Shown here piece after piece: positions 1 to 64,000 of a stretch of DNA of 64,000 nucleotides. A program made the translations under genes and the position numbers. The stretch comes from a virus. Each line of letters starts with the position of its first letter. The first letter of the stretch is position 1. The stretch is taken from the IMG/VR virus record IMGVR_UViG_3300029319_000012, positions 32,001-96,000 of that record; one strand, given 5' to 3'. The notes below the pieces were generated by a model. That model saw nothing but the letters and a program-made list of their open reading frames with translations, did no database searches and was not told the DNA's origin.

Positions 1-89
1 AATGGGATGAGAAGCTGAGAGAAGTACATGCAAAATATGGCTCTTGGGGAGAAAGAGAATATCAATCATGGGAGATGTTAGAGGTTTAA
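1..89 (+). CDS. 3' end of an upstream gene (partial), probably part of the glycan island
   Basis: Open frame from nt 3 reads WDEKLREVHAKYGSWGEREYQSWEMLEV and stops at TAA 87-89, just before the ATG at 91. Confidence 0.55.
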   Translation, partial: WDEKLREVHAKYGSWGEREYQSWEMLEV

Positions 90-90
90 T

Positions 91-1350
91 ATGAAAAAAG
101 TTTTATTAAAAGCACCATTGTTAACACAAAGTGGATATGGGCATCACGGAAGAACAGTATTGAGGGCACTACAGACTCGCCCAGATTTGTTTGATATTTA
201 CATAATCCCAATGACTTGGGGGCATACCAGCTGGCTTCCAGATGCATCAGCTGAAAGAGTATGGATTGATTCAAATATTAAAAAGACAATTGAGTATATG
301 AAAGCTGGAGGTCAGTTTGACATGTCTCTTCAAGTGTCAATCCCGCCTGAGTGGGAAAAGCTAGCGCCTATAAATATTGGCATCACGGCTGGCATTGAGA
401 CAGATAAAGTTGCTCCACAGTGGATAGAAAAAGGAAATTTAATGGACAAAATTATTACAATTTCCAAGCATTCAGTTGACAGTTATAAAGATACAGTCTA
501 TAAAGCACAAGATAATCAAACTGGTAAAGAGTTTGATTACCGCCTAGTAGCACCAATAGAATACGTTTCTTATCCCGTATTAAAAGCTGAACCAGCAAAA
601 ATTGACTTAGATTTGCAGACTGATTTCAATTTTTTAGCCGTTGCACAGATGGGACCTAGAAAAAATCTAATTGCAACAGTCAGAGCTTTTGTTGAAAAAT
701 TTAAGGACAATGAGAATGTTGGCTTAATTATAAAAACTAACATTGCTAAAAACTCAAAAATTGACAGAATCAATTCGCATGCTCAACTAAAAGCAATGGT
801 TGATCAATTTGGCGAGAAAAAATGCAAGGTTTACATTGTACATGGAAGGCTTTCAGATCAAGAGATGGCTGCGCTCTATACGCATCCTAAAATTAAAGCC
901 TTGGTTTCAACAACTCATGGCGAAGGATTTGGGTTGCCGCTCTTTGAAGCAGCTTACTATGGCTTGCCTGTTCTGGCAACTGACTGGTCAGGACATACAG
1001 ATTTTCTGTACAAAACTATTAAACAGAAAAATGGCAATACAAAAACAAAACATATGTTTGGAAGAATTACACATACTCTCAGACCAATCCAGAAAGAAGC
1101 GGTGTGGGATGGCGTACTAATGCAAGATTCTCAGTGGGCATACGCAGAAATTGGCTCTGTAAAAATGAACATGGAAGAAGTATATAAAGATCATGGCAGA
1201 TTTAAAAAGCGCGCCAAAGAACTGCAAAATTGGATTAGTAAAGAATTCAGTGAGAAAAAACAATATGCTGAATATATAGAACAGATAAACTCGGTCGGCT
1301 CTGAACTAGATGAAGAGATTGACGACTTGTTTGCACAAATGGCAGTATAA
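91..1350 (+). CDS. Glycosyltransferase family 4 (GT-B fold)
   Basis: N-terminal SGYG loop, RKN motif, GT4 signature GEGFGLPLFEAAYYGLPVLATDWSGH. Confidence 0.9.
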   Translation: MKKVLLKAPLLTQSGYGHHGRTVLRALQTRPDLFDIYIIPMTWGHTSWLPDASAERVWIDSNIKKTIEYMKAGGQFDMSLQVSIPPEWEKLAPINIGITAGIETDKVAPQWIEKGNLMDKIITISKHSVDSYKDTVYKAQDNQTGKEFDYRLVAPIEYVSYPVLKAEPAKIDLDLQTDFNFLAVAQMGPRKNLIATVRAFVEKFKDNENVGLIIKTNIAKNSKIDRINSHAQLKAMVDQFGEKKCKVYIVHGRLSDQEMAALYTHPKIKALVSTTHGEGFGLPLFEAAYYGLPVLATDWSGHTDFLYKTIKQKNGNTKTKHMFGRITHTLRPIQKEAVWDGVLMQDSQWAYAEIGSVKMNMEEVYKDHGRFKKRAKELQNWISKEFSEKKQYAEYIEQINSVGSELDEEIDDLFAQMAV

Positions 1351-1351
1351 A

Positions 1352-2995
1352 ATGATAATATTTGTTTGCGACGCTTTTGTAGAACAATACACAGGCGGTG
1401 CGGAACTAACAACACAAGCTATTATTGATGCATCCTCATATCCTGTAATGAGGGTGCTTTCTAATAAAGTAACGCCTGAATTAATGAGCCAACACAGTGA
1501 CTCATATTGGGTTTTTGGTAATTTTTCTAACTTAGCTCCTCAATGCATTGTTTATGCAATTAAAAATTTAGACTATTCAATTATTGAATATGATTATAAG
1601 TTTTGTAAATATAGATCAATTAAGAAGCATAAAAAGATAGAAAACGTTTGTAATTGTCATAATGAAAGAATAGGCAAGATGGTGTCTACTTTTCTGGCTA
1701 AGTCAAAGTTGAATTTTTGGATGTCACAAAAACAGCTTGATACGTACAAAGAAATATTTCCATTTTTAAAAGGAAACAATGTTGTATTGAGTTCAGTTTT
1801 TTCTGAGTCTACACTGGAGCATCTTGTACACTTAAATTTGAGCATAAAAAAGAAAAAAATTAAAAAAGAGAAGTGGCTAATTCTTGATTCACCTTCTTGG
1901 ATTAAAGGTAGGGATGTAGCCGTACATTATGCAAAACATAATAATCTTGACTATGAGTTGGTTTGGGGCTTAAGTTATCCACAAATGCTTTTAAAACTAG
2001 CGGAGGCAAAAGGTATAATCTTTTTACCTTTGGCGGCTGATACTTGTCCGCGTTTTGTAATTGAAGCTAAAATGTTAGGATGTGATCTTATTCTCAATGA
2101 GGATGTTCAGCATAAAAACGAGCCATGGTTTGATAATCCTCGATCTACCTACGAGTACTTATCAACCAGGGCAGACTTCTTCTGGGATAAGATAGAAAAG
2201 ATAGCTTCAAAAAATCTTGGCTTTTCTGTGCCAGAAAAAAATACCGACAGCCACATTAAGTTAATCGTGCCATTTTATAATGCTGGAGCATGGCTTAAAA
2301 ACTGCATTGATAGTTTAAAAAAGCAAGCCAATACAAACTTTGAATGCATAATGATTGACGATATGTCGACAGATAATTCAGTGAAAATAGCTAAAAAACA
2401 CATTGATTCTGATAGTAGATTTAAGCTAATAGTAAATAAAGAAAAGCGTTATGCGCTTGGTAATATATGTCATGCTATTGAAAATGCTGAGTGTAATGAT
2501 GATGATATAATTGTCTTGCTGGATGGTGACGACTGGCTAGCTTCATCTCAGTCATTAAGTATATTGTCTTCTGAATATTCAAAAGAGAAATGTTTGATGA
2601 CTTATGGCAGTTATATTTATAGTCCATCTTCCATGAAAGGTGTTGAGCCATCAGCGTATTCTGATGATGTTATACAGAATAATTTGTTTAGAGAGGATCA
2701 TTGGCGAGCGTCGCACTTAAGAAGCTTTAAATATAAGCTCTGGAAGCATTTAAATCACAACGATTTAAAAGATGAGCAAGGTGAATATTACAAAATGACT
2801 TATGACCAAGCGATTATGTTGCCGCTTTTAGAGATGGCTGGAGATCGATCTCATTACATTGATCAAATATTATACGTGTACAACAAAGAAAACCCCTTAA
2901 GCATCGACAAGAACAAGGCACAAGAGCAATATAATCTAGCTTTAAAAATAAGAAATAAGAAGAAATATGATAAACTAGATGAAAGTATACTTTGA
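1352..2995 (+). CDS. Fused glycosyltransferase: GT4-like N-terminal domain plus GT2 C-terminal domain
   Basis: Start moved to ATG 1352 directly after the upstream stop. N-half has GGAE and DTCPRFVIEAKMLGC (GT-B-like); C-half has LIVPFYN, DDMSTD and LLDGDD (GT2, DxD). Confidence 0.85.
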   Translation: MIIFVCDAFVEQYTGGAELTTQAIIDASSYPVMRVLSNKVTPELMSQHSDSYWVFGNFSNLAPQCIVYAIKNLDYSIIEYDYKFCKYRSIKKHKKIENVCNCHNERIGKMVSTFLAKSKLNFWMSQKQLDTYKEIFPFLKGNNVVLSSVFSESTLEHLVHLNLSIKKKKIKKEKWLILDSPSWIKGRDVAVHYAKHNNLDYELVWGLSYPQMLLKLAEAKGIIFLPLAADTCPRFVIEAKMLGCDLILNEDVQHKNEPWFDNPRSTYEYLSTRADFFWDKIEKIASKNLGFSVPEKNTDSHIKLIVPFYNAGAWLKNCIDSLKKQANTNFECIMIDDMSTDNSVKIAKKHIDSDSRFKLIVNKEKRYALGNICHAIENAECNDDDIIVLLDGDDWLASSQSLSILSSEYSKEKCLMTYGSYIYSPSSMKGVEPSAYSDDVIQNNLFREDHWRASHLRSFKYKLWKHLNHNDLKDEQGEYYKMTYDQAIMLPLLEMAGDRSHYIDQILYVYNKENPLSIDKNKAQEQYNLALKIRNKKKYDKLDESIL

Positions 2996-3878
2996 AAATG
3001 TTAATTTTAGAAGCTTATCTGGACCAAATTCATTTGCTAATAAGTTAGCAAAATACCTTTTGCAATCTGGTGTTGAAATCGTTGATTCTGTTGCAGAGTC
3101 AGATAAGAGGCTTTGTTTTATAGAGACTCGCGACTATGGCTGCAAAAAGCCAATCATACAAAGATTAGATGGGATATATTTTAATCTATTGCAAGATTAT
3201 AAAGCGCAAAATTCTAATATTCAACAAACGTTTAAACACTCAAGTGCAGTGGTTTATCAAACAAGCTTCAATCAAAAATTAATAAATAAGTTTTTTGGTG
3301 TGCACGAAAAATCAGTTGTAATACCAAATGGAGCTGACTTAAAAAAAATTGAAGCAATTCCTGCTTTAGTGCATACTAAGCTTGACAAGTTTAAAAGCAT
3401 TTGGAGCTGTGCGTCTCATTGGCGTCCACATAAAAGATTAGATGATAATATCAGGTATTTTTTAGAACACTCTAGCTTAGACGAGTGCCTGGTCGTTGCA
3501 GGCGATACAAACAAAAATTATGTTAAGAATGATAGAATTTTTTATATTGGCTCAGTTTCACACGAAAAATTGATATCTCTTTATAAAGCGTCCAAATATT
3601 TTATTCACTTATCTTGGCTAGATCATTGCCCAAATGTTGTTGTTGACGCTCGTGCATCAGGTTGTCAAGTGATTTGCTCTTCAGCAGGTGGCACTGTTGA
3701 GATTGCTGGAGAAAATGCAGTTGTTATTGAAGAGGATGAGTGGGATTTTAAACCAGTGAGGCTTTATGACCCACCTCCATTAAATTTTGATAAAAAAGTA
3801 AAAAACACCCATAATTCAGATTATAATATGGAAACTGTAGCCGCAGCCTACAAAAATTTTATGGAGTCCGTTATATGA
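2979..3878 (+). CDS. Glycosyltransferase family 4
   Basis: SGPNSF, VIPNG, HKRL and DHCPNVVVDARASGCQVICSSAGG motifs. Confidence 0.85.
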   Translation: MKVYFENVNFRSLSGPNSFANKLAKYLLQSGVEIVDSVAESDKRLCFIETRDYGCKKPIIQRLDGIYFNLLQDYKAQNSNIQQTFKHSSAVVYQTSFNQKLINKFFGVHEKSVVIPNGADLKKIEAIPALVHTKLDKFKSIWSCASHWRPHKRLDDNIRYFLEHSSLDECLVVAGDTNKNYVKNDRIFYIGSVSHEKLISLYKASKYFIHLSWLDHCPNVVVDARASGCQVICSSAGGTVEIAGENAVVIEEDEWDFKPVRLYDPPPLNFDKKVKNTHNSDYNMETVAAAYKNFMESVI

Positions 3879-4966
3879 AAGTAGATTTGTTAGACTTAAC
3901 CAGACAATATCAAAAAATCAAACATGAAGTCGACCCGGTGGTAGATTTCATTATCACATCGCAAAGGTTTATTAATGGTCCAGTTGTTGAAACATTCCAA
4001 GAAAATTTTGCAAAATATTGCGATACAAAATATGCTGTTGGCTGCAGCTCTGGCACTGATGCCTTACTTATGTCCTTAACAGCTTTGGATATTGGTCGTG
4101 GAGATGAAGTTATAACAACTCCATTTACTTTTTTTTCAACGGTTGAAGTCATTGTAAGACGAGGTGCGAAGCCAGTATTTGTCGATATTCAAGAAGATAC
4201 TTTTAATATTGATGTCGAACAGTTAGAAAAAGCAATAACTAAAAAAACAAAGGCAATTATTCCAGTGCACATCTTTGGTCAATGTGCCGACATGGATCGA
4301 ATAATGTCAATTGCCGAAAAACATAACTTGCACGTTATAGAAGATGCCGCGCAGGCAATTAGTGCTTTGTGGCAAGGCAAAAAAGCTGGCTCAATTGGCA
4401 CAACCGGTTGCTTTAGTTTTTTCCCCTCAAAAAACCTTGGAGGTTTTGGCGATGGCGGAATGGTTACAACAAACGATGAAACTTTATATAATAAGATGCT
4501 TCAAATTAGACAGCATGGAATTAGCCTAACAGAGAGATATAAATATGATTACCTTGGAGGTAATTTTAGATTAGATGCTCTACAAGCAGGAGTTCTAGAT
4601 GTTAAGTTAAGACATATTGATGAATGGTCAAATGCAAGAAGACAAAATGCAGAGTATTATTATAATCATTTAAAAAGCTATAATTTGCCTTTTGTTGACG
4701 ATCGCGGACATCATATATACAATCAATTTGTAATTAAAACTGACAATCGCAATGACGTTATTGAAAAACTTAAGGAAGCACAAATCGGCTATGGAATTTA
4801 TTATCCTAATGCGATACATTTACAAAAGCCGATGAAGTATTTAAAATATAAAAAAGGCTCACTGCCAGTTTGTGAGAAAGTTTGCGAGCAGGTTTTAGCG
4901 CTTCCTATATATCCTGATCTTCTTCAGGAAGAGCTAGAGTACGTCGCTTATGTAATGGAGAAGTAG
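3875..4966 (+). CDS. DegT/DnrJ/EryC1/StrS PLP-dependent nucleotide-sugar aminotransferase (WbpE/GnnB-like)
   Basis: SSGTDAL, IEDAAQA, and the PLP-lysine motif SFFPSKNLGGFGDGGM. Confidence 0.93.
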   Translation: MKVDLLDLTRQYQKIKHEVDPVVDFIITSQRFINGPVVETFQENFAKYCDTKYAVGCSSGTDALLMSLTALDIGRGDEVITTPFTFFSTVEVIVRRGAKPVFVDIQEDTFNIDVEQLEKAITKKTKAIIPVHIFGQCADMDRIMSIAEKHNLHVIEDAAQAISALWQGKKAGSIGTTGCFSFFPSKNLGGFGDGGMVTTNDETLYNKMLQIRQHGISLTERYKYDYLGGNFRLDALQAGVLDVKLRHIDEWSNARRQNAEYYYNHLKSYNLPFVDDRGHHIYNQFVIKTDNRNDVIEKLKEAQIGYGIYYPNAIHLQKPMKYLKYKKGSLPVCEKVCEQVLALPIYPDLLQEELEYVAYVMEK

Positions 4967-5836
4967 ATGAATGTAATGGTTGTCGGTTGCGGCGCAATGG
5001 GTAAAAAACATGTCAGTGTTTTAAAACAAATCTCTGACACTAAAGTTTTCATGGTTGATCCAGCGTCAAGTGACCTGGAGGTTTTTTCTAGCATTGATGC
5101 TGTTTTATCAAAAAATAAAATTGATTTTGCTGTTATCGCTACGCCAACTAAAACACATTACGATATAGCTTGTCAATTATTACAGAGCAAGATAAGTGTT
5201 TTAATTGAAAAGCCTGTGTTTCATGATTTAGTTGACAAAGAGCAGCTACTTAATTTAGCATCTAAAAATAATTGTAAGCTGGCAGTAGGGCACATTGAAA
5301 GGTTTAATCCGGCAGTGGTTGCACTAAAAAATGAGCTGGCAAATCAAAAAGTATTACATGCAAAATTTGAACGTCTTAGCCCATTTCCTAATCGTGTTAT
5401 GGACGTGGGAGTCAAGCTAGACTTAGCTATTCATGATGTTGACTTGATTAATTTTATTTTACCAAGCAAGATAAAATCTTGTACTAGCGGTAAAACAAGA
5501 GCATTCGCTGATAATGAAGATACAGCAGCTTTCCTTTTTAATCTTGAAGATGGCTCAACCGCTAGTGTATTGACCAGCTGGTTATCACCGTTTAGAAGAA
5601 GAGGTATAGAGGTTTTAACCGACAAAAATTTTTATGAAGTTGATTTAATCAATCAAACAGCAATAAGAAGAACTGCGCACACATGCAATTCTCATACCTC
5701 ACATAATGTTTTTATAAACAAGCATAATGCTCTGAAGGTTCAGCTGGAGTCTTTTATGAGTTACGTTAAAAACAATGAAATTGGAAATCTAGCAACGATA
5801 GAGGATGGTTATGAAGCTTTAGGGTACGTACTATGA
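4967..5836 (+). CDS. Gfo/Idh/MocA NAD-dependent oxidoreductase (WbpB/GnnA-like sugar 3-dehydrogenase)
   Basis: GCGAMG Rossmann motif, IEKP, GHIERFNPAV, DLAIHD. Confidence 0.88.
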   Translation: MNVMVVGCGAMGKKHVSVLKQISDTKVFMVDPASSDLEVFSSIDAVLSKNKIDFAVIATPTKTHYDIACQLLQSKISVLIEKPVFHDLVDKEQLLNLASKNNCKLAVGHIERFNPAVVALKNELANQKVLHAKFERLSPFPNRVMDVGVKLDLAIHDVDLINFILPSKIKSCTSGKTRAFADNEDTAAFLFNLEDGSTASVLTSWLSPFRRRGIEVLTDKNFYEVDLINQTAIRRTAHTCNSHTSHNVFINKHNALKVQLESFMSYVKNNEIGNLATIEDGYEALGYVL

Positions 5837-6723
5837 AAGGCTGTATAAATATTATTTCGTCTAGAAAGCTTTGCATAGAGCACTGTCTAAGATCTTTGTG
5901 GGAGGGCTACAACCACAAACATGAATACCCAACTTATGTTTATTACTTTGATGATATATACGATGATTTAAGCTTTCAAAAACAAATAAAAGAAAGCATC
6001 AGCCAGAACATTCATTTTGTCTCAGTGCCTTATAGAACACCGGACTTTATTGATGAATCGGACATGTTTTACAATAGGCAGGATATATCATATGTGCGCA
6101 ATTCTTTTTCAATAAACAGAAAAGGATACTTACACATGTGTAATTTTACAAGCAACATGTATGGATATGAAAATACTGAGTTGGAAAAATATGATTTTAT
6201 CATGACACATGATGATGAATCAGGTTATGATAAATTAATGCCTTATGATCCTTTTGATGTTTTGGAGCAAGAAGGATACCAAATTGGTGCTTTTTTTGTT
6301 GGTCAAAGATTAAAAAATGGTCAGCCGCACCAAGGGCATTTAGATACAAGGGTTGGCTTGTGGGATTTTACAAAAAGATTTTTGATTGATAATGATATTG
6401 ACCCTAAATCAAAGTCTTTAGCTGATCTTCTAGTTGACTCGCAGGCACACAATAATTTTCATTTTCTAGAGTGGTGTGATACATATGTGATTAAAAACAC
6501 TGCTTTTCAAACAGATTTGTGGAAAAAATGGATTAGTGCTGTTAATAAGAGCGGCGGCATATATAAGTATCGATGGGGTGACAACGAGATCATCAGCTTG
6601 TTTGCTCACATGCTGCAAGATAAAATTTATAATTTTGGTGCAGTTCGTGATGGGATTCATAATCAAGGCAAGTTTAGGTATTTGCAAGATTATGCTCCGG
6701 GAGTTAGAGATCTCAGCAGGTAA
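5833..6723 (+). CDS. GT15-like (Kre2/Mnt1 glycolipid 2-alpha-mannosyltransferase family) glycosyltransferase
   Basis: GYLHMCNF resembles Kre2 YRHMCR; YDFIMTHDDES resembles the YxxRxExD region; GGIYKYRWGD resembles GGFFYERWGD. Confidence 0.75.
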   Translation: MKGCINIISSRKLCIEHCLRSLWEGYNHKHEYPTYVYYFDDIYDDLSFQKQIKESISQNIHFVSVPYRTPDFIDESDMFYNRQDISYVRNSFSINRKGYLHMCNFTSNMYGYENTELEKYDFIMTHDDESGYDKLMPYDPFDVLEQEGYQIGAFFVGQRLKNGQPHQGHLDTRVGLWDFTKRFLIDNDIDPKSKSLADLLVDSQAHNNFHFLEWCDTYVIKNTAFQTDLWKKWISAVNKSGGIYKYRWGDNEIISLFAHMLQDKIYNFGAVRDGIHNQGKFRYLQDYAPGVRDLSR

Positions 6724-6725
6724 TT

Positions 6726-7673
6726 ATGAAAATACTATACATAGACCCAGTTGTCAAGACAGCTACATCAGCAAACTATCATTATTATGATGGTGTTTAT
6801 GACGAACTAATAAAAGAACATCAAGTTGCGTTACTGGCTCATGTTCCAGCCAACGTTAAAGATATATGTAGACACAATAACTTTGAGCCAGATTTTGTTG
6901 TTTTTGGATTAGGGTGGTTTAATCATAAATATTTTAACAAAATTCAAGGTCTAGATTATCCATCGGCATGTGTATTATTCAAGCCGCAAAATGAATTAAA
7001 AGAAAAGCTTGATTTTTGCAAAATAAACAGTATTGATGTTTTATTAACACCAAATCCTGATTTTGCAGGATACGAAAATATAACTGGTGTTAAATCTATG
7101 CTCTTTCCATATGGATTTGATGCTGATACGTTTTACGATAGAGGTCTAAAAAAAGAATATGATGTTGGTTTTTCTGGTGCGTTGCACGAAAATAAACATT
7201 ATCCACCGGGTGCTTTTCCTGTTGAGAATATTAGAACGAAAATAGGTGGTCTTCTTAATGACAATCACGATATCAACGTTTTCTGGAGTTCAAGTGATTC
7301 TCAGCCGGCTAGAATACCTAGCTATGAAGAATATTCAAAAAAAATTAACAGCTCTAAAATATGGATAGCCACCCAAGCAGCGTTTGGTGATATAACACCA
7401 AGATACTATGAGGTTGCTGCATCCGGTGCTTTGCTGTTTTGTCAAAAAATACCACAGCAATATGAACATATTTTTAAAAACGGTTATAATTGTATTGAGT
7501 TTAATCATGATTTAAGTGATTTTAACAAAAAATTAACTTATTATCTTAACAATGATAGTGAAAGACGCTCAATTGTTAATAATGCTCTAGAGTTTTTTCA
7601 TGACAAATATCAGTGGAAAAACAGAGCAAGTGAGCTAATCACAGTAATGCAAGAAGTGATCGATGGACAATAA
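6726..7673 (+). CDS. CgeB/YkvP-like (Glyco_trans_1_2) glycosyltransferase
   Basis: YDVGFSG, YSKKINSSKI, RYYEVAASGALL, YYLNNDSERRSI motifs. Confidence 0.8.
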   Translation: MKILYIDPVVKTATSANYHYYDGVYDELIKEHQVALLAHVPANVKDICRHNNFEPDFVVFGLGWFNHKYFNKIQGLDYPSACVLFKPQNELKEKLDFCKINSIDVLLTPNPDFAGYENITGVKSMLFPYGFDADTFYDRGLKKEYDVGFSGALHENKHYPPGAFPVENIRTKIGGLLNDNHDINVFWSSSDSQPARIPSYEEYSKKINSSKIWIATQAAFGDITPRYYEVAASGALLFCQKIPQQYEHIFKNGYNCIEFNHDLSDFNKKLTYYLNNDSERRSIVNNALEFFHDKYQWKNRASELITVMQEVIDGQ

Positions 7674-8517
7674 ACAAATATTCAAACAAAATTTAAAAAT
7701 GATTGAAATAGAAATTTATTCCTATTGCAACCGAGTTTGTTGGTTCTGCCCAAATTCTTTTATTGATAGAAGAAGTGAAAATAAATTTATGTCGGAAAGC
7801 GATTATTTAGATTTGCTGAATCAACTAGCTGAAATTGATTATTCAGGTGAAGTAGCGTATAGTCGATATAATGAGCCCTTGGCTAACAGGCAGGTGTTTG
7901 TTGAAAGAGTCAAGCAAGCTAGGCAGATATTACCAAATGCTATATTAAAGACAAATACAAATGGCGATTATGTTACAAGAGATTACATTGAAGAGTTAGC
8001 TGAAGTTGGATTTAATCAGCTTTGGATTCAGCAGTATTTAGCGAATGAAGAGAGATACGATCATAAAAAGATGTATGATAGAATTCATAAAAAAATAAAA
8101 AAGCTAGGCTTGCCGGCAACTGAGCTAACAAATATACAAGGCTGCAAACTAGAATATGACTTGTCGTATAAAGAAATGACAATACACATTAGGGCGAGAA
8201 ATTTTGAGCTAGATGGATCGAGTCGAGGAGACACAGTTCCAATTGCTGATGATTATCAGAGAACACAAAGATGCATGCAAGTTTCTGATAATATGTATAT
8301 AGATTATAATGGAAGCGTAATGGTTTGCTGTGCTTTACGCTCAGACGTGCCGGGACAAGAAAGCGGTATAATGGGGCATATTAGCGACGGAAAGCTGTGG
8401 GATATTCATGTTAATGATAGCTATTCTTCATGGAGAGAACATCATAAAGAGGATGGACCTAAAGAGGGTTTTTGTAGAACGTGTCGAGATAGCGTGAAGC
8501 CGACTTATGAGCAATAA
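7663..8517 (+). CDS. Radical SAM protein with SPASM/twitch domain
   Basis: CxxxCxxC (CNRVCWFC), YNEPL, TNTNG; C-terminal C..IDYNGSVMVCC..CRTC. Confidence 0.88.
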   Translation: MDNKQIFKQNLKMIEIEIYSYCNRVCWFCPNSFIDRRSENKFMSESDYLDLLNQLAEIDYSGEVAYSRYNEPLANRQVFVERVKQARQILPNAILKTNTNGDYVTRDYIEELAEVGFNQLWIQQYLANEERYDHKKMYDRIHKKIKKLGLPATELTNIQGCKLEYDLSYKEMTIHIRARNFELDGSSRGDTVPIADDYQRTQRCMQVSDNMYIDYNGSVMVCCALRSDVPGQESGIMGHISDGKLWDIHVNDSYSSWREHHKEDGPKEGFCRTCRDSVKPTYEQ

Positions 8518-8611
8518 TAGAAAGTTGCAGGAAATGTTGCCAATTGAAGAATACGATTTAATGGACAAATAAATTTAGTTGTTATACGAAGGTCATAGAA
8601 CAGGAAAATAA

Positions 8612-9265
8612 ATGAAAATGCAAAAACATCAAACATATTGGCAAGAAAGCTTGGCTGAGCAAGATCTTAAAAAGTGGCTTGGAAATAGTAAAACTTTGCA
8701 CAATGCTTATGTATTTGACCGCATACGCCGATATAAATCTGTTATAGATTGCGGCGCAGGAGTTTTCAGTCAGCATCAATTAATAACTGAATTCAATTTA
8801 GACATAAGATATGTTGGGACTGAAATAACAAAAAGGTTTGTTGATATCGGAATTGAAAAGGGAATAGAGGTATATCACTGTTCAGTTGAAAAAATGAACG
8901 TCCCTGATCAGTACTGTGAAGTTGCTATATGTTTATCAGTTCTTAATCACCAATTAGACTTTAAAAATTCAATCATGGAATTGCTAAGAGTTGCAGAAAA
9001 AGAAGTCATAATTAGTTTTTTTAAGCCCTTTGTAGAAGCGCCCGACACTTGCGGAGAAATACTAAAAAATAAAAATAAATATCCAATTATAAACATGGAT
9101 AAAAATATAGGTGTATCAATTCAAAGACATAAAAAATTTATTTATACTTTTTTTTCAAAAAGGGCAATTGAAAAATTTTTAGATAATTTGCCGGTAAAAT
9201 ATTTTTTTGAAGTTTTGGAAGATCACACAATAATGCTTCACATAATAAAACAGGAAGATAAATGA
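8612..9265 (+). CDS. Class I SAM-dependent methyltransferase
   Basis: Motif I SVIDCGAG, YVGTEIT, post-II VLNH and LLRVA. Confidence 0.75.
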   Translation: MKMQKHQTYWQESLAEQDLKKWLGNSKTLHNAYVFDRIRRYKSVIDCGAGVFSQHQLITEFNLDIRYVGTEITKRFVDIGIEKGIEVYHCSVEKMNVPDQYCEVAICLSVLNHQLDFKNSIMELLRVAEKEVIISFFKPFVEAPDTCGEILKNKNKYPIINMDKNIGVSIQRHKKFIYTFFSKRAIEKFLDNLPVKYFFEVLEDHTIMLHIIKQEDK

Positions 9266-10053
9266 AAGTAGCAGTATTAATAACAGGACAGTTAAGAGAC
9301 TATAAAGTTAATTGCATTAATCATGTCAAGCATTTATTAGAGCCAAACAACGCAGATGTGTTTGGCTATATATGCACAAAAAATACTTTGCATTCGTGTG
9401 GTCAGTCTTTAGAGCAGAAATATTATTTAACAAATGAATATCAAGAAGAAGAAATAAAAACTAGCCTATCTGAAATTTATGGTGATCACCTAAAAGATAT
9501 TGTTGTTGATTCAAATGAAAAACTGCCAGATGATAATTTTGGCACTCTAGGCTATTTCAGGACCAGAATGCAAAATCAGATCGATAACATTGCGAAGGGA
9601 TATGAATTAGCAAAAAACTATTCGAAAAATAATAATTTTGAATACGATGTTATTATTAGATGTCGCCCAGATAACTCTGTATATTTGAGTCCAGTTGATG
9701 TTTCTAAAATTCAGTTTAAAGACGATTTAATCTACAGCACAGTTTTTATGCCATCTGGTCATAGAGATTTGTGCTTTTTTGCTATGTCAAATCCTCAAAC
9801 ATTTGAAAAGTATATTACATATAAGTATTTGGACGGCGAAGACGCTAGCAGGACAGACAGTAATTTTAAATGCACCGAACATGCATGGGAGGACTACTTA
9901 GTTTCAATGGGCGTTCAGGTTGCCTATGTTCAGGATATTTGTCGTCCATTTACTGGATTTTATAAAGATCGACCGGTCTCTGATTTTCCTTATAGAGTAA
10001 AAGATGCAAAATTAATTGATGCTGAGGGCAACTTTGTTGATCAGGTAATATAA
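9262..10053 (+). CDS. Putative glycosyltransferase-like protein of polysaccharide loci
   Basis: MKVAVLITGQLR N-terminus and YDVIIRCRPD motif, typical of a GT-A-like family in phage and LPS loci. Confidence 0.6.
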   Translation: MKVAVLITGQLRDYKVNCINHVKHLLEPNNADVFGYICTKNTLHSCGQSLEQKYYLTNEYQEEEIKTSLSEIYGDHLKDIVVDSNEKLPDDNFGTLGYFRTRMQNQIDNIAKGYELAKNYSKNNNFEYDVIIRCRPDNSVYLSPVDVSKIQFKDDLIYSTVFMPSGHRDLCFFAMSNPQTFEKYITYKYLDGEDASRTDSNFKCTEHAWEDYLVSMGVQVAYVQDICRPFTGFYKDRPVSDFPYRVKDAKLIDAEGNFVDQVI

Positions 10054-10054
10054 T

Positions 10055-10894
10055 ATGATTTTTCTTCACCTTACAAATGGCTTCGGCAATAACTTGTTTC
10101 AATACATCGCTGCTCGTTTGCTAGCAGAGAAGCACAACAAAAAACTAATTGTCATACCACCTAGTAAAACTTACTATGGCACGGATGAACTAAAAAAAAT
10201 AAATGTGCAGTTTTCGTCAGCTGAAAGAAAGGGCAACTTGGCTCATGTTAATGATACTAACTACTTAGCTGCCTTCAAGCCAGAATACTCTGAATTTTCT
10301 TTTGTTATGTGTGGGTACTTTGAAGACTATCGTTATTATATTGATCATATTGAAAAAATAAAAACTTGGTTTCCACAGCCATCTGAAGCAAATAATAAAG
10401 ATCTCGTTATTCATTTACGTGCAGGGGACAGGCTTTTTTATAAGAATGAGTTCGATACAAAGCCAACTGCTGAGCATTTTAAAAATGCAATAAAAAACTT
10501 TAATTTTGATGGTTTACATATTGTCTCTGATATGCCAAAATGGGAGCATATAAATACTAAAGATTTAAACCATATGAGTTTTCATTATAATGTACCAAAA
10601 AAACAAAGAGTAGAAGCACAAAAATCTGTTGACTACTTTAATTCTCTTGTTGATTGCTTTTCAAAATATAATCCTGTTTTTAAAAAGAGAAGCGTGGCTG
10701 ATGATTTTCAGTTTATTAGGGGCTTTAAAAATATTTTATTTCAACACGGCACCATGAGCTGGTGGGCTGCTGCTTTAAGTGAAGCCGAAAGAGTGGGTGT
10801 TTACGGTCCCTGGCGTCCATGGAAAGGCGCCTCAAACAAAAATTTAAGCAATGTGCCAATTGATAGTTGGTTTAAGTGGGGTGAGGATGTCTGA
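10055..10894 (+). CDS. GT11-like (alpha-1,2-fucosyltransferase family) glycosyltransferase
   Basis: GFGNNLFQY, GYFED, IHLRAGD, GTMSWWAA motifs. Confidence 0.8.
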   Translation: MIFLHLTNGFGNNLFQYIAARLLAEKHNKKLIVIPPSKTYYGTDELKKINVQFSSAERKGNLAHVNDTNYLAAFKPEYSEFSFVMCGYFEDYRYYIDHIEKIKTWFPQPSEANNKDLVIHLRAGDRLFYKNEFDTKPTAEHFKNAIKNFNFDGLHIVSDMPKWEHINTKDLNHMSFHYNVPKKQRVEAQKSVDYFNSLVDCFSKYNPVFKKRSVADDFQFIRGFKNILFQHGTMSWWAAALSEAERVGVYGPWRPWKGASNKNLSNVPIDSWFKWGEDV

Positions 10895-11765
10895 TAAAAA
10901 AAGATGCTTGGTGACAGGACACAAAGGATACATTGGTTCTAAGCTATACAACAAGCTACAAAACATGGGTCATGAGGTTTTAGGGATTGATTTAGTTGAT
11001 GGCGATGATCTATGCATGCTTAATTCTAACGATCATGCAAAGTATTTTAATTTTCAACCAGAGTATATATTTCATTTAGCATGCTGGCCACGTGTTGGAT
11101 TCAGTATTGAAAACCCTGTAGCAACTATGAAAAATAATGTAATGGCTGGAACAGTCTTATTAGATTATGCAAAAAAAGTGGGCGCCAAAAGAGTTATTTA
11201 CTCTAGTTCTTCATCGATTCTTGGCAACGGTCAAGGACCTGAAAGTCCATATGCGCTACAAAAAATGGTTACAGAGGTTGAGTGCAAGTTATACGCTTCC
11301 CTTTATGATATTGACACAGTTTCTTTGCGTTATTTTAACGTTTACTCAGAAGATCAACAAGCAGATGGTCCATATGCAACAGCCATATGCAATTGGATGA
11401 AGTATATTAAAGAAGATAAAACACCATTTATTACAGGTGATGGAGAGCAGCGACGAGACATGTTGCATGTTGACGATGCTATCTCTGCCAATATATTTGC
11501 CATGGAAAGAGGTGAAAACTTTAATGGCGGCGTATATGATGTTGGTACCGGAAACAACATATCGCTAAACGAAGTAAAGCATATTGTAAATGGCTTCTTC
11601 CCTGATGTATCTTTTGAATACCGTGACGATAGACCAAATGAAGTTAGAGAAACAAAAGCTTTAATTTATCCATTAAAACAATTAGGTTGGCAAACCAATA
11701 TTACAATTGAATCAGGAATATCTAGTTGTTTTGAAAATCTAAAACAGGAGTTAGAAAATGTATAA
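10887..11765 (+). CDS. NAD-dependent nucleotide-sugar epimerase/dehydratase (extended SDR)
   Basis: TGHKGYIGS, YSSSS, YxxxK (YALQK), LRYFNVY, GDGEQRRD; start set to ATG 10887. Confidence 0.9.
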   Translation: MSDKKRCLVTGHKGYIGSKLYNKLQNMGHEVLGIDLVDGDDLCMLNSNDHAKYFNFQPEYIFHLACWPRVGFSIENPVATMKNNVMAGTVLLDYAKKVGAKRVIYSSSSSILGNGQGPESPYALQKMVTEVECKLYASLYDIDTVSLRYFNVYSEDQQADGPYATAICNWMKYIKEDKTPFITGDGEQRRDMLHVDDAISANIFAMERGENFNGGVYDVGTGNNISLNEVKHIVNGFFPDVSFEYRDDRPNEVRETKALIYPLKQLGWQTNITIESGISSCFENLKQELENV

Positions 11766-11934
11766 ACTATCAGACGAAGCGCTCGGAGCTGTTATGCTCG
11801 CGCTACAAAATTCATTAATGCATCAAACGGATATTGTCCCAGTTTTAAAGAACTTTGATTTTAAGCCCGATGACAAAAGCGAGCTTTATGTGATGAATCC
11901 GCCTATTCTTAAAATGGATCATCCAGAAGAATGA
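11758..11934 (+). CDS. Small hypothetical protein (58 aa), absent from the ORF track
   Basis: MYKLSDEALGAVMLALQNSLMHQTDIVPVLKNFDFKPDDKSELYVMNPPILKMDHPEE; AGGAG upstream; fills the gap and overlaps the next ATG (TGATG). Confidence 0.75.
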   Translation: MYKLSDEALGAVMLALQNSLMHQTDIVPVLKNFDFKPDDKSELYVMNPPILKMDHPEE

Positions 11935-12197
11935 TGCCAAAATACATCTATAAGTGTAAAAATTGCGATAGTCTTTTAACTTTTTATCATTCTGTATCTG
12001 AAAACAGATCAGACTGCACAGAGTGTGGAACAAAAGATATTTTAGTTAAAACACCGCCAAATTTTATGCTGTATAAAGATGTTGATCAAAATAAGAAAGT
12101 CGGAGATGAAGTTAAAAAATCAATTGAGGACTTTAGATCCGATCTTGAAGATGAGAAGCAGAGGTTAAGAGAGAGTGTTTGGCAACCAGATGATTAA
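11934..12197 (+). CDS. FmdB-family zinc-ribbon putative regulatory protein
   Basis: MPKYIYKCKNC...CTECG signature. Confidence 0.8.
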   Translation: MPKYIYKCKNCDSLLTFYHSVSENRSDCTECGTKDILVKTPPNFMLYKDVDQNKKVGDEVKKSIEDFRSDLEDEKQRLRESVWQPDD

Positions 12198-12582
12198 ATA
12201 TGGATTAGCGGCATCTGTCATTATCAATGCTGTTTTTTTAATGTATGTGCTTGGTGTAGTTTATTTTTTGCTATACGTGAGTGCTTTAATTAATATTTTA
12301 TTAATTGTTTACTGTGTAACTCTTTTAAGAAAAGAAAATAGACTCAGGGATGATGTCATGTCAATTTTTAAGTCTATAGAGGAATTTTCAGATCATTTAG
12401 ATAATTTATATTCTCTAGAGACTTTTTATGGGGATGAAACCATTCAAGGCTTAATCGACCACTCTAGAGGTGTCATTAATGATATTGTCAATATGCAAGA
12501 AAAATATTATGATGACGTAGAAGTTGAGGAAATTAAGTATGACGAAGCCCAAGAGGACGCGCCGGAAAAGGACAACGAATAG
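12190..12582 (+). CDS. Membrane protein (two N-terminal hydrophobic helices, acidic coiled C-terminus)
   Basis: About 45-aa hydrophobic N-terminus; start set to ATG 12190. Confidence 0.65.
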   Translation: MIKYGLAASVIINAVFLMYVLGVVYFLLYVSALINILLIVYCVTLLRKENRLRDDVMSIFKSIEEFSDHLDNLYSLETFYGDETIQGLIDHSRGVINDIVNMQEKYYDDVEVEEIKYDEAQEDAPEKDNE

Positions 12583-13240
12583 GTACTTTACCAAAGTACA
12601 TGAAGACGCAATAATTAAATATGCTTTAACAGACTCTAGAGCTGTTAGATCTGATTTATATATTGAGTTTATCGAGCCAGCTTTTCACGAGATGGTAGAA
12701 AAGATTGTTTTTACATATAAGTTTAATAATCTACCAAACATTGATTATTTAAAAGATGATTGTAAAATATGGCTAATGACAATCCTTGATAAGTATGATC
12801 CTAACAGAAAGTCAAAAGCGTTCTCTTATTTTAGTGTTATTACAAAAAATTGGTTTATTCATAAAGTAAAGCAAAACTCTAAAAAACTTAAAAGAGATCT
12901 TAAGTATGAAGATCTAACTAAAGAAACAGAGATTAAAGAGTTAATTGTAGAAAATACTTATGAATCTGACAGAGAAGAAAGAGAATTTTGGATGCATCTT
13001 TTTCAAGAGATGGAAAGTTGGGAAAAGCTTAAGCTTAAAGATAATGAGAAAAAAGTACTTGATGCCATAAAAATTCTATTTGACAGCATTGAACAAATTG
13101 AGATTTTTAACAAAAAAGCTATTTACCTATACATGAGAGAAATCACAGGGTTGAATACAAAACAGATTGTCAATAACCTGAATAGAATCAGAAAAAGGTA
13201 TAGGAGCTTTGTTGTCGAATGGCAAAAGGGAAACATATAG
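12539..13240 (+). CDS. Phage RNA polymerase sigma factor (late, gp55-like)
   Basis: YFTKVHEDAI, KYDPNRKSKAFSYFSVITKNWFI (region 2-like), C-terminal HTH-like REITGLNTKQI; GAGGA before ATG 12539. Confidence 0.72.
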   Translation: MTKPKRTRRKRTTNRYFTKVHEDAIIKYALTDSRAVRSDLYIEFIEPAFHEMVEKIVFTYKFNNLPNIDYLKDDCKIWLMTILDKYDPNRKSKAFSYFSVITKNWFIHKVKQNSKKLKRDLKYEDLTKETEIKELIVENTYESDREEREFWMHLFQEMESWEKLKLKDNEKKVLDAIKILFDSIEQIEIFNKKAIYLYMREITGLNTKQIVNNLNRIRKRYRSFVVEWQKGNI

Positions 13241-13515
13241 ATTCTGACGAATATATCAATGAAGCGATTGATAACGTTAGGAAAGACCGCGCTATGGCTT
13301 CGACTTTGCTTATAGAGGTCATGAAGCTTCTTAAGTCAGATGAAAACAAGCATCAATACTCTGGTCCTGTTGCAGCAAAATATTTAGAAACACTGCAGCG
13401 CTCAAATGAGCAGCTTGTTAAGCTAGCTTCATTAATGTCAAAAAAAGAAGCAGCAGTGGCAGACATGTCTTCTATTGATAAATCTGACATATATGATATG
13501 ATCAAAGAGGATTAG
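13219..13515 (+). CDS. Hypothetical helical protein (possibly small-terminase-like)
   Basis: 98 aa, predicted helical; KYLETLQRSNEQLVKL only weakly resembles T4-like gp16 helices. Confidence 0.4.
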   Translation: MAKGKHIDSDEYINEAIDNVRKDRAMASTLLIEVMKLLKSDENKHQYSGPVAAKYLETLQRSNEQLVKLASLMSKKEAAVADMSSIDKSDIYDMIKED

Positions 13516-13517
13516 AT

Positions 13518-16500
13518 GTGTCAAGAACAGTAGAAAATTGGGATTTTGCCAGGGTTCATGATTTTGGAATGATCAATAAGATCAATTCATCTATTCTAAG
13601 GTCCAGATACAACCCAAGAAACGGCGGCTTTGAAGAAGTTAAAAAGCTAATCAGCAGGCAATATGAATTTAATATTTTGCCTGAGCACCATGGTCCACAT
13701 TTAGCAGTTGTCCTTAAAGTGTTAAATGATGGCGCAGACGGCATTTATGCTAGAACAAAAAGCTATAGAAGTTTTTTAAGCGATGATTCGCCCGGCGGGG
13801 CAGGTACAAATCCAAATTTAGTCTTCAGTGAATTAAATCGATCTTTAGGACCAGACGGCGCAAAGCGCAATTTAACTCGTGTTATAGCAAAAGTGCCTGA
13901 TTATGATATCGACTTGCCATGGCCAGAAACAGCCTTTGATCGCAGAGCCTTAAATCTTCATGGTGAATATTGGGCACAATCAACAGACAAACAGTTTAGT
14001 AATCTAAAAGCCGGTCAAGTAATATTAGTTGTTTTTAATAACACGACAATTCGCTCCGCTGCAGCCGATGGAGAATATTCTGGTTTGATTGTTGGCGTCC
14101 CCACTGCCAGGTTTATGAATAGTCTTGCTTTTGCTTCAAACAATGCGGTCTCTTCATTTGAGCCTGTAAACTGCCCTAGCCCACGGCTTTTAATTGGACC
14201 AACTGGAAAAAAAGTTGTTGTTGAAACAAAATCTGATATGCCTACTAGGTTTTTACAAAATATTAAAAGTAAAATAAAAACAGGTATTTATGGAGATGGC
14301 ACGATACAAACAAAAACACATTTTTCTAATTGCTTAAGTGCCTTTACAATTTCTCACAAAAACAAAATTAACAGCCCAGCCCCTGGTCCATCAAGTGCTT
14401 TTATATGGGTTGGGCACCTTAGATCAAATGGACCATTGGATTTGCTTGACAGGGCAATGTCTAAGGGCAGAGAAACAATTATATACGCACCAAGGCACTT
14501 TGATATTAATGCACCATTTGAGATAAAATATTATCTTCATGATTTTGCTGGTTTTGGTCGAGCATGGATTGAGGGTCCAGATACAGCGATTGATAAAGCT
14601 GCCAAGGCAGACCCTGAGCTTGGCGGTCCTAACGATTTTGTAACAAAAATCGCCCCTGCTATTAATGACATGATTAAAGATAAAAGAAACTTTATTTTAG
14701 TCATACCAGAACTTATGCATTCTATGGGCTTTGGAACGGGCAATACAGAAACTGGCAGGGTCAGCGCCCTAGCAAACGGTGAACTATTTTCTGATGGCAA
14801 TCATCCTTTTAAGCCAGAGTTTATTCCTCAAGAACGCTTGAGGTCAACTCCTCTAATGACGGATCCACAAATGCGGGCTGCAGTGTTTGGGTACTTAAAC
14901 ACAATGTCTGCAAAAGTTGGTGAAAAGCTGTCAACAATAACCCTGCTAACAGGACGATCAGTTTCCTCTTTTACAGCTGGCTATACATCTGGAGATTTTC
15001 AAAATTTTCATTCAGATGTTTTAGAAATATTGGAGCAATATTTAGGGGTAGATTATTCTTTATTAGATTACACACACCTAATCGGAGATAATGCCGGCGC
15101 ACTTACAATAGCCTCAATGGGTTCAACAATAGCTGCCAGCGAAAGCCACAATGCAGGACAAGATTCTTTCAACAGCATGATTGCAGCTGCTAAAGTTAGG
15201 AGGATTGATTTTATTGACAGAGGCAGTGCCAATCAGACACTTGGCTTGTTTGAAAAAGCACCACCAGTCCAGTTTTATGAAGATTTTTTAAGCAATCTTA
15301 GCACGCCCTTGGAATTTAATTATGTTACTTTTCACAAAGGCGGCTCTTCTGTTGGTGCTTCTAGAACATTTTTCGATTTGTTGCCACCAGAAATTCACGT
15401 TAATGAGTTTTCAACGAATTACACTGCTGGCGTCGATGGCTTTGCTTTTTCTTTGAATAATGGTCCTGGAACTATTAATTTATTATTGCATAAGCCATCC
15501 AGCGGCGCCTCCACAGATGCAGCTACAGGGCTGTGCTTTTCCTATAAAAGTGATAATGACCAGGCGCCAGTTCGTCCAGCTGGTTCTTACACTTATCAAC
15601 AGCCCTCAACCACACCAAATCATGCTGGCGCTCTGCAGAGATCATCAGGAAACCGCGAGGTTGCAGAAAGATTAGAAAAAATTACCAATCGAAACGTTAT
15701 TTTATCTTATTTTGAAACAGCGCTGCAGAGAATATCAACTAACGGATTAGCTGCTTTTTGCAACGATGACGAAAGTGTCCCACAAAATCAGTTAGTATAT
15801 CAAAAATATTGCGAAAATGGTATAGTAAATACACAGCAGGGTGGCATTTTTGCGATAGATCATTCATCTTGGATTGAAAATCGGTTTGGTCAATTAAAAG
15901 ACAATTATTTTCTTATTCCATTTTATACACAACTGAGTCAAATAAACTCTGAGGACGATTTCAAAGCACAAATAGAAGAATATAAAGCTGCTCTAGAAGA
16001 AGCTAAAAAAGAAATAAAAGAGTCGCCTGAAATTAACACATCAGTTGTTCCTGCGTTGGCATCGCTTAACGGAGCTACTATAAAAAAACGTTATGATTTA
16101 TTAAAAACTTTTAATAAGGATTATTGGACTTCAGGCGGCGCGTATCAGTTTATGCTGGGGGTTGATAGTTTTAACAGTGCAGACGAAGCAACATCGTTAT
16201 TGGATCCAGCCGGCGGTTTTATTGGCGAAGTTTTATACGCTAATGCAAAAGCAGAAGCTTATGAAGAGATGGTTAAAGCTTTGGAGTCAAAAAAAGAAGA
16301 TTTTGCAGAGCGCAATAAAGACCAAAGAGTTGCAACCAGTTTTGATTGTAAGCCAAATTCGAAAAGAATCAGCGAGCTGGGCGTTCGTCGACAAGGAAAC
16401 GAAGGAAAAGTTGGAGACTCAGTTGATGTAGGCTGTTCTGGTCTTACCGTTCAAACTATTCGCGGAGCTTTTAGAAATACTAGAGATATTGTTTCATTTC

Positions 16501-17621
16501 TGCCTTATACTCCATCCTCTAGCGATTTTGAACCATTTGAAAAAATATCTAACGTAAGAGTTTCAAAAAACAATACTGGCATAAAAGAGAAAATTTCACA
16601 AAAATATTCTGAGTTTGGCAAAACTGCAGAGGCTGCAGATTTTAAAGGAATAGAAACAATTGTTAGAGTTAAAGATAACGCACAAGGAAGAATAGGAGCT
16701 GGATCTAAACGAAGTGTAAAAGTGTTTGGCTGCATAGCAAGATTAATTTCTGAATCTTGGGCAGAGGCTACTAGGCGATCTGGCTACTTGCCGTTCAGAG
16801 CTGTTAATGGGCTGGTGGGCGATCTTGGCGTTGAAGGAATAACTGCGTATTCAAGGGGCGTTTCCCCTTTTGCTTACGGGCTAGCTATAACAATTGATCC
16901 TTTTTTATGCCTTAGCGTGTCACCTGAAAATATGACTAATTCAATATGGACTGGTGCTTGGACTCCAAGCTTAACAAGCACAAAGGTGGTGGTTGAGCAG
17001 TTAATGGAGTACGGTGTTTTTAAAACAGCTTCTGTTGATAATTTTAGAAAACTAGCTTTCACAAATGTTGCATCAAGGCAACTACGAGATGTTGGGGCAC
17101 TCAATCAAGCTTTTGTTGAAGGTGCCTATAACGTAGATATTGATGATATTAACAAATTGATGCAGCTAGCAAATGATAATAGTATTGGCGCTTATGGCAA
17201 GATATCAAGAGATGCCGCAGGCTCATCAATTTGTCCTGTGATGGCAAATCCAACCAAGTGGATGGTTGAGTTTTGTGAAAGAAGTGGGATGAGATGGTAC
17301 AATTCTTTCTTTTTAAAGAAAAGATGGAATCAAGGATCAAAAAAATGGATTGATATTCAAGCTGGGACGGCAAATGATTTTACCAGCAGAGAAAAAAACT
17401 TTTTAAGTAGAGTGTATGATATTCCAAATATCGTTGAAAGAGTTAGAGCTGTATCTGTTGATTTTAGAAAACCATATCATAGAATAGATAAGCATGCTCA
17501 ATTCATGTTTACGGATTTAAGAACACCATATATTCCATTTTCAGAAATTGTGCAAGCTAAGAATGCGGTTGATGCTATGGCACGTGCCTTCGCTGCACGA
17601 GATCGCGCGTTAGCAGATTGA
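13518..17621 (+). CDS. Baseplate hub protein (gp5 N-terminal OB-fold-like) with degenerate alpha/beta-hydrolase and peptidase M15-like domains
   Basis: N-terminal AVVLKV..VIAKVP..LKAGQVILVVF (OB-like); middle IYAP..YYLHD..LIGDNAG; C-terminal SPFAYGLAITIDP..GMRW..HAQF; lies upstream of the spike and gp25 genes. Confidence 0.5.
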   Translation: MSRTVENWDFARVHDFGMINKINSSILRSRYNPRNGGFEEVKKLISRQYEFNILPEHHGPHLAVVLKVLNDGADGIYARTKSYRSFLSDDSPGGAGTNPNLVFSELNRSLGPDGAKRNLTRVIAKVPDYDIDLPWPETAFDRRALNLHGEYWAQSTDKQFSNLKAGQVILVVFNNTTIRSAAADGEYSGLIVGVPTARFMNSLAFASNNAVSSFEPVNCPSPRLLIGPTGKKVVVETKSDMPTRFLQNIKSKIKTGIYGDGTIQTKTHFSNCLSAFTISHKNKINSPAPGPSSAFIWVGHLRSNGPLDLLDRAMSKGRETIIYAPRHFDINAPFEIKYYLHDFAGFGRAWIEGPDTAIDKAAKADPELGGPNDFVTKIAPAINDMIKDKRNFILVIPELMHSMGFGTGNTETGRVSALANGELFSDGNHPFKPEFIPQERLRSTPLMTDPQMRAAVFGYLNTMSAKVGEKLSTITLLTGRSVSSFTAGYTSGDFQNFHSDVLEILEQYLGVDYSLLDYTHLIGDNAGALTIASMGSTIAASESHNAGQDSFNSMIAAAKVRRIDFIDRGSANQTLGLFEKAPPVQFYEDFLSNLSTPLEFNYVTFHKGGSSVGASRTFFDLLPPEIHVNEFSTNYTAGVDGFAFSLNNGPGTINLLLHKPSSGASTDAATGLCFSYKSDNDQAPVRPAGSYTYQQPSTTPNHAGALQRSSGNREVAERLEKITNRNVILSYFETALQRISTNGLAAFCNDDESVPQNQLVYQKYCENGIVNTQQGGIFAIDHSSWIENRFGQLKDNYFLIPFYTQLSQINSEDDFKAQIEEYKAALEEAKKEIKESPEINTSVVPALASLNGATIKKRYDLLKTFNKDYWTSGGAYQFMLGVDSFNSADEATSLLDPAGGFIGEVLYANAKAEAYEEMVKALESKKEDFAERNKDQRVATSFDCKPNSKRISELGVRRQGNEGKVGDSVDVGCSGLTVQTIRGAFRNTRDIVSFLPYTPSSSDFEPFEKISNVRVSKNNTGIKEKISQKYSEFGKTAEAADFKGIETIVRVKDNAQGRIGAGSKRSVKVFGCIARLISESWAEATRRSGYLPFRAVNGLVGDLGVEGITAYSRGVSPFAYGLAITIDPFLCLSVSPENMTNSIWTGAWTPSLTSTKVVVEQLMEYGVFKTASVDNFRKLAFTNVASRQLRDVGALNQAFVEGAYNVDIDDINKLMQLANDNSIGAYGKISRDAAGSSICPVMANPTKWMVEFCERSGMRWYNSFFLKKRWNQGSKKWIDIQAGTANDFTSREKNFLSRVYDIPNIVERVRAVSVDFRKPYHRIDKHAQFMFTDLRTPYIPFSEIVQAKNAVDAMARAFAARDRALAD

Positions 17622-17625
17622 TCAT

Positions 17626-17654
17626 TTTACAATAATTTTTTCATAGGATATAAT
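17626..17654 (+). promoter_or_regulatory. Sigma70-type promoter TTTACA-N17-TATAAT
   Basis: Near-consensus hexamers with 17-nt spacer in a 40-nt intergenic gap; ATG 17662 begins 7 nt after the -10. Confidence 0.7.
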
Positions 17655-17661
17655 AAACAGC

Positions 17662-19020
17662 ATGCCCTCTAACATATCAATAACACAGGCGCAAAAGTCA
17701 TCAGCTGATGGTCCAGTTTCTGTAACAAGAGTTTCAGTGACAGACGCTAGCGGACAACCAACTGCAGCTTTGACTACAACTTCAAAACAAAAAGCAGACA
17801 AGTTTGTTAATGAACAGCTTGATAAACATCCAGATGCTACAATAAACAATACACCCGCTGATGAATATAAACAAGAATCTGAGGCAAATCAAAATTTACC
17901 ACAGATATCACCCCCGCCTGCACCAGCACCAGCTCCTGAGCAAGGTCTAGGCGAAGAGAGCATATATGATGAAGCGCAAGGATCGTTCCCCGGTCCCCGT
18001 GGCGAAGAAACTACAAGACCGCCTGCGCTCACAAAACAAACAAGATTTACTGCTGGTGTGCATCCAGACAGACTTCAAAGCTATGACAGATTAACTGAGG
18101 CAGAAAAAGTTAAGTTTGGGGTAAATGGTGCATGCGGAAATATAAAAATGCAACCAAAATGCCATAGACCAAAAGCATTTAATGAAGAGGTCTTTAGAAA
18201 CCCTGATGGGAATGCGTTTATTGTTCTTGGAAGCGACCGCCCCGGTCGAAAACACACAGGCTATGGAGGCGCCGCTCATACTCAAACAGATGCAATTGAT
18301 ATATGTGTTGGCTTAGGAGGACCTAATCCGTATGAATACAGAAAGGCATATAATTCTGAAACGCGCAAAATGGAATATAAACTAAAAGAAACAAACCCTA
18401 ATTTTTTTGAGGATGCTGCAAGAATTTATTTAAGCCAAAAAACTGATGTTGACAGAAACTTTGGTCTAAGACAATTTAAAGGAAAATCAAACGATTATGA
18501 TGCACCAGCCGGCGCAACTGGCGCTAAGTCTGCTATCGGAGTAAAAGCAGATCATATTAGAGTTATTGGGCGTGAGACAATTGATATTGTAACAGGCACC
18601 GACAGTAAAAATTCTGCAGGTGGTGATATAAATGGTGAAAAAACTGGCATCAATATTGTTGCCAATAATCAATATGATACCTTGCAACCAATGGTGCTAG
18701 GAACAAATGCAACATTGGCTTTTGACAGTCTGGCAGATAAAGTTGCAGAGCTAGCTACAATTGTTGAGGCATTTACAGAGTATCAGCTAGAGTACAATAA
18801 TGTAATTGCTACACACGACCATATCTCGCCTTTTTTTGGAATTCCAACAACCCAATCTAAACAATTGTTACAGTCAATATTTAGCACAACTTTTAAATTT
18901 TTTAACAATACTAAAATGAGCATAATCAAGCATTTAACAAATTTATCTGGGTTTAAATCAAAATATTTGCGAGACAGTGGTAAATACTTTATACAAAGCG
19001 ATAATAATAAAACAAATTAA
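17662..19020 (+). CDS. Baseplate central spike protein (gp5-C/gpV-like beta-helix with HxH tip)
   Basis: Beta-strand-rich repeats (AFIVLGSDRP, ARIYLSQKTD, IGVKADHIRVIGRE), QPMVLG, HDH motif at 18814-18822; position before gp25. Confidence 0.62.
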   Translation: MPSNISITQAQKSSADGPVSVTRVSVTDASGQPTAALTTTSKQKADKFVNEQLDKHPDATINNTPADEYKQESEANQNLPQISPPPAPAPAPEQGLGEESIYDEAQGSFPGPRGEETTRPPALTKQTRFTAGVHPDRLQSYDRLTEAEKVKFGVNGACGNIKMQPKCHRPKAFNEEVFRNPDGNAFIVLGSDRPGRKHTGYGGAAHTQTDAIDICVGLGGPNPYEYRKAYNSETRKMEYKLKETNPNFFEDAARIYLSQKTDVDRNFGLRQFKGKSNDYDAPAGATGAKSAIGVKADHIRVIGRETIDIVTGTDSKNSAGGDINGEKTGINIVANNQYDTLQPMVLGTNATLAFDSLADKVAELATIVEAFTEYQLEYNNVIATHDHISPFFGIPTTQSKQLLQSIFSTTFKFFNNTKMSIIKHLTNLSGFKSKYLRDSGKYFIQSDNNKTN

Positions 19021-19032
19021 TCAGGAACATTC

Positions 19033-22000
19033 ATGCCAACACCAACAATAGATGAAGCTATAGTGGGATTTGCTAACGTTGTAGCATCTATCTCAGAACT
19101 GCTAGACACTCCTGGGCAGGGGAATCAAGTGCTGTGGGGCATACCGATCGGAACAGCACAAGATCTAGATTGGGACGACTCTCTACCCTTTCCAATGACA
19201 ATTAATCAGCCTGAAGTTTCTTTTATGGGCTTCGATGATCTAGATGAACAAGAGCAAGAGTTTGCTAGCACTCAGGCGCTAAAAGAGGAGTTTATTCTTA
19301 TATTTAAGGCGATTCGCGCAACCGCAGCTCTGATTATACAAGACGATAAAGCAATAACATTGCCTGCTCCTGCGCTAGAGGCACTAGGCATTACCCCTCT
19401 GCCAAAAAACATAAGCTCTTTTCAACAAAATATTATACCAAAAGTAAAAACATTTGTTGAAGATCTAAAAATAATGCAAGAAAATTATTATTTTTCTGCC
19501 AACCAAGACGAGCTGAATGAAGCCTTTACCCCCGCTCCTGGAGTTGAAATATTTAGTCAGATTTCATCTATTTTAGACCCTGACGGTGCTATTCTTGAGT
19601 TTCTAGGTCTTTTCGGTACAACTGTCAGCCTTTTGCCTGATGTAAGATCAATATCTACTACATCATCTCCTGCAAACTCAGTTTTTCTAACTGATTCTGA
19701 GCTTGAACGCTCACTAGGTTTTTTTGGTAACGCGCCTGATTACTATATTGGATTTTTATTATCACCAAAAAGATCTGGTATATTTGATGATCCAAATAAT
19801 CCAGACAAAAAATTTGTACGAAATAATGGCTATATACCAGCTAGGCGCTCGCCTTTTGCAGAGACTGGTTTTCGTGAAGAGCATGGCTGGGATAAGCCGG
19901 TTACACAGCACTATGATGATATCAACGGTCTTGTAGACATAGTTGGAGGAACTTTTGATTCGAATGGTATTGAAATACCATTGGGTACAGCTGTATACGT
20001 AACTGAAATTGTTGAAGGTGCTGAAGGCTTGTGGGTTGGTTTTGTTCCATTCCCAAATGCTCAATTTACAGAGCAACAAATTAAAAATCTAACGTTAGAT
20101 TACAAGTATATCCTGTACACAAGACCAGAGTTTATCAGAAAATCTGAAAACAGCGCTAATTTAAGTCCTGAGCCGTTACTAAAATATAATCCATCTTCAA
20201 CAATATCAAATTCACAATTAGAAGCAGCTTACGATCAGGTAGGGTCTGGTGTTGTTAAGACTTTGCATACTGCTAATAAATTAGCAAACGAGCAGTCAAA
20301 AGAATTTTTTGATCCTCAAGGTCAATCTTTTAGCTGGACATCTCTAAAGAAGATGGATTTTTTCTTGCAATATGTTGATTTTGGCTTTTACAATGAAAAA
20401 GAATATAGAGAAATCATTGCACCGCAAGGTCCTGATGGTTCTGGTCCGAGGGGTCCTCTGCTTCGCCCTGATATTCTAGAATCTAATACCAGATATAAGT
20501 TTTCATCAGGATATTATTATTTTATTGTTGGCGATGGATCAACACCTCAGTTAGTTGCAACATCATCTGACGCAAATCCAACAAGCTATACAGCAGATGG
20601 AGTGCCAGTTGGTCTTTCGGATGATGAAGCCGAAGCAATAAGGGCAGGGAACTTAGGTGTTGTCAGCGAACAAACAAGAAATGCAGCGTTTAATGATTTA
20701 TTGCGCGCCCTTGGAAAAGATACCACGCCATCAGCTCTTTTAAATTCTATAAAAAATAAATATTTTGCTGAGATTTCAAGTGCTGTTAATCCATCATCAA
20801 TTAGTGACAGCAATCAAAGGGTGTTGTATGCTGTACCAGCATCGTACATTGAGCCTTTACCGGATTCAAAAGCAGCATATGATGAAGATTTCCTACCAGG
20901 CTCTCAGTTTTTAGGTGGAAAAAATTATATAGCAAACATAAAACTACAAGACTTTATTGTAGAGAATGAATCTGGAACATCAGCAGAAGGTGCGTCTGAG
21001 CAGACTGAGCATGTAAAAAGTATTGTGGCAAAATTAGAAGAATTTTCTAAGCAAGTACAGATATTTGAAGATAACGGTGGAACTGTTTTAAATCCAAAAA
21101 GCTTGCCATTTGACATGCAAACTCAAATTGATGCGTTTAAAAAATTACCAACTATCCTTAGGGCGTTTCTACAAAGACAAGCAGCGCCCTATTCTGATAG
21201 CAGCGATTTGCTTGATTCTCTTATTGCAGAGTCTATAACAGATCCTGAATCTAATCACAGGCTAGAAATTGGCTTAAAAGATAATGGAAAGCTTGGAGAA
21301 GATGTGAGGCTGACAATATCTTATGTTCTTTTTATACCTGACCCAGAATCTCAATCAACACTACGCTCAGCAATCACAGCTAGATCATCTTTTATTGACA
21401 TATTTGATGCTGAAACTAATGCCCCAACTGGTATTGGCTTTATATTAAGAAGGGGGCTAGACTTTCTTAGAAACGAAATTGCAGGGCTCGATGTTTCAAC
21501 AGGATTAGTTGCAGACGCATCAACTGGTCAAGCGATAGACGAATTATCGACTCTTAATGATCAATCGTCTGTGATGGGAACAAGATCTTTATTTTATTTA
21601 ATGCATGCTGATTACATAAAAGATTTTTCTAGAAATGATGCTAGCGATGATCCTGTAAACAAGGCTAATAAATGGGTTTACGACTTGCAAGAAATTACAG
21701 TGCCACCTTTATTAATATGGTACAGCAAAAAAGCAAGTGCTGCTAATGAAAAGCCAGATTGCTCTGAATTATATGAAAAGCTTCAAAGGCTTGGACCAAA
21801 CCCAACAGAAGAAGAGCTTCTTATTCAAGAGACCTACTATCGCGATTGTTTAGACTATCATTATGATAAATTTAAAAAACCAACTCCAGCAACTGGCTTA
21901 AGAACTTCAAGGGTAAGCCTAGAGTCAGCGATGGATAAGATGTCAAATTCAAAAACAGGCGGCATGTCTAAAGAGGGCATGATTGTTTATCGAGCATTTT

Positions 22001-25000
22001 TAAACCACCTAGACCCCCAAGGCATTATGAGTTTGATGATGGCATGTTTTCAGCATAAACTTGGCTTGCCACTAACCGCAGAAGCTATATGTGAATATGC
22101 TATTACAAAATTAGTTGAAGCTGACTTCCTTGGTTTTAGTAAAGCTGTTAACGATTTTAGTCCAGTACTAGCTGCAGCTCTAGGGTTGACACCGACTTTT
22201 GTTGATCCAGCAAAAAGAAAAGAACTTGAAGATAAGATTGATAAGAATTTATCAACAATCGCAGAAAATTTTGATGATGCCATGACTGCCGATGGCAAGC
22301 AGCCTCCTGATGAGCAAGCCTCAACTCGTGTTGGACCACTTGGACCAGTTGTTGATGATAGCTTTGCTGGCACAGAAGTAGCTACCGCGCTAGCTATTTT
22401 GTACGCACAAACAGAAGTACAGGAATCAATATTAGGCAATGATCCAAATGTAGCGGGAATTACCGAAGCCATTGAAGCTCTACGTAGGGCTGAATTAAAA
22501 GAATATAGAATTGATTTAGTACCAGCGTTTAGAGCTAATCAAGACGCTCAAGCCGAGCTTGAAGCATATGAGCGAGTTCAAATCGAGCGAGAGAGAAAAA
22601 AATTATTAGACTCTGGCTATAGCTCAAGACAAACTGATTCTATTTTAATTCTAAATGGTTTGCTGCGACCATCACCAACACAGATCGATGGTTTTTTAAC
22701 CGGACCAAACAATGTTTTTGATTCTGGTACTCGCGCTACAGACTTTTTAAATAAAACAGTTAGACCAGGCAGGATAGATGGTAGTCTTTCAACCGGTGCA
22801 CCAGGTCTACAATCTGCTGCACAAGGTCTTCAAGAGGCGAAAGCATGGGTTAGCTGGGCAAAAAGGATTGTTGATCTAGGTGCAATTTGCGAAGCAGTTG
22901 TTGGACCACTACTTAAATTGCCTGGAAATCTTCTTAAAGGCGACGGCGAAGGGTTCTTTGACGACTATGCTCGTCGACTCCAGAAATATTTTGATTTTCC
23001 TAAGCCAAAATTTAATTTACCGGACAACTTGCCAGTTGATAATCGAGTTGGAGACTATAATAAAAAGCTTCTAGAGGCGTTTTTGGGTATGATTGGCATG
23101 ATGCTTGGACAAGTTGCCAACGCACTTTTAAGAGATCTGCTAGAGCGATGCTTTGAAGAAGAGGATCCTCAGTCTGCTGGTAGCCCTGTTGATAGCACGC
23201 CAGCATTAGATATCCCAAGCTTGCAAAATAGAATCGCTCCGTTAATTCCAAATGCGCCAAGGGCAGATATTTTAGCTTGGCTGACTGCCTTGTTAGACCG
23301 ATTAAACAAAGCACAACTTTGTTCTTTATTGCGAAGAGAAGCTTCAACCCGTCTTTTAAATTTCTGTGTTGATTACACTAGAACAAGTCATCCGCTAGTC
23401 TATCAGTCAGGTATTGACTCAAGTGAGCAAATAAAGAATATATTTGCAATCCTTGGTGAGGAAGTTGGGCTAGATATCTGCAATACAATAGAAGCCGTCG
23501 AGGCTGTCTTAACAGAAGATGCTTGTGGAAAAGTAGAATACAATACTGATGACAGAATTAATTCGCTCATGGAAGCTGGATTAACACAAAAAGAAGCACA
23601 GCTTCAAACATTCAGAGAGCTGCAAGCGTTCAAGGATAAGATCTTCGACTTAGGAGAATTTTTATTCCCCAATAACAATCCATTAGAAAACAAGCTGCCT
23701 GATATTTGTGGACCAAATGGGTTCTTTGTTTTGCCACCAGCCATCAAGACATCAATGAAAAAGATAACTGATAACATGCTGGCTCAAGTTAAAGGCGCGC
23801 TTATATCTGATATGGCTGATCTAAAGTTTTTAACGCTTCCACCAAAAGCCATAACAGCAGCCAACAATCCAGATCAACTATTGGGATCTTTTGCAGATTT
23901 TACTAAAAATGCAAGAGATCCTTATAAGAAACTACTTTTTGCTTATGTCGGTCCTGGCAGAGTACAGTCAGTGGACGGAGATAATTTTAATATTGATTAT
24001 GGAGGCATGCCAAATTATCAGCTTTGCTATAATGAGTCAGTCCATTACAATATGATTCATGTACCAAAGAGTCAAAGTGAAGTTGTTGATCAAATAATAA
24101 GTGATCGTGTTGATAAATTTATTGCCGATCAAAAACAAAAAGCTCTCAACAATTTATATACTTCTCTAAATACCTATGAATCCGTTACTCTAGAAGCATT
24201 CGAGGCGCTTGTTGCAACTGGCGATGGTGATCTAGACGAAGGACTTAAATTTATTGTTGATCAAGCATTTGAATATTTTCTTGGCAACTCACATATTTCA
24301 CTTCAAATTGGTGATGATGGAAAATACCACCCACACGACACCACAGCCGAAAACCTTCAAGGCAGTCTTGAGGACGCTATAAGACAAAGAATTCAAGGCA
24401 CTGTGGGACCTGAAGGCTCAGCTTTATACGAGCAGACCGTGCATAAGCAAGGCGATGGAGATCAATCTAATATTTATGTTGGTGGAGATTTATCACATGA
24501 AATATATTATGGTGGTATGAATAACACCTCTCCACCATCGTTAATAAAAAATTTAAAGTTTACCGATGAGTTTACAATACTTGGAATGCCATTCATGATA
24601 CAAGGTTCGGATAAATACCCAGATAATACAATTTTAATTGGAAAAGGTGATGCTGGTGAAGACGGTAAGAGTTTCCAGACTGATTACGGCGGCGGCGGTG
24701 CGAATCGAGATTTAAGTGTTTATACAACCGGATCTTTTCAGACATTTGAATCAGACGTTGATTTGGAGCCTTTGCCAGAAGGAAGTGGGGTGGGAAGTTA
24801 TGCTCAAGAGGTAAGAAGATTAATTCAGGAAAGAAGTAGCGCTTTATCCACTGGAAATAGCCTTTTAAGGGTTACATACGATAGCCCTGCAGCAGAACTT
24901 TTGAGCGCTCCAGGCTTTGTTCCGATAAATATTTCAACCCTCCTGCGCGAGTTTCCTCAAGATTTTATTTATGCTAAATCGTCTGGTCCACTCCTCGCTG

Positions 25001-28000
25001 AAAATTTTGAGGACTACTCAGAAGAGCATGCATCGTTTGTTGCAAAGTTTCCTGCTGTTTTTACAAATTTATCTAATGCTTTGCAAGAGTATATGGAAAA
25101 AAATGACCTTTTAAGTGTAAAGACAAAGGACTTAGCAGAGGGAACGTCACAAAACGGCGCGGAAGTAGTAGGTGCTCTCGGTTCGCCCGTGCAGATGACA
25201 GGGGAAGGTGAGGTAGTAGAACTCGGCGACGGGGAAACAACGATACTTTATGGACCTGCACCAAATGATTTTACTGGATTTAACTCCAGCATAATTGATG
25301 GAATATCAGACCATATCAAAAGTCAATTTGCTAAAGATTTAAAGCCCATGGGTTTGGAAAACTTTATTTATTCTCATGAAATGCTAGTACATGGTCAAAA
25401 GTCAAAATATAGACCAGCCGCAGTGCTTGAAGATACTCTAGAGAGAGGTCCTGGCACTTCCTGGGGATTGAAAGCAACACCAGCTGTAAATCATGCAAAA
25501 ACTGAAAAAGATGACCTTAGAGCAATATTTTCTAATTTTGGCTCAAGTCTTTCAAGGACTTATTTTTCTTTAGATACAAAATTAAAAGATATTTCACCCA
25601 ATAGAAATCATTGGTATGGCATGCTCATGGCTTTTACTGGTGTTCAGCTCGATGGCGCTATTGACAATCTTAATAAATACAATATGGATAGCCACCCTGG
25701 CAGCTACGAGGATGAAGGCGATACAGATAGATACTTTGAAGAATTAAAGATGTTTAGAGCTAGCCCAGGATTAAGATTTATAACTGAACACATAGCTTAT
25801 GTAAATGATAAAGATCACAATATTATTGATGCATTTATGGAGTTTACTTTAGGTGAAGCTTCAGGCATCACTGAAGAAAGAGTGTCTGCCATTTATCCTA
25901 ATTTAAAAGGCATTGTTGGCAATATAAAAGGCGTTATGCTAACAAAAATGAGATTTTTCTGCGACACAGTTACCTATGAGGGTCACGATAGAAGATTTTT
26001 ACATGATGCAGGCGCAGCTGTTGGTCAGATGGACTCAATCCCAAGAGAGCCAAAGCCAAAAGATGATTCTGAATCATACGATGGAAACAAGCTTTATCCA
26101 TCAATAATGCCCTTGGCGATTCTTTATGAAGAGGTGTTTAGAGACCCAACTAACGCATGGAATCAAGATGCAGATACTTTATTAAACCTGTACTCTATGG
26201 ACACGGAGCCTGTTAGCGAAGAATTAAAAGAGGCTTTAGAAAATTACAGTCCAAGTGGCTTCCCTCCATACTTTGGCTTTAAAGAGAATGGTATGGAAGA
26301 TTATATTTTGGGCAGGGCTGATAATGACTTCGCGCTGGCTTTAGAATCTTATCATTCATTTAACCCTAATACAATAAAATTAGATCTTCCAGTTAGAAAT
26401 ATTTCAGTGTTAAGTGTTGATGCAGGTGAAACAACAAAAAGAATCACAGATTTGTTTTCAGATTTAGGTTCAGGAATTGATGCAGCTAATGATGATCCAG
26501 AGTTAAAAGCAGAACTTTCTACGGTTAGTGAGCAACTAGGCTTGCTTTCAGTCAATAGTTCAATGATATATCAAAATTTTGATTCTGATGTATCATTAAG
26601 CACTTTATATCCTGATTATAAAGATGCATATTTCTTTGGTAAGGGCAAATTTGTTGAGTCAGATTTTGATAGCTTCTATTATGCCGTCGCTGAGCCCAGC
26701 AACAGCGATTCTGCACTTGTTAGAAAATTAAATAATGCTAAATATAATTTTAATATCTATAGATCTCAAGGGCTCGACATGGGTCAGAATGTTAGCAACT
26801 TATTGACTAATATTTACACAATTGATCCGCCACTCAATCCGCCATACGAAAATTTTCTACCTAAAAAAGAGATTGTTGACACATATATTGAAACGATATA
26901 TCCATCCGAGCTTAATTATACTAATCAAATTACTCACGGGGCAGATAAGATCGTGATCGCAACAACTCCTGATAATCAAACGGCGGGCTTTTCAACTGTG
27001 CCAGATTTGCTTCCAAATATGACTGGCAAACTCCCTCCTGAAGACCCAATTACAAGACTATTTCATCATGATAAAAACACAAGAGCAAAAATATTTGGTC
27101 GCTTGATTACAAAAAAACTTGAAAAAGCATTTTTAGATAATGGAGGAACAGTAAATCAAGATGCCTTAGCTTATATCGAACACAACCTTTCTTCATACGG
27201 ATATTCTGCAATGAAGATGGCTTATTCAAATCAAGCTTTTGCAAAGTTAAAATCCTCTAGGCTCAATACTAGAAAAATGTTGCGCAAGATTTGGGATAAA
27301 ATTTTACAGCTGCCAGAAAATAGCTCTGCAAGTCAAGAATGTAAAGATCTTTTTGATCGAATCAATCTTTCAACAACAAAAGATTTAATTAAGACAAATA
27401 CAGACTTTTTCAATGTTTCAAAGGTCAAAAATTTAATACTAGATTCGTTTGAAAAGGCAGCATGTCGCGATGTATTTAATCCTGAAACACCAAGAGACAG
27501 CGCAGCTCGCAATGCACTTCTTGAGGGATCGATTATTGTTTTAATAAAAGTTTACTGTCTAGAGATGTGTCTAGCAAGTGTTTTTGCTTGGGACAGTTTT
27601 AATCTGCGAGACGTATTTTCCAGTAAATTAATGACCAGAGTAATAGTGCAAAATATTAAAGAAGGCATTGTAACAAGCCCAAGAGCCATATCGTTTGACG
27701 ATATTGCAAACGTGGCTAGCCAATATCTAATAAAAAAGATACCTAAGTATGATCAATACTACGCTGGTATAATACCTCAAAGCCCTTTTGAGAAAATGGT
27801 TGAAATGGAGGCTAATGACTTAGCTGGTACAATCCAGAACATGTTGCCCAATAGCAATCCCCTTACAACAGATCTAACGATTGATTTAGTTAAAAATTCT
27901 GATCCCGATTTTGCTGTGTCGTTTGATACAAAGTTTCCAAGTTTTGTGGAGAACGAAGGGCAGTTTTTATATGCCCTAAGTAAACTTCTTAGTGAGACCG

Positions 28001-30489
28001 AGCCGGTTGATTATGTTGTTGGGGCAAGGATAACAAACAACCCATATACAATAAACATTGGACGCAATATTAAATCAGCCACGGTTAGTAATATGGCGTA
28101 TATTACTGATAATATTAATCAGTTTTTTGATAAGCATATAAATGATTCATATAACGATAAGGCAGATTTTTTTGGAAGCAGTCTTCCAAAAACAACACCA
28201 AGCCAGCGCGATTACTTTTATTCATTACCTGTAAAAACTATATATAATAATAATCCTGGAGATTTAAGTTTTGGCGGCATAGAGCGTTTTGTTTCGAATA
28301 GTACAGAAGTGCAGCAATACAAGAATTCTGTTAATAACATTTTCGCTTTTGATGATACCGCACCAAGCCCACTACCTCCACCGCCTTCAGGGGGAACAAA
28401 TGCAGCTCCTGGCGCGATTACTAGAACGCGAGAAAGACTATCTTCTATTTTTCAAGGGGCTAGCCCTTGGAGCAAGGAAAATATTCACGAATTTTTAGTT
28501 CCAAACGAAATCAATTCAAAATTAGGTAATTTTATTTTCCAACCGTTTGTTAAGATTGTAGAGCAAGATAATATTAACAAATTTTCTGTTGTTGAGTATC
28601 TAGATCCAGTAACAAAAGTGCCTTGTGACTCTCCAGGTATTTTAAATATCATTCCTGGAGCACAAATATTGCCTATTCTAGAAGATTATCGATCTGGAAA
28701 TAATCAATACAATTGTCATCTCTATGGCTATGTTCCCTTGAATGTCTGGACAGATTTTTATCAAAATGTATTTTTAACACAAATTGAAGAGGAGCCCTCT
28801 GGTAGATTAAAAAAATTATTTGCTAGATATGGACTTGAGCCATTCTTTAAAAGTATAGAGATCGGCATTCGAATGACTTATATAGCTTCGCACCCAATTG
28901 AATTTAAGTTTTCAGGATTTAATTACGCAGATTTTGTAAATGAAAATATATCACCCTCAGCGCTAGAAAAAACAAAAAGCATTATATCTACTAGAGCAAC
29001 AAGAGTTTATGGTCAGCCAACCACTGGGATTGGCGTGGATGAAAATGGCGCAGTCACTACACTTGTTAACGAAATGCATGTCCCTATCGTTGAAGTGTCA
29101 AGAGAATTAAAGTTCTCTAAAAGAGGCTTTATTGTTGAGGGTAACCTAGAGAGCCAACCTTATTCAAAGCTAGGAAGTTATTTATTGCTTGATGCATCCA
29201 CTGTTAGCACAATTAATGAGTTTATTATGGATATGAGCACAGTCGATTCAACTAATGAGCAATTTAATATGATTGATATTCTTTCAGATGTGGAAGATGT
29301 ACAAGCTATTGCCGGTCTTGTTAAAAGCTTTGGTAATAATTTTTCACAACTATTCTATAAAGATTTAGCACAAGAATTGATAGATAACTTAAAAGCAACA
29401 GCAGAGTTTAAACTAATATTTGATCATTTATTGCCGATAAAAGATTATTCAGCGCTCGCTTTCTTGTATGGGGGAGATAGCCTTAGTCCGCTGATTAAAG
29501 AATCATCAATCATACTTGAACAGACAAAAAATACTCTTAACAATATTGTTGATTCATTATTTAATGACGATCAATTTGATTTAAATCCTGATATTTTAAC
29601 TGCTAGATTAGAAGACACCTTAAAAGCTGACCAGACTGATACCAGGGGTAAAGGTACTGATTTAGAAAAAGAAATAGCGAAAATAATATTAAGAACGCCA
29701 CTTTTAGTTCTTAAAGGCTTTGTCGAGGTAACAGATCCCGCTATCATATTAGCTAAATTAATTATTGACATTGCTAATAGTGTTCAGCAAGCAGCAATCG
29801 CAGCTGCAGAAGCTGCTTTGAATGCTGCAAAACAAGCAGCACGTGGAGCCTTAAGGGAATCAGAGAATGCCAAGTCGCAAACAGAAATTCAAGTTCGCGT
29901 CGCTGCATCACTAGCACAATCAACTTATGACTCAGGAATAAAAGACTCTCTAGAGTCGCTTGGTCATGCAGACGCTGTTACTTTTGATGTTAGCGCTGAT
30001 GCTATCAGCGATTGGCAAGACACAGTGAAAGTAAATGATAGTCAAAAAGCAGAAATAAAAGCAAAGGCAGAGGAAGATCCTGAAACTTATGAGGCTATTT
30101 TAGCTTTCATTGAAACGGTTGAATCTCTAGAGGAGCTAATAGAAGTTTTTGTAGAGTTAGAAGAAACTGTAGAAACTTTAAAAGAAAAAGTTGCACAAAT
30201 TCAAAATGAAATAGATACAAAATTAGCTGAAGCAAAGAAGATCCTAAAAGATATTTTTGCTTCTCCATTCCTGCTTCCAGGGCTATGGGCAGCAATGGTG
30301 CCAACCATGGTGCCTCTTGGAGGTGGTTTAATTCCACCGCCACCTGGCTTGTTTGTACCAACGCCACCGAGTACCATCCCTGGTATGATTTATTTAGCAA
30401 TACTATTTATAGATGGAGTAGAGCAAGCTATACATAATTCTACGCAAAACACCAACAACGAAGATAATAATTGCAGTGATGAACTGTAG
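19033..30489 (+). CDS. Giant (3818 aa) putative virion protein of unknown function
   Basis: Uninterrupted 11.4-kb ORF between the spike and gp25 genes; SH3-like segment, Ala-rich coiled coil, Pro-rich hydrophobic C-terminus. Confidence 0.6.
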   Translation: MPTPTIDEAIVGFANVVASISELLDTPGQGNQVLWGIPIGTAQDLDWDDSLPFPMTINQPEVSFMGFDDLDEQEQEFASTQALKEEFILIFKAIRATAALIIQDDKAITLPAPALEALGITPLPKNISSFQQNIIPKVKTFVEDLKIMQENYYFSANQDELNEAFTPAPGVEIFSQISSILDPDGAILEFLGLFGTTVSLLPDVRSISTTSSPANSVFLTDSELERSLGFFGNAPDYYIGFLLSPKRSGIFDDPNNPDKKFVRNNGYIPARRSPFAETGFREEHGWDKPVTQHYDDINGLVDIVGGTFDSNGIEIPLGTAVYVTEIVEGAEGLWVGFVPFPNAQFTEQQIKNLTLDYKYILYTRPEFIRKSENSANLSPEPLLKYNPSSTISNSQLEAAYDQVGSGVVKTLHTANKLANEQSKEFFDPQGQSFSWTSLKKMDFFLQYVDFGFYNEKEYREIIAPQGPDGSGPRGPLLRPDILESNTRYKFSSGYYYFIVGDGSTPQLVATSSDANPTSYTADGVPVGLSDDEAEAIRAGNLGVVSEQTRNAAFNDLLRALGKDTTPSALLNSIKNKYFAEISSAVNPSSISDSNQRVLYAVPASYIEPLPDSKAAYDEDFLPGSQFLGGKNYIANIKLQDFIVENESGTSAEGASEQTEHVKSIVAKLEEFSKQVQIFEDNGGTVLNPKSLPFDMQTQIDAFKKLPTILRAFLQRQAAPYSDSSDLLDSLIAESITDPESNHRLEIGLKDNGKLGEDVRLTISYVLFIPDPESQSTLRSAITARSSFIDIFDAETNAPTGIGFILRRGLDFLRNEIAGLDVSTGLVADASTGQAIDELSTLNDQSSVMGTRSLFYLMHADYIKDFSRNDASDDPVNKANKWVYDLQEITVPPLLIWYSKKASAANEKPDCSELYEKLQRLGPNPTEEELLIQETYYRDCLDYHYDKFKKPTPATGLRTSRVSLESAMDKMSNSKTGGMSKEGMIVYRAFLNHLDPQGIMSLMMACFQHKLGLPLTAEAICEYAITKLVEADFLGFSKAVNDFSPVLAAALGLTPTFVDPAKRKELEDKIDKNLSTIAENFDDAMTADGKQPPDEQASTRVGPLGPVVDDSFAGTEVATALAILYAQTEVQESILGNDPNVAGITEAIEALRRAELKEYRIDLVPAFRANQDAQAELEAYERVQIERERKKLLDSGYSSRQTDSILILNGLLRPSPTQIDGFLTGPNNVFDSGTRATDFLNKTVRPGRIDGSLSTGAPGLQSAAQGLQEAKAWVSWAKRIVDLGAICEAVVGPLLKLPGNLLKGDGEGFFDDYARRLQKYFDFPKPKFNLPDNLPVDNRVGDYNKKLLEAFLGMIGMMLGQVANALLRDLLERCFEEEDPQSAGSPVDSTPALDIPSLQNRIAPLIPNAPRADILAWLTALLDRLNKAQLCSLLRREASTRLLNFCVDYTRTSHPLVYQSGIDSSEQIKNIFAILGEEVGLDICNTIEAVEAVLTEDACGKVEYNTDDRINSLMEAGLTQKEAQLQTFRELQAFKDKIFDLGEFLFPNNNPLENKLPDICGPNGFFVLPPAIKTSMKKITDNMLAQVKGALISDMADLKFLTLPPKAITAANNPDQLLGSFADFTKNARDPYKKLLFAYVGPGRVQSVDGDNFNIDYGGMPNYQLCYNESVHYNMIHVPKSQSEVVDQIISDRVDKFIADQKQKALNNLYTSLNTYESVTLEAFEALVATGDGDLDEGLKFIVDQAFEYFLGNSHISLQIGDDGKYHPHDTTAENLQGSLEDAIRQRIQGTVGPEGSALYEQTVHKQGDGDQSNIYVGGDLSHEIYYGGMNNTSPPSLIKNLKFTDEFTILGMPFMIQGSDKYPDNTILIGKGDAGEDGKSFQTDYGGGGANRDLSVYTTGSFQTFESDVDLEPLPEGSGVGSYAQEVRRLIQERSSALSTGNSLLRVTYDSPAAELLSAPGFVPINISTLLREFPQDFIYAKSSGPLLAENFEDYSEEHASFVAKFPAVFTNLSNALQEYMEKNDLLSVKTKDLAEGTSQNGAEVVGALGSPVQMTGEGEVVELGDGETTILYGPAPNDFTGFNSSIIDGISDHIKSQFAKDLKPMGLENFIYSHEMLVHGQKSKYRPAAVLEDTLERGPGTSWGLKATPAVNHAKTEKDDLRAIFSNFGSSLSRTYFSLDTKLKDISPNRNHWYGMLMAFTGVQLDGAIDNLNKYNMDSHPGSYEDEGDTDRYFEELKMFRASPGLRFITEHIAYVNDKDHNIIDAFMEFTLGEASGITEERVSAIYPNLKGIVGNIKGVMLTKMRFFCDTVTYEGHDRRFLHDAGAAVGQMDSIPREPKPKDDSESYDGNKLYPSIMPLAILYEEVFRDPTNAWNQDADTLLNLYSMDTEPVSEELKEALENYSPSGFPPYFGFKENGMEDYILGRADNDFALALESYHSFNPNTIKLDLPVRNISVLSVDAGETTKRITDLFSDLGSGIDAANDDPELKAELSTVSEQLGLLSVNSSMIYQNFDSDVSLSTLYPDYKDAYFFGKGKFVESDFDSFYYAVAEPSNSDSALVRKLNNAKYNFNIYRSQGLDMGQNVSNLLTNIYTIDPPLNPPYENFLPKKEIVDTYIETIYPSELNYTNQITHGADKIVIATTPDNQTAGFSTVPDLLPNMTGKLPPEDPITRLFHHDKNTRAKIFGRLITKKLEKAFLDNGGTVNQDALAYIEHNLSSYGYSAMKMAYSNQAFAKLKSSRLNTRKMLRKIWDKILQLPENSSASQECKDLFDRINLSTTKDLIKTNTDFFNVSKVKNLILDSFEKAACRDVFNPETPRDSAARNALLEGSIIVLIKVYCLEMCLASVFAWDSFNLRDVFSSKLMTRVIVQNIKEGIVTSPRAISFDDIANVASQYLIKKIPKYDQYYAGIIPQSPFEKMVEMEANDLAGTIQNMLPNSNPLTTDLTIDLVKNSDPDFAVSFDTKFPSFVENEGQFLYALSKLLSETEPVDYVVGARITNNPYTINIGRNIKSATVSNMAYITDNINQFFDKHINDSYNDKADFFGSSLPKTTPSQRDYFYSLPVKTIYNNNPGDLSFGGIERFVSNSTEVQQYKNSVNNIFAFDDTAPSPLPPPPSGGTNAAPGAITRTRERLSSIFQGASPWSKENIHEFLVPNEINSKLGNFIFQPFVKIVEQDNINKFSVVEYLDPVTKVPCDSPGILNIIPGAQILPILEDYRSGNNQYNCHLYGYVPLNVWTDFYQNVFLTQIEEEPSGRLKKLFARYGLEPFFKSIEIGIRMTYIASHPIEFKFSGFNYADFVNENISPSALEKTKSIISTRATRVYGQPTTGIGVDENGAVTTLVNEMHVPIVEVSRELKFSKRGFIVEGNLESQPYSKLGSYLLLDASTVSTINEFIMDMSTVDSTNEQFNMIDILSDVEDVQAIAGLVKSFGNNFSQLFYKDLAQELIDNLKATAEFKLIFDHLLPIKDYSALAFLYGGDSLSPLIKESSIILEQTKNTLNNIVDSLFNDDQFDLNPDILTARLEDTLKADQTDTRGKGTDLEKEIAKIILRTPLLVLKGFVEVTDPAIILAKLIIDIANSVQQAAIAAAEAALNAAKQAARGALRESENAKSQTEIQVRVAASLAQSTYDSGIKDSLESLGHADAVTFDVSADAISDWQDTVKVNDSQKAEIKAKAEEDPETYEAILAFIETVESLEELIEVFVELEETVETLKEKVAQIQNEIDTKLAEAKKILKDIFASPFLLPGLWAAMVPTMVPLGGGLIPPPPGLFVPTPPSTIPGMIYLAILFIDGVEQAIHNSTQNTNNEDNNCSDEL
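30402..30411 (+). promoter_or_regulatory. Candidate late promoter motif ACTATTTATA (inside the 3' end of the giant gene)
   Basis: Identical to the motif at 61366; about 90 nt upstream of the gp25 ATG. Confidence 0.45.
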
Positions 30490-30501
30490 AGGTTTAAGCA
30501 A

Positions 30502-30903
30502 ATGTCTGGAATAGGTCCAAAGTTACCATTATCACGAGATGTAGAAGAAGGTTTTTATGTTTCTAATAAAACGTATGCTGAGCAAATAAAGCAAAATTTC
30601 AAAAACTTACTTTTAACATCACCTGGCGAACGAGCCATGAATCCTGATTTTGGAGTTGGTCTAAGGGATGTGTTGTTTGAGCCAAGACCGGTTGCAATTA
30701 ACAAGATTAAGCAAAGAGTTAATCAGCAAACGAAAAAGTACTTGCCATTCCTTGTGATAGAAGAATTAAACTTTGACCAAGGCGGCGATGACCAGTTTCA
30801 TGTTGACTCAAACATACTTTCTATTGAAATACGTTTTTCTGTACCAAGTTTAAATTTAAATTCTTCAATAATTTTAAATTCTGAGGATAATTATAGCACA
30901 TGA
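30502..30903 (+). CDS. Baseplate wedge / sheath initiator, gp25/GPW family
   Basis: QIKQNFKNLLLTSPGERAMNPDFGVGL signature. Confidence 0.92.
   Translation: MSGIGPKLPLSRDVEEGFYVSNKTYAEQIKQNFKNLLLTSPGERAMNPDFGVGLRDVLFEPRPVAINKIKQRVNQQTKKYLPFLVIEELNFDQGGDDQFHVDSNILSIEIRFSVPSLNLNSSIILNSEDNYST
30886..30895 (+). promoter_or_regulatory. Candidate late promoter motif GATAATTATA
   Basis: TAnTTA core 6 nt before ATG 30900. Confidence 0.4.
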
Positions 30904-32693
30904 AAGATGAAACTAAAAAACTAATAAGATATACCAATAGAGACTTTAACTCTATTAAGCGTGGCTTGGTCGATTATGCTAAAAGATACTATCCAGATGT
31001 GTATAAAGACTTTTCTGAAGCATCATTCGGCTCGTTAATGCTCGATACTGTTTCTTATATTGGCGATGTTTTGTCTTTTTATCTAGATTATCAAGCAAAT
31101 GAGTCGTTCCTTGATACAGCTATTGAGTACAACAATGTGTTAAGATTAGCAGAGCAAGTAGGCTACAAAGAGCATCTAAGCTCAAACTCTTTTGGTGTGC
31201 TAACAATGTATGTTATATGCCCAGTTGATGTAGACGGTTCTGGTCCAGATTTAGATTACTTGCCAGTTTTGAACAAAGGATCAAAATTTTCAACTACAGC
31301 TGGTCAGATATTTACGTTGGTTGATGATGTTAACTTTGCTGATCCAAACAACGAGGCTGTTGTTGCAACACAAGACAACGACGGCGCACAGACTGCGTTT
31401 GCTATTAAGGCATATGGAAATGTTATTTCTGGCGAGCTTACAGAGACAACCGTGAACGTTGGAGCATTTAAAAGATTTTTGAACATCCCAATCACTGAGC
31501 CAAATATAACAGAAGTTGTTTCAGTTGTTGATTCAGAGGGTCATGAGTATTTTGAGGTTGACTATCTTTCGCAAGACGTTGTTTATAGGTCTGTTGTTAA
31601 TAAAGACCCTGATACACGAGAAACAACACCAAACATCATAATAACAACATCGGTACCGAGGCGATATACTGTAAGTAAAAAGTTTGGTCAAGTCTCATTA
31701 AAGTTTGGCTATGGTTCTGAGGATACGTTAAAAGCAGATGCAGTGACTCACCCTGCAAATGTTGTTTTAAAGCGCCATGGCAGAGATTATGATTCAGATC
31801 TTTCATTTGATCCAGCTAAGCTTATCCAGACTGATAAGTTTGGTATTTCGCCAGCCAACACAACAATGACAATTGTCTATAGGACCAATACTTCTGACAA
31901 CAATAATGTTGCTAGTAGGGCTCTAAATACTGTTACTCTTCCTTTAATGACTTTTGGAGCAAATGCAACAGATGCGTCAAAAAGAAGTCTTGTTTCAAAC
32001 AGCCTAGAAATTCTTAACGATCTTCCAATTACTGGCGATATTTCTACACCTACTTTATCTGAATTAAAACAGCGAGCAACTGATGTGTTTGCATCACAAA
32101 ATAGAGCTGTTACTGCAGAAGATTACGAAGCTGTGATTTACAGGATGCCATCAAAGTTTGGAAAGATTAAAAGAGCAAGAATTTTGAGAGATCAAGATTC
32201 TTTTAAAAGAAATCTAAATTTATATTTACTGACAGAAAATGCTGATGGACACCTCGCTTTTCTCAACGGGATATTAAAAAATAACGTTAAGACATGGATC
32301 AATAGTTATAAAATGGTCAATGATACAATTGATATTTTAGATCCTAAAATTGTAAATATCGGTATTAGATTTACTGCAATTGTTAATTATGATCAAGACA
32401 AATTTGAAGCTCTCAACTCTGCAATATCAACAATATCAAATATGTTTACAGAGAAACTAGATATTGGTCAGCCAATTTATATAACTAATATTTATAATCA
32501 TCTCAATAACTTAGAAGAAATTGTGGATGTTAGTAGTGTAGAGATCTTCTTAAATAGCGGCGGCTTGTATTCAGATCAAGAGGTTGACTTAAAACACATG
32601 ACCTCAGCTGACGGTAGGATTTTATATGCTCCACCAGATACGGTGTATGAGTTAAGATTCCCTAACACTGATATTAAAGGAACAATTAAGTAA
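30900..32693 (+). CDS. Baseplate wedge subunit, T4 gp6 / baseplate J-like
   Basis: RDFNSIK..DFSEAS.GS..SFYLDYQANESFLDTA and QNRAVTAEDY motifs. Confidence 0.9.
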   Translation: MKDETKKLIRYTNRDFNSIKRGLVDYAKRYYPDVYKDFSEASFGSLMLDTVSYIGDVLSFYLDYQANESFLDTAIEYNNVLRLAEQVGYKEHLSSNSFGVLTMYVICPVDVDGSGPDLDYLPVLNKGSKFSTTAGQIFTLVDDVNFADPNNEAVVATQDNDGAQTAFAIKAYGNVISGELTETTVNVGAFKRFLNIPITEPNITEVVSVVDSEGHEYFEVDYLSQDVVYRSVVNKDPDTRETTPNIIITTSVPRRYTVSKKFGQVSLKFGYGSEDTLKADAVTHPANVVLKRHGRDYDSDLSFDPAKLIQTDKFGISPANTTMTIVYRTNTSDNNNVASRALNTVTLPLMTFGANATDASKRSLVSNSLEILNDLPITGDISTPTLSELKQRATDVFASQNRAVTAEDYEAVIYRMPSKFGKIKRARILRDQDSFKRNLNLYLLTENADGHLAFLNGILKNNVKTWINSYKMVNDTIDILDPKIVNIGIRFTAIVNYDQDKFEALNSAISTISNMFTEKLDIGQPIYITNIYNHLNNLEEIVDVSSVEIFLNSGGLYSDQEVDLKHMTSADGRILYAPPDTVYELRFPNTDIKGTIK

Positions 32694-34198
32694 TGGCTAT
32701 AAAAAGATATACAGCAAACGCAGACAATACAATAACAAATGCCTTTGCCGCAGACTTAGTTACTAGAGGTACTGGCTCCAACATGGGTGCTGCTGATATA
32801 CTAGAGGTTTTTTCTCTATATGGTCAAGGTAATTCAACCACATCAGCTGAATTGTCTCGTGCACTTGTACAATTTCCTGTTAGTCAAATTAGAAATGACA
32901 GGGTAAATGGTAATATTCCAGTTAGCGGCAGCGTTAGTTTTTATTTAAGAATGTTTAACGCTAAGCACTCTGAGCAGCTGCCACGAAATTTTACTTTAAA
33001 TGTTTTAGCTGTTTCTCAGTCCTGGCAAGAGGGTACAGGATTAGACATGGAAGGTTACAAAGATATTACAAAAGATACGATCGATGGCTCGAACTGGAGT
33101 AATAGACAAAAAGGTGTAGCTTGGGAAAAGATAGGCGGTTCTTATCATTCGTCATCATATGTTTCTGGCTCAACGATGCCTAATTACACTGCTACTTTTT
33201 CAAACGGAACAGAAGACATTGATTTAGACGTTACTGAAGCGGTTGAAGAGTGGATAAGTGAAAACCAAGAGAATTACGGGTTTGGTGTTTTTCTTCCAAC
33301 TGCTTCAGAGGCTTATAACTCTAATTCTTCTGGTGTTGATACCAGTATTCTCATTCACAATACTGCTGGCGCTCAAGCCAGTTTTTATACAAAAAGATTT
33401 TTCTCAAGATCGAGCGAGTTCTTTTTTAAAAAGCCATATATTGAAGCACGATGGGATTCAAGGGTAGAGGACGATAGAGGTAATTTTTATGCTAGCTCCT
33501 CTATGGTGCCTGGATCAGACAACGTTAATAATGTTTATTTATACAATTTTGTGCGCGGCTCGCTAAAAGATATCCCGCACACAGAGACTATTACCGTAAA
33601 ACTATTTGCTTCAACAAATGGCACTCCATCCGGCAACAGCTTAACTTCAGCTACGGCAACTAAAATTAGCACTGGAGTATACAAGGCTCAGTTAACCATT
33701 GATACAGCGGAAACAGCGCTTCATGATGTCTGGTCTGGCTCTGTTGGGGGTCCGTATAAGACTGGATCAATATCTGTAAAAAGTCACGCGACAGACAATT
33801 TATTGTATAACAATACAAGTCAGTATGTAAGTAAAATTACTAACTTGAAACCCGTCTATGTTAACGAAGAGACAGCTAGACTTAGAGTTTTCACTAGAAG
33901 AAGAAATACGAGTCCAACAATTTACACTGTAGCTACATCAAATGTGCAGGGTGAAATTATTCAGAGCGCCTCGTATGAAATCGTGCGAATGGTTGATAAT
34001 GCAACTGTGATACAAAATTCAACAGGTAGCAGCAACTATCAGACGTTTATGTCCTATGATACATCTGGCAGTTATTTTGACTTGGATATGGGCATGCTAG
34101 AGCCAGGCTACATGTACGGTATTAAACTATCTTTCTTTACGCTAAATGGCTGGAGAGAGCAAGAACAAGTATTTAAATTTAGAGTAGAAAATAATTAG
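32693..34198 (+). CDS. Virion structural protein with DNRLRE-like beta-sandwich domain
   Basis: ADNTI, SRALVQF, LDVTEAVEEW..NYGF, FFSR..KPYIEARWD pattern; coupled to gp6 by TAATG. Confidence 0.55.
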   Translation: MAIKRYTANADNTITNAFAADLVTRGTGSNMGAADILEVFSLYGQGNSTTSAELSRALVQFPVSQIRNDRVNGNIPVSGSVSFYLRMFNAKHSEQLPRNFTLNVLAVSQSWQEGTGLDMEGYKDITKDTIDGSNWSNRQKGVAWEKIGGSYHSSSYVSGSTMPNYTATFSNGTEDIDLDVTEAVEEWISENQENYGFGVFLPTASEAYNSNSSGVDTSILIHNTAGAQASFYTKRFFSRSSEFFFKKPYIEARWDSRVEDDRGNFYASSSMVPGSDNVNNVYLYNFVRGSLKDIPHTETITVKLFASTNGTPSGNSLTSATATKISTGVYKAQLTIDTAETALHDVWSGSVGGPYKTGSISVKSHATDNLLYNNTSQYVSKITNLKPVYVNEETARLRVFTRRRNTSPTIYTVATSNVQGEIIQSASYEIVRMVDNATVIQNSTGSSNYQTFMSYDTSGSYFDLDMGMLEPGYMYGIKLSFFTLNGWREQEQVFKFRVENN

Positions 34199-34199
34199 T
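34190..34199 (+). promoter_or_regulatory. Candidate late promoter motif AATAATTAGT
   Basis: TAnTTA core at the gene boundary upstream of ATG 34217. Confidence 0.35.
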
Positions 34200-34216
34200 A
34201 TAAAGTTGGTTAACAC

Positions 34217-37200
34217 ATGAGCATTAAAGACCTATTTGATAAAGGCAAGACATTTAAGATCTTAAGAGATAAGAGTCAGCAGGATCTGCTGGAAGATCTT
34301 GAGTCGCCCAGGTTTATTGATGCATATAACGACAAGCAGCAAAGATTTATCCCTGATACTGACTTTACATCTGCTTCTAACTTTGCACGATTTGGTCTTG
34401 CAGAAGAGTATTACAGAGAAGCGATAGAGAGAATATATACAACTTACCCTTATGATGGGTCTCTAGCAGAAAGAACAGAGTGGGAAAATCAAAGTGGCTA
34501 TTTAGATCTTTTTATATTTGAGAATGAATATCCAAGAACTAATGGTTTTGTTAATATTAATCCAACAACCAGCTCTTATACTGGCGCTGGCACTAATAAC
34601 GTACATAATAGTACCGCGCCAGAATGGATCTACGTTAAAGGTGGTCCTCATGCAGATCCAAATTCAGATTTTAAAAGCGATTTTTCTGCTGGTCCTGATG
34701 GTGTTGGCGTTTCGAAAGCAAATATTTATCATACAGGCAGCAGAAGAACAAATAACTTAGAGTTAGACTTTACAAAAGGTGTAACAACAGAATTTTGGAT
34801 GAAAAAAGACGGTTTTCATGCCTCCACCGCAGCGGTAGAAGTTATTTTTAGTAATCAAGTCATTAACAGTCATTTGAATACGTCTTACTATTCAGTGCAA
34901 GTTAAAAACGATGCGCAGACTAAAATTAACTTGGCGGCAGTTTCTGGTACAAAAGGAAGCTCTACAACTGCACTTTTTACGTTAGACTCTGGCTTGACAA
35001 CCATAGCAGATGGTAATTGGCACCATTATGCAGTAACGGCTAAAACAAAAAATTCTCAAACTGAAGCTAACCTATATGTTGACGGTGTGCACACAGATAG
35101 ACAAGTTGACAGTGATGCTCTTGGTGCTGTTACCGGCACCATGGTTGCAGGCATTGCTGCTTTGCCAGCTGCCATTGATTCAAATTATGGTGCAGGATGG
35201 GGTAATATAATTTCTGCTTCCTTTGATGAGTTTAGATATTGGAAAGTTGAAAGAAACGCTCAGGAGATTGGTAGGAACTGGAGAACGCAAGTTAACGGCG
35301 GTACTAACACAGACAATTCCAAGTACGATGATCGCTTAAATACTGTTGATCTAGGTGTCTATTTCAAATTTAATGAAGGCATCGTTGGCAATTCAACAAC
35401 AGACTCTACTGTTCTAGATTATTCCGGTCGCATATCTAATGGTTCGTTTAATAATTATAGCACATCGCACTCCAGAGAGACAGGCTCAGCGATAGTTTTG
35501 TCCGGCTTAGAAGCTACTGAGTTTAGAGATCCAATAATTTATTCAAGCCATCCTGATGTAGCTAGCCTGCTAGCATCTAAAGTAGCTTCTGGTTCTCTTC
35601 ACGACACACAAAACTTTAACTCGATGTACAAATCTTTACCGGGTTGGATATTAGAGGAAGACGAAAAATCTTCTTTGCAGTTAAAAAATCTAACACAAAT
35701 ATTGTCTAGCTATTTTGATGATTTGTATTTGCAAATTGAAAAGCTACCAACACTCAAAGATATTAATTATCCTTACGACAATAGTTATGAAAAGCCACTG
35801 CCATTTGCACAAAGACTCTTATCAAGTCGTGGATTTGAAATGCCAGAGCTTTTTGCTGATGCATCTGCTTTGGCAAAATATCTTGAAAGAGATGAGAAAA
35901 AACTTTTTGAGAAAAAATTATATGAAGTAAAAAATATAATTTATCAAAACATTTATAACAACTTAATACACCTACAGAAAACTAAAGGCACGTTTAAGTC
36001 GCTGAGAAACTTTTTAAGATGTTTTGGCGTTGATGAAGACTTAATTAAGATTAATTTATACGCTAAAGACGATGTATATGAATTAAAAGAAAACACATCT
36101 AATATATCTATTAAGAAAAAGTATGCTGATTTTGATGATAGTGAAACCAGATTAGCGGCACAGAACAACACAACAAATTCGTATACAGCAACTGTGTATC
36201 AATACTATGATCCTGATGATAGCGAGTCAATATCATACATACCAGCGCTCGGCGCGCCAGGCAATCAAAACGCTAGAATCAGTGGCTCATTTACTTTAGA
36301 AGCCGAAGTTATATTTCCAAAATTATCAACTAGAGAGACTGCAGCCAATCAAGAAATTTCTTTATTTGGCTTGCACAATGTTATTGCTAGCAATACCGAC
36401 CTAGCTTTTATATCAGCTTCATCAGGCGATAATGCTAGTTTTAATATTGTTGCGACAAAGCAATCAAATAATGCTAGTGATGTAAAGTTTTCTATTAAAG
36501 GTTACGATTCTTTTTTAACAGATCTAGAAACAGATAGTGCATATGTTAATGTTTATGACAATGAAAAATGGAATTTTGCTTTCCGACTTAGACCAACAAA
36601 ATACCCAGTAAAGCCACACGTAAGCGGCTATTATGAACCAGCTGCCTCAGCGTATACTTACGAACTTTACGGCGTTAACTATCTTGCTGGAGTGCAAAAA
36701 AATGAATTTACAATAAATGGAACTATGAGTGCTGCTGATGCCTTAAAGTTCTTTATAAGACCAAAACGAGTTTTTGTTGGTGCGAATAGAGTTGACTTTG
36801 AAGATGCGCTCATTAGGCAGTCAGATGTCAAAGTTTCTTCTGTTAGATATTGGTTTGATTATATACCCAACGAGACCATCAAAGCTCACGCCAAAGACGC
36901 ATCAAATTTCGGCACAACAAATCCTTTTGAAGGCGCAACATCCTTGGTGACTGGAAGCATCTTTCAGCCCCAAACAGAGACGCTTGGCTTCCATTGGACA
37001 TATGAAAACGTCACAGGCTCTAATGCTAGCGGACAGTTTTTAGTTAAAGATATATCATCTGGCTCTGCCGAAGTTAGAGCTAAAAGAGCTTATGGAACAT
37101 TAAGCGCATTTACTGGCTATAAATACACTGGCAGGGGCTCTCACTTTGTTTCTGATGTAGGCTATCGTAACCAAGCAGTTGATGTAGAGTTTATTCCATC

Positions 37201-39337
37201 TGCAAAGCAAAAGCTACCTGAAGTCGTTAATAGCGATGACATGATTAAGATTTTAAACAAACAAGACGATGTAGTTTTTACAAGAGAAACAACTTATGTC
37301 CAGCATATTATATCAATTGAAAAAAGCATGTATCAGGTTATTTCTGATGAAATGATTCGCCGCTTTGCAACGATTGTTGACTTTAACAACTTGATTGGCG
37401 AGCCAGTTAATCGCTATAGACCAAATTACAAAAGACTAGAAAAGCTTCGAGATTTATTTTTTGAAGACATCGAGAACGACCCAGATCTAGAAAAGTTTTT
37501 AGAATATTATAAATGGATAGATGATGCAGTTACTGTGATGATAGCAAAGCTTCTGCCGGCTTCATCAAATGTTCCAGACATGCTTAGAAACATGGTTGAG
37601 AGCCATGTGCTTGAGCGCAGCAAATATCACTTTAAGTTTCCGACTTTAGAAGAAAAAACTATTGAGCCAATGAGTTCTTTGAAGAATCATTTAACTAATC
37701 CATCTTCAAAGTTAACGTCATACTCTAAAGACACCTTATCTAACAGAAATAACTTGTCTGACGCAGCTTTGATAATAAGTAAGATTGGTTATGATGGTGC
37801 TCGTCCTCACCCTCCAGAGTCTCCAATTCCTCAAAATAAAGGAGCAAATTGGTGGAAGTATAAAGCCGAGAGAAGCTTGGCGGATATAACATCAGGCGAT
37901 GCTGATGTTGACAATAATAGAGAAACTATCAGACAAAGAATAAGCAGGGTTGTATCTGGCTCAACAGCCACGTTAACACAGAAAGACGGCACCAGGTACG
38001 CCGCCTCTACACAGTACAACGATGCTTCGACACCATTTTTAAACTACAGTGCGCAAAAAACAAACACACTAAAAGGTGGCTCGAATCCCGTTGAGAAAAA
38101 TAAATATGATTATTATAAAGGTGTTATACGATGGAACGACAGCAATAGAGGCATTGATTTAGATTTTTCCAGTCAGAAGACATTTGTTGATTTTAATTTT
38201 GCTGCTATTCCAGACCAACTGGAAGAGAAGAAAGTATTTTTAAATACTGAAGTCCGAACTTCTTTAATTACTCCTTTTGCTCTCCACTCTTCATCTGTTA
38301 ACACTGGCTACCAAGGTTCATTCTCCAGTCACATTGGAGTTGATTTTACTGCTTTACATGAAGATAAGTATGGAAATGAATCTGAAAGACCAATGCAGGG
38401 TCCATTTACAGAGCTGCATGTTGGCGGTGCACAACATCGCCATATAAAATTAAATCAAGGATCAGATAGCAGCACTAGCAGAGCTGAGGGGTGGTTCTTA
38501 AAAAGAGAGACAAATACTTCTTACAAGCTCATCCATCCCGCTGCTAGCGATACATCACTTCCATATGCAACAATGACCAGGGATCAGCTTGCTAAGCGAC
38601 CGGTTAATATTAGAAACATTCATATGACTGGAAATACTCCAACAATTGCAGGAAATTTTCTTAATAGATATGAGTATGTTAGTACGGTAAGTCCTGAGGC
38701 TAACGATCCATTTTTTGTTAAAAATGTAGATAGTTTAAACTCACATGTGCCAGAAATGTATAAGAGCATAATGTACGAAGATTTAATAGGCACACAGCCT
38801 GGGTTTAACAGAGCAACATACGGCTACAGGCAGTTTAGATTGTTAGATCGATCCTATATAGCTGGGACAACCAAAAATAAAACAAGAATTAGATCTAAAT
38901 TTAGTTCGCCAGGAGATATAGAAACAACCTCTAGAGGGTTCTTAGATCCAGCACACGAAACGTTTGCTGTTGGCAGCACAGTTAATTTTAGAAATTCATC
39001 AGCTAGAACAATCTTTAACACGCAGATGCAGGCTCACCAAGGTCAGTTTGGCGTAAGCACGCATGGAGCTGGCTCTACATCGGCGCGTGTCTTTGGGTTG
39101 TCAATGCGCGAGAAGCTTGGCAGTGTTAATAAAATTAATTATATTGTTGGCGTCGACGGCGCAGCAAAACACAAAATTCATAGAAACAACATTGAGAGAT
39201 TAGAGCTATCCGGCTCTGCTTCTGATATAAGCTCTATGGCTGCAGTCACTGCATCATCTTTTGACAATGCTTTTGTATCTCATATGATTCCTAGAACAGA
39301 TAATCAAACAAGATGGATAACAGCATCATTAATTTAA
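34217..39337 (+). CDS. Baseplate wedge protein (gp7/P2 gpI-like core) with LamG/concanavalin A-like domains
   Basis: DGNWHHYAVT..LYVDG..FDEFRYW (LamG), a second LamG-like YDNEKWNFA..VRYW, and KTKGTFKSLRNFLRCFG (gpI-like). Confidence 0.65.
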   Translation: MSIKDLFDKGKTFKILRDKSQQDLLEDLESPRFIDAYNDKQQRFIPDTDFTSASNFARFGLAEEYYREAIERIYTTYPYDGSLAERTEWENQSGYLDLFIFENEYPRTNGFVNINPTTSSYTGAGTNNVHNSTAPEWIYVKGGPHADPNSDFKSDFSAGPDGVGVSKANIYHTGSRRTNNLELDFTKGVTTEFWMKKDGFHASTAAVEVIFSNQVINSHLNTSYYSVQVKNDAQTKINLAAVSGTKGSSTTALFTLDSGLTTIADGNWHHYAVTAKTKNSQTEANLYVDGVHTDRQVDSDALGAVTGTMVAGIAALPAAIDSNYGAGWGNIISASFDEFRYWKVERNAQEIGRNWRTQVNGGTNTDNSKYDDRLNTVDLGVYFKFNEGIVGNSTTDSTVLDYSGRISNGSFNNYSTSHSRETGSAIVLSGLEATEFRDPIIYSSHPDVASLLASKVASGSLHDTQNFNSMYKSLPGWILEEDEKSSLQLKNLTQILSSYFDDLYLQIEKLPTLKDINYPYDNSYEKPLPFAQRLLSSRGFEMPELFADASALAKYLERDEKKLFEKKLYEVKNIIYQNIYNNLIHLQKTKGTFKSLRNFLRCFGVDEDLIKINLYAKDDVYELKENTSNISIKKKYADFDDSETRLAAQNNTTNSYTATVYQYYDPDDSESISYIPALGAPGNQNARISGSFTLEAEVIFPKLSTRETAANQEISLFGLHNVIASNTDLAFISASSGDNASFNIVATKQSNNASDVKFSIKGYDSFLTDLETDSAYVNVYDNEKWNFAFRLRPTKYPVKPHVSGYYEPAASAYTYELYGVNYLAGVQKNEFTINGTMSAADALKFFIRPKRVFVGANRVDFEDALIRQSDVKVSSVRYWFDYIPNETIKAHAKDASNFGTTNPFEGATSLVTGSIFQPQTETLGFHWTYENVTGSNASGQFLVKDISSGSAEVRAKRAYGTLSAFTGYKYTGRGSHFVSDVGYRNQAVDVEFIPSAKQKLPEVVNSDDMIKILNKQDDVVFTRETTYVQHIISIEKSMYQVISDEMIRRFATIVDFNNLIGEPVNRYRPNYKRLEKLRDLFFEDIENDPDLEKFLEYYKWIDDAVTVMIAKLLPASSNVPDMLRNMVESHVLERSKYHFKFPTLEEKTIEPMSSLKNHLTNPSSKLTSYSKDTLSNRNNLSDAALIISKIGYDGARPHPPESPIPQNKGANWWKYKAERSLADITSGDADVDNNRETIRQRISRVVSGSTATLTQKDGTRYAASTQYNDASTPFLNYSAQKTNTLKGGSNPVEKNKYDYYKGVIRWNDSNRGIDLDFSSQKTFVDFNFAAIPDQLEEKKVFLNTEVRTSLITPFALHSSSVNTGYQGSFSSHIGVDFTALHEDKYGNESERPMQGPFTELHVGGAQHRHIKLNQGSDSSTSRAEGWFLKRETNTSYKLIHPAASDTSLPYATMTRDQLAKRPVNIRNIHMTGNTPTIAGNFLNRYEYVSTVSPEANDPFFVKNVDSLNSHVPEMYKSIMYEDLIGTQPGFNRATYGYRQFRLLDRSYIAGTTKNKTRIRSKFSSPGDIETTSRGFLDPAHETFAVGSTVNFRNSSARTIFNTQMQAHQGQFGVSTHGAGSTSARVFGLSMREKLGSVNKINYIVGVDGAAKHKIHRNNIERLELSGSASDISSMAAVTASSFDNAFVSHMIPRTDNQTRWITASLI

Positions 39338-39344
39338 TATATAA

Positions 39345-39354
39345 TCTAATTATA
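39345..39354 (+). promoter_or_regulatory. Candidate late promoter motif TCTAATTATA
   Basis: Intergenic, followed by GAGGT SD and ATG 39375. Confidence 0.5.
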
Positions 39355-39374
39355 TGAGTAGGTTGAGGTAAGAA

Positions 39375-42300
39375 ATGGCTATAAGTGGATCTTTAAATTT
39401 TATAACTTCAAGTAAATTTGCCATAATATCTGACGGAGGTTCGCCAACATTTGGTGATGATGAGTCGGCAGAAAATGGCTTGGATGGAGTTTTATATAAT
39501 TTTGACTTTGTTGGCTTAAATGTTGGTATTAATGAGCCTATCAGTTCCTCTGCAAATACTTTAGGGTACCCTGCTGACGTTGATGTCGCGGAGTATATTA
39601 ACAATAAAAAGCCTGGAGGCACATATTTAGTTGAAGAGTTAACTAGCGATCATCGTGCCAAAGTTTTAAATCCGCTTTTGCACCACCGTAATGGACCTTA
39701 TCAGCATCCATCCTGGAAGCAAATAAGAGGCGGGAATCACCCAATTGCGCGCCTTCACAGATCACAAAACACAATGTCAATTGATTTTAGCCAGCCAAGA
39801 AAGAAGGTTGTTAGTTATGATTTTGATGAAAACTATCCACAGCCACCTGAGGCTCTTAACCACGTATTGATTGTTAGTAGATCTAATGGTAAAACACATC
39901 CTAGTTTAAGACACTTTTATGAACCAGCGGTTATTTCACACCACAAGCCCATGAGTTATCGCATCGGCGCTGTGACTTTTAGACAGCCCGTACACAATGA
40001 AATAAGTTATTTTTCTAATCAGATTCTAAACGAAAAGCTTGATGTGTCAGACGGAGATATTAATACAACTTCGTCTTATAAAGATAAAGAAATTTATTAT
40101 AGAACACTTCATATTGCTAAAGCAATTGGCGCAACTAACTTTTTATACTCTCAAACAATCTTTCCAAGAGGAATCAATACTTATAGAAAATTTAAGCTAT
40201 TGAAGCCAAACTATGAAGAGGTCGCAGGCACCGGACCAAATGGATATGACCGTGCGCTTAATAGAAGCTTTTGGTCTGATACAGCAGACGGAAGACTTCG
40301 AACTGCTTTTCAGGCTTTAAACTCTCAAGAAACAAGGCAGGATAATACAATTAGTAATTTGTATTCTGCAATTAATTTTAGTGATGGCTATGGCGCTTCA
40401 CCTCAAGCCAGCAGAACTGGCTCAGGAGATCCTGCTAGTGGTTTTGATTTTGGTGTTGAGTTTGTACCATATCACTATACTTTAAATGTTGCAGTTAGCG
40501 GAAACTCTTCGACTGATCGTCCAAACAACCACAAGATTGCTTTTACACATAATGGAATTGTTGCTAATCAAATTAATACAATGTCGGGTACTTTAAATGA
40601 ATTTGGCGAGCCAGCTGATGGTCGTGCACCTTTTGCGATTTTGGATGCTTACCAGCCTTATCCAATATCTCTTTTAAGTAAATGGCCATTAGAGGTTCGT
40701 GCAGACATATATGATAAGCCTCATTATCTCACATCAACTTTTGGTGGAAACGGGCTGATGATTGGTTTGACGCCTAATTCTCTTTCAGCTAGTTTAGCAG
40801 GTTTAGGTAGCTCAAGCTACGCTGCAAGAATTACTGCTACTTTTGGTATGGTCACTAGATCTGCCGGAGAGTTAGTTTATAGCACAAAGCCTACTATTTT
40901 CTTTAGACAGGTACCTGGAACGACAATTGATTTTTCTGATAAAACTAATCGATTTTTTGCGGCTGGTGGAGTTGGAGATTCATATAAGAATCCCACTAAT
41001 TCTCTTGATGCTACTTACGCTCATCCTTATCCTTTTGGAACCTATGGCGGCTTTAAGACAAATACAAAGATATTGGGATATTCACACGCCACAGCATCAT
41101 TGCAATACCATAGGCATGTTTATCCTTATAACACGCCTTTTTGGTCGACTCATAAAATTATTGGTAGAAATCCAATGTATAATTCGTATGAGGCTTTTAT
41201 TGGCTCTGAATTAGACACAGTTTTTAAAGAATATTCAATATTGCCAGAATTTAGATTTGGAGACCATCTTGAGTATTATGACAAATTAATTCAAGAATAT
41301 GAAAAGTTTCCAGGACCAGTTTTTGAAGCTATTAAACATGAGGTGCAAGATGATAAGCTTAAGCTGGCAAGAGCTGCAAAAGCAGATCTATTTGGCTTGT
41401 TTAGCCAGAAAGAGATTTTTAAGTATCACAAATTAAACTTCTTGAAACTTGATGGTGCAGACCATACTGCCAGCTCGGACTTACAATCGCTAAAAGACTT
41501 AGATCCAAGCACAGTAAACTATGAATATGATGAGCTGGTTGGTGCTGTTGCCGAGCCAACATTAGATCCCTCTGTACCATCAGCTTTATCCAACGTTCAA
41601 GCTTATAAACGATCACAAGAGGCAGTTAATTTTTATTCAAAATATTCACACACAGATAGATTAATTAATTTTTCAAACTTAATGGCTCAAAATAAAAGTC
41701 TATTTACAAACGATGATACAACAATACCATCAAAAATCACGTTTAAATGTAAAGCCGTTAAAAAACTTTTGCCTTATGATGGGTTTTATCCTGTTACAAG
41801 AACAGTACAGATAGGTAATTATCTTAAGCAAGCTTTTGGTTCTGATGCTATTCTGTCTTCTCAGCAAGTTTCAGCCTCTGGAAAAACTAGTATTCTAACA
41901 ACTGATGAGAAACTACAAGGGCTACTGGAACACCTGATGGCTCCTGGTGTATTTTATAATTCAATTAAATCTGGAATTGCAGTTGATTATCCAGTTATTC
42001 AAACAGATCTTAATAGGAATAGAGCCAATACTGGCCGCGGCGGCGAAGGACTTATCAACACCAATGTTTTTCATTATATCCCAACAGATACCGTTGATGA
42101 TCCAAATGTTTTAATACAACTTGTGGGTTCAAATTCGCTAACTAGTTCATACGGATATGGAGGATTTCAATCTGTTGGTGCTGCACCGGTTTTACCAGCA
42201 ATATTAAAAAAGAATGCGTTCAGCGCTGGTCTGCAGTCAAGTAACCCCACCGACCGGGATTTTAATATTGGTAATTTTTCATCTAGATTGCCTTTTGAGT

Positions 42301-44732
42301 ATCTTCGCAGCGTTTCATCCATTAAAGAGTTTTTTAAAAAAGGAGATGGAGAGTTTGCTAAAATAACTCACATGTTTGAAGATTATATTGATTTAGTACG
42401 AAACGATGAGACTCAAGGCACATCGCCGAACATGTTTTCTTCTTCAGCTCGTGGTCAGGGATGGAATTTTTTCATTGAAAACCCAACTTCACCAAAAGCA
42501 CAGAATTTTGGTCAAGTTGCATATGAAAATTCTGTACAGAATTATCTAGCCGAATCAATGCATTTCTTCTTGGATGACATTCAGCCAAATGTTAAAATGC
42601 CAATATTGTTTTCTAATTTAATGGAAGATGATATTAACTTAGATATTGATAAGCGTTATCATGCCGGAATTACTTTGCAAATGGGCAAAGACCAGGTAAT
42701 GTGTGAAGGTCCTAGAAATGCCGGCATGCATATCTCTTCATCTCAAGAGTTTGGCGAACGTGATTCAACTTTAAATTATAGAATTACTGAACAGTCTGAT
42801 CCATATTATATTAGTCGACAGCCATCTTTGCGCGGCTACTTGTACGGTGGTCCTTGTGAGATCGTTGATGCTGGTGCAAGCTTTGTAACTGCTGTTTCAT
42901 CTTCTGGTAAAGTTGCTAGCAGGTTCAGCTTAGTTAAAACTGACCCTGAAGGCTACTATGCATACAACCTGCAAGATCCTGCGTATCAAGCATTTACACC
43001 GCCGTATTTTTATGGCAAGAGTAGTTTAATATTTAATTTTGAACCTGAATCTAGTGTTACAGACTTATCTTCAATTTTTGCTTCTTGCCAAAGCACTTCA
43101 GGTTCTATTTTTGAAGAGCTGTATGATTTAGAAAACGGACTGGCTAAATCAGTGCCGACAACTAGCTCATTATCTAAAAAATCTGCAAATAGGATGAAGA
43201 TTGATGCTAGTGTTGATATTTTTAACCCGCTGGTGCAATTCACAAACTTAACAAGCGGGCAAAAGCAAAAAGTTTGGTATATTACACCAAAATGGATTTG
43301 CCCTGTGCTTGATTTTTCGTCTTCATTTGCAGCAGTTGAAGAAGTTAAGTATACAAACAATCCAACTTTAGTTTCAAAAGAAAAAGTACGTAAGTTTAAG
43401 CTTGTAGAGAACATTTATCATGACGATACCACCGGAAAGTCAATGTGGGGTGGCTATGGAACTGATCCTTATGACTTTGCAGCAATGGATGAGATTTATG
43501 CTAGAGAGGGTAAAACTGCCACTGAATTTGAAAAAGGCATATACTTGTCTGTTGATGAAACTTTACAACAACAAAAAAATACCGTTTCTCTTGATGTTGA
43601 TTTAAGATCTGATTTATCAACAGCAAGGTCTTCTTTTATGGATAGACAACAATCTGCAACCGATTTTACAACTGGCTCGATGCTGTCAGATTTAAGCATA
43701 TTTGATACTCAAAGAGTGCCGATTGGAAAAATGGCTCAAAGTAAAGAAATACATGAAGCTATAGCTATTATTCCTTACTTTGAAAGACCGCTGAGTTTTG
43801 GTCTTTCAGCAAAAGCATCACAAACAAAACTGCCAGAATTGGGCGGCGAGATTTATGAAACTAGAGAGATAATCCCTGGCAAGCACTTCTTGCCTATTAA
43901 CAAAGGAGTATTTGAAAATATTCTAAGTGTTATGTTGACACATATTTTATATGATCCAGGTGATCCAAAGTATGGACAATTTTTTGGCTCTACATTAACT
44001 GATTACACTGATGCAAAGGCAACTGATTGCGGCAGAATGATATCCGCTCTGCTTGGAGATCCAATTAGAAACAGCAAACCCGCATACCAATTGCCTCCAG
44101 AATTTGATTTTATAAATAATGCTGCAGTTGATCCCTTTCAGATTATGATCATGCCATTCTCTCACAAGCTTTCAAAGCAAGATTTAGTTAATATATATCA
44201 AGGCATTATGCCTGATATATCCATACGTTTGCAAAAAGTTATTGAAGAAGTGAGCGTTCGACCTACAGCTGGCATGGGCAATCCAAATTTATACCCCCCT
44301 GTTGATTTAGGTCCTGGACTACAAAACGTTAGCCTTGCTTCGTTTGGATTAGCTAACTTCTTGTCGCCAGCGGCTTTAAATGCCAGCAAGGGTCCTTTTG
44401 GTCAGCTTGTTGCTGATTCAAAAAAAATTATGGAGCTGCCGAATTGGACGTCAAAAGATTTTTACAAAAACTTAAAATTTATGACATTTAAAATAAAACA
44501 AAAATCTATAAAAAATTATGATAGATACAAAAATAGACAAGTATCTTTAGGATTGCAAGCTAAGTTTTTAGATTCCAATATTAATTCTTTTGAGCTAGAC
44601 ATGTCTTCAGATCACAAAAAATATTTATATCAAATATTTAGAGATGAGGTGTACGGAACAAATTGGCCATATGATAATTTTTCATTAATTGAAGCGATTA
44701 AAATGGATATAGAAATTGGAGTTGATAAGTAG
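39375..44732 (+). CDS. Large putative virion structural protein (1785 aa)
   Basis: Long ORF within the baseplate module; no recognisable catalytic motif. Confidence 0.55.
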   Translation: MAISGSLNFITSSKFAIISDGGSPTFGDDESAENGLDGVLYNFDFVGLNVGINEPISSSANTLGYPADVDVAEYINNKKPGGTYLVEELTSDHRAKVLNPLLHHRNGPYQHPSWKQIRGGNHPIARLHRSQNTMSIDFSQPRKKVVSYDFDENYPQPPEALNHVLIVSRSNGKTHPSLRHFYEPAVISHHKPMSYRIGAVTFRQPVHNEISYFSNQILNEKLDVSDGDINTTSSYKDKEIYYRTLHIAKAIGATNFLYSQTIFPRGINTYRKFKLLKPNYEEVAGTGPNGYDRALNRSFWSDTADGRLRTAFQALNSQETRQDNTISNLYSAINFSDGYGASPQASRTGSGDPASGFDFGVEFVPYHYTLNVAVSGNSSTDRPNNHKIAFTHNGIVANQINTMSGTLNEFGEPADGRAPFAILDAYQPYPISLLSKWPLEVRADIYDKPHYLTSTFGGNGLMIGLTPNSLSASLAGLGSSSYAARITATFGMVTRSAGELVYSTKPTIFFRQVPGTTIDFSDKTNRFFAAGGVGDSYKNPTNSLDATYAHPYPFGTYGGFKTNTKILGYSHATASLQYHRHVYPYNTPFWSTHKIIGRNPMYNSYEAFIGSELDTVFKEYSILPEFRFGDHLEYYDKLIQEYEKFPGPVFEAIKHEVQDDKLKLARAAKADLFGLFSQKEIFKYHKLNFLKLDGADHTASSDLQSLKDLDPSTVNYEYDELVGAVAEPTLDPSVPSALSNVQAYKRSQEAVNFYSKYSHTDRLINFSNLMAQNKSLFTNDDTTIPSKITFKCKAVKKLLPYDGFYPVTRTVQIGNYLKQAFGSDAILSSQQVSASGKTSILTTDEKLQGLLEHLMAPGVFYNSIKSGIAVDYPVIQTDLNRNRANTGRGGEGLINTNVFHYIPTDTVDDPNVLIQLVGSNSLTSSYGYGGFQSVGAAPVLPAILKKNAFSAGLQSSNPTDRDFNIGNFSSRLPFEYLRSVSSIKEFFKKGDGEFAKITHMFEDYIDLVRNDETQGTSPNMFSSSARGQGWNFFIENPTSPKAQNFGQVAYENSVQNYLAESMHFFLDDIQPNVKMPILFSNLMEDDINLDIDKRYHAGITLQMGKDQVMCEGPRNAGMHISSSQEFGERDSTLNYRITEQSDPYYISRQPSLRGYLYGGPCEIVDAGASFVTAVSSSGKVASRFSLVKTDPEGYYAYNLQDPAYQAFTPPYFYGKSSLIFNFEPESSVTDLSSIFASCQSTSGSIFEELYDLENGLAKSVPTTSSLSKKSANRMKIDASVDIFNPLVQFTNLTSGQKQKVWYITPKWICPVLDFSSSFAAVEEVKYTNNPTLVSKEKVRKFKLVENIYHDDTTGKSMWGGYGTDPYDFAAMDEIYAREGKTATEFEKGIYLSVDETLQQQKNTVSLDVDLRSDLSTARSSFMDRQQSATDFTTGSMLSDLSIFDTQRVPIGKMAQSKEIHEAIAIIPYFERPLSFGLSAKASQTKLPELGGEIYETREIIPGKHFLPINKGVFENILSVMLTHILYDPGDPKYGQFFGSTLTDYTDAKATDCGRMISALLGDPIRNSKPAYQLPPEFDFINNAAVDPFQIMIMPFSHKLSKQDLVNIYQGIMPDISIRLQKVIEEVSVRPTAGMGNPNLYPPVDLGPGLQNVSLASFGLANFLSPAALNASKGPFGQLVADSKKIMELPNWTSKDFYKNLKFMTFKIKQKSIKNYDRYKNRQVSLGLQAKFLDSNINSFELDMSSDHKKYLYQIFRDEVYGTNWPYDNFSLIEAIKMDIEIGVDK

Positions 44733-45742
44733 TGGAGTTTTTTAATAAAAAGCAAGACGTAATAGAGCTAAAGCTAACTCAGTTTGGTCGGCATCTTTTG
44801 AGTGCCGGTCGGCTTAAGCCAACCTACTATGCTTTTTTTGATGATAATGTGATATATGATTTAAACAAAACAGATGCAAATGTCACTATAAGCGAGCAGC
44901 AAAACACTGCGCAAGAGCGCATAAAGGAAACACAACTAGTAAAATCTCAAGTAAGCTTCTCGTCGCTGCAAAAAGAATATGATGATGCTGGTGATCACTA
45001 CTCAAGTGTAGAAAATGCTTATGATAATTTTCAAAAAAGTGCAGAGAAGAATTATTTGTTGCCGCGCCCGATTGGAACTAGCAAGATGAATTCTAACTTT
45101 TCACCAGCTTGGAATGTAAATTTTTTAAAAGGATTTATTTCCAGCTCGGCTCCTTCTTTGGTATTATCAAGTTCTCATGGTGGAAAAAATGAGCTGAATA
45201 TCCCTCAATTGTTTTCTCATATGCAAGTTGACGTATTTTCTAATGATGCAGATTCTGCTAATGGCAGCTTGCCATCTGATGAGCAGTTGGAAGTTGTTTT
45301 TGATTTAGAAAATTCTGAAGAAATTGTTGATTCAGATAATTTGTTTTTTCTTTTAAAAATTGAAGAGCAAAATAGTGAGTTTCAAAAAAAGAATTTTGAT
45401 ATAGAAATGTTTGAAGTCGAAGAAGAATATACAAACGATGGCATTAAGTTGAATGAAACAATTAGACCGCTTGTTTTTGCGCCTACTACTATTGACAATC
45501 TACAAGCGTTAGAGGCAAAAAACATTTTAGCAGATGAGAATTATGCTGATTATTATTTTGACTTGCTCGTCGATGATGAAATTGATGATGCTGTAATATG
45601 TCAGTATGATCCAATTCGTCAAAAAATGGGTGTGTTTGCTGATGAAAGAGCAAAGACATGTGAAGAGGTTGAAAAAGAAGAGTCAGAGAGAGTATTCGAC
45701 ATTTATGATGACGAATCAGACTTCCCAGGGGAAATTTGCTAA
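44732..45742 (+). CDS. Putative baseplate/tail protein; N-terminus paralogous to 53258
   Basis: IELKLTQFGRHLLSAG..YYAFFDDNVIY aligns with ILDAVLTDTGRLRLAQG..KFALGDDEINY; GTG start overlapping the upstream stop. Confidence 0.55.
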   Translation: MEFFNKKQDVIELKLTQFGRHLLSAGRLKPTYYAFFDDNVIYDLNKTDANVTISEQQNTAQERIKETQLVKSQVSFSSLQKEYDDAGDHYSSVENAYDNFQKSAEKNYLLPRPIGTSKMNSNFSPAWNVNFLKGFISSSAPSLVLSSSHGGKNELNIPQLFSHMQVDVFSNDADSANGSLPSDEQLEVVFDLENSEEIVDSDNLFFLLKIEEQNSEFQKKNFDIEMFEVEEEYTNDGIKLNETIRPLVFAPTTIDNLQALEAKNILADENYADYYFDLLVDDEIDDAVICQYDPIRQKMGVFADERAKTCEEVEKEESERVFDIYDDESDFPGEIC

Positions 45743-48700
45743 TGGCTTACGATGTAAATGAAGGCACAAATTTCTTACCTCACGTATATTGTGAAAAAGT
45801 TATTTTAGAGACCGGTCGCCAAAAGGTTGAAAAAGCCGGCGACGAGGCAATAAAGAAAGAGAACCAGTCGATTGATACAACTTCTTCCAATGATAATATA
45901 ACTGTCACTTTAAAGCTACAGCTTTTAGCTAATGTTAGCACGATAAATAATTGGCTATCAACAGATGCTAGCGCTTTTTTAAAGGATGTTAATTTGTTCG
46001 ATGGACTGTTTGTTCAGGTTGTTCCTGTTTTTGGCTCACAAATAAGGTCGCTTAAAGCAAGCTACTTACCTGCTAATCTTGGTGACAAAGAACCAACAAA
46101 TATATACGTTGCAGGTCGGCAGTTAAATAATGAGGATTGGCTGCCATATGGTGCAGTCGGCGATTCAAAAGCATCTGCTGGAAATTGGTCAAACATAGTA
46201 TTAAGCACGTTAGCAGTTGAGGGTAAAATTCCCACACCAATTAAAGTTTCAACGGCTACCATTTTTGGAGAAGGGCAAGCAGCTAGCTTAAACGACGCTT
46301 TGTTGCAAGGCAAGATAAGAGAAAAAAATATTGATGGTCAAGTTTATTATATTATACCAATGACGTATAGTTTTGTCTTTTCCTCTCAAGTAAAAAATCT
46401 TGGATTTATGTTTTACTCTTTAATTCATACTCCTTATATTGTTGATAAATTCTCAACAGCCGGCGGTTCTCTTAGTGGTAACGCAGCTGGTGTTCGCTTC
46501 GGGTCTATCAATGCCGAAATTGTCCTTGAAAATGGCGTAGCTCCTGAAACCAGGGAAGCGTTTACAACGCCCACTGGGAAATATTGGGAGGGCTCTGTTC
46601 ACCATCATGCGACAGGTATTAATCCAGATCAAAATAACTATCAAGGTGACGGTAGTTTTGGACCTAATAAAGGCTGGATGGCAGGTCAAAGGCACATACC
46701 AGGCGCACAGCAGCCTAAATTACAACTCAATCAAGTTGCAAACTACAAGATTGACGATTTTAGAACAGGAAAAGGTCCTAAGATTATTGACAATGTTTTA
46801 GGAATTCTTCCTGTTACAGAAAATTCATCTACGTTAGCAATCAAAAGAATAGATAGCCTAATAGGCGACTTTCAAAAAGAAACAAAGAAAGACCTTGAAA
46901 GAAAAAATGATGATGAATATTCAAAACTATATTTATCCAGAGACGCATCGGGCGCAGCCAGAGGCTTGTTTTTTATAAATATTTATAATTTTTTACGAAA
47001 CAACTCAGAGCTGTTCAGTTCTCTGCAGGGACCACAAGGCATGATGACTTCAAGTCTAAATGAAATAATTGAAAATTGTAAAATTTTAGAATTAAAAGTA
47101 TACAGAGATAGAGTTGAAGAAAAAAGTATATCTGGTAGAAAACAAAAAATATTTAAAAATGATACTTTCTATGAGCAGTCATCGTCATTAATTGGTGTCT
47201 TGTCTGACATTGAGACTTTTGGAGACCCAACTCAAACAAAACAATTGCATGAAATGTCTTTATCAAATGTTTTCGATGGTCATAGATATTTTGTCTTTGA
47301 GGACAAAGGCACAATTGGATTGACCGCTGGAGCCTATCAGTATAGAATCGAAATTAAGTTTAAAAACGGCACATATGAATTTATGAACACATATATTCAA
47401 CGTTTAGAACTAATCCGCTCTAAATTACAGCAGTACTATCAACTTTCTCTAAGTGGAATACCTATTGATCAAGACAATAAAGTATTTAGAAATTCAATTA
47501 TTTCGAATACGTATAAAGGACAAAGGTTTAAGCAGTATTTCGACGATCAATATGGCACGTTTGTGCCAGAATTTGCCGATACAATACTTGAAGAAGAATT
47601 TTCTGAAAGTAAGTTTCGCTTGGCAGGTGATAGTTTTTATATCTTCGACTCTGCTATTTTTGAACTTTCAAAAACAGGACAATTTTTTGATTTTATTAAG
47701 GACTATAACGATATTGGAAATGTATTACTGTCTATGGTTAGTCCAATTTATGGCTCGCCACAAGGTATTAGCCATGTGATAAAAATTTATGATGCCCTAA
47801 TAGGCAGACTGGAAGCTGTAACACGTATTAAAAAATATAAAAATGGCGGTTCTGATTTAACTTCAAAAACAAACACAGTTACGAACTACCAGGGCGGCTC
47901 TAGCTCTCCTATTTTTAATATAATCGATGATAGCCATGAGTTCGATGATCCATCCTCGCTTTACAAAGTTACACAAAATAACGAAGTTTTCGTTGATTAT
48001 TTAGAAGTTCATCGTAGCCGCTTGCAAACAATAATTCAAGGCTTAAGGTCGGTTACTCCTGAATATTTTAAACAAAGGTGCCAGCTTGATGCGGCAAAGT
48101 TTTCTACTTTTGCTAATAATTCGGAAGGATTTACTAATGTTGATATTGCTCGCTTGGTGCCCGATCAAGCTTTTTATTCTAACGCTGACAACTTCAAATT
48201 GGCTGTTAAGAATAATTTTGCTGGACCTACAATAAAAACGGTATCTGTCTCAAAAGATACGTTAGATAAAACAGCTTATAGCTTTTTATCGCCATCTATT
48301 GTTTTTTATAGAAATAGATCAAATAATAAATTAATGTTTTTTGATTCGTTCAGGTTAAACGCTAACGAGAAATTAAATACATTAGGCGGTAACTTGCTAG
48401 GTGCTAGTTTGCAAGGCGCAGATTATGATTTTTTGCTTTCTCATCTTGTTAACTTTTCATTAGAAAACAAAGAAAACAACGCAACACCCACAGATACGAA
48501 CTTTCATCCTTTTAGTGAATCTTTAGGCTCAATGTCCGCTTTGCTTGGAAAGTTAAATATTACAGCACATTCTGTATCAAATTTTAATGATTTTTATGAC
48601 AAGGAGCCAGGTGCTGTCAATGGGGCTCTAGATGGAGTTTTAAACAGCTTTAAAGACATTTTTCCTTTAAAAGTACAAGATCATTCAGATGGACCGCTCA

Positions 48701-58180: not shown

Positions 58181-58194
58181 AAGGTTGCTATATT
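58167..58194 (+). promoter_or_regulatory. Sigma70-type promoter TTGTCA-N16-TATATT containing the inverted repeat CAACCT-N5-AGGTTG
   Basis: Extended -10 TGcTATATT; AGGAG at 58201; ATG 58210. Confidence 0.5.
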
Positions 58195-58209
58195 TTACAC
58201 AGGAGTGCT

Positions 58210-61200
58210 ATGAAGTTTGCACATATAGCGGATACTCATATTCGCAATTTAAAGTTTCACAAGGAATATAGAGAGGTTTTTGCACAGCTTTATAAAAAGC
58301 TGCAAAAGCTTAAGCCAGATTACATTATACATTGTGGGGATATCGCACATACAAAAACTCAGATTAGTCCAGAGTTTGTTGAGATGTGCTCTGACTTTCT
58401 CAAAAATTTAGCAGATATCGCACCCACTTATGTTATTCTGGGTAATCATGACGGCAATTTAAAAAATTCTAGTCGTCAAGACGCATTAACACCTATCGTT
58501 AATGCGTTAGAGCATGATTCATTATATTTACTTAAGGATTCAGGAGAGGTAATACTAAATGACCAATTTGCAATCAACGTTCTTTCAGTTTTTGACAGAG
58601 ACAATTGGCAGGACCCCACCGACAATAACCGAGTTAACATTGGTTTGTACCACGGTTCTATTAGTGGTATAAAAACTGATACTGGCTGGGTAATGGAGCA
58701 CGGCGAAAATGATATCAGCATTTTTAATAATTTTGACTACGGCTTTCTTGGTGATATCCACAAGACAAACCAAAGTTTAAATGAAAGTGGCACAATAAGA
58801 TACTGTGGTTCCACAGTTCAACAGAATCATGGTGAAAGCAATGATAAGGGTTTTCTTGTTTGGGATATTCAAGACAAAGACAACTATACTTGCGAGCATC
58901 ATATTTTATTAAATCCTAAGCCTTTTATAAGTTTAGGTTTGACGCCCAAGGGTAGGTTGCCTCAGAAGCCTGAAGTACAAAAAGGTGCAAGATTAAGGCT
59001 AATTTCTGAGAATAATTTACCTTTAGATGCCATTCGTCGAGCAGTCGATGCAGCCAAAGTGCGCTTTAAGCCAGAGTCAGTGACCTACCTTAATAGAAAT
59101 GCAGGTAATCATGGCAGTGTCGACAGTTTAGCTAATAAACTTTTTAAAGAAAATCTTCGTGATATTGCTGTGCAGGAAGAGTTGATCAAAGAATACTTGT
59201 CTGACTATCAGCCTGATGACGATACGTTAGCTTCTATCTTCGAAATGAATAAGAAGTATAATATGATTGTCGAGAAAGAAGAAGAAACTAAGCGCAATGT
59301 TAATTGGCAGCTAAAATCTTTAGAGTGGGATAATCTTTTTAATTACGGTGAAGGCAACAAAGTTCAATTTTCATCACTTGATGGTATTGTTGGTATTCTT
59401 GGTAAGAACTTCTCTGGCAAGTCAAGCGTGATTGATAGCTTACTATACACCTTGTATAACACTACGTCAAAGAAAAATAGAAAAAACTATAATATCATTA
59501 ACCAGAACGAAGAAAACGCTCGTGGCAAAGTTCAGATTGATATTGGCACAAAGACATACACAATTGAAAGAAAAAGTACAAAATATGTTAAGCGTCTCAA
59601 GGGCAAAGAAACCAATGAGGCTAAGACAGACGTAGAGTTTACTGTTTTTGACAACGCAACGGAAGTTGAGACTAGTTTAAATGGAATCACAAGACTAGAG
59701 ACTGACAAAAACATTCGCAAGGTGTTTGGCACACTAGATGACTTTCTTACAACGTCTATGGCTAGCCAGCTGGAGTCTTTATCGTTTATCAATGAGGGTT
59801 CTGTAAAAAGAAAAGAGACATTGGCAAAGTTCCTGGACCTTGAGTTTTTCGAGCAGAAGTTCAAACTAGCAAAAGAAGAGTCATCAGATCTCAAAGGCGC
59901 TATCAAAAAAATGCAAGATCGTGACTTTGATGCAGATATTAAAGAATCTGACACTGAGCTAGCTAGAGTTCAAACTGAGTTAATGAACAAGCAAAGACTG
60001 GAACAAGAAAAGCTAGAGCACATATCTGATCTTAAGTCTAATCTAGCAAACACACAAAAGCAAATTGACTCTGTACCGGAAGAAGTTGTTGATATCAAAA
60101 AGGTATTAAAGAATTTAAAGAAAATAGAAAAGCAAGCCGCTGTTTTAAAAACTAATTTAGATAAGAAGCAGGAGGAGTTCGCGCATGATAACAAATTTTT
60201 ACAAAAAATTGAAACATTCCTCGGGAGTTTTGATATTGAAAATGTTAATAGTGAAAAACAAACTGCAGCAAGATATCGAGAAGAGCTGCGAGAAATGGAA
60301 CGAGATTTTGAGCAATACGAAAAAAGAAGAGTAGTAATTGATGACAAGATAAGTTTTATGAAAGCTGCTCCATGTTCTTTAGCTTTGCAAGATAAATGTC
60401 AGTTTATATCAGATGTCAGAAGGGCTGCTGATGATCTGAATAGGGTAAAGATTGGAATGAATCAGTTAACCTTAGTCAAGAACAAAAAACAACAGCAGCT
60501 AGACAACATTAATGAAGTAAAGCTTGATGAGTATTCAAAAAAGTATACACAATTAATGGAGAAAAGAATTAGCGTGAAAGATGCTGTTTCAAAGCTTGAA
60601 GTTGACATTGAAAAAGATAAGCTACAAGTTTTGAAAGCTCAAGGCATTCTTAAGGATCTTAAAGCAAAAGAGGCATTATACGAACAACATCGTGATGCTA
60701 TTGAAAATGTTGAAGGTCTTGTTTTAGAAAAAGACAGATTATTGAAAAAAATTGATGTCGCCACAACAGACATGTCAGCCTTCAGAGGACAAATTGCGAA
60801 GCTGCATCAGTCTGTTGGTCGAGAAGAAGAGCGAAACCAGCAGATTAAAAACCAAAAGCAAGATTTTGAAGATATGCAAAAAGAATTTACTGCTGCACAT
60901 CTTTTTATGACTTGCATGCACGCCAATGGCATTTCATATGATATTATTAAAAAGCGCTTGCCTATTATTAATGATGAGATTGCAAAAACATTAAGCAACA
61001 TTGTCGACTTCGAAGTTAACTTTGAAAACGATGATAAGAAACTAGACATTGCGATTAAACATCCAGCATATGATGCAAGACCCATTGAGATGGGCTCTGG
61101 TGCAGAGAAAACAATTGCAGCTATGGCTATTCGTTTAGCTCTTTTAAACGTTTCCACACTTCCAAAAGGTGATGTATTTATTCTTGATGAGCCAGGCACT

Positions 61201-61365
61201 GCCCTTGATGCAGATAATATGGAAGGCTTTATTAGAATTCTTGATATGATCAAGACACAATTTAAAACTGTCCTTCTTATATCGCACTTAGACTCATTAA
61301 AAGATATTGTCGATTCTCAAATTATGATTGAGAAACTAGAAGGTAAAGCATATGTCAATGAATAG
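58210..61365 (+). CDS. Fused Mre11/SbcD nuclease and Rad50/SbcC SMC-like ATPase (T4 gp47-gp46-like)
   Basis: Phosphoesterase motifs HIADTH, GDIAH, GNHD, HG, GDIH; Walker A GKNFSGKSS; long coiled coil; signature GSGAE; Walker B FILDEP; H-loop ISH. Confidence 0.92.
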   Translation: MKFAHIADTHIRNLKFHKEYREVFAQLYKKLQKLKPDYIIHCGDIAHTKTQISPEFVEMCSDFLKNLADIAPTYVILGNHDGNLKNSSRQDALTPIVNALEHDSLYLLKDSGEVILNDQFAINVLSVFDRDNWQDPTDNNRVNIGLYHGSISGIKTDTGWVMEHGENDISIFNNFDYGFLGDIHKTNQSLNESGTIRYCGSTVQQNHGESNDKGFLVWDIQDKDNYTCEHHILLNPKPFISLGLTPKGRLPQKPEVQKGARLRLISENNLPLDAIRRAVDAAKVRFKPESVTYLNRNAGNHGSVDSLANKLFKENLRDIAVQEELIKEYLSDYQPDDDTLASIFEMNKKYNMIVEKEEETKRNVNWQLKSLEWDNLFNYGEGNKVQFSSLDGIVGILGKNFSGKSSVIDSLLYTLYNTTSKKNRKNYNIINQNEENARGKVQIDIGTKTYTIERKSTKYVKRLKGKETNEAKTDVEFTVFDNATEVETSLNGITRLETDKNIRKVFGTLDDFLTTSMASQLESLSFINEGSVKRKETLAKFLDLEFFEQKFKLAKEESSDLKGAIKKMQDRDFDADIKESDTELARVQTELMNKQRLEQEKLEHISDLKSNLANTQKQIDSVPEEVVDIKKVLKNLKKIEKQAAVLKTNLDKKQEEFAHDNKFLQKIETFLGSFDIENVNSEKQTAARYREELREMERDFEQYEKRRVVIDDKISFMKAAPCSLALQDKCQFISDVRRAADDLNRVKIGMNQLTLVKNKKQQQLDNINEVKLDEYSKKYTQLMEKRISVKDAVSKLEVDIEKDKLQVLKAQGILKDLKAKEALYEQHRDAIENVEGLVLEKDRLLKKIDVATTDMSAFRGQIAKLHQSVGREEERNQQIKNQKQDFEDMQKEFTAAHLFMTCMHANGISYDIIKKRLPIINDEIAKTLSNIVDFEVNFENDDKKLDIAIKHPAYDARPIEMGSGAEKTIAAMAIRLALLNVSTLPKGDVFILDEPGTALDADNMEGFIRILDMIKTQFKTVLLISHLDSLKDIVDSQIMIEKLEGKAYVNE

Positions 61366-61375
61366 ACTATTTATA
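61366..61375 (+). promoter_or_regulatory. Candidate late promoter motif ACTATTTATA
   Basis: Fills the 12-nt intergenic gap; core ends 4 nt before GTG 61378. Confidence 0.55.
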
Positions 61376-61377
61376 AC

Positions 61378-61929
61378 GTGCAGAAACTATTTGAAAATTG
61401 GCGACAGTATCTACAGGAAAGTAAAGGCAGCAAATATAAAGAATTGCTAAGCGCCATTCTCAAAGGAGACCAGGCTTTAAGAAAAGAATTTGCATTGTTA
61501 ATAAAAAAAGAAGGCGGCTGGTCAAGAGAATTGGCAAATAGATTTGCAGAAAAGCACGGCAATCCAAAAGACGATATATTTGGTGACAAAACAAGACATA
61601 AAAAAATACTGCCAGTTTTACCTAAATTAGATTATCAAAACTTTGACGATGAAGATTGGAGCAATCTTGATCCTTTTATAATACATTTAAGAGATAGAAA
61701 ATATTTACCTGTTCGTAAAAAAGTATTATTAGCCATGGTTAAATATAAAAGATACTGGCGAGATTTAACAACTGATATGGCAAGAGAACTTGATATGCTT
61801 CCAGAGCTTGAAAATACTCAATTATCATATCCAACAGATACTCAAGATAATGGAAAAGTTGACAAGCTTTTAAAAAGCAAAGGTATGGGTTGGGAGCAAT
61901 TAAAAAATCAAGTTTTACAAACTAAATAA
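61378..61929 (+). CDS. Hypothetical protein with KLFENWR leader; body weakly DUF6624-like
   Basis: Leader shared with 61941; ELLSAILKGDQALR resembles the L..M..DQ..R motif. Confidence 0.55.
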   Translation: MQKLFENWRQYLQESKGSKYKELLSAILKGDQALRKEFALLIKKEGGWSRELANRFAEKHGNPKDDIFGDKTRHKKILPVLPKLDYQNFDDEDWSNLDPFIIHLRDRKYLPVRKKVLLAMVKYKRYWRDLTTDMARELDMLPELENTQLSYPTDTQDNGKVDKLLKSKGMGWEQLKNQVLQTK

Positions 61930-61938
61930 CTACTTATT
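61929..61938 (+). promoter_or_regulatory. Candidate late promoter motif ACTACTTATT
   Basis: Core ends 4 nt before ATG 61941, same spacing as at 61366. Confidence 0.55.
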
Positions 61939-61940
61939 AT

Positions 61941-62498
61941 ATGAAAAAACTATTTGAAAACTGGCGAAAGTATGTAAACGAACAATCTTCTGTTGTCCCA
62001 GGCACTGGACCTGAGGGCACTAGTGGAATTGAGCAAGCAACTCAAAGTTTGATTCGAAAAAAAATACTAGAGCCAAAGCCTAAGTCAGCCGGGTCTAAAC
62101 AGGCAGCTGCAAATGTTGAATTTGATCCTGAGTCTTTAGAAGTTGCAACCGACGATTTTGATGATGAGGATGCAGCTGCCGAAGATACGCCTAGCGCCGA
62201 GCCTGAAGCAGCTGCAGGAGGGAGAGAGGCAAGAGAGTTTGTAGTCTTTTCCATAGATACCGATCACCAAGACGAAATAGTGGATGATTCTTATAAAGAT
62301 ATAATGGCATCGAGAGATCCCGAAGAAATAAGACTGGCAGCACAATTTGCTCGTATGGGTGAAAAAGCGGCAAAGGACATACTCAAAAAGCAGTATCGTG
62401 AATATATGCAAGCAGTTGCCAGCGGTCAGGTACCACTCACCCCTGATGAAATAAGATCCCTGACAAAAGGGACCATGATCGCATCTGAGCCAAATTAG
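61941..62498 (+). CDS. Acidic hypothetical protein with KLFENWR leader
   Basis: MKKLFENWRKYVNE N-terminus; acidic disordered middle. Confidence 0.6.
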   Translation: MKKLFENWRKYVNEQSSVVPGTGPEGTSGIEQATQSLIRKKILEPKPKSAGSKQAAANVEFDPESLEVATDDFDDEDAAAEDTPSAEPEAAAGGREAREFVVFSIDTDHQDEIVDDSYKDIMASRDPEEIRLAAQFARMGEKAAKDILKKQYREYMQAVASGQVPLTPDEIRSLTKGTMIASEPN

Positions 62499-62507
62499 AA
62501 ATAATAA

Positions 62508-62517
62508 ACTACTTACT
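62508..62517 (+). promoter_or_regulatory. Candidate late promoter motif ACTACTTACT
   Basis: Intergenic, followed by AGGAGGT SD and ATG 62537. Confidence 0.55.
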
Positions 62518-62536
62518 GTACTAGGAGGTCCATATC

Positions 62537-62731
62537 ATGGCACAGATGAGAGCATGGCTTGACAAACACGTTGAGCGTTTTATTTCAAGAAAGTTTTTGG
62601 CGTGGGGTACGGCTACATACCTTGTCTATATGAACGCCCTTACGAGCGAAGATTGGGTTGCAGTCACGCTTGCTTATATCGGATCACAAGCACTTGTTGA
62701 TCTTGCCACGCAATGGAAACATGGAAGATGA
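62537..62731 (+). CDS. Small membrane protein, holin-like
   Basis: 64 aa, FISRKFLAW followed by two hydrophobic segments; strong SD. Confidence 0.5.
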   Translation: MAQMRAWLDKHVERFISRKFLAWGTATYLVYMNALTSEDWVAVTLAYIGSQALVDLATQWKHGR

Positions 62732-62844
62732 AAAATATATTACAAAAAATCTTAAACTTATTTAAAAAGGCTTGCTGCTGTGTAGAGCAGCGCTGCAAAA
62801 GCTGTTGCGCTTGCTGTAAGTGCGTTAGTTGCGAGGGATGTTAA
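62728..62844 (+). CDS. Cys-rich micropeptide (38 aa, 11 Cys), metallothionein-like; absent from the ORF track
   Basis: MKNILQKILNLFKKACCCVEQRCKSCCACCKCVSCEGC; ATGA overlap upstream and TAATG overlap downstream. Confidence 0.72.
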   Translation: MKNILQKILNLFKKACCCVEQRCKSCCACCKCVSCEGC

Positions 62845-63161
62845 TGAAAATCACAAAACAACGATTAAGGCAGTTAATCAAAGAAGAGCTGGGAAATATT
62901 GACAAAGACGGCGATGCGGATGATGCAGCTGAGTTGCGTGATGAAGGTCAGGAAGTAGAAGAGCTTGTAGGTGATTTAGATTTTTATCATTCTGAGGTGT
63001 CTAAAGATAATAAAGGATTTTTTGCATCTCTAGTTGATATGACAGGCAATTTCTTAGATCGTCGCAAGGATGAGCTAGCTGATGAGTTAAAGCAAGCTTG
63101 TATTAGAGTCTTGCTAGATGCAAAATCAAATGCCTATAAATCAAATTTTCCGTCAAGGTAG
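62844..63161 (+). CDS. Hypothetical protein with MKITKQRLRQLIKEE leader
   Basis: Start moved to ATG 62844 (TAATG); acidic DKDGDADD segment follows the leader. Confidence 0.65.
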   Translation: MKITKQRLRQLIKEELGNIDKDGDADDAAELRDEGQEVEELVGDLDFYHSEVSKDNKGFFASLVDMTGNFLDRRKDELADELKQACIRVLLDAKSNAYKSNFPSR

Positions 63162-63172
63162 GAGTGCATAAT

Positions 63173-63568
63173 ATGCTTACTGTTGTTTTTTGGAAAAAAC
63201 TTTGGTCTTGGATTAAACACTATTGGTATTTTCCTATTATAATAGGATTAATAATCTTTGCATATATCTCTGGATCATCTGCAAAAGAGAAACTTTTTAA
63301 AGTTCTAACAGATCAAAAAGAAAATCACAAAAAAGAAATTGAATTAATTAACAATACAAATGTTGAAAAAGAAGAAATTAAAAAAGAAATTATTGAAAAA
63401 CATAAAGAAGAAATTGAACGTATTGAACAAGAGCACGGCGTTCAAATTCAAGACCTAGAAGAGGAAAAGCAAGAAGAGCTGCTGTCTACTATTGAAGAAA
63501 AGAAAGATAAGCCAGATGATTTAGCAAAAGATATTGCTGCTCTCCTCGGTGCAAAACACATAGAATAG
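63173..63568 (+). CDS. Membrane-anchored coiled-coil protein (i-spanin-like)
   Basis: AGGAG then ATG 63173; one N-terminal TM helix followed by a charged coiled coil. Confidence 0.5.
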   Translation: MLTVVFWKKLWSWIKHYWYFPIIIGLIIFAYISGSSAKEKLFKVLTDQKENHKKEIELINNTNVEKEEIKKEIIEKHKEEIERIEQEHGVQIQDLEEEKQEELLSTIEEKKDKPDDLAKDIAALLGAKHIE

Positions 63569-63578
63569 AAGGTGTAAA

Positions 63579-64000
63579 ATGTTTAAGAAAATTATCGCTG
63601 TCATTGTGTGCGCAATGATGATTATAATTCCAACTAGCGTGTCAGCACAGGAATTGCAAGGTAAAGTTATGTCCCTGGAGTATGATGAAAAAGCTCCCTA
63701 TGCAGGCATTCTGCTTGACCCTATCGCAGCATCTAAGATGATTGTTGATAGAAAATACATTTCAAAAGAGATTGAGTTGGAGCTAAGAAAAGAATTTCAA
63801 AAAGATTTGTCTGATAGAACATTATCACTTAATTTAGTTGAAGCAGAACTACAAAGTCTTCGCGACTTGCATACTAAAACAATTGAGTTGAAGGACAATC
63901 AGATTGATCAGTTGCAAATGGCTCTAAAAGATGAAGTGTCTGATGACCATACGGAGTGGTGGGCACTTGGTGGCGTATTGATTGGCATAGCTCTTTCTGT
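63579..64000 (+). CDS. Secreted/membrane coiled-coil protein (partial, runs off the window)
   Basis: MFKKIIAVIVCAMMIIIPTSVSA-QE signal peptide, KAPYAGILL, coiled coil, C-terminal hydrophobic WWALGGVLIGIALS. Confidence 0.7.
   Translation, partial: MFKKIIAVIVCAMMIIIPTSVSAQELQGKVMSLEYDEKAPYAGILLDPIAASKMIVDRKYISKEIELELRKEFQKDLSDRTLSLNLVEAELQSLRDLHTKTIELKDNQIDQLQMALKDEVSDDHTEWWALGGVLIGIALS

Follow-up and report, generated by a model that had tools for sequence, protein, structure and literature searches.

Genomic context of the locus

The window analyzed here, a stretch of 64,000 nucleotides, comprises bases 32001–96000 of a 106,405-base IMG/VR record estimated to be 59% complete; the genomes of complete relatives have sizes of 180–205 kb, and in one case of 284 kb. 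All long open reading frames are located on the plus strand. Close to the end of the window, a gene of 38 codons lies between two other small genes (see Table 1 for coordinates), in a region which comprises the genes of a DnaG-type primase and of a single-chain SbcD(Mre11)–SbcC(Rad50) fusion protein (1051 amino acids, positions 58210–61365) on the upstream side, and those of the large terminase, the portal protein and a head maturation protease on the downstream side. No cultured relative of the virus was found, since the best protein match in searches of 50,697 phage records, that of the SbcCD fusion to Microcystis phage Mel-JY01, had an identity of only 28%; blastn with 6 kb of the region and tblastn with the protein m64 against these records did not yield any match. 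As to clues to the host, neither a tRNA gene within the window nor a close cellular bS21 was found.

Table 1. Features identified near the end of the window (positions are those of the window)
Feature	Position	Strand	Basis or remark
Promoter-like motif ACTACTTA, 29 nt before the m64 start	62508–62515	+	Motif count in the genome; followed by the Shine-Dalgarno sequence AGGAGG (62523–62528)
m64, conserved 64-aa protein, weakly hydrophobic	62537–62731	+	149 relatives; TGA overlaps the ATG of the micropeptide gene
Micropeptide gene, 38 aa, 11 Cys (type B of the phage poly-Cys peptide family)	62728–62844 including stop (ATG at 62728, TAA at 62842–62844)	+	Reading frame, family profile match, relatives
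Leader, residues 1–15 (MKNILQKILNLFKKA), predicted basic amphipathic helix	62728–62772	+	Hydrophobic moment, AlphaFold2, relatives
Cys cluster, residues 16–38 (CCCVEQRCKSCCACCKCVSCEGC), 11 Cys	62773–62841	+	Alignment with relatives
105-aa gene, MKITKxxLxxIIKEE leader class	62844–63161	+	TAATG-coupled to the micropeptide stop
p130, 130-aa protein, N-terminal TM helix and charged coiled-coil body	63176–63568	+	Conserved downstream partner of m64 (synteny)
p150, 152-aa protein, signal peptide and C-terminal TM segment	63579–64000, continues beyond the window	+	Third member of the conserved trio

The small gene codes for MKNILQKILNLFKKACCCVEQRCKSCCACCKCVSCEGC, a peptide of 38 residues which contains 11 cysteines and no aromatic residue beyond F12. 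An earlier note on this DNA had described it as a hidden frame coupled on both sides, and the overlaps are indeed present: the ATG shares bases with the TGA of the m64 gene (ATGA), and the TAA with the ATG of the 105-aa gene (TAATG). The statements of that note on the sequence itself are all correct. A longer frame of 43 amino acids would begin at position 62713; position 62728 is the likely start, because relatives have a Shine-Dalgarno sequence ahead of the MK start. Neither a tandem repeat or microsatellite (TRF) nor a match to an Rfam family was detected at the gene, and no terminator or attenuator hairpin was found following it on the plus strand; readings of the stretch as an RNA element, a terminator or a microsatellite were therefore rejected. 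A frameshift fusion of m64 and the micropeptide appears improbable as well, as the overlap contains no slippery heptamer and most family members lack m64 upstream.

The protein m64 has 149 relatives in viral contigs, with identities of 67–97% among the best 80 of these 149, and it does not match any family in PHROG, Pfam or NCBIfam. The earlier designation of the coupled gene as holin-like is not supported, because m64 has no holin family match in these collections, because its maximum 17-residue hydropathy (KD17) of 1.50 is below the usual cut-off of 1.6, and because no endolysin was recognized among the scanned neighbors; a PHROGs search of the neighbors, which began at position 57242 and extended across the genes of the terminase, the portal and the protease in this record (59% complete), revealed no lysin family. 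The conservation of m64 is unusually high for a holin. The protein p130, with a KD17 of 1.89 at residues 15–37, shows a weak match to an Rz-like spanin PHROG (E = 0.006). m64, p130 and p150 are conserved as a trio located shortly before the packaging genes; a role of this trio in lysis is possible but unsupported.

A family of phage micropeptides

The first clue to a family was a Cys-rich frame located near m64 in two of the closest m64 relatives, which had its own AGGAG site and showed Cys-preserving substitutions. A degenerate DNA pattern comprising the leader and CCC (pattern 1) matched 29 viral loci and at least 119 metagenome loci, many of them on Tara Oceans scaffolds, and gave 0 matches in 185,579 cellular genomes. 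A second pattern, restricted to the C-terminal CCCCCGCCxC and imposing no leader, retrieved 18 further members, whose leaders still conform to (F/I/L)(L/I)H(K/R)LxNLFNxxH. Among the matches listed from these DNA pattern scans of viral and ocean metagenome contigs, a total of 113 distinct micropeptides, including the window copy, was obtained; the conserved Cys spacing that the earlier note had suggested looking for in viral metagenomes is thus found. The family members have 31–40 residues, comprising a short, predicted amphipathic helix and a cluster of twelve Cys and His residues.

When the core of pattern 2 was searched together with a leading His codon, two “MAG” contigs among the cellular genomes were matched. 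Both are visibly phage, harboring arrays of the same small leader-class genes, so these matches to “Pelagibacter” and “Halobacteriovorax” MAGs are not evidence of a host. The member on the phage-like contig binned as “Candidatus Pelagibacter” (L379:3339–3488, minus strand) has a shortened Cys tail, with a basic tail (…CSNKGKKLGRKKLRK) instead. IscA-like and IscU-like genes are located at a distance of 3 kb from this member (L379:6001–6688, minus strand); a link to Fe–S metabolism via IscU/IscA was dismissed, as IscU is absent from nine related genomes. Another member (L340:1–144, minus strand) contains the full Cys core followed by a C-terminal extension, …KLVRRRGRPRKEK, whose resemblance to an AT-hook hints that some family members may contact DNA. 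Outside the window, G000:C1:5645–7543 codes for a protein of 632 amino acids that contains 43 Cys and has a signal sequence resembling that of lipoproteins.

A word-index search of 5.8 billion protein clusters with the 43-aa frame gave no candidate, and the sole match of hmmsearch against 1.84 billion protein representatives was one truncated relative; these sparse matches are consistent with a gene that is missed by annotation. The micropeptide does not match any family in Pfam (E ≤ 1), PHROG (E ≤ 0.01) or NCBIfam (E ≤ 1), and the ESM Atlas contained no usable neighbor of either of the two subtypes described below. A literature search for phage metallothioneins or CCCCC did not find anything relevant, and the core string of SagA gave only DNA strings. 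The gene is present in a single copy where it occurs; it is missing from two complete relatives, one of 180.7 kb that has terminal repeats and one of 185.3 kb, and from several near-complete ones. It is an accessory, phage-restricted gene.

Two subtypes and a conserved number of potential ligands

About 90% of the family belong to type A, MKxxLHKLxNLFNxxHCCCCCGCCxCxxCxGxC, with 31–36 residues, two His and ten Cys. Type B, MKxLLQK(I/F/L)LNLFK(K/R)ACCC(V/I)E(Q/E)CCKxCCACCKCVSCEGC, has 38 residues, twelve Cys and no His; the clear type-B pattern occurs in 9 of the 113 sequences, the window copy included, and two more sequences with Q6 are intermediate or divergent. As compared with type A, both His residues of type B are replaced (H6Q, H16C), N13 is changed to K, and an insert of five to six residues, (V/I)E(Q/E)CCK, splits the Cys run. 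The window leader, MKNILQKILNLFK, differs from the family pattern MK-x-Φ-L-H-(K/R)-L-x-N-L-F-N by H6Q and N13K only, and the window core, C-CC-VEQRCKS-CC-A-CC-K-C-VS-C-EG-C, can be aligned with the type-A core, H-CCCCC-G-CC-x-C-xx-C-x-G-x-C, if the insert and H16C are allowed for. Since the family profile matches the window micropeptide with E = 1e-11, and in view of the insert and H16C, the window peptide is assigned to a divergent subtype and is not a canonical member; the family to which it belongs is an undescribed, widespread and almost never annotated family of phage micropeptides.

The sum of Cys and His residues is 12 in 99 of the 113 peptides, made up of two His and ten Cys (91 peptides), one His and eleven Cys (1) or twelve Cys without His (7), and this twelve-ligand rule reflects essentially one evolutionary split and one intermediate, that is, few independent events. 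Among the Q6-leader sequences other than that of the window, seven of ten have twelve Cys and no His. Comparison across the family indicates that loss of His6 is accompanied by an additional Cys; the His16 of type A corresponds to a Cys in type B, an exchange that has the form of a classical ligand swap. Constancy of the summed Cys and His count is the behavior expected of metal ligands and would be the best available pointer to a metal–thiolate cluster of fixed size. The window copy does not reach this number; it has 11 Cys because position 22 is Arg (CGC) and not Cys. Cys is present at this position in eight of the nine other Q6-leader sequences, the exception being the most divergent of them (L237), with Ala at position 22 and 11 Cys.

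Selection and translation

In the 52 distinct coding sequences of type A, TGT and TGC occur as a near-even mix in every Cys column, and pS is saturated (0.90) at a pN of 0.16, while type B, represented by nine distinct coding sequences of 38 aa with Q6, has a dN/dS of about 0.05; all of these figures are somewhat inflated by ascertainment, because the search patterns required some residues. Pattern 1 did not require the C-terminal spacing, the two Gly residues or His16, and pattern 2 did not require the leader; Gly22, Gly31 and the CxxCxGxC spacing are conserved though unrequested by the patterns. The micropeptide is under purifying selection. The frame, the leader and the Cys pattern are preserved in 113 distinct relatives while third codon positions are randomized, which is far beyond chance, and we are highly confident that the hidden frame is a real gene, as the earlier note had supposed.

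A Shine-Dalgarno core is located 4–20 nt ahead of 99% of the family starts, as compared to 23% of random ATGs at the same loci. The window copy has no Shine-Dalgarno sequence of its own and overlaps the m64 stop instead, suggesting that it is probably translated by reinitiation; an ATGA-type overlap with m64 is present at six of the nine type-B loci with a visible upstream gene. On the downstream side, the next start is within 5 nt of the micropeptide stop, abutting or overlapping it, at 68 of 118 loci (58%), and a gap of more than 60 nt separates the two genes at 34 of the 118.

Runs of three to five Cys codons, together with a stop that is coupled to the next start at 58% of the loci (and coupling on both sides in the window), bring to mind a cysteine-sensing leader ORF, in which pausing on Cys codons when Cys-tRNA is scarce would tune the coupled downstream gene. 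The concept of Cys-responsive attenuation is documented for polycysteine short ORFs of mycobacteria in a preprint (bioRxiv 10.1101/834739). Such attenuator ORFs do not fit the present family, because the micropeptide itself is conserved and the genes downstream are variable. The non-Cys residues of the leader and the Gly spacing are retained as amino acids, with synonymous sites saturated; the downstream genes differ between loci and are unrelated to sulfur metabolism; and the wide gaps at 34 loci and the lack of an attenuator hairpin or terminator following on the plus strand also argue against this explanation, which we regard as highly improbable.

The leader helix

Residues 2–15 have a helical hydrophobic moment of 0.71, a value matched by 0.4% of shuffled sequences, and a net charge of +4, with hydrophobic residues at positions 4, 5, 8, 9, 11 and 12. 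AlphaFold2, supplied with an alignment of 51 sequences, predicted a helix at residues 2–12 followed by coil, with low confidence (pLDDT 56). These data agree with the basic amphipathic N-terminal helix proposed earlier. The leader is also preserved in relatives that were recovered via the C-terminal pattern alone. In a PDB sequence search with the micropeptide (E ≤ 10), nothing was found besides a designed pentameric coiled coil, which matched residues 3–15 without significance (E = 2.5).

Many small genes of this lineage begin with MKxLFENWRKYL(N/Q)E or MKITKxQLxxIIKEE (window positions 61378–62498 and 62844–63161; loci L106–L253), and both of these leader classes end in (L/I)-x-E, resembling the site at which the prohead protease of T4 cleaves. 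The hydrophobic register 4, 5, 8, 11, 12 is common to the micropeptide leader and the MKxLFENWRKYL class, and the MKITK class shares positions 8, 11 and 12 with it. Considering the shared register, the amphipathicity and the (non-significant) coiled-coil match, the helix could serve for self-association, for anchoring in the plane of the membrane, or as an address tag in common with other proteins.

A polar stripe, H6/N10/N13, is conserved along the helix in the family. Such a surface might belong to a small inhibitor or decoy, which would bind a host protein, such as a metalloprotein, an enzyme of thiol-redox metabolism or part of a defence system, via the helix and the thiols. The accessory status of the gene, its absence from two complete relatives and its single copy elsewhere would suit this role, as would its position in hypervariable small-gene islands, which are typical of host-takeover and anti-defence genes. 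However, similarity to described inhibitors was not detected in PHROG, Pfam, NCBIfam or the ESM Atlas, and we consider an inhibitor unlikely.

Gene neighborhood and promoter-like motif

Among the type-B loci with a visible upstream gene, the micropeptide gene directly follows m64 in six of nine, and in the remaining three it follows a single MKITK-class gene located after m64. Type A follows an M50-type metalloprotease gene at 17 loci, the primase gene at 5 and m64 at 5, and its commonest setting is an array of small genes of the MKITKxQLxxIIKEE or MKxLFENWRKYL class. MKITK-class genes adjoin the micropeptide gene on the upstream side at 31 and on the downstream side at 37 loci of type A; for type B, the numbers are 3 and 4. 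At the 17 protease loci (e.g., L106, L109, L112, L118, L129 and L130), the gene of the membrane metalloprotease, which we take to be M50/site-2-protease-like from its HELGHY motif, is located 33 nt upstream of the micropeptide gene, with a promoter-like motif in between. The link to the coupled gene that had been considered for the window thus stands in part: the subtype present in the window nearly always occurs right after m64, but across the family the micropeptide gene occupies several unrelated places, and a specific connection with lysis therefore does not apply in general.

The motif ACTA(T/C)TTA occurs 17 times on the plus strand of the genome versus 3 times on the minus strand. Ten of the plus-strand copies are intergenic, and nine of these are located 12–29 nt ahead of a gene start. 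Among the genes preceded by the motif are m64, both ENWRKY-class genes, and a 387-aa gene beside the protease and scaffold genes (head module). Among 79 scanned relatives, the motif was found ahead of m64 in 25, and in 20 of them at a distance of 26–29 nt from the start; the count of 25 is an undercount because several loci are mis-registered. Genes of the micropeptide family have their own copy, as GGAACTATTTATA, in 17 of 102 distinct upstream regions. The motif may be the promoter of one temporal class of genes, and since it precedes m64 as well as head-module genes, the micropeptide is presumably made together with the latter.

This setting has to be weighed as support for a targeted structural or lysis-associated peptide, whose helix would lead it to the prohead core or to the inner membrane by m64/p130/p150, and whose thiols would act through disulfide or redox chemistry, or whose cationic helix would perturb membranes, without any storage of metal. 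Internal proteins of phage T4 carry capsid-targeting sequences, and gp28 of phage phiKT, a “disruptin”, is an example of a cationic, membrane-perturbing protein. The promoter-like motif is shared with head-module genes; type B occupies the slot between m64 and p130, right before the module of terminase, portal and protease, and its start overlaps the m64 stop (ATGA) at six of nine loci; the helix is cationic and amphipathic, and its register recurs in other leader classes; and two relatives have replaced part of the Cys tail by a basic tail, one of them RGRP-like. On the other hand, the micropeptide leader lacks the (L/I)-x-E processing site of the neighboring leader classes, type A is located after the M50 protease gene, after the primase gene or within small-gene arrays, and m64 shows no holin signature. 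Taken together, a role of this kind appears doubtful.

The poly-cysteine domain and its possible function

Residues 16–38 comprise 11 Cys among 23 residues, arranged in CC, CxC and CxxC motifs, and no Phe, Trp, Tyr or His. The metallothionein-like composition of the tail, with its lack of aromatic residues, is as it had been described, and it makes a role in metal binding or redox chemistry a reasonable supposition. Kinship with metallothioneins, in contrast, was not borne out, as the micropeptide does not match any Pfam metallothionein family at E ≤ 1 or any metallothionein in the PDB at E ≤ 10. Likewise, the resemblance of KSCCACC to the alpha domain of vertebrate metallothioneins is not conserved: the Ser position is occupied by N, A or S in the closest relatives, and the nearest ones have KNCC or KACC.

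A conserved leader preceding a poly-Cys core is also the layout of a modified-peptide precursor, in which a modifying enzyme would recognize the leader and convert the core Cys residues to thiazoles or thioethers, in the manner of streptolysin S or of radical-SAM-modified peptides. The core of SagA, the streptolysin S precursor, also opens with five Cys. A radical-SAM gene is present in the window and in three of the four complete peptide-bearing relatives; however, the radical-SAM proteins differ in size (285–661 amino acids) and are encoded far from the peptide gene, and none is encoded in the complete peptide-bearing genome G003. Moreover, the YcaO cyclodehydratase (PF02624) is absent from the record and from the four complete peptide-bearing genomes, whereas control genomes were matched, the neighbors of the peptide gene are variable and include no recognizable enzyme partner, and the core has no conserved Ser or Thr. 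We therefore consider a modified peptide to be very unlikely. The radical-SAM protein of the window (positions 7663–8517, 284 amino acids, motif CNRVCWFC) is not linked to the micropeptide gene; the genes around it, judged from the N-termini of their products, presumably code for sugar-modification enzymes (aminotransferase, oxidoreductase, epimerase).

Our best reading of the locus, to which we assign a probability of about 0.4, is that of a translated phage micro-gene for a leader-tagged metal–thiolate peptide consisting of two parts. Residues 1–15 would form a basic amphipathic helix, most likely serving as a targeting or self-association tag, and residues 16–38, the poly-Cys domain, would most likely enclose soft metal ions (Zn, Cu, Cd or Fe), with about twelve Cys and His ligands making up the thiolate cluster. 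Translation of the window copy would occur by termination–reinitiation from the 64-aa gene, and transcription probably starts from the ACTACTTA motif that also precedes head-module genes, so that the peptide would be synthesized together with their products. In this explanation, we infer the time of synthesis, the function of the helix and the binding of metal, and metal binding in particular, to which composition and conservation of the ligand count point, is proposed tentatively.

Several observations are at odds with a metal–thiolate peptide. No sequence relationship to a metallothionein family or to a solved structure was detected, and the AlphaFold2 model is of low confidence. Adjacent thiols are sterically awkward ligands, and to our knowledge a run of five adjacent Cys is not seen in metallothioneins. 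A co-occurring metal-handling partner gene was not found (IscU being absent from the nine related genomes), the ligand rule rests on essentially one split and one intermediate, and the window copy has 11 ligands (R22) and no Shine-Dalgarno sequence of its own. Besides, output alongside the head genes would be unexpected for a general metal buffer.

As a more far-reaching idea, which we deem quite unlikely, the MK amphipathic helix, whose positions 4, 5, 8, 11 and 12 are hydrophobic, would be a common address tag on many small cargo proteins, and the poly-Cys peptide the smallest cargo, a twelve-ligand metal–thiolate module sent to the prohead or the membrane late in infection. If so, this would be the first case of a targeted metallothionein-like peptide encoded by a phage, and it would connect the chemistry of trace metals in the ocean with the assembly of virions or with lysis. 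The shared leader register in itself raises the possibility of a common targeting system for many small phage proteins.

Whatever its function, a gene of about 100 nt, almost never called by automated annotation, is strongly selected in well over a hundred uncultured large phages of the ocean, and its product is among the most cysteine-dense sequences known. If the micropeptide binds metal, it would give phages living in waters poor in Zn, Cu, Cd or Fe a handle of their own on these metals, and it would offer bioinorganic chemists a very small natural metal-cluster peptide, for which the His-to-Cys swap between the subtypes constitutes a ready-made natural experiment.

Comparison with known systems

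Precursors of the streptolysin S type (SagA) likewise have a conserved leader, and their core, too, begins with a run of Cys. The micropeptide is much shorter, its core is not rich in Ser and Thr, and the complete genomes lack YcaO and dehydrogenase genes. The leaderless polycysteine sORFs of mycobacteria (bioRxiv 10.1101/834739) are tiny and unannotated, too, contain consecutive Cys codons and are often coupled to the next gene; unlike in these, selection acts on the peptide sequence of the phage family, the start codon is preceded by a Shine-Dalgarno sequence of its own (the window copy excepted), and the downstream genes are variable and unrelated to cysteine supply. A very dense Cys string beside a membrane-seeking element is also found in the Cys-string or palmitoylated tails of CSP/DNAJC5 and of the coronavirus spike endodomain. 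These tails rely on eukaryotic DHHC acyltransferases, whereas the micropeptide belongs to phages with Shine-Dalgarno genes and T4-like head genes, and has no J domain.

Metallothioneins, such as the vertebrate alpha domain, fungal Cup1 and the Neurospora protein, and bacterial SmtA/BmtA and MymT, resemble the micropeptide in their small size, their CC, CxC and CxxC motifs and the aromatic-free Cys domain, and the 10–12 potential ligands of the micropeptide correspond to those of single-cluster metallothionein domains. The Cys density of the micropeptide is higher (48–59%, as compared to about 30% in metallothioneins), with runs of three to five adjacent Cys, and, unlike metallothioneins, the peptide has a conserved amphipathic leader, is encoded by phages and has no detectable sequence relationship to them. 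The closest counterparts of the window peptide are the micropeptides of the HCCCCCGCC family, with which it shares the leader MKxΦLxKLxNLF, the C-terminal CC-x-CC-x-C-xx-C-x-G-C and a phage-only, marine distribution.
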